A stretch of 64,000 nt of DNA from Entomortierella parvispora E1425 (lineage: Eukaryota; Fungi; Mortierellomycota): the NCBI GenBank assembly GCA_020891255.1, contig BQFW01000004.1, forward strand, positions 2,418,001 to 2,482,000, given 5' to 3'. Both the position numbers and the translations under genes were made by a program. This document shows positions 1 through 64,000 of this stretch, one piece after another. The first letter of the stretch is position 1. The number at the start of each line of letters is the position of its first letter. The notes beneath the pieces are model-generated. The model was not told the DNA's origin and searched no databases. It saw only the letters and a program-made list of their open reading frames with translations.

Positions 1-410
1 AGTCGGGTCAGTGGGTCAGTGGACCAGTCTGTCTGTCTGTCTGTCAAGGGAAGAGAGGTTGGGAAGATAGGGAAGGAGAGAAGGAGAACAAGAAGGAGAA
101 GAGGAAGAGGGGTAAAGAAGGGGGCAAGGCAGGGTATCGATTGAAGTGAACCAGATGGACTGTGACAGGCTGGGTGGCTATCTGTCTGTCTGTCTGTCTG
201 TCTGTCTGGCTGGCTGGCTGGCTGGCTGGCTGGATGGCTGGTTGGATGGATGGCTGTCAGACGCCCACCCGCTCGCTCGTTCGCTCGCCATTCCTTCAGG
301 GCGGATCCTTGCTCTGTTCTGTTCTCTGTTTCTCCCACTCCAGTCAGTGCTGTCGTGCAACCACGGACAGCCAGCGCCCTTTCGTCGGATGGTTGGTTGG
401 TTGGTTGGTT
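1..410. repeat. Compound tetranucleotide microsatellite region: (CTGT)n grading into (GGCT)n and (GGAT/GGTT)n, plus purine-rich tracts
   Basis: Directly visible at 26-43, 180-260 and 390-410. It explains the spurious low-complexity ORFs 146..826, 162..461 and 178..648. Confidence 0.9.
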
Positions 411-2269
411 GCTGGGAAGGAGATACGCTGTACTGTACCTCTCCTTTGCTGGATACAGTAGGGTGGACCTTGATCGTCTCTGCTCTCCGCCCTGTTCTCC
501 AAAGTCTGTTTTCATTACTCGACCATCGCCCGTCTCCGACCTGGAGACAACAAGTCATCTGCCAGGCACCCAAACTAACTGACCTCTCGGTCCCTCCTTC
601 AAACAAAACGCGAGCAAAGTCGAGGGAGCAGTGGACACCATCAGCCACAGGAACAGAGATGCACGATATTAGTCTGCCTGCCCTGTCCCTCGTGCTCCTC
701 GGTCATGGCATGCATTCCCCCCCTTCTCCAAACAGTACCCCTCTTTGCGCTCTCTTCTCCCCCCTCGCCCTTTCACTTTCTTTCTTTTTTTGCTCCTTCG
801 AACGTGTGGTCATCTCTTTCCTTTGACTGTCTCAACCTCGATGCTGTAGCGGGTCAGAAGATTTGGTCCGCTCTGCCCGTCTCCTTCGCTCTCCTTCCTT
901 TTGCATGCCTAGCTTTGTTGAACTGGTTGGCCCCTCCTGTCATTCATCGACCTCATCAACTGTCGCCGTGCAAACTATTTCTCCCTCCCTCAGGATCCAG
1001 CACGGAGCAATAAAGTAAAAAAAATCAAATGAATAGAAACTTTGTTGACGTCTTGTTGTTGTGAAATCGATTTTGCTAGAGGACTTTGCTGAGAACGACC
1101 GATCAAGAGGAGGGAGGAGTTCAGTAAGGCAAGTGGAAAACAAAGCGATCGCTCTCGCGTGTTTTTTTTGAAGAGCTTTTTGTCTCTCGTTCAAACTGCA
1201 TCCGGGACAAAATGGAAGACCGTCGTTTGTTCGTCCGTTTGTTCGTTCTTTTTTTTCGTATGTACGTTGTGCAATGGTTTTGTTTGGTAACGGTTCCTGG
1301 ACAAAAAAGTCCGCTCTGGTTTTATAGACGAAAGAACTCCAAGAGCGCGGTGCATGTTCATGACCTCCTCTATCTCCAACTTCAAGGGGTGCGCAGGTTT
1401 CTTTCCTCCTGCCAAGGCGCAGAAACTCCAGGAATTGGAGGAAAAGAGCGAGGGATTTTCTTTTTTCTTTTTTTTTTTGCCCTCTGTCCTCCCTTGGCGA
1501 TCACCAATCTCTTTCACTTTTCCGAGTTCCTTCTTCCTTTTCAGTTTCTTTTCTAACTGTCTTCGTTCTTCTGTTCAGAAAAAAATCGCGCGTTCTGGAC
1601 GCTAAAAGTTGATATGCTTAAAAATGCCTCACTTTTTTTTTTTTTTTTGCTTCTTGTCCCACCTCTTTCTCATATATTGATGAGGTGCAGGTTTCTTGAT
1701 TGCTCGTGCTTTTCAGTTTTTTTATGTTGTCCGACACACACCCAGACCAATATTCATCATCGGACTTTCAGTCCCGTTTGGTTGTCCAACGTTGTTTGGT
1801 GACCCTACCCCGGACAGCCCAGCAGCGGAACCTTTTATTTGCTTCGGGGGAGAAATGGGCGGAGAGTTGAGTACCGGTACTGCAGGTTGGGCGTCCGCGA
1901 CCCTGATGTCATCCAAACAAAGTATAGTTAACATCTTCTGCCACAAGCGACAACGCGTCCACATTTGTCGCCTACTGGGTCTACGTACATTCGCTCAAAG
2001 ACAAGATAACTCGCCTCTTCAGTATTTTGCATACGCCGTCCAAGGTACAGAAGCGAAGGAACTGACAGACTCCCACGGGCGCGAGAATGGTGGCAAAAAA
2101 AAAAAATCAATTTGTCACCAACACTGCACAGCCCCCCCTGTGGAAGGCGCGACCCTTTACGATGCAAACAAAAGTATCGCGTTCTTGGATCATTTTTCAT
2201 CTCTTCATCCTTTTCTCCCTCGCTTCACTTTACCCTTTCCCACACACTTATACAGTAAACACTTTCTCA

Positions 2270-3302
2270 ATGGAGCATTCAGCCCTTCAGCAATTGAACG
2301 GTACTCAACCTCTTGCCGAAGCAACCTACAAGCTTATTCTTGGTACGACTCTTCTCTCTTCTACTTGACCTAAAGCGATGAATTTCGAGATACTAATACT
2401 CCTCTATAGTTGGAGACGGCGGTACTGGCAAGACTACATTTGTTCAACGCCACTTGACAGGAGAGTTTGAAAAGAAGTACCATGGTAAGATGAGTATATG
2501 CCAACATTCAAGCAGATGATTTTTTTTGCCAGTAACTCTAAACAGCAATGTGCCCGACTCGACTCCTAGCCACCATTGGTGTGTCGGTTAGACCACTCTC
2601 GTTTTGGACTACTTATGGATTGATTTGCTTCGAAACCTGGGACACTGCAGGTCAGGAAAAGTTTGGAGGCCTCCGTGATGGCTACTAGTACGTATCCTCC
2701 CTTTTTTTTTGTGGCGACTTCTTTTTCGGCCAGTCATACGTCCCATTTCTATGCACACGATGAAAAGAGCGACCCAATGGAGAAAAACACAGCGGATGAA
2801 ATGACAGCAGCGACGACGAAGACCTAACAATAATCACAACACAAACGCCTCTACGCCTCCACGTATCCACCTTTTCAGCATCGATGGACAGTGTGCGATC
2901 ATCATGTTTGATCTCACCTCTCGCATCACCTACAGGAATGTTCCCAATTGGTACCGCGATATTGTCCGAGTTACAGACTCTGGCATCCCAATTGTCCTTG
3001 TCGGGAACAAGGTCGACGTCAAGGAACGCAAGGTCAAGCCGAAGCAGATTGATTTCCATCGCAAGAAATCGATCCAGTACTACGACATCTCGGCCCGGTC
3101 CAACTACAATTACGAGAAGCCGTTCTTGTGGTTAGCTCGTCGATTGACAGCCCGACCTGACCTGGAGTTTGCAGCGTCGCCGGCTCTGGCGCCTGCGGAG
3201 GTTGGGTTTGAAGTGGATGCTCAATTGGTGAGGGAGTATGAGCGTGCTTTGGAGAACGCCAAGGATGTGCCTCTTCCGGACGATGACGACCTTGATGCGT
3301 AA
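2270..3302 (+). CDS. RAN: Ran-family GTPase (divergent), 4 exons: 2270-2342, 2410-2484, 2570-2687, 2879-3302
   Basis: The spliced product has G1 [21 protein letters not shown]3 [18 protein letters not shown]4 GNKVD, G5 DISAR and the acidic Ran tail [10 protein letters not shown]. All three introns are GT..AG and restore the frame. Confidence 0.96.
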
Positions 3303-3862
3303 AGGATTTGCGCCCTTGGAATCTCGACGGAGCATTCCTTTCGTCCTTGAAAGAATCGCCTGATTCCTTGCTTGCCTATCCCTTCGCTCACTGCAGACAA
3401 CAACTCGACAACAGCTGAAATACGACAAGGATTTTTTTTTTCTTGCCCTCCAGGATCCATTCGGCAGCCACTCGGCAAAAAACTTGAGGTATTAATATCC
3501 GACGACCTGAACTCGAAAATCCCAATAAACTCGAACACCCGACAACTTCGACAACCCAGCAACTCAACAGCTTCGACAGCCCAACAACTCGACAATCCAA
3601 CAAATTTGACGATATGATATTCTGATATTCTGACGTTACAGTACAAACAACAGCCAGACCCGCCGATGCTTGACACCACGATGATTTTGACCTTTCAACA
3701 ACCAACTAGTTTAGTCTCATATTTTATTGGAAATAAAAAAGAAACTCCGCTTTATTTTATTCTAACTCTCACAGATGAAGATAGGTGCAATAATTAAAGA
3801 GTCACGTGACATTTGTGTGACGGAAACATAGCTTGTCTGAAATGATAACAGATATCTGAACA

Positions 3863-3934
3863 TCCCCGATAGTATAGTGGTGAGTATCTCCGCCTGTCAC
3901 GCGGAAGACCCGGGTTCAATTCCCGGTCGAGGAG
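3863..3934 (+). tRNA. tRNA-Asp(GTC)
   Basis: 72-nt cloverleaf with anticodon arm TCCGC-CTGTCAC-GCGGA, T-arm CCGGG-TTCAATT-CCCGG, discriminator G73 and a T-run Pol III terminator just downstream. The acceptor stem has one C4:A69 mismatch. Confidence 0.96.
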
Positions 3935-4976
3935 CTTCTTTTTGTTTTTGCCCATATGATGCCATGGGCTCCAGCTGCTGTTTGCGGGGCTGGCTCCCTA
4001 TGTCGAATGGCCTCCACTGTATTCTTTTGAGGAATCCAGCCGACGACCATGTCGTTGGCTAGTTTTTCAACCTCCTTTTGGGTCTCTGTATCCGTCGACA
4101 TTGATATCCTCTACCTATCGACTTTTTTTCCGCCGCCTAATCCACCTCCCCAACACGTCCATGACCGTCGACCCACCCCGTCTCGGCGCTTCCCTCTTGG
4201 CCATTCTACTAATTGGCTACCTTGGCAGTGCAGGACTCGCAGAGCTGGCCGTAGACAGGACCAGGATAGTTCAGCTGGACGACAGACAACTCAGCGGCAC
4301 GGGCGCTGAAATCTGGCGCACAGTCAAGGTGTCGGCGTAGATTTGGTGAACACGAGATCATACCTATCAAGTGACCATTGTCGACCGTCTTCATAGTACC
4401 ATACATAGTCCTCCGTTTTTCACTTGTCGGTGGTCAAGCTTTTTCGCTGGATCAGTCTGTAGTTGATAGACGAAAAGGAAGATGGTTGTCAGCTTTTAAA
4501 GAAGAAAAAAAGGGAAGCAGAGGGCTGGCCGATCAGCCTGAAGGGCGACAGGAGGAACAGACGATTTACATAGGTACAGATTCATTACGACTTTGCTTTG
4601 GCTTCTTCCCTCCCTGAGAAAGGGAAACCAAAAAAAAAAAAAAAAAAAAAAGGCATGGCACGCGATGCCTGGCCTTTTTTACCCAGTTGAGACGGTGTTG
4701 GTAGTCGGGCTGTTATTCTTCGCGTTCATAGACCAGCAAACTCTCCAGTCTACGCAGCTGATCTGAAGCAAAGCGCTCAGTGTTTTCCATCTTTCCATCC
4801 TGACATATATGCAAGGCTACCTTGATCCTGAAGAGGCACAGGTCCGTCGCCATAGTGAACGCGTCGAGGCTCTCCAATAGACCGTCACCTACCCCTGCCT
4901 CTCAAATTCAGACACTTTTTTTTTCAACTGGCCGACATCCTTTCAACGAGCCAGTTCATTAGATCTTTTTGTCCAA

Positions 4977-7539
4977 ATGGCGGTGTCAACACGTCGCAAA
5001 AGTGGCGCTGCCGCTGAACAACGGGATATCGGCGTCCGACAACTTCGAAGTGGCACCCGCACCGTCAAAACGCCCACCACGCCCAAATCAAAACCCAAGC
5101 CCGATTCAGTCCATGAGAAAAGGATGGCTCTCACCAACTCTGCCCTCCAACAACAAGAACGCCCTCCATTAGCAACAGCGAGTACAAATGCAAAAGTTGG
5201 TCAGAAAAGGAAAGCGGATCCAGAACCGTCCAAGACCAATTCAGTGGCGACCCCCGAGATTCGTCAAGGCAAACGCAAACTGGATGGGTTCGATCCTGTT
5301 TTAGAGGTCGCTGATGGAGGCATGTCTGACAGTGAAGAATCAGAAAAGGGGATGACTGATGAAGAAATGTCGGAGGACGACGAAGGATCGGAAGAGGGGT
5401 CGAGTGATGTTAGCATGTCGGACAGCGAGTCTTCGGATGATGAATACTGGGAGCCTCGAAAGTTGGAAGTATTTGAAAGCTTTGAAAGGTTGGACCGTAA
5501 ACTCGAAGACTGGGCCTATGCCAATGGATTTGAATTGACCCAGAAGAAGTCCAGCCCTCAACGAGGTAAGCAGCACAATTATCTCCCAAGCCAAACATGT
5601 TCCCTGTGCAATTCTGACCCGTGGAAAAAAAACCCCACCCCTGACCGCTCTAGTGACTTTTGCATGCAAGGGGAAAGTAACCGAGCCACATCGAGTTGCA
5701 ACATCCAAGCGCATCGGCTGCCCTTGTCATGTTGTTGTCTGTGCCTTAAAATCCGTTTTTAAATCGAAGGAAGCTCCAAGTTGGTACCTCACCACCATCG
5801 ATACCAATCACAATCACGCCCTCAAGGTCAATGAGGCTGAGCTCGACCGACTCCAACGTGTGCTAACCCCCGCGGAGCGCGAGTTCATTTATAAAAACCG
5901 GGAAATTCACAGAACGACGACTCAAATGATCGACTTTCTGAGCTACGATTTTCGATTCGGACTATTCGACGAGCGAACAGTCTCTCTCGCCCTTCGAGCT
6001 GCAAAACAGGCTGCAATCACCTATGACTCTGAGGAGACAGAGCTCCTCAGGCTGCTCGAGGAGAAGGCGAGCAAGGAAAAGGACTGGTTTGTTTCAAAAG
6101 AGTTGGATTCGGAGGGTCACCTTCAAAGGCTTTTCTGGATGACGCCTGTTCAGAGAACTCTTTACCGCCATTGCCACGACGTGGTCCTTTACAACAACCC
6201 TTTCAAAGCCGACCCATTTGACATGACGTTCTACATTTTTTTCGGGGTCGATAACCAAGGAAAGAATCGTCTGATGGGCTGCTCCTTGGTCTCTGACAGC
6301 AAAACCGAAGACCACGCTTGGATCCTGCAACAATTGTTAAAGGCCAACAATGGCCAGCACCCGGGTGTCCTCATTGTCGATGAGGATCCCGCGGTCGAGG
6401 CCGCATGCACCGAAGTTATCCCGCGTACAAATCGACTGATCTCTCTTTGGCATCTTGTGAACCATCTCAAAGCGAACCTGCATGGAGCCCTGACCGTCGG
6501 CTGGACAGATTTCTTGCCCGTCTTTTGGAAGACACGAAATTCAATCACGCAGGATGTTTTTGAGCGTCGGTGGAAGGAGGATGTCTTGGTCCTGGTCCAT
6601 GACGAACCATCCTCCGCCAAGTCTTACCTGCAACGCATCTATGACCGCCGTGAGCGCTGGGCCTGGCCGTGGGTTGGAACGACCTTCACCATGGATATGC
6701 AGTCGTCTCTAAGAGTCAAGAATGTGAATGTCAAGATTACAAAGGCTGTGACCGGCAAGTCTTCTCTTCCCGAGCTGCACGAATCGATTCATCGCATTTT
6801 AAAGGATGAGAACAGTTCTTTCCAGTACGCAGAGGTCATGCGAATTCCTTATATTCCAACCAATCCAGGCTATATTAATTCGGGAAGGTTTCCTTGTGTC
6901 ATTATTGCGAATCAAATCCTTGGGGCTTTCGCATTGGAGCAAATGAGAACAGAGATGAACCAGAGTTTCGGCTACCAAGTTGTTCTGAGCGAGAATGAAG
7001 AACATGATGACGGAACTGAAGTGAAGGAAGAAAAGCAAGAGGTAAGTTCAATGCTGCTGTTTCGATCGTTGTCAGAATGAGAAAAAAAAGTGAAAGGAAC
7101 TAACCATGTAACCGTTATTGTCCTTGATTAGATCGAAAGACTCGTTTTGGACGACAGTCGGAAAGCATTGCTCAAATCCTTGACCAAAAACATTGATCCA
7201 GCCTTGATTGAACAGGTGTTCCGTGTCGCCAGCAAGCTCGAACTCCATGAACCGGTGTTAGTAGCCCTCCTCAAAGACGGTTCCTATCTTTGTACCTGTC
7301 TGCTTTTGCAAAAGAGCGGGATCGTTTGTCGCCATTTCTTCCAATTGATATCGGAGGACGATCGATTCAAATACCATTTAAGTCTCGTTCCGAAGCGCTG
7401 GCACGGAGGTCGTTTTCAAGACAACCCTGACTTCAATGTTTCCAAAACACCATTTGTAGACCGCTCTCACCGCGAGCAAGTCTTAGCGGATATACCGGCT
7501 GACACGTATATGAAGCACAAAGTGCGGGTTCTCCTGTGA
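4977..7539 (+). CDS. MULE (Mutator-like) transposase-derived FAR1-like protein, copy 1; introns at about 5567-5651 and 7043-7131
   Basis: Basic and acidic N-terminus, then a FAR1/WRKY-GCM1-type finger (FACK..SKRIGCP..W..NHNH), a MULE core (LFWMTP..DVVLYNN..GVDNQG..W..VLIVDED..LWHL..QSSLRVKNVN) and a C-terminal SWIM finger (CTC..GIVCRH). Confidence 0.88.
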
Positions 7540-7893
7540 ACTGAGGGTCCACCAACGCGAGATACTTTTCTGAATAAAAAACAATAAAAAAAAAAAAGAA
7601 GGCTGGCATGGTACGCGATGACTGACTCTCTTTCCTATAAAACACGCCTGGATTATTTTGGAAGTCTGACGTGTCTTCAAGGCTGCTTTGATCCCGAAGA
7701 GGCACAGGCCTGAGGACCAGCTATATAGTGGACGCGTCAAGGATCTCAGCTTCTGTCTCTCAATAGATTCTGTCTCAGAATTGGCCGTCACCGACACATC
7801 AAATTCTGCAAAACCTGAATGCTTCGGCCAACATCGTTTTCAACTACCCTCATTACCTCATTAGATACTGCTCAAGATCTTTTTTCTGTCCAA

Positions 7894-9773
7894 ATGGCGG
7901 TGTCAACACGTCGCAAAAGAGGCGCTGCCGCTGAACAACGGAATATCGGCGTCCGACAACTTCGAAGTGGCACCCGCACCGTCAAAACGCCCACCACGCC
8001 CAAAACAAAACCCAAACCCAATTCAGTCCATGAGAAAAAGACGGCTCGCACCAACTCTGCCCTCCATCCAAACGAACGCCCTCCATTAGCAACAGCCAAT
8101 ACAAATGCAAGAGTTGGTCAGAAAAGAAAAGCGGATCCAGAACCGTCCATATCCGATTTAGTGGCGACCCCCGAGATTCGTCAAGGCAAACGCAAACTGG
8201 ATGTGTTTGATCCTGTATTAGAGGTCGCTGATGGAGACATGTCTGACAGTGAAGAATCAGAAAAGGAGATGACTGAAGAAGAAATGTCGAATGACGAAGA
8301 ATCGGAAGAGGGGTCGAGCGATGTAAGCATGCTGGACGGCGAGTCTTTGCATGATGAATACTGGGAGCCACAAAAGGAGGAATTCTTTGAAAGCTTTGAA
8401 AAGTTGGCTCGCAAGCTCAACAACTGGGCCTTTGCTGGAGGGTTTGAATTGACCCAGAAGAAGTCCAGCCCTCAACGAGGTAAGCAGCACAATTATCCCC
8501 CCCACCCCCCCACCCCCCTCCAACCGAAAGCCTCGTTCCTTCTGACCAGCGGACAAATCCATCCCTGGCCGCTCTAGTGACTTTTGCATGCAAGGGGAAA
8601 GAAACCGAGCCACATCGAGTTGCAACATCCAAGCGCATCGGCTGCCCCTGTCGTGTCGTTGTCCGTGCTTCAAACCCCATTCCAAAACCCAGTTCAAAGT
8701 CAAAGGAGACTCCTAGCTGGTACCCCACCACCATCGATACCAATCACAATCACATCCTCAAGGTCAGCGAGGCTGAGCTCGACCGACTCCAACATGTGCT
8801 GACCCCGGCGGAACGCACCGTTATTTATAAATACCAGCACATTATCGACACGACAACTCTAATGATCAACTTTCTAAACTACGATTGGCCATCCAGAATA
8901 TACGACGAGCGAACAATCTCTCTCGCCCTTCGAGCTGCAAAACAGGCTGCAATCACCTATGACTCTGAGGAGACAGAGCTCCTCAGGCTGCTCGAGGAGA
9001 AGACGAACAAGGAAAAGGACTGGTTTGTTTCAAAAGAGTTGGATTCAGAGGGTCATCTTCAAAGGCTTTTCTGGATGACGCCTGTTCAGAGAACTCTTTA
9101 CCGCCGTTACCGCGATGTGGTCCTTTACAACAACCCTTTCAAAGACGACCGATTCGACATGACGTTCTACATATTTTTTCTGGTCGATAACGAAGGCAAG
9201 AGTCGCCTGGTGGGCTGCTCCTTGGTCTCTGACAGCAAAACCGAAGACCACGCTTGGATCCTGCAACAATTGTTAAAGGCCAACAATGGCCAGCACCCGG
9301 GTGTCCTCATTGTCGATGAGGATCCCGCGGTCGAGGCCGCATGCACCGAAGTTATCCCGCGTACAAATCGACTGATCTCTCTTTGGCATCTTGTGAACCA
9401 TCTCAAAGCGAACCTGCATGGAGCCCTGACCGTCGGCTGGACAGATTTCTTGCCCGTCTTTTGGAAGACACGAAATTCAATCACGCAGGATGTTTTTGAG
9501 CGTCGGTGGAAGGAGGATGTCTTGGTCCTGGTCCATGACGAACCATCCTCCGCCAAATCTTACCTGCAACGCATCTATGACCGCCGTGAGCGCTGGGCCT
9601 GGCCGTGGGTTGGAACGACCTTCACCATGGATATGCAGTCGACTGAAAGAGTCAAGTGTGTGAATGTCAAGATCACAAAGGCGGTGCATGGTCAGTCTTG
9701 TCTTCCCGAGCTGTTCAAGTCGATTGATCGCATCTTAAAGGAGGAGAACGAGCACGTAGAGTATAAGGGATAA
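7894..9773 (+). CDS. MULE transposase-derived FAR1-like protein, copy 2; C-terminally truncated, no SWIM finger, possibly a pseudogene; intron at about 8480-8575
   Basis: Near-identical paralog of 4977-7539. It stops at TAA TAG (9771-9776). Homologous sequence continues out of frame to about 9985, and no SWIM exon follows. Confidence 0.8.
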
Positions 9774-10204
9774 TAGGGCATACCTCACCCGATCGAGGCC
9801 ATATTTTATTTGTTATTTCTGAAAGGTTTTCTCGTGTCATTACTGCGAATAAAATCCTCGGGGCTTTCGCACTGGAGCAATTGAAAACAGAGATGATCCA
9901 GAGACTTAGATACCGAGTTCTTCCGAGAGAGAAGGAATATGGAGAAGATGGCAGAACCGAAGTGGAGGAGGAAACGAACGAGGGTTGAGTGCTGCCTTTT
10001 CAAAAAAAAATGCATGCGTCGTTCTCGTTCTCCAGGTCTTGTCACAAACGCCTTCTTTAGATGCGAGCGTCCTGATCTAGTAACACCTGGAGTCAGGAAA
10101 CAAAAGTACTCTTTCTTCCCCTGTCCCCAAACATGAGGCGAGGCACAGTTCAGCCAAAAGTGAGGTCCCAGGAGGCCCCAGGACTCAAAAATAGCAAAAA
10201 GAAG

Positions 10205-10276
10205 CTCCTCGACCGGGAATTGAACCCGGGTCTTCCGCGTGACAGGCGGAGATACTCACCACTATACTATCGGGGA
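10205..10276 (-). tRNA. tRNA-Asp(GTC), identical to 3863-3934, inverted
   Basis: Its reverse complement matches the 3863-3934 gene at all 72 nt, and both share the trailer CTTCTTTTTG. Confidence 0.96.
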
Positions 10277-10756
10277 TCAGCTTGTTGAATGCCGTGGATT
10301 CTGAGATTCTCTGGTTCATGCTCCGACAAATTTGGTGGCGTAATAACAGTCACGAGATCATGGCATGCCCCTTAATTTGGACGTCAATGCCTCAGTCCTG
10401 CCCCGTGCGCGCAAGCTTACGAGGTTCAAAGACCTTTGGTTGGTAGGCGCGAAAACCAAGTACACGAAAGATCTAATAGTCCGAAGGAGGGCATGAAGAG
10501 AGGACACAGGGTTGTAGTGAGACGTGGCAAAAGAAATGAAAGGAAAAAAAAAGAAAAAAATCACACACAAAAAAAAAAGGAAGAGCGGCAACCTTGACGA
10601 GATAACAGACCAGAGATCCTGCAATACGCCAATTCAAGGGGTTCTCTTCATTCTTTTCATTCTTTTATTGCTTTAAATACACCGGAGGAAAAAAGAAGTC
10701 AAGTTTTTTTTTTTTTTTTGGTTGATCAGATATCTATGGTTTGTTTTTTTTCCTGT

Positions 10757-13700
10757 CTATCGTCGTTGCTGCAAAAGATCTTGAGCATAGACCCGCGCAT
10801 CGCTCACAAAATCGTACAGTCCTTCTCGACATCCGCTTTCTTCCGCAAGACGCTGTAGACCCACCCAGAGCTGCTCCTTGACAGCGTCTGGGAAGACCAG
10901 TCCAGCATACATGGCCGGACTATCGATACCATTGGAGAAGGACCCTGGAGAGGATCCTCCATGACCACCATTGGATCCGAGATCCGTGGCCGAAAGCACC
11001 TGTGCGACCTGTAGCTCTGCCACAATCCTCTTCAAATCTCCATGCCAAACGCTCAAGAACGATCCTGCTGCTGGTTCTCCTTGTGATCCCAAAAATCCAT
11101 TCGCAGGATCTCCTTGGTCCAGTCCAGAAAGTCGTCTGGAGGACAAGGACGAGATCGACCCGGACGAGTCCTTGACCATCAAATGGATCAAATCCGCCAT
11201 CTCTTCTAGTAACAGATCCTGTCCATGACTCAGCGCCAGTCGGAACAAAATTTGTAAAAACTCGAACCGGAACCGTGTCTGGAAATCCTCTCGATCAAAC
11301 AGTCGGCAGAGGTGCGATTGATGCATCTCTCGTAAAATCTCGATCGATTGACGGACAACATCTGGTTCGGGTCGATGTAGTCCTTGGGCCAAAGTTTCTA
11401 AACAACCTTGGAGTGCTTCCTGACTGCACGGGTCCATAGCTGCCACCGCGGTTGTTGCTCCTGATCCTGATATTGACACTCCTGCTTTGGAGTTTAGGGT
11501 GTGAGAAAAGAAGTATCGGCTATGGTTCAGGACCATGGTCTTGATTGTTGACAGATATAAATTCATCAGCTCCAAGACTCCATTGTCGGAATCATCCTTG
11601 GAGCGCTCCTGAGGCAGCGGCGAGGATGACAAGGACGTCAAAGGCGACCCCATTTTCGTTCCGGTGCCCATCAACTTTGGACCGAGTTGAAGAAACAAGA
11701 ACCGTGCGAATTCGGGTAGAGCGCCTGTCACCTCCTTCTTTGAGATTTCCAAAACAGCTCTGATAATCTCAACTGACGCCTTGGTCCGGTCCAGAATCAT
11801 CTTTTGGTGTTCTGCAAATGACCTTTGTTGGCGTTGTGGGTCCAAGGGTGCTGTCATCAGGGCTGTGTCCAGCAATGATGGACTAGACGTCGTGAGCTGA
11901 TCCATCAGGAATCGAGCGATCGACAGACCGCGTGTCGCGCTAGTGAGGCGATTAAGGCTCTTGATCTCTACCTTGTAGAATCGCAAGATGTCCATATAGA
12001 TATCTATGGAACATATAACGAGAGTATCAGGTCAGTAGGGACATTTTAGGAAATTTTGGTGAAAAAGCCTCAAAGAGAAGTTGCCATGGTTTTTACCCTG
12101 GTCATCCCGATAAATCTTTAGGTATTGTTCAGCGTAGTGGATCATGAATTTCGAAGCTTCAAACACCATTCCTCTAGGCGTATCCGATGCTTCACTAACA
12201 GAAGCCACCACGGCTCTAAAGATGACCAAGGACCGATGGAAAGTGGATCGCAACTCTGGATTCGACCAATAAGTTGGTTGATTTGCACGAGGGTCTTCCA
12301 ACAGATCCTGAAAAGGCTGCGCTATTGGTGCAAGAAAGCGGGCAAGTGCCTAAATCAAAGCATGCAAAAAAAAAAAAAAAAAAAAAAAAACATTAGAATT
12401 ACACGGGAATAGATCATACAGTCATTTCCAGCCTAGCCGACCATGATGCCATACCGGAATAGAGACTGGGACGTGGAGATTGTCGTCCACTCCAAGAACC
12501 AGTCCATACGTGACTGCAGTGAACGCCAGCTGAAATAGTTCATCAGTAGGCGTTACACCTTCTCGATCCAGCGACTCATCCTCTTCTTGTCCACCGTTCA
12601 AAATCGATACAGGGAACTCTGTCCCCATGAAGTCCCCATTCAGCATCACGTTCTGATGAAGACACGAGACGAATCCTTGAATCGGCTCCAAGTCCCAAAA
12701 CGCAATCTTGTCACCCTCATTCATTGTCGGCATTCGAACTTGGAGCGTCAACCATCGAAGTGAGGTCATAGATGCGTGTAGGAGCTTTCGATCCATGGGG
12801 GAACAAGACGTTGAAACAGGTCCCAAAAACGTGTTCATAAGCGCCGGCGCTCCTGCCGGGATGGCAGGTGCTTGTTGCAATAGAGGTACAGCGGAAGAGG
12901 ATGGGAGCAGCGATTTGAAGAGACTGCACAAAATCTGAATAAGTTCCCGGTATATGTCCTGAGCGATGGGGCCAGGACTGGTATGTACATTTGAGTTTGT
13001 CTCGGCCTGTCGAAGTTGTTCCAGCCACGGAATTAGAGGCATTAGGGAATGCAACAACGCCAGCGTTCTAAATGATTCATGGTTCCATTGACTTGTTAGA
13101 GCCACAAAGAGTCAAGTGCAATAAAAACAGGCGGATATCTCAAAAAAAAAAAAAAAAAAAAGCCCGCTTACATTGATCCCGTTAGTTCAGCCTCATCTTT
13201 TCCTGGACTGCTTGCTCCTCCGACTGCACCATAGTACTCAATAGATATCCTTGTCATCCGTGTTAGGCTCACAAAGAGGTTGGATGTGTATTGGCGCGTT
13301 CGGTCAAAGTTTTGCTGAAAGTTGTATGCAATTCGTGTCAATATCCCCAGCGTCACAGGCAGCTATTGAGATGTATTATAGAGCTGTCAGTTTCAAAGTC
13401 GGCTGCAAGAAGATCACCGCAAGACTGGACCTTGAAGTTTCAGTACTTACCGTTTTACACTCGCCAATATCTCGCCTCGAATATGTGTCAAGTTGTTGAT
13501 GAAGTAACGGGTTCTAAAAAATAGATTCAACACATGGATACGTCGTTAGATCTTTGGACCAGCGTAATAGGTCCAGGTTTGTTACGAAGGGAGCCTGTTC
13601 TTACCAGCATTTCGATGACCTCGTCTATAAAGACTTCGCCTATAAGTCCTGCAAAGCTCTCGACCAATTCAGTTAAAACCTCCAAGTCTTCCTCGTCCTC

Positions 13701-15918
13701 GACTTCAAATGTCGAAAAGGCCTCTTCAGACTGGGTGGCTCCTTTCATTTCATAAAAGTTGTTGACGAGCGACGACAAAAAGAACAAAAGTGGAGCCTGC
13801 AGTCGTCGCAAGGGATGTTCAGTCGGTATAGGTCGCGGTAGCTCAGAGGCACTGTAGATCATCGCGTCTAAAACTCCTTTCCAAATGTCCATGCATGCCT
13901 TCAGATAATCCACTGACACCTATTTGAGAAATCCAGGAATGAGAAAAGTGCGGTCTAAGAATCTAGTCTTTTCAATCACATCAGAATGACTTTGGGAAGC
14001 TCTCGTACCTTCTCAAGGGTGAACTTTGCAAACGAATGGAGGAAATCAGCAACGGGCAATCCTTGCTCCCGCTCAGCCCGCTCGAGATGCGGCAAAGTAC
14101 AGAAAATGGCAACAAAATGCATAAACATTTGCAGGTATCTATAAGAGAGACACACATCAGAAAAAAAAAAACGTCTTGATTTCATGTCATGGAAAAGCAC
14201 TTCACAACTTTGAGTGGTTTCCTTACCCTTCATCAATATCGTCAATGCCATCCTTGACTTCATTGAAATACCGGATGAGGCTGGACATGATCTTGATTGA
14301 TCCCGCCATCGCTTCTTGGTTCGTCGCCAAGAACCCTGGTCTGGCTACAAGTCCGTTCAAACAGCTTAATGCCAAAATGCCCAAATCCACGGTCTTGTTT
14401 TGATGAAGTGTTGAAAACTTGAGAACGGTGGCGATCGCTCCAGAAAATGAAGTCTGTTTAGCATCCAATGCCGGGCAGGAGAGGAGAGCCGTGAGAGCCT
14501 TCAATGCCAACAGACATGTCTTTCGAGTGTGCGAGTCCATTCTGCTGCCGCTTACAAATGTCGCATCGACGGATCCACGCCTGCTTTGCATTGCTGCCGC
14601 ATTGATTGAATTTCTCCTCATTGCCATTTGTCCCAGCTCACTAATAGATCCCATTCTCTGTCGAGCATGAAGCATATGTAGTCCTGATCCTTGCGCAGGG
14701 GATGGCGGGGGCATTGTGGCGTCATCATCCATCCCTAAACTCGGTCCTCCAAGGAACTGTGATAGCGTTTTACGCAATGCTGTCGTGGGAGACTTTCCGA
14801 ACGAATAGGCTGCTCCTTGATCTTGCGATTGACTGATAAACGACGATCCTGATCCTGAGCCATTGAAGTTTGCGAAAGAGTTACTGATTGATCCAGGCAC
14901 GGCTCGAGCCCCAAAATACGAACTGCTGTTCGGCATCAAAGGCGACAGGGGCTGTGCCGCCGCGCTCGGCCGTCGTCCATAGTTGGTTGTACCACCCCAA
15001 ATGCCATTCTCAACTGGCGAAGGTGCAGGTGCTTCTGTGGCGAGTGGTGCCACTAATGTCCTGTTGTAGCTGGTATCGAGATGTTGGACCATAAGAGCCA
15101 TGAGTTCTGGAACCTGTCCTTTGAAATGCTCCCACAAGTACCGTTGTCGCTGAGAAAGCACAAAGCGGAGACGATGGGAGGCCCCTGATCCAGGAATTGG
15201 GTACGTTGCTATGAGTTCCTGAACAAAGGCCTCCAGCAAAGTCCAGCCCAATAATGCATGGTTCTTGTTCTTGCTCTGGATGAGGGTCAATATCTCTGGA
15301 AGCAGCTCTGGGAATCGATCTGGCCAATCGAGCAGCGCAATGTCCGTGACGAGCTGGATGATTTTGTTGAGGACGAAGGGCGGGAAGGTCCTTGGCGACT
15401 CTGGAGACTTTGAGCCGTGGAGGTTCCCCGCGCCGTTTGCTTCCATGGGTCCCAGACTCGCCCACCTTCCTTGCTCTGGCGCGACTGCTCCAAAGTGCTG
15501 GCTCAGAAAGTGGAGAAGAAACGATCGGTTGCTCTGTTGCACTCCAGGGTCGAGGCCACTCCATTCCGCGTGGATTCGCTTTTGGAATTGGGAAGCAGCA
15601 TACCAGGCGAGGAGATCAGACGGTCCATTGGACAACATGAATCGGCAGTCGTCCAGTGTGGGTCGCTGTGTTTCCAGTTGCAGCTCTAAATGACAATCAG
15701 AAAAAGGTTGGATCTGTCAGCATGGACACGTTTTTGGAAGCAGAGAGCATTTCAATCCAAACACATTTTCCGCTCACGCGAGCCGCAGCGCGACATGGAT
15801 GCATGAGCATGTGGAGACACAAAGCATGGCACAGGGGCACAGTACCGATAGACCTCTTGCGGTCTGTGGATGTGCTGGGCCCAAAGAACTCGGCCAGCAG
15901 TCGCTCGAGCGCATCCAT
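10757..15918 (-). CDS. XPO6: Exportin-6-like karyopherin (importin-beta superfamily), multi-exon
   Basis: N-terminus MDALERLLAEFFGPSTSTDRKRSI, then FVLNKIIQLVTDIALLDWPDRFPELLPEILTLIQS, TCLLALKALTALLS and C-terminal LQILFRLALSHGQDLLLEEMADLIHLM. These parallel the metazoan XPO6 segments as I recall them (LESLMTEFF..RKREI; RNKLCKVIVDIGRQDWP; SHDLLQEEI). Exons correspond to ORFs 14223-15638, 13976-14263, 13527-13919, 13168-13356, 12422-13105, 12032-12301 and 10757-11995. Confidence 0.8.
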
Positions 15919-15999
15919 CTGGGAGGAAGGGAGGGAGGGAGGGAGGGGCGGATGTGGAGTAGGAAAGGATGGGCGAAGCGCGGGTGCGGACAATGCATT

Positions 16000-16140
16000 C
16001 AAGAGTGGAGGAGACAAGAACAGCAGGAAGAAGGAAGGAAAAAAAAAAAAAAAAAAAAAAGTGAGCAGACAGACAGACAGACGGACAGACAGATGGCGTG
16101 GTGGCACGACACGCTTTTCTCTCTCTCTCTCTCTCTCTCT
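16000..16140. repeat. Poly(A), (GACA)n and (CT)n microsatellites in the XPO6 5' flank
   Basis: Directly visible; source of several spurious ORFs at 15656-16396. Confidence 0.85.
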
Positions 16141-16447
16141 CTGTCCTCGGCTCCTTCGCTCCCCGCTCCGTTCCCATGTTCCCATGTTCCCATGGACACA
16201 GCCGAGAGCACTCGCTTGGCTTGATTCGACTATGACCAGAGCACCCCCGTCTCTGTCCGCACCCACGGGAAAGAATCCCTTCTTCCTGGCCCCTGGCCTG
16301 GCCTGGCCTGGTGTAAAAAAGCGAGGTACTGTTGGTACTTGGATGGAACTACGCCGAAAATCTGTATTTACATCATGTTCACTCTCTCGAAATTAGAACT
16401 TTGTTCAGTTCCTATTTTTCTCTTTCTCTTGTCTTTTTCTTTTCCGC

Positions 16448-19400
16448 TTAAACCAGGTAGCCCTTGGTCACCAGCCACTGACGGACATCCTCCGCGTCAC
16501 GGGCAACCCACTTGGCGTTGGAACGAACAACCTCCAAGCTCTGTGCAATGGGGCGCGAGATATCGTCAACGTTCTTGCCCTCAAAGAACTTTTCGCAGTC
16601 CTTTGCCATCTCCTCGCTTGAGAATCGGCCGACACCGCTCTTGACAATGTTGCCGAGAAGGGCCATCGAACCCTCGTATCTCTTGTTGAGCATGTCCCAG
16701 TTTGCCTTGATGTATTCCCAGAGGTCGTGGCGACTGGTTGGGTTGCGCGACAATCTAAATGTCAAAAATTATAAGTCAAGATGACATCTATGTCTACTTT
16801 TTGCCTCTCTTGCAACCAAAAGCACCAGGCACTTACCCTCCGAAAAAGTATCCAATATCCTGGGCCTTGACTTCGTCCGACACTGAGATCTCAAGCAGCT
16901 GCTTCACCAAAGCAGGGTTGCGAACGGTCGTCAGTGCACCAATGGCTGCCAACTTTTGATCCGTCGCAGTGGCATCACGCCAGCACTTGAGGACGCTCTC
17001 AAAGTCAGAGTCCTCACCATGAAGAACAACAATCTCGAAAGCAGCACTCTGCAAGTTTTGGTTCAGGGCCTTGGCATCTCCTCCAATGTACGAAGCGAAT
17101 CGCTTCTGAGCCTCCTTGACCATTGCCTCGTCACCAGCGCAACCAGCGTTAGTCAAAAGCAACTTGCGCAACAAGGTGGAGCGGTAGTCGTCAGTCGCCT
17201 TGGATTCCCAGCCCAGCTTGGCGGCAGCCTTGGAGAACAAGGCTCTCTGGAACTTCTCCAATGCCTTCTGGAAATCCTCTGGCTGTTGGTAGAACACGGA
17301 CGAGATGACGTTGACGCGCTCAGCAATAGCGACCCAGACAACGTATTGATCCTCCTCTTCAAAGGACTCGAGCAACTCCAGGAGCGAGCTGGTCTTGACA
17401 TGACCACTCTTGCTGAGGGCTCCCAAGTCAGCCAAAAGACCAACGCGATCACCAGGGGTGAAAAGAGGGTCCTTGGCCTTGATCGATTGACTAATACGAG
17501 TCAACGCAGTGGCGGGGTAAGCGGTACGGAAGAAGCCGTTGTAACCAGAGTTCACCTTGTAGTGTCCACTCTTTCCAAGATTGACGACGAGAGAATCCTC
17601 TTTCAGCAAAGGCCTGTTCTGCTTGCTGTCGCTGTTCTCGGGCTCAATGCCCAAGGGGATGGTCCAGCGTGCGGTATCCTCCTCGGCAGTCAAATCTCCA
17701 GAGGACAAGTAGCGCGACTGCTTGAAAGTCAATGCGCTCGCGTCGGCATTCTCTTCGACATCCACAACGGGGTACTATTTAAAAAAGAATCAATGTCAAG
17801 ATTAGGACACAGGACTGACGTAGGTACCACTTTACTGTTCAAATACAATCAAGTACTTACGCCAACTTGCTTGATCCAAGCATTCATGAACAGTCCGACA
17901 TCAACTCCAGATTCTTCACTAAGGGCAGCCCACAGGTCCTCAGTGCTGGTGTTCTTGTATGCGTGCTTCTTAATGTAGCGGCGGATACCGGCTAAGAACA
18001 CGTCCAATCCCAACCAGGAGCTCAGCATGCGGATACAAGAAGCTCCCTTGTAATAACTGATGGCGTCAAAGATCTGGTGAATCTCGTGGGGGTGCTTGCA
18101 TGGGACCTCGATAGGGTGACTGCTGCGAAGTCCATCCAAGGCCAAACCCATCTGGAATCCATCAGCAATGAAATAGGACCAGTTGTCCCACTCTGGGAAG
18201 AACTTGGACACTGCCAAGTTGCCGACCCAGGTAGCAAAGCCCTCGTTCAACCAGAGGTAATCCCACCAGTCCATAGTGACCAAGTTTCCAAACCATTGAT
18301 GGGCAATCTCGTGGCAGATAGTGTACTATGCAATCCAGAAAGAAGGAAAGAGCATGGTTAGATGTTTGTGGGTTAGAAGTTTGTGGCATAGATCATAGAC
18401 AAAGTCGCACAGTCTCGTAGAGTCTCTTACGGCAATATGGCGTTTGTAGCTCAGATCACTCGTCTTCTCGTTGAAGAGAAGACGAATGGCACGATAGGTA
18501 ACCAAGCCCCAGTTCTCCATGGCACCAGACTCGAAATCAGGGATGGTAATCAAATCCATCTTGGGGAGAGGGTATGCAACGCCAAACAGTTCCGTAAAGT
18601 ACTCCAAGGCAAGTGGGGTAACTGAAAGAGCAAACTCGGCCTCCTCAGTCTTTCCAGGAAGAACATAGACACGGCAGGTGATGGGCTGGGGAAGGTTCTT
18701 GGTCACAGTTTCGATGTACTCAAACTTTCCGACAATGAAGGCAACCAACTAAAATGACAGGTAAGAGTACTTTTAGTAGGAAGTTGCAAGTCTGATCCAT
18801 GATCGGGCGGGACGGCAAAAATAAACGTACGTAGGTGCTCATGACGGGGGTGGTGGCAAACTTGACTTCTTTGCGAGATCCAGTGTATCCCGACACAGCG
18901 TCACCCTTCTGCGTGGAGGGGACATCCCCCTTTTGAGTCGAGGGAACGTCACCCTTCTGGGTAGAAGGAACATCTCCCTTTTGAGTGGAAGGAACGTCTC
19001 CCTTTTGAGTGGAAGGAACGTCTCCCTTCTGAGTCGAGGGAACATCTCCCTTCTGAGTTGAGGGAACATCTCCCTTCTGAGATGAGGGAACATCTCCCTT
19101 CTGAGTCGAGGGAACATCTCCCTTCTGAGTCGAGGGCTCGCCATCGGGCCCCTTGGTAGAATCGCCCTTCTTTCCACTGTGTCTAATATCCTTCTCAGAG
19201 ATGACGTTCATGTTGGACAAGGCAACTAAGTCCGAGGGGACGCGCAACGTGATGTCAAAAGTTGCTTTGATCGCAGGCTGAAAGGTTTCAGGGGCAAAGG
19301 AAAAAAAAAAAGGTCAAAAGGTCAGTCGCCAAGCGCGACAAAAAAAAAAAAAAAGGAACCCTGGCGAAACCTTTTTTTTTTACCTCATCCCAGCAAGGGA

Positions 19401-19991
19401 AAGCTTTGCGAGCATCCGTTGCTTCGAACTGTGTGGTGGCGATGTAGTGAGTCTTGCCATCGTTGTCCTTGAAGGAACTTCTGTAAAAGCCATTCATGCT
19501 CTCGTTGAGGATGCCCTTGAAGACAATATGGAGAACGGCGGTCGATCCGGGCTGAAGTTCATCCGCAAACGTCAACGTGGCAGTCTCGTTGGTCTTGTCG
19601 AGAGTAATGTCAGTTGCCTCTTGACTATACACCACCACAGGAGAGAGAAGAGCCACACGTGTTAACAATCGGTGACTCTTTGCAAGAAAGAAAGGTAAAA
19701 ATACGCGTTGCCCTTGGATCAACGAGAGACCAAGACACTTCTATCCAACGAGATCGATGATATATACCTCGACTCGGTCTTCAAAGCGAGGTTCGTAAGC
19801 TTGGCCGAGACGATAGTAAGCTGGTTGCTGTTAAGGGTAATTGCGGTGGTGGGCTGGTTGACATCGAGATTGATCAGGACATGGCCATGGAATGTAAAGT
19901 TGACCAGGTCCGGTGAAAGGGTGAGGTCGTAGTGGGTAGGTCTGACATTGGTGGGGAGCACGACGCGTCCTGTTCCGGCATGAGGGTCCAT
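16448..19991 (-). CDS. M1-family zinc aminopeptidase (puromycin-sensitive/Ape2-like, no signal peptide), multi-exon
   Basis: [69 protein letters not shown] (HEXXH-x18-E), ISYYKGAS and an ERAP1-like C-terminal region. Confidence 0.96.
18897..19136 (-). repeat. Coding minisatellite, 10 x 24 bp, encoding (PS[T/S]QKGD[V/A])10 inside the aminopeptidase exon 18831-19277
   Basis: Ten units counted directly. 240 nt, in frame, between [10 protein letters not shown] and [14 protein letters not shown]. Confidence 0.97.
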
Positions 19992-20437
19992 TGTGGCGAA
20001 GATTGCTTGCTGAGGAGGGGGGAGAGGAGAGAGAGAGAAGGTGGAGAAGAAAAAGAGGAGGAAGAGGAGCACAAAACAGCCAGAGAGCATTGTCGGGTGA
20101 ACAGTCTCCTTGGCCAGTCGGATGTGGGGACCGTGACGAGTCTGATGATTTCGTGGGAAAATGGATTTTTATGGTCTCTTTTTTTTTTTAGCTCGATAAG
20201 AACAAGATATTGGCCTGGCAGACGGGGCTCAATTGCAAGACGAACATATATGAACGCTGGCTGCTGCTGCTGTTTTGCTATTGCTGTTGCAGGGGACGAA
20301 GAATGATTGACTAACTGAACTGAACTGAGCTGAACCTGTGGATTGCTGACGGGTTGACTATACAAAATAAAGAAATGCTGATGCTGAACAGGGAAAACAC
20401 GAATCGAAGGGTGCACAAAATGAAGGTGGCTGCTACT

Positions 20438-21988
20438 TTAAATGTAGAGCTCGGTCGAGCCCGCAACCATTCTTCCGAGGAGAAGTGCGGTTGCATGGAT
20501 TCGCAGGGGTGATTCCAGGATAAAGATCCTCAACTCGACCTTGATCGGAGCTTTGACCACGTCCATCTGGTCAATGGCGATATCCGGCATGGGAATCACC
20601 ACCTTGGCAATCTTTTGGACTCCGTCCGAGGTAATATAGCGAGGGTCGTTGTGGTGGCGGTGAGGGTGAGTCGATTGGCCGTTGTCGTTCTTTGCGGTCG
20701 AGGACGGGAACGAAGCTGCAGTCTTGAGCTGGGACTCGGACGAGACCAGGCGTGGACCCCCAGCCCTGCCTCGCGTCGCCTGGCGATCCCCTTCATGGTC
20801 AGATGAGTGGCCAGACGAGTACACAGAGGACGAATAAGAGGAGGTGGAGCCACCACGGTCGCGAGTACCACTCGGCAATGTCGAGGCTGAGGCCACTGTA
20901 GAATCTGGGCTGCGTTCTGCGCCTACAGTGCCATAGAGGATAGTCTCGATTGGGTATGGCCAGGCCTCGCTCCAAAACGTCTTTGTCACGACCTGATCAG
21001 GGCCGAGTTGATCCCCTGGGCGGAAAAAGACGGCAAATCGGTCTTGGCAACGCCAGGAACCATTCGAGGAAGGGAATCGTTTCTGGATCGGGTCCAGGCC
21101 CTCACGCCAACGCATGCTTGACTCAATTCCATAATACTGTGTCGCCACCAGTCCAAGTGGGCGAGGGACGTCCGACGACGTTGTGTCCGACGTCCCTTTT
21201 GCGGTTTCGGATCCGTTGCCGGTGTCTGCTATTGCAGAATCGCGCCCTTGTGCCCTCTGTTGACCTGGTTGTTCGACTGCAGGATTGTTCAGTCTCTGGT
21301 CCGTGGCTCGAGGACCGCGCGTGCGATCGACGCGGCTCAATGAACCCTCTTTTGACTCGGACGTGTTGTGGACACCCCGGCGGCTTGTGCGAATTGGGAC
21401 ACGGCCCAAACTAAGCGACCGCATGGCAGTTGTGGGAAGAGAGGTCGAAAATATTTTCTGGGATCGAGGCGTCGAGGGTGTAGAGAACATGGAGCTAATC
21501 GGGCTAATGGGGCTCGTGGGACTTGTGGGGCTTGTAGGAGTTGAGCCATGGAAGGTGTCATGAGTGTGAAGAAGAGACGGCACAGGCGGGAGACTCTTCT
21601 CCGGGGGGCTGCTCAACCCAATATGGGAGACAATTGAGCGCGGCCTGGGACTAGGTGGTTGCCTTGGTGGGGGTCGAAGAGATACAGCAGGACCTGCCAG
21701 AGGTTTCGGTAACTTGTCGTGGGATGTCATTCTGGGAGTTGTGCGTAGAGAAGGAGACGGAGAGGCGGGAGGCAATAATGTAGACGTTGACGGCAAAGAG
21801 GTTGAAACTGCAGCTATGTTTGGGATTGGTAAAGGTGAGGTTGGGGGAGGGATGGCATCGAGGTCGAGGATGATTCCTTGAGATCGTATAAGTGAGCTTT
21901 TGAACCCTGCTTTTGGGACGGGTGCCTTCACTCTAACTGAGCCTTCGAATGAGCCTGCCGATGTTGTTGCTGGAGTTGCAGTAACCAT
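20438..21988 (-). CDS. Single-exon Pro/Ser-rich protein with a C-terminal HSPA12/Hsp70-12-like beta-sandwich domain and no ATPase domain
   Basis: Long open ORF with likely start MVTATPATT. The C-terminal motifs VATQYYGI..EGLDP..WRCQDRFAVF..GD..TKTF..IETILY..YITSDGVQKIAKVVIPMPD resemble the HSPA12-family C-terminus. Confidence 0.6.
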   Translation of the reverse strand: MVTATPATTSAGSFEGSVRVKAPVPKAGFKSSLIRSQGIILDLDAIPPPTSPLPIPNIAAVSTSLPSTSTLLPPASPSPSLRTTPRMTSHDKLPKPLAGPAVSLRPPPRQPPSPRPRSIVSHIGLSSPPEKSLPPVPSLLHTHDTFHGSTPTSPTSPTSPISPISSMFSTPSTPRSQKIFSTSLPTTAMRSLSLGRVPIRTSRRGVHNTSESKEGSLSRVDRTRGPRATDQRLNNPAVEQPGQQRAQGRDSAIADTGNGSETAKGTSDTTSSDVPRPLGLVATQYYGIESSMRWREGLDPIQKRFPSSNGSWRCQDRFAVFFRPGDQLGPDQVVTKTFWSEAWPYPIETILYGTVGAERSPDSTVASASTLPSGTRDRGGSTSSYSSSVYSSGHSSDHEGDRQATRGRAGGPRLVSSESQLKTAASFPSSTAKNDNGQSTHPHRHHNDPRYITSDGVQKIAKVVIPMPDIAIDQMDVVKAPIKVELRIFILESPLRIHATALLLGRMVAGSTELYI

Positions 21989-22970
21989 GGTGAAGATTGT
22001 AGAGATAATTTGAGGTGGTGAGAGCGCAATAACCGATTGCTTCCAAGTTGCTTCCAAGAAAGTGATTTGGGGTGATAAGAGAAGAGGGTGTGAACAAGAG
22101 GAGGGAAAGAGAGAAGGAAGGAAGGAAGAGAAATATGAAGATGATCGATAAAGCAAGTCCCATCGACAGATAACGCCCTGGAAAGCAGCCATCAATTGAA
22201 CATCCACGGCCCTTCATTTTGACTTCCAATTGCTGTGGTCGTGGTCCAGGACCCGCGGGGGTTGGCCCTACAATGCATGTCCCTCTTTTTAGAGATTACC
22301 GCAAGTGAAAAAAAAAAAAAAAAAAAGCAATTGTCCATGGTTGCACACAGGCTGTGATTTTGGGGCTGGCTTGTGTGGCACATTGCCTGGAGAAGGTGGT
22401 TGGTCCAGCACAAAAGACGGTGCGACAAACAACGAAGGCAGAAAAAGAAAAGGAGACGAGGAAGCGAACACAACGAAAGAGAACTTGGAAAAAGAAAGAA
22501 AATGGTGCAACATTGGCCCATCCAACATCGGTGTGCAGTCCATGTCCCCCGTTCAAGCGATAACAAAGAAGAAATACACTGTTGAGCCTCAGAGTGTGAG
22601 AACAGCACATGCTGGCGCCCATGCAAGCACCGAGCTTGTTCACTTTCTTTGGAGCACACCAAGATTCGCCTGTCGATGGGGACTGAGGGTCTAAAAGTGA
22701 TTTCTCCTTGGAGTTTTCCTTGAGGCTTGACTGATACTTGCTTTCTGTGACCATCGCGTTACTGACTGAGTCATGAAGGGGAGGCGCCTGGGCATGACCG
22801 TTGAATTTTTTTAGCGAGGAAGTTGTCAACAAACATCATTGTCCCGTGGGGACAGTCCTTCCTCCCAATGTTTGCTTTAACCGTCGAACGGGAGCAAGAA
22901 ACATCGGGGAGGACAGGAAGCGAGAAGACGCTATTGTGGTCTTTTGGTATCAAGGACAGTCTTTTTTTTA

Positions 22971-24826
22971 TTATTTTGATCCCGAGTCTGGCCGTAATGA
23001 GGGTGAGGATGGGGGTGATGGTGAAGAAGAACGCGATAATGATAGGGATCCAGTCCGTGGGCACGAATTGGACTCTAAAGGATTGCCTGGGTCCTGTGAA
23101 GCATTATCTTGAGCTGCAGTAACATCCTTCTTATGTTTCTGCTGAAAGAGCTCCTTTATCCTCTGAAGTCTGTCAAGACGTCGCATTTCTGCAGCTCTCG
23201 ACTCTTTTGCAGAAGCTTCTAATTCAGACAACTGAGAAGGGCTGTCAGGTATTGCGTGCGAATTTTCGAGGTCTGCTTGAAGAAAATATATTGGCGCCTC
23301 CTCCATATCGACCGGCTCTGATGAAACGTGGGGCTGCGTAGTTGACCTCTCCGAGTCGAAACTCGCCTCACTCTTTCTCTCTAGGTAGTGCTGATGCCAG
23401 GCATGGCTCCTTCGTAAAAAGCCAAACCGAAGATCGTCACTTTCATTTAGTGCCTTCTCAAACAGCGCAGTGTGTTCACTAGAAAGGAGGAACTTGATTG
23501 TTGCGTCAATGATTTCCTCGATATCGGCATGAGGGTACTCTTTATCTCGGTAGTCGCGAGATGCCTTCAAAGCACGCTGTTCTGCCGCCTCTTTGTCGGC
23601 TTTTGCCTCGTCTTCCTCCCTTTGTTTGAATTCCTCCTCTGTTTCGTACAGACCAGTCTGCATCAGCCATCGGACATGCTTGTAGAACTGGAATAATGGG
23701 TGCCTACGACTCATGAAGGCAAAATTTGGGTTGGTTGCCTGCTTTGCTTGTAGAATGATTTCCATAGTGGGTTCTGAGCTGTTGTTGACAAATTTCGCCG
23801 TTCTCTCGATCAAAGCGAGCACTTTTTGGCTGTCAGGCTATCCAGAATTTAGAGAACACAATGTTAGCATCTTTACGATATTGAATGCAATCGAGGCGTG
23901 ACTCTATCTCTGGCGATCCTCTTCTTACCACAACCATGCCTTCCGGGACCTCAAAATGTATCTGATACACCGGCTCATGAGATTCCGCGTCCTCTGAGCC
24001 ATAGTTGAATCCAAATCCAGTATAGTTAGATGGTTCCTTGTCTTGTCGTTTTTGCTCTATTCACAATGATCATGGAAATGGTAAGAGTTGGAGCAGGGGC
24101 TGCGAGACATTCATCGACGATCTTACAAAGTCTCCAAAGTGCATACCTAAATGCTCTTTTCGCTCGTCTTCATCCATATCAAACAAGAGTTCTTCGTCCG
24201 AATCCAGATCAGCGAACCGTTCGTCGTCCAACTCAGAGTCATCTCCGTCGAGGATCCGGTCATCATATATTTCACGCGGACCTGTAAAGAGTCGCTCACT
24301 GTCCAACAGGTTTCGTCCATCGTATCTGCAGAGCCATCGAGGAAAAGGTAAGAATAATGAGTATTTGAATATGAAATACTTTCAATGTAGCCCACCACTA
24401 TCGATTATTATTTTTTCCACAGCGATAACCTGCTAGGCGAACCCGCAAGTTGATCCCGTTCTTGATGGAAGTACCTCGGATTGAATGTTGCATTCTGATT
24501 GCATTTGTTGATCGAATTGACATGGTGGCGGGACAACATTTTACAGGAGCAAGGGTCCCACTCTCCCAGCGGCATTACCTGTCGAGCCAGATGGCATCCT
24601 TGTCTGAAGGATCCTGTCCTTGCCAAGTGATCATCAACTGGCCTTGCTCGATCGCCTCTGCGGCGCCATCGTTCCTGAAGAAGAATGCCTCGTAACCAAA
24701 CGCGATCAGCTCTTCTTCCTCGACTTCGTTTTCAGTATGTCTCCCTCGCCGTGATCTAGCCTGTCCCTTTTTCTGCGGCCGTGTCTGTCCGGTGCGCTGG
24801 GCGTCGAGGTCGGGATCATTCCACAT
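22971..24826 (-). CDS. SFSWAP: Suppressor-of-white-apricot-like splicing factor (DRY_EERY plus SURP domains), multi-exon
   Basis: ELIAFGYEAFFFRND..LMITWQG..WLDRY (DRY motif), DERFADLDSDEE (EERY-like) and the SURP repeat LIERTAKFV..MEIILQAKQATNPNFAFM..HPLFQFYKHV. Confidence 0.8.
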
Positions 24827-26152
24827 GGTTCAGGCAGACGTGGACATTAAAGCAAGCCGCCGTGAATGAAGTGATTGGGGTGTGATCAGGGGAGGAGACC
24901 CGCAGACACAGTCCTGAATTACCCACGTGACTGGCCACGACATCCGATGCACGAGCCATATTTCGATCGTCTGGAGAATGCTTATTTTGGTGAGGCACCG
25001 TGTCCCCGTTGGTTGTAGGAAGAGGCAGTGGTGTTATAACCGGCGTGGCGCATCGACCAAGATAGGAGCAGACCTGAGTGCGCTGCATATCCATTGGCTG
25101 TCCGACCATGGCGCGATCAGCCTGTGGGAGGGGAAGGAAGGGGTGAGTGCTCGAATGAGTGCTCAACAAAAGAGAACTATTGCATGGGAACGATAATCTT
25201 TAAAAATGATCGTGTACGCGTCCCTCCTATTCGATCGATCTAAACGGTGGACGAGGGCGCAAGTTCGTCTGTCCACCAATGATGCCAGTGCTATTCTCCC
25301 TCAAGTCGCAACCCTCCGTCTGCGACTCTGTAGGTGAGGATCCGCCCCTGTTCTCTGCATTCCCCCCGTTGCAGTTTGCAGTTGGAGGATCATAAAAACG
25401 TTCCCAGCAAGCTCCATGCAAGTGCCAAGAAAGGAGCTGCTCTATCCAGGCAGATTGATATTCTTCATGCCCCTGTTGCTCAGACATTGCCCACTTGACT
25501 TGTCTTTATCGAGATCTCATCGTTCTGCGAGTCCCTGATCGGCTGGTATTCGCGATTCAGGGGACCAGTGAGAGAGACAAGGGGCATAGAGACAAAGAGA
25601 CAAAGAGACACAGGAGACAAAGAGGCAAAAAGGCGCGCAAGGACCCCCAGAAAAAGAAGTCTGGGTTGCACCAAGTCCAGTTGCTCTTGCACCGTGGCCA
25701 CCACGATCGATTGCATTTGCCCTGGTCGACAGACAGGCTTGGCTGGAGAGGGAGGGCGGAGAGAGTTGCCCAGTCGAGGGCAGAGCCTATTTGTATCCCT
25801 GTTTCCCTTGGGCCATCCATGGCCATGGGGCGGTTGCCTCGGTGCCTGGTTCATACTCCCCTACTCTCTTTCTCCTTGTGTCCTTCTGTCCTTCTGCCCT
25901 TTTGCTCCTTGTCTCTCTCTATCTCTCTCTATCTCTTTCTCTCATCCCTCTCTCCACTCTTCTCCACTTTTCTCCACCCGCTCAATGTCGCCAGTCTTCC
26001 TCACTTGCTAACATCCATTCATTCTTTGGCCACTCTGTTCATCCGGCCCATTCACCCCCATCATCCCTAGGCGACTACAGTGACTCTATTTTCTATTCCA
26101 CAACACCTTTTCTGTCTGCTTCACCTCGACTCGGGAGCAGTCCATTCCAACC

Positions 26153-29100
26153 ATGGACAGTAATAACAACAACCTGTCCATTGACATCTCTGCTCAAGAC
26201 ATTGCTGATCCAGCAACTGCCAGCAGAGGCATCGAGTTGACGTTGCGCAACCTGTCCCTGTCGGTGATCCCCCCTCCCTCCCTCCTCACCCGGGTTGCTC
26301 GTAAGCTCAAGCTTGCACCCAACCCAGACAAGCAGCCCAGAGCGGACGATGCACCGTCTTCGAAACCCGACCTCGACGACGAGGCCAAGGGCAGGACCGA
26401 CCGCGACCTGAGAAATGTCGGCATCAACATCTTTCGGAACGTGGACATGTCTGTCAAGCCAGGGCAAGGTGGGTCTCCTTCTTTATTGTTCTAATTTCCT
26501 TCCTCTCCCGCAATCGCTCGTTCGCAGAAAGAGCGGACCTGCATCTTCAAGGAACAGACCCACTCGGGCAGGGTTCTATGCCGTAGCTAGATCAATCAAT
26601 CCCCGCCCGATCGATGCTTCTATCTGCCTGTTGCAATCAACTGCCTTCTTACCCCCTTTCTTCGTGTTCTTCCTGTTCCTCCCCCTTTTCATCTTCCTCC
26701 TCTCCCGACAATCCCTAGTATGCATCATCCTCGGCGGATCCGGATCGGGTAAAACCACGCTGCTCAACACAATTGCTGGCAGAATGAACGGCCCTGAGGT
26801 CTCTACCTCTGGCACCATCCAGTGCAATGGCACCAAGGCCAAGAAGTATTGGAACGATGGAAGTGTTGGATACCTCCAACAGCACGACTTCCTCATGCCG
26901 TTTCTCACGTAGGTCAAAATGGTCCCTGCCCTTGTTTGTAACCCATCTGCGTTCGCTGTGCAATGCAATTAACGACCGTGCATTGTCTCCATCGTGCAAA
27001 CAATAACACACCACAAAAGTGTACGAGAAACCCTCACCTACGCTGCTCATTTGCGACTCCCTCGAGCTATGAGTAAGCAGAAGAAGCAAGAGTTAGTTGA
27101 ACTGGTCCTCTTAGAGCTGGGTTTGAAGGACTGTGCAGAAACCAGAGTCGGTGATGCCGGTGGTGGAGAGACTGGCAGTGGAGGTATCCGTGGTATCAGT
27201 GGTGGCGAACGCCGTCGCGTCTCTGCCGGTGTCCAGCTCTTGACAAACCCAAAGATGCTGCTCTGCGACGAAGTAACCTCAGGTAGGTCTTGATTTTTAT
27301 TTGCAGGATCATGTCCATGTCCAAGCTGGCGTTTCGCTCTAAAACTCTTTTTGTCTCCGTAGGACTGGATGCGTTTTCCTCTTACGAGGTCATGAAGTCT
27401 CTCACAAAGCTAGCCAGGTCGTCCAACAAGACGATCGTCATCTCGATTCACCAGCCTCGGTCAGAAATCTTCAAACTGCTCGCAGAATCAGACGGCCAAA
27501 TGGTTCTCCTCTCCCGGGGCGATGTTGTTTACAGTGGGCCTGTCAAGTCAGTCCTTCCTTGGATTGAATCCACCGGAGTTGGAGCTTGTCCCTCAGGAGT
27601 TAATCCGTTTGATTATCTGCTGGATCTCAGCATGGTGGACTTTGCAAGCGAGGCCATGGAGAAAACAACCGCCATAAGACGTGAACAGCTCGTGCAGGCA
27701 TGGATCGATCGCCGGCAAAATCTCGCTCAAATATATTCGCCCCCATCACCAGATGTTGCCGAGGTGGATAGCGGCAGCACAAGCAGCTCGGCAATGCCTC
27801 CAGCTATCCCAAGCGGTAGCTCTACGTTTGCCTCCCTGGCTGTTGATGTGATTCCTTCAGGAAAGGGTCCTAGTCTTTGGAGTCAGATTCGTGTCTTGAC
27901 TTCCCGGGGCTGGCGAAACCAAATTCGAGACAGCATTGTCATCTGGGGATGTATTGGCGAGTGTATTGTCATCGGACTCGCTGTTGGCGCCATCTTCTAC
28001 CAACTAGATGGCTCTCTGGGTGGCATTCGCTCTAGAGAAAGTTTGGTCTATGCAGTGGGAGCCATCCAGGCCTACCTGATGTTGATGATTTTGATCTATC
28101 GTCTCTCCCAAGAGATCGTCATCTATGACCGAGAGAGGATGGATCGATGGTATGGACCGCTGCCACATTTAGTCAGCACCGTCCTCTACTCTGCCCTCCC
28201 CAACATTCTCTATCCTGTTGGTAAGTTTTGGATTACTTTAAAAGACCCTTTTTCATGTTTCTCAAGTTACCAACGATACTCACGGTATTTTATTTTGCCA
28301 TCACATAGTTTTCTCCATCATTGTTTACTATATGACAGGTCTTCGGACAGACTCTCTCCAGCACTTTGGCTGGTGGATCCTAGTGAATATTACCATGCAA
28401 TTTGTCACGTACGGAAACATTGCGAATCTCTGCATTCTTTGTTGAAAGCGCCCTTCATATCTCTAACAAGCTTGTCTTTTATTTTGATATGCATACAGCT
28501 TCACATTTGCGATCCTCTGCTCGTCCATTGTTCGAGGATTTTCATCTGCTTCTTTATTTGGGAACGCCATTTTTGCTTTCTTTGGGCTATCCACTGGCTT
28601 CTTCATCGTGACAAGCAAGATCCCTGTTTGGCTTCGATGGATTCGCTACTTGGCCTACCCCAACATCTGCTATTCCATTCTTGCTAGCAATGAATTTACA
28701 GATCATAGATTTGCATGCCCTTACCTCGGGGCTGACGGTAGCTGGGATGATATCAAGTGCGCTCCATGGGATGGCAACTCCATTTTGGTCGGACAACTAG
28801 ACCTTAAGACGAACTATTATCCAGGTATGAGAGCTTGAACTTGATGATCTAAAGTTGATGACTATTCTTCTCTAACACGCTTTGCATTTGTGAAACTTTT
28901 GTACTAGGCCCAATCGGATACATGGCTTGTTACTTTTTTGGTTTCCTGTTCATTGCTTGGATCGCTTTAACCGTCCACATTGTAAACCCCACTTCCATGG
29001 GATCAGGCCCTACGCTGATGGATATTTTTATCAACCAGGCCGTAAAGATGTTTTCACGCCAAAAAGCCACAAAGGCAGCCTCTGTCCACGAATCTAGCTC

Positions 29101-31403
29101 GGCCGCATCCTCTGCAGAGAGCCTTAATATCGAAAAGGCCGCACAGATGGAGACCCGTCTCGATGTGTTCTCAAAGGGATTGGAAAGAAGGGACCCCGTG
29201 ACGATCCGAGTAGAGGGTTTGAGTATGTCTGTGTTCCTAACCAAGTTTGAGTGGAGTTTTTCGGGTATCTTGCGCTACCTTCGGAAAGAGACTACTGAGA
29301 AGCAATTGCTCAAGGATGTGGATGTCGTCTTCCCAGCTGGTGAGCTGACCGCTATCTTAGGAGGCAGTGGGGCCGGAAAGGTATGTTTTGACAAGCTAAT
29401 GTGATGACAGAGTCATTCATACTCAAATTCAATTTGCTGACGCATTGGCCATTGGTCACCAATTTTTAACTAGACGAGTCTTCTGAACGTCTTGCTGCAC
29501 CGCACCGATTCGAGTTTGAAGAGAACTGGCTCAATCTTCTACAACGATACCAAAGACCCCTCTCTTCGAATGATCAACGGTGTTTCATCTTATGTTCGTC
29601 AAGACGACAACTTTTTGCTCTCCCATTTGACTGTGAGAGAAACATTGCAATACGCTGCTGAGCTCCGCATGGACAGTCTTATTTCGAGAAAGGACAAGTT
29701 CTCCAAGGTGGAGGATATTATTGACCTTCTGGGACTTCGCGAGTGTGCCGATGTAATCGTCGGAAGCGCCGCTGTTAAGGGCATCTCTGGGGGCCAGCGT
29801 CGCCGTGTGTCCATCGGAATCCAGCTCGTGACTGAGCCTGCTTGCTTGTTCTTGGATGAGCCCACTAGTGGTCTGGATGCTTTGACAGGTAAGTTGATGA
29901 CCTCTCAACCCCATTCATATCTGCAGTTGGAATTTGTAATATTTACTCGTATCCTTTTTTTATTTTTTTTCTCTTTCCTACGCGGCAATAGCCAAGGCCG
30001 TTGTTCTCACTTTGAAGCGAATTGCTGCTAGCGGAAGGACCGTTGTTTGTACCATTCACCAGCCTCGAGCTGACATCTGGCACGTCTTTGACAACGTTGT
30101 TCTTTTGGTCACTGGCGGTTGTGCAGCCTATTCTGGGCGGGCTGATAAGGTTGTCGAGTACTTTGAACAGGCGGGACATGTTGCGCCTCCGTTCACCAAC
30201 GTTCCCGACTTCATCTTGGACACAGCCTCCGTCAATCTTCGATCCCCCTCCCTCGAGGAAACAACAAGAAAGGTTGTGGTGGCGTTGATCAATCGGTTCA
30301 ACGAGAATAAGGCCGAGATGCTCGCTTCCCAACTAAAAGATCAACCCCTGGGAAAGTTGGCCAAGGTCAACCCACAGTTTGCCTCTTTCGCGAAGGCGTT
30401 CCCTATTTTGACGAGGAGATCATTTGTAAACACTTTCCGTCAGAAAGGTCTCTACTTCAACAGAGTCTTCCAGCCAATTATTGTCGCGATCATTATGACC
30501 ATCTTTTTCGCGCCTCTGGGTAACGGTCCAGCGGATGTCACAAGTCGATTTGGTCTTCTGCAGCAAACATCTCCCATCGTCTTTTCCGGCATGCTGAACA
30601 ACGTTGCCATGTATCCTTTTGAGGTAACTGTGCACTTTCATGGTCATTTTCCGCTGTATTTCTCTTTTCTGGCTGCTTTTTCTAACAATGTTTCTCATTC
30701 TTCAATAGAGAGATATCGCGTACCGCGAAATTTCAGATGGTGGCTACAGTGTCTCTTCTTTCTTCTTCTCTTTCTTGGTCAACGAGTTGCCTCTTGAAAT
30801 TTTTGGATCCTTGGGCGTGACAGTATTCATGTTGGTTATCACTCGCTTGCAGACAACCGTCTTGACCTTCTTTTCATTCTGGGTCATCATGTTTGGATAC
30901 ATCAACACAGGCGAGAGTGTCGGCATGGCCTTTTCAACATTTGCCTCTCATGCTGGATTCAATATCACCGTCATGAGTGCAGTGGTAAGTTGAGCGTACA
31001 AATTGTTCTTGTGGATTCTACTCACCATGACAGGCATGGATTCTCACGTCTCTTCTTGTCTCCTGTTTCGAACTTACAGATCAGTGTTTTCTCATTCATG
31101 ACCGGATTCATGTCTCTGAACATCCCCAAGTGGCTTGCAGACATCAATTACGTCTCACTCTTCAAATACGGGTCTCTGATCCTCACCCGGAACGAATTCG
31201 ATGGAAAGGTCTTTGACTGCTCGCAGGCGCAACTGGACAGTGGTGCCTGCCCATACCCGACAGGCGAGGACGCGTTGAAGCTGTTGGGATTCCAGGACCA
31301 AAACTGGAATTTGTACATGGGCTTGTTCGTCGCGGTCGTCGTTATTTATCGATTGCTGGCTTGGGCCGCACTTGTCGTCAAGGTTAGGAGTAACAAGTGG
31401 TAG
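26153..31403 (+). CDS. Full-size ABCG transporter (NBD-TMD-NBD-TMD, YOL075C-like), multi-exon
   Basis: Two Walker A motifs (GGSGSGKT, GGSGAGKT), two signature/Walker B regions (ISGGERRRVS..LLCDEVTSG; ISGGQRRRVS..LFLDEPTSGLD), two SIHQPR/TIHQPR H-loops and two hydrophobic ABC2-type TMDs. Confidence 0.95.
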
Positions 31404-32278
31404 CTTTCTCGTCCATCATGCATCGTATTAGTATATATAATAGTGTAATAAACCTACATACCAAGAAAAACAAGGACTTCAATCATCATCTTCTCGGATC
31501 GCTACCGCACGCACTCTGTTTCTCGTCATTTGCATCATGGTTCTATTCATGAAAGGCCTGCAACAACGTGCAGGCAATCACAAATCATTCATCCGCCACT
31601 GCGGACGCATCGAAAAGTGGGGACAGGGATGCAAACACCATTTGACGATTTGAAGAGGGCTTTTGACATGGGGAAACAGGCAAAGGCAAAAACAGAAACG
31701 GGGGCGGGGTTTCTCAACACAACGAGCAACGCCGGGGATCTGGAGGGCGAATACTGACCAAGGGCGGTTTGGTGCCATCAATGTTATTGGAAAGAGACCT
31801 TTGCTCTCAGTTCTTGCGCCTCAAGCCTACATATTGTACCGTGCATGTACATGTACTGTGAAGTACAGTACTGTACAGTACACTTTCGGAGGAAGGAGGA
31901 GACTGGGCGCGGTTTTTGCTCCAGGGCGTAGGCAAGGTTTTTGGTCCCCTTGCCCCCATTTCAACGTTCCATTCAACGGAATGTTTGTGTCCCTGGGCAC
32001 CAAGACGTCTGTACCGCAGACTCAGTGCCTTTATCAATCGTGAAATAACCAACGGAGCAACATCCGACAAACTCAGACAGCCCAGACTCCTCAACCATGC
32101 ACCTTTCAATTAATTTTCTCCACAAGCACGAGTGATTCCCAGAGGATAAAAGCAACGCGCAAGGACAGTCGAGGAACTTTTTTTTTTCTTTTTTTCTCTT
32201 TTTTCTCTTCAGATTCACTCTCCATCCCAACACATCTCCCCTTTCCTCCCTTTCCCCCTTCCACCACCTCTCACCACC

Positions 32279-33962
32279 ATGAAGTTTTCTTTGAAAGCTG
32301 TTGCTCTCGGTGCCTTGCTCGCCTCGGCTGCTGTTGCCGCTCCCATCGAGGTCGAAAAGCGTGATGCCAACTCGGACCGCATTGCCGCTTGCTTTTTGAA
32401 GTACGTTGGGTCACTTATTCTCTTCGCCTCTCGCGTACGCGTTTACCTCGCGTTCATTCATGACTGACACATCTTTTATCCCATAGCCTCCTCCTCACTG
32501 GACAGTGGCCAGGTAGCTGCAAAGCCGCCGTTGCTGTAAGTCATATCTCTGTTTTTGTTGCGAGAGCGCGTACCTCAACGTTTCAAACCTGATCTCTCAT
32601 CCATGATTATTCCTTCCTACGCTTCAGGTGAATCTCGGCTTGATCAAGACCATTTCCATCAACCAGATGTCCATGGACTTTACTCCTTCCAACGCGTGGG
32701 CACCTACGACCTCGTCCTCCAGTGTCGTTGCCACGATGCTCTCCATCCCCGGTATCACTCTGCCTATCGACTCTGTCCGCCAGCATATCATCCTGGTTGA
32801 CAATGGTGTCCAACTCGGTAACATTGATACGCCATGGAGCGCCGCCAGCGTCAAGGGCGGTACCTTGACCACCTCGTTCAGCTCCTCTGCTTTGAACGTC
32901 TTCTCGACCTCTCATGATGCCTTCTCGAAGTTTGTTGGCGCCTTGTCCACCACGGCCTCGCACCCCGTGACACTCAAGGGAGCTGTGGATGTCAAGTTGA
33001 ACCTTGGTATTTTTGGCCACTTGACCATCCCCGGTATTGGATTCCAGGCCACGACCAGTTTCCAGGGATTGAACAACTTGCAAAACATGAAGTACATGTT
33101 CCAGGTCAATTCTGACTACATGACGGTCCCCAACTCCATCTTGCTCTCGTCGATCATCAAGATCAACAACCCCACCAACTTGAGCTTGAAGCTTGGCAAC
33201 ATCAATTTGAACACGGCCACGGCCGATGGTTATATGGGCAACTCGACCATTACTGACATGACGCTTGTCCCTGGAGACAACTTGGTGGCTTCGAGTACGT
33301 GGCTGGACACCCGTTTGACCCCGACCCAAAAGTTCCTTCAGGCCCTTTCAGCCTCAGACCAAACTTTGCTGATGTCTGGCTATGCTCAAACCTCGACCAA
33401 CGCTGCCCTGAACGCCGGTCTGACCAACATGAAGTCGAGCGTGGTCATCCCAGCCAAAGGCACCGTTGTTTCTCAGCCCCCTTTTGTCAACTGGTCCTTG
33501 AAGACGACCCCCACCACCACCAAGGACGGCATCGCGATGATTACGGGTACCTTCCAAACTCCTTACTATGGCTTCCAATTGCAGCTGCTTCACATGGATA
33601 CCGTTAACAGCGTGGCGACGGTGCAAGATACCAACACTCCTTCGGACTCTACGGCTCTTTTCACCTTCATGGATAACTTGACCTTCAACGTCAAGGGCTC
33701 GCAAACAGCCACAGTGACCTTTGGTGTTCAACTGTCGAGTCTTTCAGACCCCAACTGGAAGCCATTCTGGGTCAGCCTTATCAACTATGTGAAGACGAGC
33801 GGCTCCATCCCCGTGGACCTTCAGTTCCTCGGCAAGATGATCTTCAACAACAACGGGGCCGTCCAGGACTTTGACTTGTCCAACATGTCCCTCGGATTGG
33901 GAGTTACCAACATTGCTGTGGGTGCCGACTTTGCAAACCTCCTCAATGCCCTCCCCGCTTAA
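32279..33962 (+). CDS. Secreted DUF3712-like beta-rich protein, paralog A (exons about 32279-32401, 32487-32535, 32628-33962)
   Basis: Signal peptide MKFSLKAVALGALLASAAVAA, a KR dibasic site, DUF3712-like DAFSKFV..VTLKG..GIGF..GLNNL and INNPTNLSLKLG. Confidence 0.8.
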
Positions 33963-35805
33963 TTGCGTACCCAGAAAAAAAAACGACATGATCTGTAGGT
34001 GTATCTAGCTTCTCTTCTTGCATACAACAAAGAATAAAAGTTAAGATTCAACCTCGCTTACCCTCCCCCTCGCCCTGCATTTGCGATCGAAGGGTGGAGG
34101 CCATGGCGCTGCATCGTGTTAAATAACGTGCTGACAGCCCCCGGTTTGTAAAGAGTTGTGGGAGGGATACATGTCTGTCAGCAAGATTTGTGGAGATGTG
34201 GAGAACAAAACAAGAACTTTGTCAGGGTTCTGCGGGACACGACGCGTCATGGAGTGGGAAAGAAGACACGGGGGTTGGTGCTCCGTCCTTGCTCCTTCCA
34301 TGTCTCCGGAGTGAACATTCGACTTTTTTTTTTTTGCTTTGTTTTTCCATGGACAGAAGTCTCCATGGAAGAGGGAGAAAAAGTTTAAGTCTGCTCGCTC
34401 CACAACCTCCCCCTCAACCCTGGTGTAACCTCCCACCTTCAACCATTGATGATTCTCGGTAGTGTAAAGAGACAATCCGCTTTGTCATGGTAATTAAAAG
34501 TTTCCCCTGCTTCCATTTTGCGAACCCCCCCCCCCCCTTCCCCCCTTCTTTTTTCTTTGTCATGAAGATTCAGTGTGTTTTTTTTTTTTTTTTGCGGCTT
34601 CCTTGTGCTCCGCGGTGGGGCGTGGAGAAGAATGTTGGCAGAGAGAGAGGAACTCTGTAGGACCGACAAACTCGATCGGCCATCGTTCGCCCTCCATTGC
34701 ATGATTATCCGTCCGTTGTCTTTCAAAATAACAGGCTCTTGTTGTTGGATGCGGAACGATAAAAGAGTGAATACAACTTCTCTTCTACATACCAGGCTGA
34801 ACCCAGACCTTAGCCTGCTCGCGCACTAGTCTGCGCCATGCAACGCACGCCTTCTGTTGGGTTCGCGCCGAGAGCCCGGTACAAAAAGAGGGCTACTTTG
34901 GGTAAATCGTATGAATACGGATTAAAATAAGGCTACAAGCTCCCAACAGGAACAGGATGTCGGGCACACAGTGTGATCCTTGATAATCAGAAACGGTCCT
35001 CTTTTTTCAAGGGAGGGAGATGCATGACTTTCGAGACCAAGAGTCCATGCCGAAAAAACAATGCTTTTCCAAGGGTCAGCAGTTGCACTTATTTTTTTAC
35101 CGAGAGGAATGAGGGCGTTGTGTTTATATGATTGTGTGTTGGGTACACCTGCTGCACGGGTTCAGGCGAGAAAGAATGTTTGTGTCCAGTGCCGCAAGAG
35201 AAGTTTGGGCCATGGAGCAGAGGAATGCTCACCTATCCACTCACTCGCTTACTTCTCATTGATTCACTTCACTCACCCCCACCGCTCCATCACTTTATCC
35301 TCGTGCTCTCTCTATCCCTTGCTCTTTGACTTTTTTTCTGCAGAAAGTAGACGTTGGCTCCTCTGCCAAAGCCCTCGTACGATGCAGTAATGGGTCATCA
35401 AGCTGGGAGATACACACAAGCATCCTGTCGACAGCAGTCTCCCTCCCCTCTCCTCTTTCCTTCCCCCTTTGCTTGTGTTCCCAACGCATCCATCACAAAA
35501 CAGCTCTTGTGCATGCCCACATGAAAGTTCAGACCCCACGTCGTCCGTTTACGCCGACAGCTCATGCTCACCTCATTGTCGCCTCTTCCAGCTCTCCACA
35601 TAAGCAAATTACTCCCTACAAACGGACTAGACCGTCCACCCTCGGTTTCTGCTCGAGAGTATAAAGACTCGATATCCCGGGACATGAAGCGCCTTTTTTT
35701 TACCTCCAGATTTACACTCTACCCAAGTCGCCACCACCCTTTCCTTCACCTTCACCCCTCGCCCCTCCTCCCTCCTCCCTCCTCCCTTTAGATCACATCT
35801 AGACC

Positions 35806-37676
35806 ATGAAGTTCTCTCTGAAGGCCGTTGCCCTCGGCGCCCTGTTCGCCTCGGTTGCCGTTGCTGCACCCATCGAGGTTGAGAAGCGTGATGCCAACTC
35901 TGACCGTATCGCTGCCTGCTTTATCAAGTAAGGAAGAGCACCATCGCTTTCATACAACTCCCCGCAAATCTCTGCACAACATCAATTACAGGCACAAAGA
36001 ACCACACCCTGGACGCCGTTGGAATGCACGCAGCGCACGGAATAGATTACCTCTCCTCCCTCGCCCTCGTCTGTTGTGTCTTGTCCTCCAGTTGCACTTG
36101 CTGACGAATCTACTTCTTGTTCCCCTATGTGCCCATAGCCTCATCTTCACTGGTTCTTGGCCAGGAAGCTGCCAGGCTGCCGTCGCCGTAAGTCATTGCT
36201 TCCCCTCTTGCAACTCTTGTCAGTTTGATAGATATGTATATTGTGCTGACAATGTTTCATTCTTCGTCCCTGTCCTGGCGTCTCGCTGTCATACTTGGCC
36301 ATGCCCAACTGAATTTCTTTCCTCAGGTTAACATTGGCTTGATCAAGACCATCACCATCAACCAGATGTCCATGGACTTTACCCCCGCCAATGCCTGGGC
36401 CCCCACGACCTCATCCAACAGTGTTGTTGCCACGATGCTCTCCATCCCTGGTATCACTCTGCCCATCGACTCTGTCCGCCAGCACATCATCTTGGTTGAC
36501 AACGGTGTTCAGCTTGGCAACATTGATACGCCATGGAGTGCTGCCAGCGTCAACGGTGGTACTTTGACCACCTCGTTCAGTTCCTCCACCTTGAACGTCT
36601 TCTCGAACGCCCATGACGCCTTCTCCAAGTTTGTTAGCGCTTTGTCCACCACGGCTTCGCACCCAGTCACACTCAAGGGAGCTGTGGACGTCAAGTTGAA
36701 CTTGGGCTGGTTCGGTCACTTGACTATCCCCGGTATTGGATTCCAGGCCACGACCAACTTCCAGGGACTGAACAACTTGCAGGGTATGAAGTACATCTTC
36801 CAGGTCAACTCTGATTTCATGACCATGCCCGGTGCCATCTTGCTCTCGTCGATCATCAAGATCAACAACCCCACCAACTTGAGCTTGAAGCTCGGCAAGA
36901 TCGTGTTGGCCACGGCCTCTGGTTCCGGTCCCGTGGGTAACTCGACCATTGACTCATTGAGCTTGGTCCCTGGTGACAACTTGGTGGTGTCCACCACGGC
37001 CTTGGACCAGAGCTTGCCTGCAGGCGCAAGCTTCTTGGGTGACCTCTTTGGAGGCAAGGACCAGACCTTGGTCTTGACCGGTTATGACAAGACCTCGACC
37101 AACGCCGCCTTGAACGCTGGCTTGGCCGCCATGAAGTCCAACCTGTTCATCCCCGGTGGATTGGCTGGATTGTCCATCTCTCAGCCTCCTTACCTGAACT
37201 GGTCCTTGAAGACCACCCCCACGACCAACACGGATTTGATCCTCAAGGCCACCGCCACGTTCCAGTCGCCCTACTATGGTTTCCCCTTGCAGATGGTCTC
37301 GCCCGGACCCAACTTCTCCATGGCCCAGATCATCAACGTCTCGTTCCAGGCTGACGGTGCGACCTTGTTCAACTTCTTGGATGACTTGACCTACAACGTC
37401 CAGGGAAGCGGTCAGGTCACCGCCACGTTCTCGGTCTTGATCAAGAACACCCCCTTCACCAAGGATGAGAAGCCCATCTGGCAGGATATTGTCAACTATG
37501 GAAAGGCCCACGGCGCGATCCCCGTCAACTTCCAGTTCGTGGCTCAGATGATCTTCAACAACAACGGTATTGTTCAGGACTTTGATCTGTCCAACTCTGC
37601 CTTGGAATTGGACCCCACCAACGTCGCCGTCGGCGCCGACTTTGAGTCCATCCTCAACGCCTTCCCCTCCGCTTAA
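35806..37676 (+). CDS. Secreted DUF3712-like beta-rich protein, paralog B (3 exons)
   Basis: Same signal peptide, KR site, intron positions and domain motifs as 32279-33962. Confidence 0.8.
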
Positions 37677-38122
37677 ATCCTTTCCATTTCATCCCGTCCA
37701 TCCACCCATCCCCTCCAATGAAAGAAGCCATCTTTTGCTGGCTACGGCTAGAAATAAAAAAAAAAAAACTTCTATGCCCATCCTACCTTTTTCACGCGAC
37801 AGCCTTGTTCGCGACTAGTTTTTTGTTCATTCGTCTATCCCCTGTGCCACAGCTCCCAATCTTCTCCACAAGCTTGCGCGTGTTGTTATCTAATACCAAA
37901 CGCTGGATAGCCGGCACTATGGGCACTTTGCTTTTTTTTTTGTTTTTTGAGGAATATTCGATCGCCAGTGAGAGAGAAACTGTTGGATAAAAAGAATGGG
38001 CATTCGGTGGAGTCAGACGTATGGAAAAATATAACCCACGATCATGTCGTTGGTGTCCTCCAAAGCCTGAAAGACAGGAGAGCACAAAAGAAGAAAAAAA
38101 AAAAAATGAAAAGTCAAAAGAT

Positions 38123-38195
38123 TGGAGAACCTGGGCATCGATCCCAGTGCCTCTCGCATGCTAAGCGAGCGCTCTACCATTTGAGCTAGATCCCC
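38123..38195 (-). tRNA. tRNA-Ala(AGC)
   Basis: Reverse complement reads GGGGATCTAGCTCAAATGGTAGAGCG CTCGC-TTAGCAT-GCGAG AGGCA CTGGG-ATCGATG-CCCAG GTTCTCCA. It has a G3:U70 pair and a T-rich terminator. Confidence 0.96.
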
Positions 38196-39966
38196 TGATC
38201 AGATCACATGATCCTGACCTGATTGGTCAGTTTTTGTAGATCTTTGATGATAGATTTTTTTCTCTGCGGTATATGAATCCATGATAAGAATATTAAAATG
38301 AGGCAATTCCCAAAAAATGTGGGGTTTTCCGCCGAAAATACGAAAAAAAACATCATAACATAGCAGTAGAGTGGTCTTGCATCGATGAAGAGAGAAGGAG
38401 TTATCGGGAAAAAATTGGGACCTTAAGGGATGAAAAAAAGTGATTATATTTTCAGATGATTAGAGTATGGGTGACGAAAAGCTGAGAGTGAGAAGCAGGA
38501 GGTAGGGTGAGGTGCTAGAATTGCTTGAACTTGGCCAAGAAAACAGAAGGGAGGTATACTCGAGAGATGCTTATTGTGTAAGAATCAGTTCAGCAAGATG
38601 TACCCCCCCCCCCCCCAAAAAAAAACTCCCGAGGAACAAAGCGTATGAAAGAGCCGATAGTGCAGTAAAGGACCAGAGGGCCGTTGAATTTATGGAGAGG
38701 AGAGAGGGAGGGAGGAGAAGATTGTTTATTCCATTTGTTATACGAGCTATTCATCTATTCGTAGCCTGCCAAGTTTCAGAGCAGACGCGTCTTGAGAACT
38801 ATGGTAGGCCGGGCTATCGCGCTCACTAAGACGTACGGCTCGTAAGAAAGGGCGCAATGGAGGGTAATGCAAAGATAAACGTGACAGGAGTTGATGTAAG
38901 CTGCTTTGAAGAGATTAGACAGAGGTAACCTTGCACCCGCCCAATGAAAAAAAATGTTTGTTATTGGGATGTGTTCATGTCTTTTTTTTTTTTTTGTTTT
39001 GAGAAATGAAATGAAATGAAGTGGTGCCTTTTTTTTTCAAAGGGGAAGATCAAGGGAGTTGGGCCAGGACATTAAATGGCGAATAGTAAGGGAAATCAGG
39101 GTGTACTGGGGTAGAGCAGATGTGAAAGAGAAAAAGAGGGGGGAAAAGATATTGAAGGGGGAAGTGCACGCTACACGAAGGCGGAGGTCTGAATTTCTTC
39201 TTGGTGGCAAAAGCTCTTCTCGGGAAAAAGTGGCTGGAGTCGAAAAAAAAACGATGAGAAAAATGGTTCCTGCTGGGTAATGAGGACAGTCCCCAAAGAG
39301 CCTGCACAAGTCCCATGCAACAGCCCCCATGTGTGCCTGAGTTTGAAAGTAGAAAAAAAAAAGAACTTACTCTTCGTCCTTCGAAGCTGTCTGTGCCTCC
39401 ATCCTCTCGTTTCCATCTCTTCATTCACTCACTCACTCATTTGTGCATTCAATTATACCTTGTCCTCTCTGATCAAGGTAAAAGAACCTCTGTCCTCCTC
39501 TCCTCTTTTTGGCTGGATTCCCCCCCCCCCCCCTTCTTTTTGAACCGTGCACCAGTGCTCTATAGTGTACAGGCATGTACATACTGTAGAGAGATACTCA
39601 CCCGAAGCATCCTCCGCTTTTGCTTTACCCTGCAGATTCTTCTCCATCCTTACTTCCAGCAAGCTTCGATTGTCTTTTGCCCGATTTTGTCGATCTTCGC
39701 TCGTCCCTTTGAGTAGGTAATACTTGGGCCTCGGTACCGGCAATTTTATATTTGACTCGGCCCTATTTCCTTCTCTGCGTCCTAACGATCTAGTCGACTT
39801 TGCCCCCCCGCCCCCTTTATTTTGGGCTAGATTTCTATTCGTGCTCACCGCAAAGTAACAGCCAAAGAACAACCGCATCCGCCAACGGACGAGCGACACT
39901 CAACAGCAACAACAAACCCATTTGCTCTCAACGGAATGGATCCACTATCCGAATAATTTCTTGGAG

Positions 39967-40706
39967 ATGCCGTTTACTCTCAAGAACAAGGTGGTGCTGG
40001 CAGCCATCATCCTTATGATCACCATCGCCCTGGCTTTACCAATCGCCTTTCTTAGAATGGAGTGGTCTTTCAAGGATCTGGCTTCCTCGTATTCCTCGTA
40101 TTCCTACGCTCGCTCACCATCACACGACCGGCCCAGAATCCTACGGAGTCAGGTCACAAAGTCAGGTACCAGATACACTGCCTTTGTATACAAGTCTTGT
40201 GCTGAGACGTTCTCGTTCGGATATACCTGGTTCACAACTGAGGCTTTTGATGTCGTCTGCGATACCTTGGACAAATCCCCCTTGTGCACCGTCAACATCG
40301 AGAACTCGAAAGGCTATGAACTCTTGGGCGAAAAGTCATTGAACCTCTGGAAGTTGGTCCATTCGACCGAGGATTCAGAAGAGATTATTGTCAAGATTGA
40401 TGACGACACCATGATTCAAAAGCAGGTCATGGACGTTTGTACATGTTCAAGAAGAGGGCCTTGCCCCCCACCGGTCATTTGCGCTGGTCCAACGCCACGG
40501 CCTTCAACAAGTTTGAGGATGCTCAGATCGGTTACTTGCTCGGCGTCAATGATGTCAAAAAGATCTGCGATATAGACACTGACAAGTTCTGGCACGCGGG
40601 CTTTGAGGATAACAGAGTCAAGATTGAGTTCAAGTATCTGTCCTCCTCATGCGAGCAGCCTTCCATGACAGAGGAAGAGTCCAAGACCCAGGAGCAGGCA
40701 CCCTAG
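39967..40706 (+). pseudogene. Type II membrane glycosyltransferase (GT31/Fringe-like), frameshifted at about 40431
   Basis: N-terminal TM anchor and IIVKIDDDT (DxD) motif in frame 1. GRLYMF and FEDAQIGYLL follow in frame 3 with no usable intron between them. Confidence 0.6.
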
Positions 40707-41049
40707 GCAGAATAGACCTCTTTTCTCTGTTTTTTTCACTCCCACTACCACATAATAATATAGCCTGTCTCACAACTTCAGCAACAAAGAACTTCAAGGA
40801 TGATACTTTTTGTTTAATTTATAGATGGATGAGATAGATGGTGGGGGTTGGGACAGATAACAAACAGAGCGGGCAACTGGCCATTGGATTAGGGCGGAAT
40901 AGGGTTGTAAAGACAAAGGTGATGAAAGGGTATGAGAAAAAAAAAGTGAATAAAACCGGAAAACAGCAAAGATATCAAAAGTACAACGGAACTATATAAA
41001 AGAGAGTGAACGGCGAGGGGATAGATACACAGCTTGGTATTTGTTTTTT

Positions 41050-42491
41050 CTAAAGCTTCAATTCAGTGCCAAAGACCCTAGGAAAGGCGAATGCAGGAAA
41101 AACAACCAGGTTAGTACTAGGCACGACATGGGAACCAATCTGGAAAGATTTGAGCAGTTTTGAGGAGGAGGAGGAGGCTCTTCACTTACTTGTCCCAGAC
41201 TTTGGAAGTGATACCGTAACCGCCCTCATAGTCGCCATAGTGGTGCTTCAAGTGGTAGGTCTTCATCTCCTTGAAGTGGAACTTGAAGGGCCGAGCATGG
41301 TGCAGGTAGTAGTGGCACATATCGTAGAGAACATAGCCAAAGAACAATCCCGAGATACCGGCGTAGGCTTGAGGCTCAGGGAGGAGCGTGTGGGCCATCT
41401 TGTTGAGCGGGATGGCCAGTGCAACAGCCAGGGCGGGGGGCATCACAAGTCTCAGTCTATCGCGCACATTTGGACAATTGCACCATTGCGCAGAGCAAGA
41501 AAAAAAAAAAAGGGTACAGTAGAAGAAGAGAGCGGAGTCAAAGTCAGTAAATAGAAAAAAAAAACCAGTGTCACCCTCTCTCGGCTCCCATCTTGCCGAA
41601 GATCTTTTCAACTGTAAAAAGTAAAAAGAAACAAAAGCCAAAAAGCAAACACAAGGCACAATACCTGTCCATGGGGAGATAGTGATGGATTCCATGGAGC
41701 AAGAAGTGGGCAACCAGCCAGGCCGACGAATCCGGCAGCATGTCATCGACGTGGAAGAGGAACCGATGGATCATATACTCGGCAAATGTCCAGAAGATCA
41801 TGCCCCCGAAGAAGATCGTGGCCGATTGATCTGTCGTCAGGCCGGCCTCCAGACTCTTGTTCACATTGTACGCGATAATTGGCAGCCAAAAGATTGGAAT
41901 CATGTACCAGGGAGTCTTGGTGAACACTTCCAAAAAGGGCGATCCAAAGATCTTCGCCGAGCCAACAACGTGGCGTGGGATGTGAACCTGCTCCAAATAG
42001 AAGGACTTGCTGTAGTTACAGTTCCAGAGCTGCCACAAAAGCGGTTGGCTAAGGTCGAGGAACTTTGTCTTCTTGTCCGCAACCAGGTCTGTTGGCTTGT
42101 GGTAGTCGTCTTCCTCCTCTGTAGTGGATATCGTGGTTGTGGTGACAGCAGTCTTGCCTCCCGTGGTCACAGTAGCAGTTGATGTGGACCGCTTGTGAAG
42201 GACAGAGCTGTCATTGAGTGAGACAGAGGTCGTGCCTGTGGGGCCGGTCAAGGTACCGACGAGGAACTCTTCCATCATCTCGTAGGCGCCTTCGGTGTGA
42301 AAGTGCGAGAGTTCGTCCTTCATGATCATGGTGACGTCCTGGCCTGCATGGTCGAGAATGTATTCTTCGCCGCCTGGATGGTCCACGACAAAGGAGGTCA
42401 TATCATAGACGTTGTTGTTGTGGATAACCCAGCACGAGTCCTCAGAGGAGTGACGCTGTACCTCTTCGCGAGAATATGTTTGCGAGGCCAT
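41050..42491 (-). CDS. SCS7: Sphingolipid fatty-acid 2-hydroxylase with N-terminal cytochrome b5 domain, 3 exons
   Basis: HPGG heme motif, FLDLSQPLLWQ, histidine boxes HRFLFH, HGIHH, HYYLHH and HLKHH, and GYGITSKVWDKVFGT. Confidence 0.96.
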
Positions 42492-43376
42492 CTTGGGTAA
42501 CTTGTTTGCGTTTAAATGTCGCCGGGATGTGAGAGGGTGTGTTGGGTATTGGGCAATTGAGAGAAGAGGTGGAAGGGGAGAAGGAGAAAAAGAGAGAGAG
42601 GAAAAAAAGAGGAGTCAGTAGGAGGAGTTAAAAGGGAAGAAAGGAATTGAGGGGTGGCGAAAAGAAAAAAAAACGCAGCAGCGCAGTTGACCAAAAAAAC
42701 AGTGAACAGGAAATCCACTTTGTTGCCCTTGACGTTGCACAGTTGCACAGTCCGGTGGTCGGAGACCGGTGCTCTCCATTGTTGTTGGCCCGAATGGGAC
42801 ATTATGACCCGCTGGCAAGGGAGAAACAACATGAGAGCACTTTTCAACTTTAGTCACCCCTGCCTGGCGGCTTATCCGTTTTCCCTTTTGTGAACTGCTG
42901 CCGTTGTTGCTCTTTGGTGGTGCAGATTTGCATGTGGGTACGACATGTAGTTTCTCGGACGGGATGAAGGGAGCTTTTGTTGTGGAGGGAGATCGTCACT
43001 ATGAGAAAAAAGCGCGTCCAGTTTTTCAATAGCAGTGATGATTGTCCACATGTATGCCAAGGCTAATATGGCATATGTGAGTGTGCAGGTGCACAGCCAC
43101 GGTGTCCACGCTAACCTACGCTACGACCATGCAAAAGTAGACGGATCAAACGGCCAAGAAAAACCCAACAGCCCTTTCAAAGGCCAAGAGAACGACGACA
43201 TGGCGCAAGGAAAAGACAGCCGCACGCTGCGCGTGGATAAAACTGTTCGCTTCCCCCGGTCTCAGTTCCACTTTTTTTTCTCTCCATTCCTGCAAATTTT
43301 ACTTTGTACCATCCATCGTCTTTACCCCACTTCTCAACCAACCACACCCACCAAAACATATACACATCGGTCCATC

Positions 43377-44991
43377 ATGTCGATGAAGAAAGGCATTAAG
43401 CTGAATAGCCCGCTGCCAAAAGATCTTGCTGGTAAAAACATGAAGAAACATGCACGGAGTTCGTGCACGATGATGGTGCTGCACATGAGCATGCCTCTGT
43501 TCAATCCGTCGTTGACCGATTACCCTTCCTCCTGTCGATAGGTGAATGCAAAAAGGCCTCCAAGATCCTCAATGCCTTTATTGGTAAGTGAATCCCCCTC
43601 CCCTTCCTCAGCAAGAAGGATGAAAACAAGAAATGACAAGCAATCGCTTGATCGGTCAGCAGGCAAATAATTTAACCCACGAAGTCTTGTTTTTTTCACA
43701 CGACCAACATCATATCCCGTCTGTTATCAGATCCCGTTGCCGCCAAAGGTCTAGACAATATCATCCCTGCCAACATTCTCTCCAAAGCGAAAGGTCTCGC
43801 CATTTTCACCGTTATTAAGGCCGGCTTTATGTTTTCTGGTCGAGCTGGAACAGGCGTGGTGGTCGCTCGACTGGAGGACGGTTCTTGGTCAGCACCTTCG
43901 GCTATCGGCACAGGAGGCATGGGCTTTGGTGGCCAGATCGGTGCCGAGATCACAGACTTTGTCATGGTCCTCAACAGTCGAGAGGCTGTCAAGTCATTTA
44001 CAACCGGAGGCAATATCACCCTTGGTGGAAACCTGTCAGGTAAGAAAACCGCACCATGAGGCATTTTTTTTTCTGTTCAGATTGAAAAGTCAAACGAGAG
44101 ATTTACACGCTGCCTACCGATTCACTTGGACCTTTAAAACAAAACAAAACAAAAGTTGCTGCTGGACCTATTGGAAGGACGGCAGAAGCAGGAGCATCCG
44201 CAACGGTGGGCAGTATAGCAGCCATCTACAGTTACTCAAAGACCAAGGGACTTTTTGCTGGAGTTTCCATTGAAGGATCGGTGATTGTGGAGCGCAAGGA
44301 CACCAACGAGGCTTTTTACCGTCAACCTTACACCGCAGCTCAGCTCCTCAGTGGCGTTGTTCCTCCCCCACCCGAGGCAGAGGTCCTCTATCGAGCCTTG
44401 GATTTGAAGGCCTCAAGGGCAGGCTATGGAGGAGATTCGCCCAGTGGGTCAGCACATGGTGGCGATTTCTATCACAGTTCCTACACCGGCTCGCCTTCAT
44501 CTCATCTCAACCGCAATACCAGCACCTCCAGCGCGGGACGTTTCGCCAGTCCTCAACAACATGGATATCAGTCTTTTGAGAACAATGGTTACAACAGCAA
44601 TAACGGCAACCCCAATATTGGACGGAATCGCACTTCCACAAGCACAGGGAACTATGGACCTTATGGATCAGATAACAAGTCTCGACAGCTGCACGACGAG
44701 AGTGCAGCAGCTGTTGGAGCCAATACTCATGACGATCCTGCTCCCCGATACACACCTACGGCTACCAGTAATCCGTTCCAGGACCGTGCTCCTCCTGCGC
44801 CACCAAGAATGACGGCCAAGCCTGAACTCTTGACCGCCATGTACGACTTTGTGGGCGAGCAGGCAACAGATCTATCGTTCAAAAAGGGAGATCGGATCAC
44901 GGTTGTCAAGAAAACAGATAGTACTAATGACTGGTGGACAGGAAGGATTGGCACAAGGGAAGGCTCTTTCCCAAGGAACTATTGTCAATAA
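43377..44991 (+). CDS. YSC84: Ysc84/Lsb3/SH3YL1 actin-binding protein (SYLF domain plus C-terminal SH3), multi-exon
   Basis: LNSPLP..IIP..AKGLAIFTVIKAGFMFSGRAGTGVVVARL..WSAPSAI..GGQIGAE..GLFAGVSIEG; SH3 AMYDFVGEQATDLSFKKGD..WW.G..GSFPRNY. Confidence 0.95.
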
Positions 44992-45187
44992 GGTCAACTT
45001 CTCATCTACATACTCCACAAGTTCATTATTGTTCATATTCCACATTGTAATAAAAGCTATGCATCGGTTGATTCACCACTAAGGACTCATTGAAAAGGGA
45101 GCAATAGTTCTTATTATTCTTCCAAGAACAGCCCGTTTTGTTTGGACTGTGATAAAGCTCATTTTATTATAAAATGTCTGAGGAGAT

Positions 45188-47146
45188 TTAGAAACCGACG
45201 GACCAGACGCGGATGAGGGAGTCAGAGTATCCGGCGAAGAGGGTCTGACCATCAGCAGACCAGGCCAAGGAGACAGCCTGGGGAGGGTTGGACTTCTTGC
45301 CGACGTGGGCGAACTCGGGCTTGAGCTCATCGACGACGGACTTGGACTCCAAGTCCCAGATCTTGATGCAGGACGAGGTAGCAGCGCACAACCAGTAACG
45401 GTTGGGGGAGAAGACCAAAGCGTTGATGATATCATCACCCTTGCCCTCCAAGGAGTACAAGTGCTTGCCCTCGTTCAAGTCCCAGAGCATGGTGATACCA
45501 TCACGGCCACCGGAAGCGCAAAGGGAACCATCGGGGGAAACGGTGACGGTGTTAATGTAACCGGAGTGACCGATGTGGTTGGAGCGCAGCTTGCACTTGG
45601 TAAGCTCCCAGACCTAAACATCATATTTCCCAATTGCAGAATGAATACGTTAGAGCACTGGTTCACTATCGCACATTGGTCCGTAATGTCAAAAGAGCCA
45701 TCCTCCTCAAGAGTTTGGATTGTTGGGATCGAGTCAGAAATTTCCAGTGGAAGATTTGTCTCATTGGTAGGTTGCGACGCCCCCTCTGAAGTAGCAAATA
45801 TAATAGACATCATTCGAGTCCCAACAATCATTCTCTTGAGAGAAGTCCCTTCAATAGAGTGGCAAGAAAAAGAAAGAAAAGCAGAGTGATTGTTTACCTT
45901 GACGACCTTGTCCCAGCCTCCGGAAACGATGACGGGGTTGGCGGGGTTGGGGGAGAAGCGGACGCAGGAGACCCACTCGGTGTGGCCATCCTCCTGGATG
46001 GTGAACTTGCACTCACCGAGGGTGTTCCAGAGCTTGATGGTCTTGTCACGGGATCCGGAAACGATCTGACGGTTATCGGCAGAGAAAGAGACCGAGAGGA
46101 CATCGTTGGTGTGGCCAACGAAGCGACGGGTGGTCAAACCGGTGTTGAGGTCCCAGAGACGGAGGGTCTTGTCCCAGGAGGCGGACAAAGCGAACTGACC
46201 ATCGGAGGAGATGACAACATCCTGGACGGCAGAGTTGTGTCCGTGGAGGGACTTCTTGGGGATACCGAAGTTACCCTCATCATCACGAACCAAGTTCCAG
46301 ACGATGATGGACTTGTCTGAAAGGTGAAAGAAAAGATGAAAGCAATTAATGTCAGAGTTGCGATGTTGAAGGTTTTGAGTATATCGGCTGCATAGAACCA
46401 TCCAGTCATTCAGGTCCAAGTCAAGATATGCGAAGTCCACGGAATTGCTCTCATAGAGAGATCCAATTCATATCCCCATGTCTTCCTGCTCCAGCAATTG
46501 GCTGTTCTGATGGCGCCTTTTACATACCACGGGAAGAGGACAAGATCATATCGGGGGACTCAGCGGTGGTGGCGATGGCGGTGACCCAGTCGCGATGACC
46601 TATTGGTAAAAGATGAAGATAAGGTGTTAGACTCTTTTCAAACCATACTGACAGTCTATTTCCCCTGTACATGTTGGTGGCAATGGTGGCGAGGGTGGTT
46701 GGATATGGCAGTTCCTGCGTTAGATCCCTTGGCTGTCGGCTGTTTGGGAAAATATCCTTCGGCAGATCGTCTTCAACAGGCAAGTAGTTTGATTGATGAT
46801 GGCTGGTTGTAGAGATTATGGACAGATCTCGCGCCAATTGGATCGTAGTATTGACTGAAAAAAGATGTCGGGTCAAAGACAATGGAGGATAGGAGACCAT
46901 TTCTACAGAGATGGATCATCCTTCCTGTCATGTCTGAATCAAGTCCAAAAAAATAGGTTCTGTATCCATCGATAGCCGAGAGAGACAAGATCCATCGATC
47001 ATCCATCCGAGTCGGATCCAGCTCCAACGAACACCAATATCCAGCCCAGTCCCGACGCAATCATCCGTGGTGCAGAACTGAAGCAAGAGCTGATGGGGAG
47101 ACGAACCAGCGAGCGTTCCGCGGAAGTGCAAGGAATCAGCAGACAT
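45188..47146 (-). CDS. ASC1: RACK1/Asc1/Cpc2 WD40 ribosomal scaffold protein, 4 exons
   Basis: [74 protein letters not shown]. Confidence 0.98.
45720..45827 (-). ncRNA. snR24: Box C/D snoRNA U24/snR24 homolog in RACK1 intron 3
   Basis: Minus strand: terminal stem TTGTTGGGA/TCCCAACAA, box C ATGATGT, guide ATATTTGCTACTT then D' CAGA (matches yeast snR24 as I recall it, antisense to LSU AGUAGCAAAUAU), C' ATGAGA, box D CTGA. Yeast snR24 is also hosted in ASC1. Confidence 0.9.
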
Positions 47147-48744
47147 GTTGGAAGGTTGAAAAAGAGAAGGAGCAATTTCTGGCTGGTCGCAGTGCCTTTT
47201 AGTTGGGCGAGGCGTGACTTGCAAATTAGGTACTTCCAGCTTCGTACCTTGTGGGGCTTCCTCGTGCAAACAAACACAAACACACTGCAACAGACTCTCT
47301 GATCGATCGTCGTGCCCCTGTGAGTCTGTCTGTTTGCTACTTTGCTTGCAGTGTTGCCTGTGTACAGCTGGTCGCTCCCTCTTTCGCCCGCGCACTGTCC
47401 ACCCGGTCATCAAAGGGTATTTTTTTTACTTCTTCCGCTCGTTCCTACTGGCCTCGTTCTCCATCCTGCCATAGCTGTTATTTCATACCACCATCGAGCT
47501 AGTTCAGGATCCTGCCCATCCTACGATCTAGCGGACAGACTCCTCTTCAGTCCTGGGGACCCTCGATCCTGAACCATGGGCGGCCGATGTGGCTCTAGGA
47601 AAATACGTCGTTGGAGTGGAAATGGCCAACGGAAACTCTACTGAGAACCTTGCGGCAGGGCAAAGTTAACCGAGGAGACGAATCGTAGATATAATTCAGG
47701 CAAAGCGTTTGAAAGCCTCTACAATGAGGTTCGTTGAGCGACTAAAGGACTGGGTCGGCAACACCCGAGACACTAGATAGTTCTCTTCACCCCCTTGTTG
47801 AAAGGCTGTATGTAGAGAATCCATGAACGAGCGACTTGACTTCAAGCTCCCCACTGGAGCTAGTTAGCCGTTTATCTCTCAGTTGTTTGTGACTCCATCC
47901 CGCCTGACCTAGACTGAGCGAACAATCATTGTTCAACTCGGCAAGAGGTATGGGTCATTTCGATTCATCAAGATATCGAGTCAGCGCGCGCTCGGATGTC
48001 CTGACATTTGACCACTCGATCAATCAGAAGTCAAACAGGCAGGAGACCACTCGTCCAATACCAGGAATTAATGCTTTCTTGTTTATTTACGCCAGATCGT
48101 TAGGATACATCGTCGTAGGAGTGAAGTACTATACATCGTACAATTCTAATAATATGCCATGCCACGAGATTGTTCGTCAAGGTCGTTACCAAAACACCTG
48201 ATTCAACTGCCTGACGAATCCTTTATCTGTCGAGATGTCATTTGCTGCGAAAAACATGTGCATCGCCATCCAAAGCCACCATTTATATCAGAGGCGCTCC
48301 CTGTATTCGCGGCCCTCGACGAATATAGCAAACATCAAGTAACATGACAACGAAGCTCGGTACACAAATATGAGTAATATGACGTGAGAGACGGACGTGT
48401 GAATGGCGCGTGAAATGTGCTTGAAAAAAAAAAGAGAGAGAGTCTGTGGGTACTAGCAGCCATCTTTCATGTAGGCCTGCCGTTCAGAGAGTATAGCAGT
48501 ATGAATTTATGATTCTATGCTACGTTGCCTTGATTGCAAGAGTCTAGTTGCTCGGTATCGACGCGCCAATCTTATTGCAGCAATTGCAAGAGATGCCTCC
48601 ACCGAGATGTCATAGCAGCCGAAAGGTTGCTCAACATCGCAAGAATATACGGTGGATCAACAGCGACCTGACTACCTCGACATCATCATATGACAGCTGA
48701 TACCGGGATGAATGTCTTCCATACTTTATTGTTCGTGTCAACTT

Positions 48745-50966
48745 CTATACGTGTCCTGTTGTGTCGTAAGATCGTCGCTTTTTTGCTATTTATTATATCA
48801 AGGAAGGAACAAGTCAGTTCGAGTAATTAAATGATGAAATAAACACCCCGAAAGCGGATGAATACATGTGCGAGTATTGAGAGAGAAAGGAAGAAGGAGG
48901 AGACTCACCATCACGAAGCACGCTGTATGCAGCAGTAATCTCCTGGAACTTTTTCTTGCCCTTCGCCTTGTCCTCTGGTGTCGAGAATCGATCGGGATCT
49001 AAAAGTACAGAGATGTTGGGTCATTTGCCACCCAATTCCATCTAAAAATCATACGTTCGCCAAGGACAATGGGAGGAAACACTTACGCCATTTCATAGCC
49101 AAACCACGGAATGCAGATTGAATCTCTTGAACTGAGGCATCCTTTGAAACACCAAGAGTCGAGTAGTAGCCCATTGGGTCGCCTGGTGGACCTGAGCCTG
49201 CAGACGAGGATCTTCCTGAGCCATAAGAGGACTGTTGCTGGTACTGTTGATTCTCACTCCAGTCCTGTCGGCGCTGCTCTTCCTCCATCCTAAAGGCCGG
49301 TTAAAAGAGAGTTATTTGGAGAATTCAGATGGCTACGAATTTAGTCCATGAAAAAAAAAATCTTACCTGTCATAGGCCTTAGTCCAGTCTGTGTCCCAAG
49401 GGGCTGATGACGCCTCAGCTGTATGTCCATCCATTTCCCTGCCCAAAAAAAAACACGACTGTAAGCAAGAACTCCATATCTCATAGGCGACAGACAACCT
49501 CTTGAATTATATGGTAAACTTACCTCTGTCGCCACCAGTCTCGGATGCGGTAGTCTACAATGGGGTAGTACAAAACGGACCAAGCAACCAGCAACGAAGG
49601 TGCAACCACTCCAAGCCAGAATCCAGATGTCATACCCAAGCCGAATCTCGAAGTGCCAAGGACTGCCAACGCTGCGATGGCACAAACAGCCGTAACAGCA
49701 CTGATTCTCTGCCAGGAGTAAAACCGTAATCCTCCCGCCAGTCCAGCTGCATCATGAGCCTGCACAAAGGTCCGAAAGTTCCTATCCAGATGTCGGATCG
49801 TGAACACATACACGGGCACGTAAATAGGTGCCAGAACCAATCCATCGTACTGAAAGTCCATCGACATGATCCTAGCTCTGTCCGATTTGTAAGCATTGAC
49901 AAGCCATTCCTCAGCCAATCGAACCTCGTTTTCCTCAATGGCCGTCCGCACAAACTTGAGCGCGATGGAGGGTTTCATGGTGAAAGGATCCAGTCCTCGA
50001 TTCTGTAGTCCTCGGTTGATATCTTCCTGATCCCTGGATTCCATATCCTGTGGTTCGAGTGTCTTTGCAGACATAATGCTGGTGCTGCTTCGAATCTGAT
50101 TGACGAATCCGCGACGGTATTTGTAGGAGGCATAGATTTGTAGATCTGGAACGCTGCTAGGGTATGTGTGTGAGAATTCATGACGTTCCTGAACTGCCCT
50201 CCATGTTGTCTCCCATGAGGTCTCGTTCTGCTTTGTGATCTTGTTGTATCTGGTGACCATGCGATCCCAACCCACTAGATAACATGAAGTCGGAACAAGA
50301 GGTACATTAATACCAGATCGGTCGGCAGGATCATTCAATCCAAAAAAAAAGTACCTTGAGCATTGATAACTTTAGAGCGCACAGATCCACTTGCAGCCCA
50401 GAATGGAATGTAAAGTGCTTCAACTTTGTGGACCTGATTCACCTTGGCTGAGAAAAAGCTGTGTCCATGATACCTTTCAAAAACCTATCTTTCGTACAAC
50501 TGTTGAGCAACCAATACATCTTTCTCCACCAGGCATTGAGACTATTCTTCAACATCCCTTGTTTCACACATACCTCCTCTGCCTGCTTGACATTCATTTT
50601 GAACGGGACGATCCGCAGCTTTTCCTTTGCGGGGCCTTCAGATCGGCCGCCAGATCCAGATGCTGAGCGATTACCGAATCCTGATTTTGAGGCATCACCC
50701 GAAGCAAATCGCCTGGGCGATGAGAATGTATCCTGAATGCTGGAAAAGAGCTTTTGCCTCAGCGACAGCAGACGGGTTGTTTCGCCAACAACTATGAATG
50801 CAGGACAAAAACCACCATCGGATCGTTAATACGCGTTCGTCTTGTGAAGGAAGAAAAGGAGAAACAGGTGCCTGTGTCAGAGGAGCGAGACCACGCGTCA
50901 GAAGATAAGTTTACCTGGGAGTCGGGAGGCAGCCTTGCAGGCCCGGGCGGTTCCCCAGAGAGCCAT
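48745..50966 (-). CDS. Predicted mitochondrial membrane protein with a C-terminal J-domain (DnaJ type III), multi-exon
   Basis: Reconstructed N-terminus MALWGTARACKAASRLPVVGETTRLLSLRQKLFSS..RRFAS (presequence-like), a two-segment hydrophobic region, then GYYSTLGV..IQSAFRGLAMKWHPD..KFQEITAAYSVLRDAKKRRSYD. Confidence 0.8.
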
Positions 50967-51915
50967 GCGCAAAAAAAAAGAAGGGCGAGGAATGAGGGAA
51001 TGGAGGATCTGAATGAGGAAGATGCTTGAGAAAAGCAAAAGGAGTCTCCTCCACATATCCCCTGCCAGAAAAGATGAACATGACGTCACATGGCATGAGG
51101 ATGTCTTTGATCCATGGGGCTAGGGGTTGGAAGCCAGGCTGGCAGCTGGCAGCTCAATTGCTCACGGGAGGAGGTGTTTCTTTGCTCTGATACATACATA
51201 CAGAGATGCATCGAATGCATCCTGCAAGCAAGAGGGCTGGGCTGTGGAAGAAGGCGGTGGTCGTGTGGTGTTTGGCGGACCAGATCAGATGTTCCTGCCC
51301 TGCATGGTCCATGCCCCAGAGCCTGGGGAAAGGCGGTCGATGCTTAAATGATAGGAGGGAGAACAGGAGCCAGATGAGATAGAGCCGAGGAAGAAGAACA
51401 GGGAGGGCAAAGAAAAGAAGGAAAGATGGGAAGAAGACGACAAGGAAGACCATTTGCGGCCTTTTTTTTCCCTCGAAGAAATTCACGCGTCGATAATTTT
51501 TTTTTTGACTTCTGATGTGGCTCAGAGAGAGAGAGAGAGTGGAGAAGGAGGCCATTTCAAGAACAGAAGGAAGAGACCGCCGAAGGAGACCCAAAAAGAC
51601 GAACAGGTTCGGTTGTTGTTTGGGCGCAAAGGGCTACTTCTCTCTTTCTCTTTCTCTTTCACTCTCCGTCATTCACTTCCTCTTCCTCCCCTTCCCTTAC
51701 TGAACTCCCCCTTCACTCCTCCTCTCTGTTTGATCTCCATCGCCCGCAAGATCCTCATCCCAATCAAAAGACGACACCCCCCCCGCCCCGCATCCAACTC
51801 GGCATCCAAAGACTCTTCAGAAACAGCGTGGCAATCCAAAAACGAGCAGAAGAAAAAAAAAAAACTCGACCCAACGACAAACTAGGCTAGCGTTCTCGCT
51901 TAGAAAACCACGGCC

Positions 51916-52876
51916 ATGCATCTCCAACCAGCATCCGCACATGTCTCGCCTTCGCCAGAACCAACGGCGCCATCACAGCGGGAGGATCCCGCAGGCGTGA
52001 TCCTCGTGCCCGAATATTTTCATCAAGCGGACATGACTCACCTCACCATAATGATTGGTAAAGAAAATGAAGACACTAGCGATGGCGCATGGATTTTTTC
52101 TCTTCATTGTTGTTTGTTCCAGGACGATCATGGTCGTTTCTTCTCTGGTGTAAAGGGGGGCCGCAATGGTGCAGACAAGAAGGAGATCAGTCCAAGCTGA
52201 CCGAGATTCTCTCAATTCTTTCATTATAGCGGACATGCTCTGTCGACTCACCGCTCACAACGACCAGATACCACTGACGTCCGCCAACCTAACCCGGTTC
52301 CATTCCAGAGCTCCCCCACAAATATCCGTTTACGACTATCTTCGGAGGATCGTCAAATATACCTCGCTGGAAAGGGCTTGTCTACTTGTCATCTTGATCT
52401 ACATCGACAGAGTATGCGAAAAAGTCCGAACGTTTACCATCTCATCCTTGACGGTCCATCGTTTTATCATTGCCTCTGTCACCTTAGCCGCCAAGGCCGT
52501 CTGCGACTCTTATTGCACCAACTCGCATTACGCAAAGGTCGGAGGATTGAGCACACAGGAGTTGAACACGCTGGAAGTCGAGTTTTTAGGATTAATCGAG
52601 TGGCGAGTCGCAGTCGAGGGAAGCGTCATGCAGCGATACTATGTCAACCTCGTCCGACAACACTCCCGATTCGAAATTGCAGAAACAGCCCATCCTCACT
52701 CTCATCATACATCAGCATCACGGCAACATAACGACGACGACGAAAATATGAATGGCGGCGGCAATAGTTCACATGATGACTCGGACAGTGATCAGTTGCT
52801 GAATGATGACTCTGTAGTAACGGAACCGGACTATGAAGAAGGTCTAAGGGACCAATGGATCCCCATGGGAGAATAA
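51916..52876 (+). CDS. PHO80/PREG-type cyclin (1 intron, about 52057-52229)
   Basis: TRFHSRAPPQISVYDYLRRIVKY..LVILIYIDR..TVHRFII..AAKAVCDSYCTNSHYAKVGG..ELNTLEVEFL. Confidence 0.92.
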
Positions 52877-53209
52877 AAACTCTTTTGGAGAGAAAGAAAA
52901 ATGTCTGGGGGAGTTTTTTTTTTGCATACGTTCAGTGCTCATGGTCACGATTCGCGTATTGTGTTGCGTTGAGAGCTTGCACAGACCAAGATGGGGATTG
53001 TGACCAAAGAGGAGCTCATCGACCGCAGAAAAAGTGCTTCGCATTTTCTTTTTTTGAAAAATTCAACGGCGCTCCTAGATCACCTTCAGGAGGGGGTTTT
53101 TTGTGATGAAGTACAGAAATGACGAGGGTTTTATTCCAATGAGTTATACAGGAAAGGTTCACGTCCGCCTCGGTTCCGGTCCGTAATCCTTTTTTGTTTT
53201 TAGGGTGAT

Positions 53210-53847
53210 TTATCGCTTCAAGTCCACGCTGCGCTCCAGAGCTAAGAAAGCAGAAAAAAAAAGTGAAATGAAGAAAGGGTAAATAATCTCGAATTGGCTT
53301 GCAGATCGGGCCTTTTGTTGTTGTTTTTAGCAAGCATGAGCTCTTGCGCAACGTACGGTTATAGTGAAGCAACTTCTCGATCAGATCGACGTGTGTGAGA
53401 ACCATACGGCGACAGCAGTATCTCTTGAGTCCAAGGGCATCAAGGGCATCACTAAAGAGAATAGGTATGAAAAGTGTATGAGTAAAACGGTGGCGAAGCT
53501 GTGGATTGACTGATTTCAACATTAAGCAAGAGGGATGAGGGGCCTGGCTCCAAGAATGAAGCTTTGAAGTGCGGAAGCACACTTTGCAAGCTCATTCTAA
53601 TGGCATCCCTTGAAGGTCTTTCCCGAGTAGTCCAATGGTCGATTCGGCGAAGCTGATCTGTCTGGTTCAAGAGCTGGTGCTGTTTCCGGTCCAGCTAACA
53701 AAGAGGTCCATCGGCACATCGATACAGGAGTCCTCATTCACCAAGGACTCACCCTTCACTGTAGTCTGACTGGAGGAGCGAGAGGTAGTGGTCCCACTTG
53801 TTTCCAATGACCTTGCCGCACGAAAAACAACGGACTGGGATAATCAT
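53210..53847 (-). CDS. RPB10: RNA polymerase I/II/III common subunit RPABC5, 3 exons
   Basis: [20 protein letters not shown] / [31 protein letters not shown] / PLE. Confidence 0.98.
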
Positions 53848-54148
53848 GATGTATATGAGTTTGTGGTTGAAGAAGTGAACAAAGAATGCATTCAACGCAG
53901 CAGACACCGTTTTGCTGCATATCAACAACAAAAAAAAAAAAAGGTCGCAGGCCATGCCAAAAATTGGCCATATTATTTCACGTGACTAAACCGCACAAGC
54001 CACACATCACATGACTACTTTTCTTGAGGAGATGAACTGTCGCCATCAGAACTTCCCATGGAACGCATGCTGTCCTCCTCTCCATATTCTTCTTTTTTGT
54101 CTCTTTCTTGTTTTTGAATTATTCTTATACCATCTATACCCCCCGCAT

Positions 54149-55901
54149 ATGAGCACACCCGCTGGTGGGAAACCGCCCTCGAAACGCGCCTCTCGTGGCC
54201 GTGGCCCTAACAAGGGTCAGGCAAAGACAAAGATTGTGGTCCGTCGTTTGCCTGCCAACCTCCCCGAGTTTGTCTTCATGGAATCCATCAAACCCCATGT
54301 GCCAGACCAGGCCGTGGAACGACCAACAACTTGGGTTGCAGGAAAAGTGAGCAAAAAGTACGCGCCAATGGTTGTTCACGCTCCGGTATTTGATCGACCT
54401 GGATTCTTGCTCCTCTTGATGGGTCTCTGACTCAGATACTTCTCGTTCCCCCCCTTTTTGTTACAGTCCTGTCAAAGGAAACACTCATGCCAGAGCATAT
54501 ATCTACTTCAAGAATGAAAGACTGGCCACGGATTTCCAAAAGGCTTATAATGGTCATGTATTCATGGACAAAAACGGGAACGAAGGACGTGCGTTTGTTG
54601 AATTCGCCCCCTTTCAGAAGGTGCCTCGGGAACAACGCAAAGCTGATACAAAGCAGGGCACGATCGAAGACGGTAACGTTCACACACCATCTATCCAAGG
54701 GCTCGTTTAACATGAAATACGGAGAACCTTCGAATTTCAATGACAAAGGATTCTAATGATGCATGACTCAATAGATCCGGATTATCAAGCATTTTTGCTA
54801 TCACTCACTGCGGAGCCAACGGAGGCGGACAAGGACATGGGACTCTCAGGAACAGAGCTACGTAAGTGGTGTTTATGATATTTTTTTGGGGTCCCGTTAT
54901 TTTATATGTTATCGAGTCGGCATCTGACCAGTATAATCCATCGGGTGTCTTCAGTTTTGAAAGAGAGCGCCAACAATCCAAAGTCGACACCATTGCTAGA
55001 GGCTCTTAGGACACAAAAGGCTGCTGCAAAGCAGCAGGCCATGCGACAGTCTCGTCAAGGACGACAGGGTGGAAAGGCTGGTCTCTCGAATTCCAGCAAG
55101 GCCCAGATCACTATCCTTGCCAACCGCAACCCTAAAAACGCTCCAACCAGCGGCAGTCGATCTTCTGGACAAGGTGCTGCAGGATCCAATATCCAACAAC
55201 AGCAACAGCAGAATGCCAAAGGGCAACAGGCTCAGGCTGGCCAAAAGCAGCAGCAATCAGGGGGTCAACAAAAGAAGGGTGCGCAGAATGTGGATACCGC
55301 CAACACACAGGCAACAAAACCCAAGCGAGAAAGGAAACGACGTGAGCGTGGCAGTAAGAAGGCGGAAGGAGAATCGGCCTCTGCCGCAGCTGGGAACGGA
55401 TCTGGCAGCAGCTCTGCAACACCGCAGATCACACTTTTGAAACCACCCTCGTCTGCCGCAGCTTCGCCCAATGCTAAGCCTTCAGCTTCAAGTGCGCCTG
55501 TCATTCCAACTCAAACTCAAGCTCGACCCCCCAGCTCGAACCAGGGTCGGGGACAGCAGAAGCAAAACCAGCAGCAGAGTTCGCAGCAGCAGCAACAACA
55601 GCAGCAAAATGCCAACGCCGCCAGTGGAGAGTCTACAAAGCCAGAGAGTGGTCGCTCTGGCCGTACTCGAAAGAGCCGCAGCGAGAGAGCCAAAGAGCCC
55701 AAGGTAGCAGGGGGCCCCTCGAATGGCGTGGCGCAGAACAATGGCGGAGCCAACGGAGGTGGTTCGGCTTCGAGTAGCAAACCCGCAGAGAATGGTGGAG
55801 CTCCCACTCGCTCAGGACGTAGCCGCCGCAATCGTGGCGCTGGAGGAGGAGGGGGCGGTGGCGGTGGCGACAATCCTTCCAGTTCTGTGGCTCAGGGTTA
55901 A
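54149..55901 (+). CDS. UPF3: Nonsense-mediated decay factor Upf3 (RRM-like Smg4/UPF3 domain plus Q/G/S-rich tail), multi-exon
   Basis: KIVVRRLPANL..GKVS..HARAYIYF..F..AYNGHVFMDKNG..AFVEFAPFQKVP..GTIEDDPDY..FL. Confidence 0.9.
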
Positions 55902-56698
55902 AAGAGACATGACATTTTGACAAACCGTTCAGGACGACACAAGCATGGCCAGCCTCTAGTGTCCAGACTTTTGAACCTATCCGTTGGCGTCGTCGTACGG
56001 CTCCATTGTGAACATCAGACGCGGTGTTTTTTTCTCATGTCGACGGAAGGAAGATCCAGTCGACATATCGCGTATTCGTTTTGCATATCTGCTATCTTGT
56101 GGATGCAGTGGCGATCCTAACCCAAGGGCCCTTTTATTTCTCGCCGCACAATGGAGATTGACAGAAAGAGGGTGATTGCAGCATGCGTGAGAGCCGACTC
56201 CATGCCTCTCCGATCTGGGTTGTGAAATACAGGTCTTTCAACAATAAACATCGGCAGCAACCTTCTCTTCCTTCACCGTTTCAATCAGGCCGTGCATTCG
56301 CCAAGGAATTTGGTACGACATGCTCACTGCGCGTGGAAAGATGCGGAGCGCGGAAACCCTTTTCTGGGAACATGAAAATCGCCTTACTGAACTGGCAAGA
56401 GTGACGCAGTGCAGAGCGCGTTTCCTGTTGACGCGCCGCTGCAATGCCCGAACTATGACGAGAATGGAAGAGGGCGGGCGGGCCCTCTTTGTCTTTTATT
56501 CTTTCTTGTTGTTCTCGGGTCGCAATCAACATTGACATTCTTTCCTTCCCTACCTTCTCTACTTCCTCTTCTTTCCTCCCTCTCGTCATCCCCTCGTCTC
56601 CAGCCATCGCTTTCTCCTCTTTTCAGATTGATCTCACTCTCGCTGATCGCTCCTGCCAGGTTCATTACGCATTACGAAACAGCCACATTCGACTCTAA

Positions 56699-59146
56699 AT
56701 GACCGCGACACGGCTCGCGAACCGCGCATGGCCGCTCCATCCCTCCAAGCTACTATCCACAGGTGCTGGAGCTCGTCTGGCACCTCCTCGCACACTAGTA
56801 CAAAAGAGTCCTGTTATTCAATGCAGGTCTAAAGGCGCGCTGTCGACAATAGCGTCGATAGAAGAAGCTGTGGCATGCTCGACCAGGAGGCTACGCGTAC
56901 TACCCATTAGGTCCAGTCGAGCCATTAGTTACCGTCAATACATGTTACCCGCCTTGGCCACTCAGACCGGCCTTTCGCTGTTTGCCTCCGGGGTTCACTT
57001 GGAAGCTAAGGTTCTTGCCGACCAAAGGATAGCTCAACCTGCCAACATCATACCTCCTATCAAGACTGAGATTGTCAAAGAGTTTCAACGACCCTCCTTT
57101 TGGAGGCGACTAAGGAAATACCTAGAGGACATGCTGGAGGACTATGTGATCCATCCATTTCTGACCATTTGGAGGTTCGGTGTTCTAGCAGTCATATTCT
57201 TGCCCCTGATCTTGACCGCGCCAACAGTGTTTATTGGAAAGCGACAAAAGGAGCTGCATGACGAACGATCTGGGACGATTTGGTGGTACAGTCTTTTGGT
57301 GCGACATATGGAAATGGCGGGACCGACGTTCATCAAGGTAAGGACGGAAGACCTCTGCAGGGCGGGTCCCACTGTTTCAAGGGAGGAGGAATGCTTCTTT
57401 TCCTGGCGACCGTTGATCTCGTGGGCGGAAATATAACAATTTTATTTTTTTTTGTGTTTGTCAAATGACCATTTTAGCTCTCTCAGTGGGCGGCCTCCAG
57501 GACCGATATTTTCCCCAAACAATTGTGCTCCATGTTGTCAAAGCTGCACAGCCAGGTGGATCCTCATTCAATCGAACACACCCGGCGCACGATCGAGGAG
57601 GCCTTTGGAGGTCGCAAGCTTGAGGATATCTTTGACGAGTTTATCGAGACACCACTCGGCATTGGTGCCATTGCTCAGGTGTACCGTGGACGACTCAAGC
57701 CCGGAATCGCACTCCATTTTGACGACAAAGAAGATGAAAAGATACACGTTGTGGGCACTGTTATGGGCAAGCTCAGCTCTTCGACCTTGGACCCCAAAAA
57801 GAAAAAAAAGGAAAAGAAGCTAAAGACAGAGGTGGCGATCAAAGTTCTCCATCCAAGAGTACGCAGGACAGTGGAGCGTGATCTAGCTATCATGAAGTTC
57901 TTTGCGACATTGATTCACTGGATCCCCAACATGAACTGGATTGCATTGCCAGATCAGGTCGCCATCTTTGGAGAGATGATGCAGGAGCAATTGGATCTGA
58001 GGATAGAGGCTAGGAACTTGGAAACCTTTCAGCGTAATTTTCGGGATCGATACACAGTGACGTTCCCAACGCCATTAATTCAGTTTGCGACCAGAGAAAT
58101 GTTGATCGAGGAGTACGTGGATGCGTTGCCGTTGAAGGCTTACCTCGAGAATGGCGCAGGACCGTTTGACTCCAAGATTGCAGATATTGGCCTTGATGGA
58201 TTTCTGGTGGGTTCTTGTGTTTATCTGAAAGCGACACTTTGCGCCAAGCCTACCTGCATGCATGGGAGACAAAAAAAAAAAAAGAACTGTTACTAATGGA
58301 GGGCGTGAACGCCAATTATAGCGCATGTTGATTTTTGACAACTTTGTGCATGCGGATCTTCACCCAGGCAATATCTTTGTCCGGTTTTACAATCCCTCGG
58401 CCAACAATCTCTTCAAACAGATCCTTGGTCGATTCCGAGGCGAGGAGGGACAAACAATGTCGAGCACGGATGAGGCAACGATGCGATTACGAGCTATCGC
58501 TCATGATGACAAGGAAGGGTGGTTGAACGAACTAGAATGTCTTTATAACGAGGGGTTCCGGCCGCAGGTGGTCTTTATTGACACTGGTCTGGTATCTGTA
58601 CTCTCGAACAAAAACCGTCGCGATTTCTTGGACCTTTTCCATGCCCTGGCCGAGTTTGATGGATATAGGGCAGGCAAGCTGATGATTGAACGGTGTCGAT
58701 CCCCTGGTGGAGTCATTGATGGTGAATTGTTTGCGCTCAAGATGCAAAAGTTGATCTTGGGAGTCAAGAACACGGCCATGTCCTTGGGCAAGATCAAGAT
58801 TGGAGACTTGTTGGCAGAGGTCATGTCGATGGTGAGGACGCACCATGTGCCAATGGAGGGCGACTTTGCCAACGTGGTGATCTCGATTTTGATTCTGGAG
58901 GGCATTGGACGACAGTTGAACCCGAATATTGATTTGTTCAAAACTGCGTTGCCAATCTTGCGTCAGCTGGGTCGTCAGGACAGTGGCAGAGGAATCGTCG
59001 AGGGTGTCAAGGATTTGCCAGGTGGAGGTGGCTGGTGGATCAAGATGTGGTTCTTGCTCGAGGCTCGACAATGGGCGCACGAGACCTTTGAGTCGACGAC
59101 GACGGTGGATCGGCACTTGGACGTGCTGTTGCATCCTGCCATTTAA
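56699..59146 (+). CDS. ABC1/ADCK/UbiB atypical kinase (ADCK2/Cqd1-like, mitochondrial), 3 exons
   Basis: AGPTFIKLSQWAASRTD, LGIGAIAQVY, VAIKVLHP, QLDLRIEA, FVHADLHPGN, FIDTGL, LEGIGRQL.P..D. Confidence 0.93.
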
Positions 59147-59272
59147 AATATTCGGCGATCTATAGAATCCCGAATAAAAATATGAGAAAAAAGGTCACGG
59201 TAATCTTGTTGTGGTTGCCACCAATTTCAAACGCTTCGTTCTTCATTCTTTCTGTTTCAACAATTGATCACC

Positions 59273-61524
59273 ATGAGCCGCAACGTGGAATCAGCATCGG
59301 TCGAATTCAAGTACGATGCCACGTTCTACTTTGACCAGCTTCCAAACAACCAACCGAAGGAAGCCTCAGGCGAGCCTGCTGTCGCTGTAGCGGCTACAGC
59401 AGAAGCGGGCCAAGCCGCGCCACAGTGGTACCGAGCTGGAAAAGCCCCAGTTCCATTCCAAGAGCACGTCTTTTGGGCTGTCATGGTAAGATCAAAGCGA
59501 CAAGGGATATCCGAGATGGGATAAAGAACATGAGCATGAGAGGAAAAAAAAACTAGATTACAAGTCTCACGGTGCGAAGGGAGTAAAGTAGTATATCCTA
59601 ATTCTTCTCTGTTTTTTTTTGTGGCATTTTTAGCAACGCTGGATTCTGGAGGCACCTTCCATCATCCCCCCCGTCTCCAAAGTCGAAATCATTCAGGATA
59701 CCCACAATGACTCTACCGCAATCAAGGATAAAGATTCACAGGAGGTAGAAACTCAACAACGGGAAGGGGCTCTTTCAGGTCTCAGCGGAAAGGAGTCCTA
59801 TGCCGAAACCATCTTGGAAGGGAGACAGGCCGACCGGACCATCCTTCGCCGATTGTTGCCCAAGCGAATCAAAAAGGATCCAGAGATGGAAGAGCTCCTG
59901 TACTTTAGTCATGCACAAGGCCAAGGCGAGGAAGAAGAGCACACTGGCGAGGCAAAGCAGGAATCAGCGCAAGGAAAGGATGATATTAGTCAAGTTACCT
60001 TTGCGCCTGTGTTCAAAGCGAGCGAGCCAGAAGGACAGACGGAGGGCATGAGTGAAATCAAGAGGATGGAGAAGATGCTTCCGTTTTTTTACCCCAAAGT
60101 CCGTGGATTCCGGTATGGCTACATGGCTGATAAAGACAGTGAAGAAGAGGAGCAAGGGGATGAAATCGACGGAGTCGCAGGCAGCAAAAGAGCTGGATGG
60201 ATCACTTTGGATCTTTTCCTTGCTGGAGATGAAGGTGAATTCACCGATAAGATGGTAAGACGCGTGGCGCTGTGTATATTTTTGAGACTTGAATTGCTCA
60301 AAGAGCGCGAGTGATTGACCTGCGTCTTTTTAATAGCAATACGCCTTCAAAGAGCTTTTCAAAAAGCTTTACAAATGGGGAGTCAACACGACCAAAGGAT
60401 TCACATCGAGTCGAGTCAAGCATGACGTCCTTGTTCCCAAGGAGCTGTATGAACGCACCTATGCTCGTATCAAGGAGAAGTACGCTCAGAAATGGGTCGA
60501 GACCTGGCCCGAGAGAACTGATGCCCTGAAATTTGTCTTTGAAGATCTCGGGATTGCCGCCTGGCTGGTTGCGCTTTGGCAGTTGGAGCGAGAGCGCAGT
60601 GGTATGACTGGATTGCAGAGATTTGTCGATCTGGGCTGCGGAAATGGATTCTTGACCCATGTCTTGAATGAAGAGGGACATCCTGGAACAGGAATTGATC
60701 TTGCTGCACGCAAAGTTTGGGAGCTCTATGGAGAGAATACCAAGCTTGAAGGTAAAAGAAAAAAAGCAGCCGTCAGAGAACTTTTTGATCTCTGAATAGG
60801 AGTGTGACGAGACTAACAATGGCCCTATTTATTCACTTTACTCAGCCAAAACTATCATTCCCGACGAAACCGTGTTTGAAGACGTTGACTGGATCATTGG
60901 AAACCATGCGGATGAGCTGGCACCGTGGATACCCATCATTGCCTCACGGTCGAAGCCATTCACAAGGTAAGCAAAGAAAAAAAAGATACGACCTTTGGTC
61001 TTTCGGGCAATGTCAAAGAGACGCTGACGCTGACTCTAACCGCCCTTTTAATCAAATCCTGTTTCTCATCTAGGTTCGTGGTTATCCCTTGCTGCTTCTA
61101 TGGACTGAGTGGTAGCAGATACTCATTTCCAAAAGGCTCTCCAGATGGAAAGTACAAGGCCTACCAAGATTATATCCGGGACGTTATCGACATTTGCGAT
61201 TATGAAGTGCAGACCGAAATCCTGAGAATACCCAGTACAAAGAATGTGGCTCTGGTGGGATCCGAGCGGAAGAGGCGACAGAGGAGAGAATCAAATTCTG
61301 TAAAGGTCGGGCTCGAGAATGAAAAGAGGCAACGTCTCGATGGGGCTCCAGAGGTCATCGAAAAGGAGGAAGAGGACGCCTCGGCGGTAGAGAAAAGGCG
61401 GAAAAAGAGAATCGAGAAACTCATTGATGATAGCGGTCTGTTTGTGGCCCGGATATCAGACAAGAATAAGCAGGAGCTGCTGAAGGCCAAGAAGGCAGCC
61501 GCGTTGGCACGTCCAAATAAATAA
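59273..61524 (+). CDS. TRM44: tRNA (uracil-44 2'-O)-methyltransferase, multi-exon
   Basis: KFVFEDLGIAAWL, FVDLGCGNGFL..L..EG..G.GID..RKVW, WIIGNHADELAPWIP, FVVIPCCF, LRIPSTKN. Confidence 0.92.
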
Positions 61525-61615
61525 ACGTTTAAGATCATCTTCCCGTCTTTTTTTTTTTTTTTTTTTTTTTTCCCTAGTTTTGCTTTATTTATGTTTTGAA
61601 AATGGTCAAAAGTTA

Positions 61616-63870
61616 TTACTCGTTCTCAGTTCCAAAGTACCGATCTCCAAAGTTGCCCAGTCCAGGTTCGAGGAACAGGGTCTCGGTATTCAAGATTGGG
61701 TCCATGAAACTTGTCACGATCTTGACCTTGGGGAAGGCGTTCGCGATGGTATGTACACCCTGAGGTCCAGCCAAGAAACTCAAAAACAAGATCCTCTCCT
61801 GGGGAACATTGTGGTCCAAGAGGACCCTGATCGCCATCAATCCAGCAGCGCCTGTACCGACCACGGCATCCATGAGGAAGATATAAGTGTTCTCCTCCAC
61901 GATCGCTGGAGGCAACTTGCAATAGTGCAGCTGGGGCTCGCCGTTCGAGGGGTCTGTCTGGATAAGGATCTTGCCAATGACAGCATCACGGATCACGCGA
62001 CGGAGTCCAATTTCCATCGTGCCTCCAGCACGCAGAATCGAAACACCGGCCACAAGCGCCTTTTGGTTCAGTCCATGCACATTTTTTCCAGTTGGCGTGG
62101 TCACGTTCTTGGATTCGTATGGGAGTTCATTCAAGGCACTAATATTTTTTTTTTCGAATAGAAGATTGAGGAACAAGGTAAAGATGAGTAACATGTTTGA
62201 CGTTTTTTCAACTTTGTCCAAGTGTTCTGCCTCCGTTCTCTTCTTTTTTTCAATTGGACGAGACAAGGGATGATAATGATGGCGACGGAAACAGAAACTC
62301 ACCGCTCAATGACCAAGGTGGCAAGGCGATCCGCGTAAAAGATAAAGTCGTGACGCGAAGTGTTGATATCTCTAATGATGGTATGAATGCCCAAGACCTG
62401 CTTTGTGTTCTCAAGCAACACGACGCTTTTGGGCAATTCCTCGGGTGGGTTTATCCTGGCCATATCCCAACGCGACTGCATCTTGCGCTCCTGAAGCTGA
62501 CGCTGAATATGTTTTGTCAACAAGTCGATTGCCACCAAATTTTCCAATCCACGGGGAATGACCTTAAAAAAAGGTAGTACAGCGAGAAATTGTGAGATCA
62601 TGTACTGCAATTGATCAAACAGATGCCTGCAAGAGTGGGATAGACGAAGAAACTTACAACGTCCGCGTTTTTCTTGGTAGGATAGACGTAGGTATCATAC
62701 GAGGGCTTGACAAATCTTTGGTAAAGGGTCAAAACGCCAGCGACATCAAATCCTCGTTCGGCCACATCGCGCTTGACTAAAAAAGTGAGGATGCAGAGTG
62801 TTAATCGGCAAAGTCTCAATGGATCAAACAAATTATTGCAGTCATTTGGGCAACAAGTCAACGGGCCATACTTCTACGGGCCAAGCAGATATCTGTGTCC
62901 GTGTCCACAAAGACCTTAAGATCCATCATGTCCAGGACCTTCTTGTCGTACAATCCAAAGATTCCCTCGAAAATGATCACGTTGGCTCCATAGACGGTAT
63001 GGGACTTGTTTGGCACTCTATTGCAATCAGATGAAGAACAATCAGGAGGAGTCATTCAAACTGATATCTAATAGTCATTGCTCTCATCTCCCGTTTGGTC
63101 CATGCGGTATTGTTGTCTATGTTTTTTTTACCTCTTGTGTGTCTCAAAGTCATAAATAGGAACATCTACAGTCTTTCCTTCCTTCAACTTTGTCAAAGTT
63201 TCCAGCAACAGGTCGTAGTCGTAAGAGTTTGGAGAGTCAAAGTCCCAGTCGCTGAAAGAAGAAGGGGCAAGAGGGCAAAAGAGTTTAGAAACGTTGTGCC
63301 ACCCGTCAAAGCTAGATGTCATCTCCTCTCCGTGCGATCTTCCCGTACTTTCTATGAGCAATTTCAAGCTCCTCGGGAGTCAAGTCCTTATAGAACGAAT
63401 CCATCGAGAGCAAAACAACCCACGGAACATTCAAGTTTTTGATAATCCTCTGTGCAACACTGGTCTTTCCACTGGCGCTTCCACCTACCAGGGGTGAGAA
63501 AAAAAAAAAAGTCAAAAATCTCGGTCAATCTGGTAAGTATACGTAATAGACATGAAGGTAGACTTACCGGCGATTCCGACAATATAGCAGTCGCAGTTCT
63601 GACCATCGCTCCTGTACCATGGGCTAATAACACGCAAGAACAATGAAAGGAAGGTGGGAGCAGTCGTCAGTGGCTGTATCTATGTCCCTTTGGCTCGTTC
63701 CAGAAAACCTTAAAGCACTTGTTGTGGTAGCTGCACAGCTGCGTGGGCAGCAGAGCAGCGACAGGTAACATGCAACATGCGCATTCAAACATGCAATGTA
63801 GGACGATGCAGACAGGCGAAACATACGGGCGTCCTTCTCCAGCAATGACGTGGTTGGTGAACTTTGACAT
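61616..63870 (-). CDS. URK1: Uridine-cytidine kinase with C-terminal UPRTase-like domain, multi-exon
   Basis: [90 protein letters not shown]. The 5' end is inferred. Confidence 0.94.
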
Positions 63871-64000
63871 TGTGTGTCCGCGGGTGAATGGTTAAAAGTG
63901 ATCAAAAAGAAGCAAATAAAAAAAAAAAAAAAAAAAGAAAGCTCAGCGCGTCTTCTTCCAGGGGTGTGAGTGTAGCACTTGCGACAGCATCTTCTTCAGA

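Follow-up and report, generated by a model that had tools for sequence, protein, structure and literature searches.

Plant FHY3/FAR1/FRS and MUSTANG genes are derived from Mutator-like elements (MULEs) and, like the gene pair described here, are immobile, lack terminal inverted repeats (TIRs) and have open frames with the finger-core-SWIM arrangement; purifying selection acts on these plant genes, whose functions have been demonstrated and which form orthologous clades throughout the angiosperms (PMC4948706). The same finger-core-SWIM order is common to the gene pair and the characterised MULEs Muta1, MuDR, Hop and Mutyl. An active MULE transposase has a (C/D)xxH motif 15 to 45 aa past the second catalytic Asp and a Trp upstream of the catalytic Glu (PMC5499845). 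Alteration of the DDE residues of Muta1 to alanine abolished cleavage and joining, while DNA binding was not dependent on these residues (PMC5499845). No direct precedent for domestication of a MULE in fungi or in Mortierella was found in the literature searched.

The window analysed was a stretch of 64,000 nucleotides from the soil fungus Entomortierella parvispora (Mortierellomycota). Positions 4977 to 9773 contained two tandem copies of a MULE transposase gene with a DNA identity of 87%. The copies aligned between 4961-7033 and 7875-9974 (87% nucleotide identity), and a weaker homology was present upstream, between 4630-4874 of unit 1 and 7579-7747 of unit 2, which placed the duplication junction near 7575-7579, within the 3′ region of the gene. 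Tandem unit 1, comprising this upstream region and copy 1, extended from 4630 to 7575, with both gene copies on the forward strand. The first exon of copy 1 (4977-5565), delimited by the open reading frame and a splice donor, encodes residues 1 to 196 of the annotated protein, namely, a basic and acidic N-terminus and the first half of a WRKY/FAR1-type finger domain; its sole other match in the genome was copy 2. Exon 2 (5654-7041) encodes the second half of the finger and the MULE RNase H-like core, as detected by the Pfam MULE profile (E = 1.1e-14) and by alignments, while exon 3 (7132-7539), matched in tblastn by exon 3 of L003, a member of an active family in the same genome, contains a SWIM finger at 7291-7335. 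Residues 1 to 140 alone of the 245 residues of the L003 exon could be aligned, and the early end of exon 3 of copy 1, at residue ∼140, indicated that the C-terminal ∼105 aa, with a basic tract and a CCHC knuckle, were missing. Both introns of copy 1 were of the GT..AG type, and the model was identical to the annotated 794-aa protein P0001. The annotated gene models are AUGUSTUS predictions, and RNA-seq data have been deposited as DRA013164 (PMC8759367). Exons were used as separate search queries, and the annotated proteins, P0001 for copy 1 and P0002 for copy 2, were taken by id.

The closest relative within the genome was an active family of eight near-identical ∼9.6-kb copies with an intact triad (L003-L010, L024-L028). 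This family has the same order of parts as the window pair (WRKY/FAR1-type finger, RNase H-like core and SWIM), shares the positions and phases of both introns, is 42% identical in the core and, like the pair, is found 3′ of tRNA genes. In contrast to the pair, the active family has ∼50-bp TIRs and 9-bp target site duplications (TSDs), has dispersed rather than tandem copies, has D-D-C-H-E where the pair has N-D-S-H-K and retains a basic tract and CCHC knuckle at the C-terminus, while the N-terminal ∼150 aa of the pair are novel. The ends of the active element are represented by L027:6296-6327 and its subterminal repeats. The preliminary description had counted canonical introns towards host-gene status; the introns are canonical in copy 1, but as those of an active MULE have the same positions and phases, they provide no evidence for such a status, and both were inherited from the transposon.

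By descent, both copies belong to the MULE superfamily, with matches of 54 to 55 bits (E of about 1e-14) to Pfam MULE PF10551, which has a gathering score of 27.6 bits and with which intact relatives reach 76 to 82 bits. The loss of catalytic residues reported in the preliminary description was borne out, with the codons as given there and the triad columns confirmed by alignment to intact MULEs. The first catalytic Asp is replaced by Asn (AAC at 6193-6195, within DVVLYNNPF, in copy 1 and 9129-9131 in copy 2), the Cys of CxxH by Ser within LISLWH (TCT at 6442-6444 in copy 1, with the His retained at 6451-6453) and the catalytic Glu by Lys (AAG at 6718-6720, within QSSLRVKNVN, in copy 1 and 9654-9656, within QSTERVKCVN, in copy 2). 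The second Asp (GAT at 6379-6381 in copy 1) was, as claimed, the sole survivor of the triad, both copies having Asn, Asp and Lys in the three columns. An SxxH was present at +21 from this Asp in place of (C/D)xxH, and the conserved Trp was retained at 6664-6666, preceding the Glu column by 18 residues. D-D-C-H-E was observed in 117 of 151 relatives, and in this genome, four MULE families that are intact had D, D, C, H and E in the matching columns, while N-D-S-H-K was confined to the two window copies. The concordance of these families with the 117 relatives indicated that placement of the triad was not a quirk of a single alignment. As Asp, Cys and Glu are all substituted, the alanine mutants of Muta1 (PMC5499845) lead to the conclusion that the window protein is unable to cut or join DNA and, hence, to act as a transposase.

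A FAR1/WRKY-GCM1 finger had been described as intact in both copies and a SWIM finger as intact in copy 1. The ligands of the former were present in both copies (Cys at 5665-5667 and 5719-5721 and His at 5809-5811 and 5815-5817 in copy 1), as was the CxC..CxH pattern of the latter at 7291-7335 in copy 1. However, the FAR1 profile PF03101, for which the cutoff is 28.1, scored no more than 14.8 bits, with full-length P0001 and P0002 giving no match at an E value of ≤0.01, and the SWIM profile PF04434 scored 14.3 bits against a cutoff of 19.6. As both profiles were below threshold, intact can be taken to mean that the ligands are retained and no more.

Copy 2 was less complete than had been thought. 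Exon 1 (7894-8478) exhibited 82% amino acid identity with exon 1 of copy 1, the annotated start being an upstream ATG at 7819, and exon 2 (8578-9773) ended in a premature TAA, the two exons making up the annotated 618-aa protein P0002. Relative to copy 1, there was a 7-nt deletion at 9770 with TAA TAG at 9771-9776, and the final ∼69 codons of exon 2 were out of frame, forming a dead tail (9774-9985) with later indels, within which homology to copy 1 stopped. A search downstream of copy 2 for the SWIM exon or a relic of exon 3 gave no match. Thus, the claim of open frames held in full for copy 1 but not for copy 2, which has the deletion and premature stop and lacks exon 3. Within exon 2, a gene-conversion tract was detected at 6275-6705, where 431 nt differed at one position from the copy 2 sequence at 9211-9641. 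The longest identical run between the copies was 6275-6620, with the next mismatches at 6621 and 6706, and codons 226 to 300 of exon 2 exhibited zero synonymous and zero nonsynonymous differences. The Asn and Lys common to both copies lie outside this recent tract, indicating, in agreement with the earlier proposal, that inactivation predated the duplication.

The gene pair is flanked by two convergent tRNA-Asp(GTC) genes (ARAGORN, Rfam), both of which turn their 3′ sides toward it. The first is located at 3863-3935 on the forward strand, with 690 bp to the start of unit 1, and the second at 10204-10276 on the reverse strand, with copy 2 located 219 bp from its 3′ end; a neighbouring gene occupies 10757-11995 on the reverse strand. 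An 88-nt inverted repeat of 98% identity (3862-3949 and 10190-10277) was considered as a TIR but consisted of the tRNA-Asp gene and a 14-nt trailer. The region has no other long inverted repeat, and as this gene is present in 10 near-identical copies in the genome, the repeat is not a TIR. A second candidate element end, an inverted repeat of an A-run and a T-run (4626-4645 and 10704-10723), was of low complexity with no extension. In the intervals separating the tRNAs from the genes, local alignments for remnants of TIRs scored no better than shuffles, no match to the TIR motif of the active family was found in the window with up to 3 mismatches and no TSDs were found around the gene pair; hence, the TIRs and 8- to 10-bp TSDs of a mobile element are both absent, the lack of TIRs having been correctly noted before. 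Copies of this lineage in the genome, searched at the DNA and exon 1 levels, numbered two, both in tandem at this locus and none dispersed. With no TIRs and only two tandem copies, the pair exhibits the immobility of an exapted gene, as judged by a lack of TIRs, non-repetitive flanks and low copy number (PMC4948706), and the locus cannot move.

As a separate observation, the active MULE family that is closest to the pair within the genome had all eight of its copies 24 to 69 bp downstream of tRNA genes. One review lists a preference for sites 3′ of tRNA genes for retrotransposons only (PMC5911963), and no direct precedent for tRNA-targeting DNA transposons was found in the literature searched.

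Neither orthologues of the pair nor other N-D-S-H-K relatives were detected in a word search of 5.8 billion proteins or a full HMMER search of 1.84 billion proteins. The nearest protein outside was 50% identical and had an intact triad, and the closest relatives, P0003 and P0006, were intact transposases. In a quick tree, the window pair was nested in a clade of intact transposases with a stem of 0.92, versus 0.14 to 0.31 for the intact sisters, and the frame was still open.

The reading that we favor, with a probability of about one-half, is that this locus is an immobilised remnant of a dead MULE and a young, species-restricted candidate for exaptation. A Mutator-like element would have inserted downstream of a tRNA-Asp gene, and its three-exon transposase gene would then have lost the first Asp, the CxxH Cys and the Glu, together with ∼105 C-terminal residues, and both ends of the element would have disappeared. 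Tandem duplication of a segment of about 2.95 kb would have come next, followed by loss of the 3′ end of the second copy, with the copies probably still exchanging sequence by gene conversion. The protein, if active at all, would most likely bind DNA without cleavage through the WRKY/FAR1-type finger, and binding may be aided by the basic NLS-like motifs and the acidic Ser/Asp/Glu tract of the novel N-terminus.

A serious, if somewhat less than probable, alternative is that the locus is a plain relic, in which a dead MULE gene and its tandem duplicate are decaying neutrally with no host function and the frames are open owing to youth, to gene conversion and to the greater chance of noticing a relic that is open. 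The tests of selection bear on this alternative in both directions. Among 167 differences between the copies, there were no nonsense changes against 6.8 to 6.9 expected (P of about 9e-4 for zero and about 8e-3 for one or fewer), the count having been made on two concatenated in-frame exon blocks and then repeated block by block. Both exon indels upstream of the stop of copy 2 (3 and 12 nt) were in frame. Exon identity was 89% to 90%, compared with 60% for intron 1, and the upstream DNA was also far more diverged than the exons; gene conversion could account for part of this excess of exon identity. Furthermore, a ∼15% excess of change at conserved sites predated the duplication, the frame remaining unbroken meanwhile. 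These observations count against neutral decay, the P for the absence of nonsense changes being about 1e-3.

Amino acid changes gave a different picture. The dN/dS ratio between the copies was 0.64 (NG86; Fisher P = 0.011), but the pooled maximum-likelihood (ML) omega (GY94) was 0.80, which was not different from 1 (P = 0.24), with values of 0.54 for the core (P = 0.048) and 1.0 for exon 1. The near-even spread of differences over the codon positions (47, 55 and 65), like the ML estimates, favors a relic. At positions where intact relatives are invariant, both copies exhibited changes at a level of 26% to 35%, versus 11% to 19%, and the loss of conserved residues was about three times faster, in the finger as in the core. 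Evolution of the copies was 2 to 4 times as fast as that of the sister P0003 (P of 1e-3 to 1e-9), with the finger, linker and core behaving alike; unique changes relative to this intact sister were 7:3 for the finger and 45:14 for the core. Preferential conservation of the finger was thus not seen, the finger evolving as fast as the core. Derived changes were, if anything, more numerous in the longer copy 1 than in copy 2 (14 versus 8; in a second count, 16 versus 8, P = 0.1), which is the reverse of a conserved copy 1 and a decaying copy 2. A relic would also be in keeping with the truncated C-terminus of copy 1, the frameshift and early stop of copy 2 and the absence of its SWIM exon, the lack of orthologues in the protein searches, a tRNA-adjacent position that is typical for insertions of such elements and the presence of other broken MULE relics in this genome, such as L016 with 4 stops.

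The earlier statement that the protein was kept is supported by the missing stops but not by the ML omega. On the sequence comparisons, we infer that nonsense and frameshift changes have been kept out of the reading frames, with the amino acid sequence drifting almost freely, and it is this combination that leads us to read the locus as a young candidate for exaptation. The proposals of a host gene and of a lineage-specific transcription factor family were not supported: there was no orthologue in either protein search, omega was 0.64 to 0.80, the finger evolved as fast as the core and the closest relatives were intact transposases. The pair is not an established or proven family of transcription factor regulators.

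A third explanation, which we consider unlikely, is that a nuclease-dead protein has been kept to compete with or poison active tRNA-targeting MULE transposases. Such a protein would act by occupying element ends or through mixed oligomers, and its fast evolution would be the result of an arms race; a protected frame with a high omega is the pattern expected under conflict. The closest in-genome relative is a coexisting active family of eight near-identical copies in which the triad is intact, the finger ligands and conserved Trp are retained in the pair and, in Muta1, DNA binding survives mutation of the DDE residues (PMC5499845). However, identity to the active family is just 42% in the core, with a similar divergence in the finger, making shared DNA specificity or oligomerisation doubtful, and the TIR motif of that family has no match in the window. 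It is similarly improbable that the pair is a very young, species-restricted exaptation in progress, in which a nuclease-dead descendant of a tRNA-gene-targeting MULE binds DNA, evolves fast and is maintained because it antagonises or regulates either the active tRNA-targeting MULEs of the same genome or Pol III-proximal chromatin; if true, this would explain a protected frame combined with nearly free sequence change. The remaining explanation, that other acidic residues catalyse transposition or that the unit is moved in trans, is contradicted by the data and highly improbable, as, despite a retained second Asp, CxxH His and Trp and significant MULE scores, the three substituted columns are conserved as D, C and E in 117/151 relatives, TIRs, TSDs and dispersed copies are absent and the duplication is in tandem with its junction inside the 3′ region of the gene.

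Neither dead transposase genes nor domesticated MULE transposases are new, and the gene pair is thus of little value by itself. The locus does, however, offer an intact sister lineage, an active relative in the same genome and a datable tandem duplicate and, if orthologues or transcripts turn up, could reveal how a transposon begins to turn into a host gene. A second value is that the position of the pair led to the separate observation of insertion of an active MULE 3′ of tRNA genes (8/8).

Compared with the known systems, the pair is unlike FHY3/FAR1/FRS and MUSTANG in having no orthologue in the protein searches, an omega of 0.6 to 0.8 and a finger that has not been spared. The NCBI record bears the name of the animal ZSWIM1/ZSWIM3 proteins; there is a weak likeness to PF21056, the RNase H-like domain of ZSWIM1-3 (20.4 bits for P0001, which is under the 27.2 cutoff, and 32.4 for P0002), and a SWIM finger in copy 1, but this name reflects common MULE ancestry and not orthology. 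The fungal WRKY-GCM1/AFT regulators (Aft1/Aft2) have a finger of the same MULE-derived fold class, and PF08731 gave a weak match in the intact sister P0003 but none in the window proteins; AFT proteins are also without a transposase core. Truncated or dead transposases can function as repressors, as with the P-element KP and dominant-negative derivatives of mariner or Ac. These repressors belong to a different superfamily, and the window pair is not part of a mobile copy, but the loss of nuclease activity, the retention of a DNA-binding part and the presence of active relatives are common to both, providing an analogy for how such a protein may work.

The Pfam MULE domain was found in both copies of the tandem transposase gene, with scores of 54 to 55 bits against a cutoff of 27.6. 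Placement of the catalytic triad was checked in two independent ways, utilizing in-genome MULE families and protein-database relatives. All four in-genome families aligned had Asp, Asp, Cys..His and Glu, while the window copies had Asn, Asp, Ser..His and Lys. The set of relatives comprised the 150 best representatives from a full HMMER search covering 1.84 billion proteins, together with word-search hits; D-D-C-H-E was present at the triad columns in 117 of 151 relatives, the remainder being mostly fragments or single deviations, and N-D-S-H-K was limited to the two window proteins. The key codons were AAC (6193-6195), GAT (6379-6381), TCT (6442-6444) and AAG (6718-6720) in copy 1 and AAC (9129-9131) and AAG (9654-9656) in copy 2. 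The triad loss claimed in the preliminary description was thus confirmed codon by codon, with Asn, Ser and Lys replacing Asp, Cys and Glu; the observation is correct, well above chance. Conversion of the DDE residues of the MULE Muta1 to alanine abolishes cleavage and joining (PMC5499845) and, hence, the window protein, with its substituted triad, is not an active transposase.

The two tandem units extended from 4630 to ~9985. Copy 1 had three exons (4977-5565, 5654-7041 and 7132-7539, plus strand) separated by GT..AG introns, a model identical to the annotated 794-amino-acid protein P0001. Copy 2 had two exons (7894-8478 and 8578-9773, plus strand), the annotation beginning at 7819 and giving the 618-amino-acid product P0002. 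Nucleotide identity between the units was 87% (4961-7033 versus 7875-9974), and homology between the upstream stretches 4630-4874 and 7579-7747 (74 to 78% identity) placed the duplication junction at ~7575-7579. Both frames had been described as open. This held for copy 1, but copy 2 exhibited a 7-nt deletion relative to copy 1 and TAA TAG at 9771-9776, with the tail beyond the stop running out of frame to ~9985 and no third exon found downstream. Exon 3 of copy 1 aligned only to residues 1 to 140 of the 245-amino-acid third exon of an eight-copy MULE family of the same genome; copy 1 was without the basic tract and CCHC knuckle and was cut just ahead of the duplication junction. Recent gene conversion between the copies was detected at 6275-6705 and 9211-9641 (431 nt differing at one site, where the units otherwise diverge by ~15%). 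The nearest non-transposon gene downstream, a 412-amino-acid open frame at 10757-11995 (minus strand), is a usable synteny anchor. As Asn and Lys were common to both copies and lay outside the conversion tract, the simplest reading of these codons is that inactivation preceded the tandem duplication, as had been proposed; Ser lies inside the tract and is uninformative on timing.

The locus is a tandemly duplicated MULE transposase gene that is immobilised and catalytically dead. We favor, with a probability of about one-half, its being a candidate for recent exaptation, restricted to this species, with a protein that would bind DNA without cutting it. When compared with criteria for exapted transposases (PMC4948706), the locus was without TIRs, low in copy number and open in frame (copy 1), but it falls short or is equivocal on the weightiest features (orthologues, clear purifying selection and expression). 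Of the earlier interpretation, immobility and low copy number are supported and host-gene status is not.

Retention of the reading frame bears on whether the pair is instead a neutral relic, a somewhat less probable reading that nevertheless retains considerable weight. None of the 167 substitutions between the copies (588 aligned codons) created a stop, compared with 6.8 to 6.9 nonsense changes expected from the empirical substitution spectrum (P ~9e-4, or ~8e-3 if the terminal lesion of copy 2 is counted as one event). This absence of nonsense changes suggests, on codon comparison, that the frame has been protected. The two exon indels ahead of the stop of copy 2 were of 3 and 12 nt, and the frame was still open despite a stem branch of 0.92 for the pair versus 0.14 to 0.31 in intact sisters. 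Identity was 89 to 90% in exons versus 60% in intron 1, with upstream DNA aligning patchily, although gene conversion rather than selection can explain part of this contrast. Against retention are the dN/dS values: Nei-Gojobori estimates were 0.79 for exon 1, 0.57 for exon 2 and 0.64 pooled (Fisher P = 0.011), while a maximum-likelihood codon model gave 1.0, 0.72 and a pooled 0.80 not different from 1 (P = 0.24), the core alone reaching 0.54 (P = 0.048). Differences between the copies were spread near evenly over codon positions, and columns invariant among intact relatives were changed in 26 to 35% of cases in the copies versus 11 to 19% in intact relatives. Unique changes were 2 to 4 times those of the intact sister (Tajima relative-rate tests, P = 1e-3 to 1e-9), and the longer copy 1 had more derived changes than copy 2.

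The DNA-binding part was not spared from change, the relative-rate ratio being alike across finger (7:3), linker (14:5) and core (45:14). The fingers had been considered intact, but FAR1 and SWIM profile scores were under the Pfam thresholds, with FAR1 scoring higher in intact relatives. Nor was there any sign, in the databases searched, of the proposed lineage-specific transcription factor family beyond this one locus. Beyond the two window proteins, the only hits of a word search against 5.8 billion proteins were three intact MULE transposases, of which the closest showed 50% identity. The HMMER search returned 3,725 relatives; among the best 150, only copy 2 covered the N-terminal ~165 residues and no other relative had the substituted triad. 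Exon 1 had no match in the genome beyond the two copies. A quick maximum-likelihood tree placed the pair, with full support, next to the intact transposases P0003 and P0006, with P0007 and the eight-copy family coming after these. The introns are canonical, as described, but both match that family in position and phase and are thus transposon introns, giving no sign of a host gene. That the protein serves as a transposon antagonist is improbable.

Any residual mobility is very unlikely: searches of the locus found no TIRs, in agreement with the preliminary description, and no target-site duplications, and the lineage consisted of these two copies only, at the DNA and exon-1 levels, throughout the assembly. 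A single long inverted repeat (88 nt, 98%) was present, and it was accounted for by convergent tRNA-Asp(GTC) genes at 3863-3935 (plus) and 10204-10276 (minus); this tRNA sequence and its trailer are found 10 times genome-wide. These identical genes flank the entire MULE-derived locus. Between tRNA-Asp and copy 1, two adjacent ~80-nt segments matched separate places on contig 12 of the assembly: 4219-4306 (91% identity to 1706027-1706114, plus) and 4307-4382 (94% identity to 2111328-2111404, minus). The matched loci were otherwise unlike, with no tRNA or clear gene there, and the segments could represent filler DNA or short dispersed repeats that the old element left behind.

The eight copies of the in-genome family were near-identical, ~9.6 kb long and bounded by ~50-bp TIRs and 9-bp target-site duplications, indicative of recent activity; their ends were located on extracted loci (left, L027:6296; right, L024:6709; others in L025, L026 and L028-L039). 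Each encodes a transposase with D-D-C-H-E intact and has an internal tandem array of eight 279-bp repeats. The genome also contained no fewer than three other MULE families (L012; L013/L016/L020; L014/L015/L018/L019), with 27 to 32% identity to the window protein and intact triads in aligned representatives, some loci being multicopy and some broken (L016, four stops). All eight active copies were located 24 to 69 bp downstream of a tRNA gene (Tyr 35, Ile 62, Ile 24, Glu 43, Val 69, Pro 37, Glu 58 and Cys 48 bp), with either element end facing the tRNA. Such adjacency far exceeds chance, given that the 38.7-Mb genome has 192 tRNA genes. Divergent tRNA pairs 150 to 170 bp apart also adjoin active copies (L026 and L037). 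Both tRNA-Asp genes of the window have the pair on their 3′ side and, given the sites of the active family, the locus resembles an old tRNA-targeting MULE insertion that has since lost its ends. No literature report of a DNA transposon targeting downstream of tRNA genes was found, one review listing such targeting for Dictyostelium retrotransposons alone (PMC5911963). In its motif spacing, the window protein agrees with the MULE geometry described with Muta1, in which (C/D)xxH lies 15 to 45 residues past the second Asp and a Trp lies upstream of Glu (PMC5499845); the Trp 18 residues ahead of the Glu column is retained (6664-6666).
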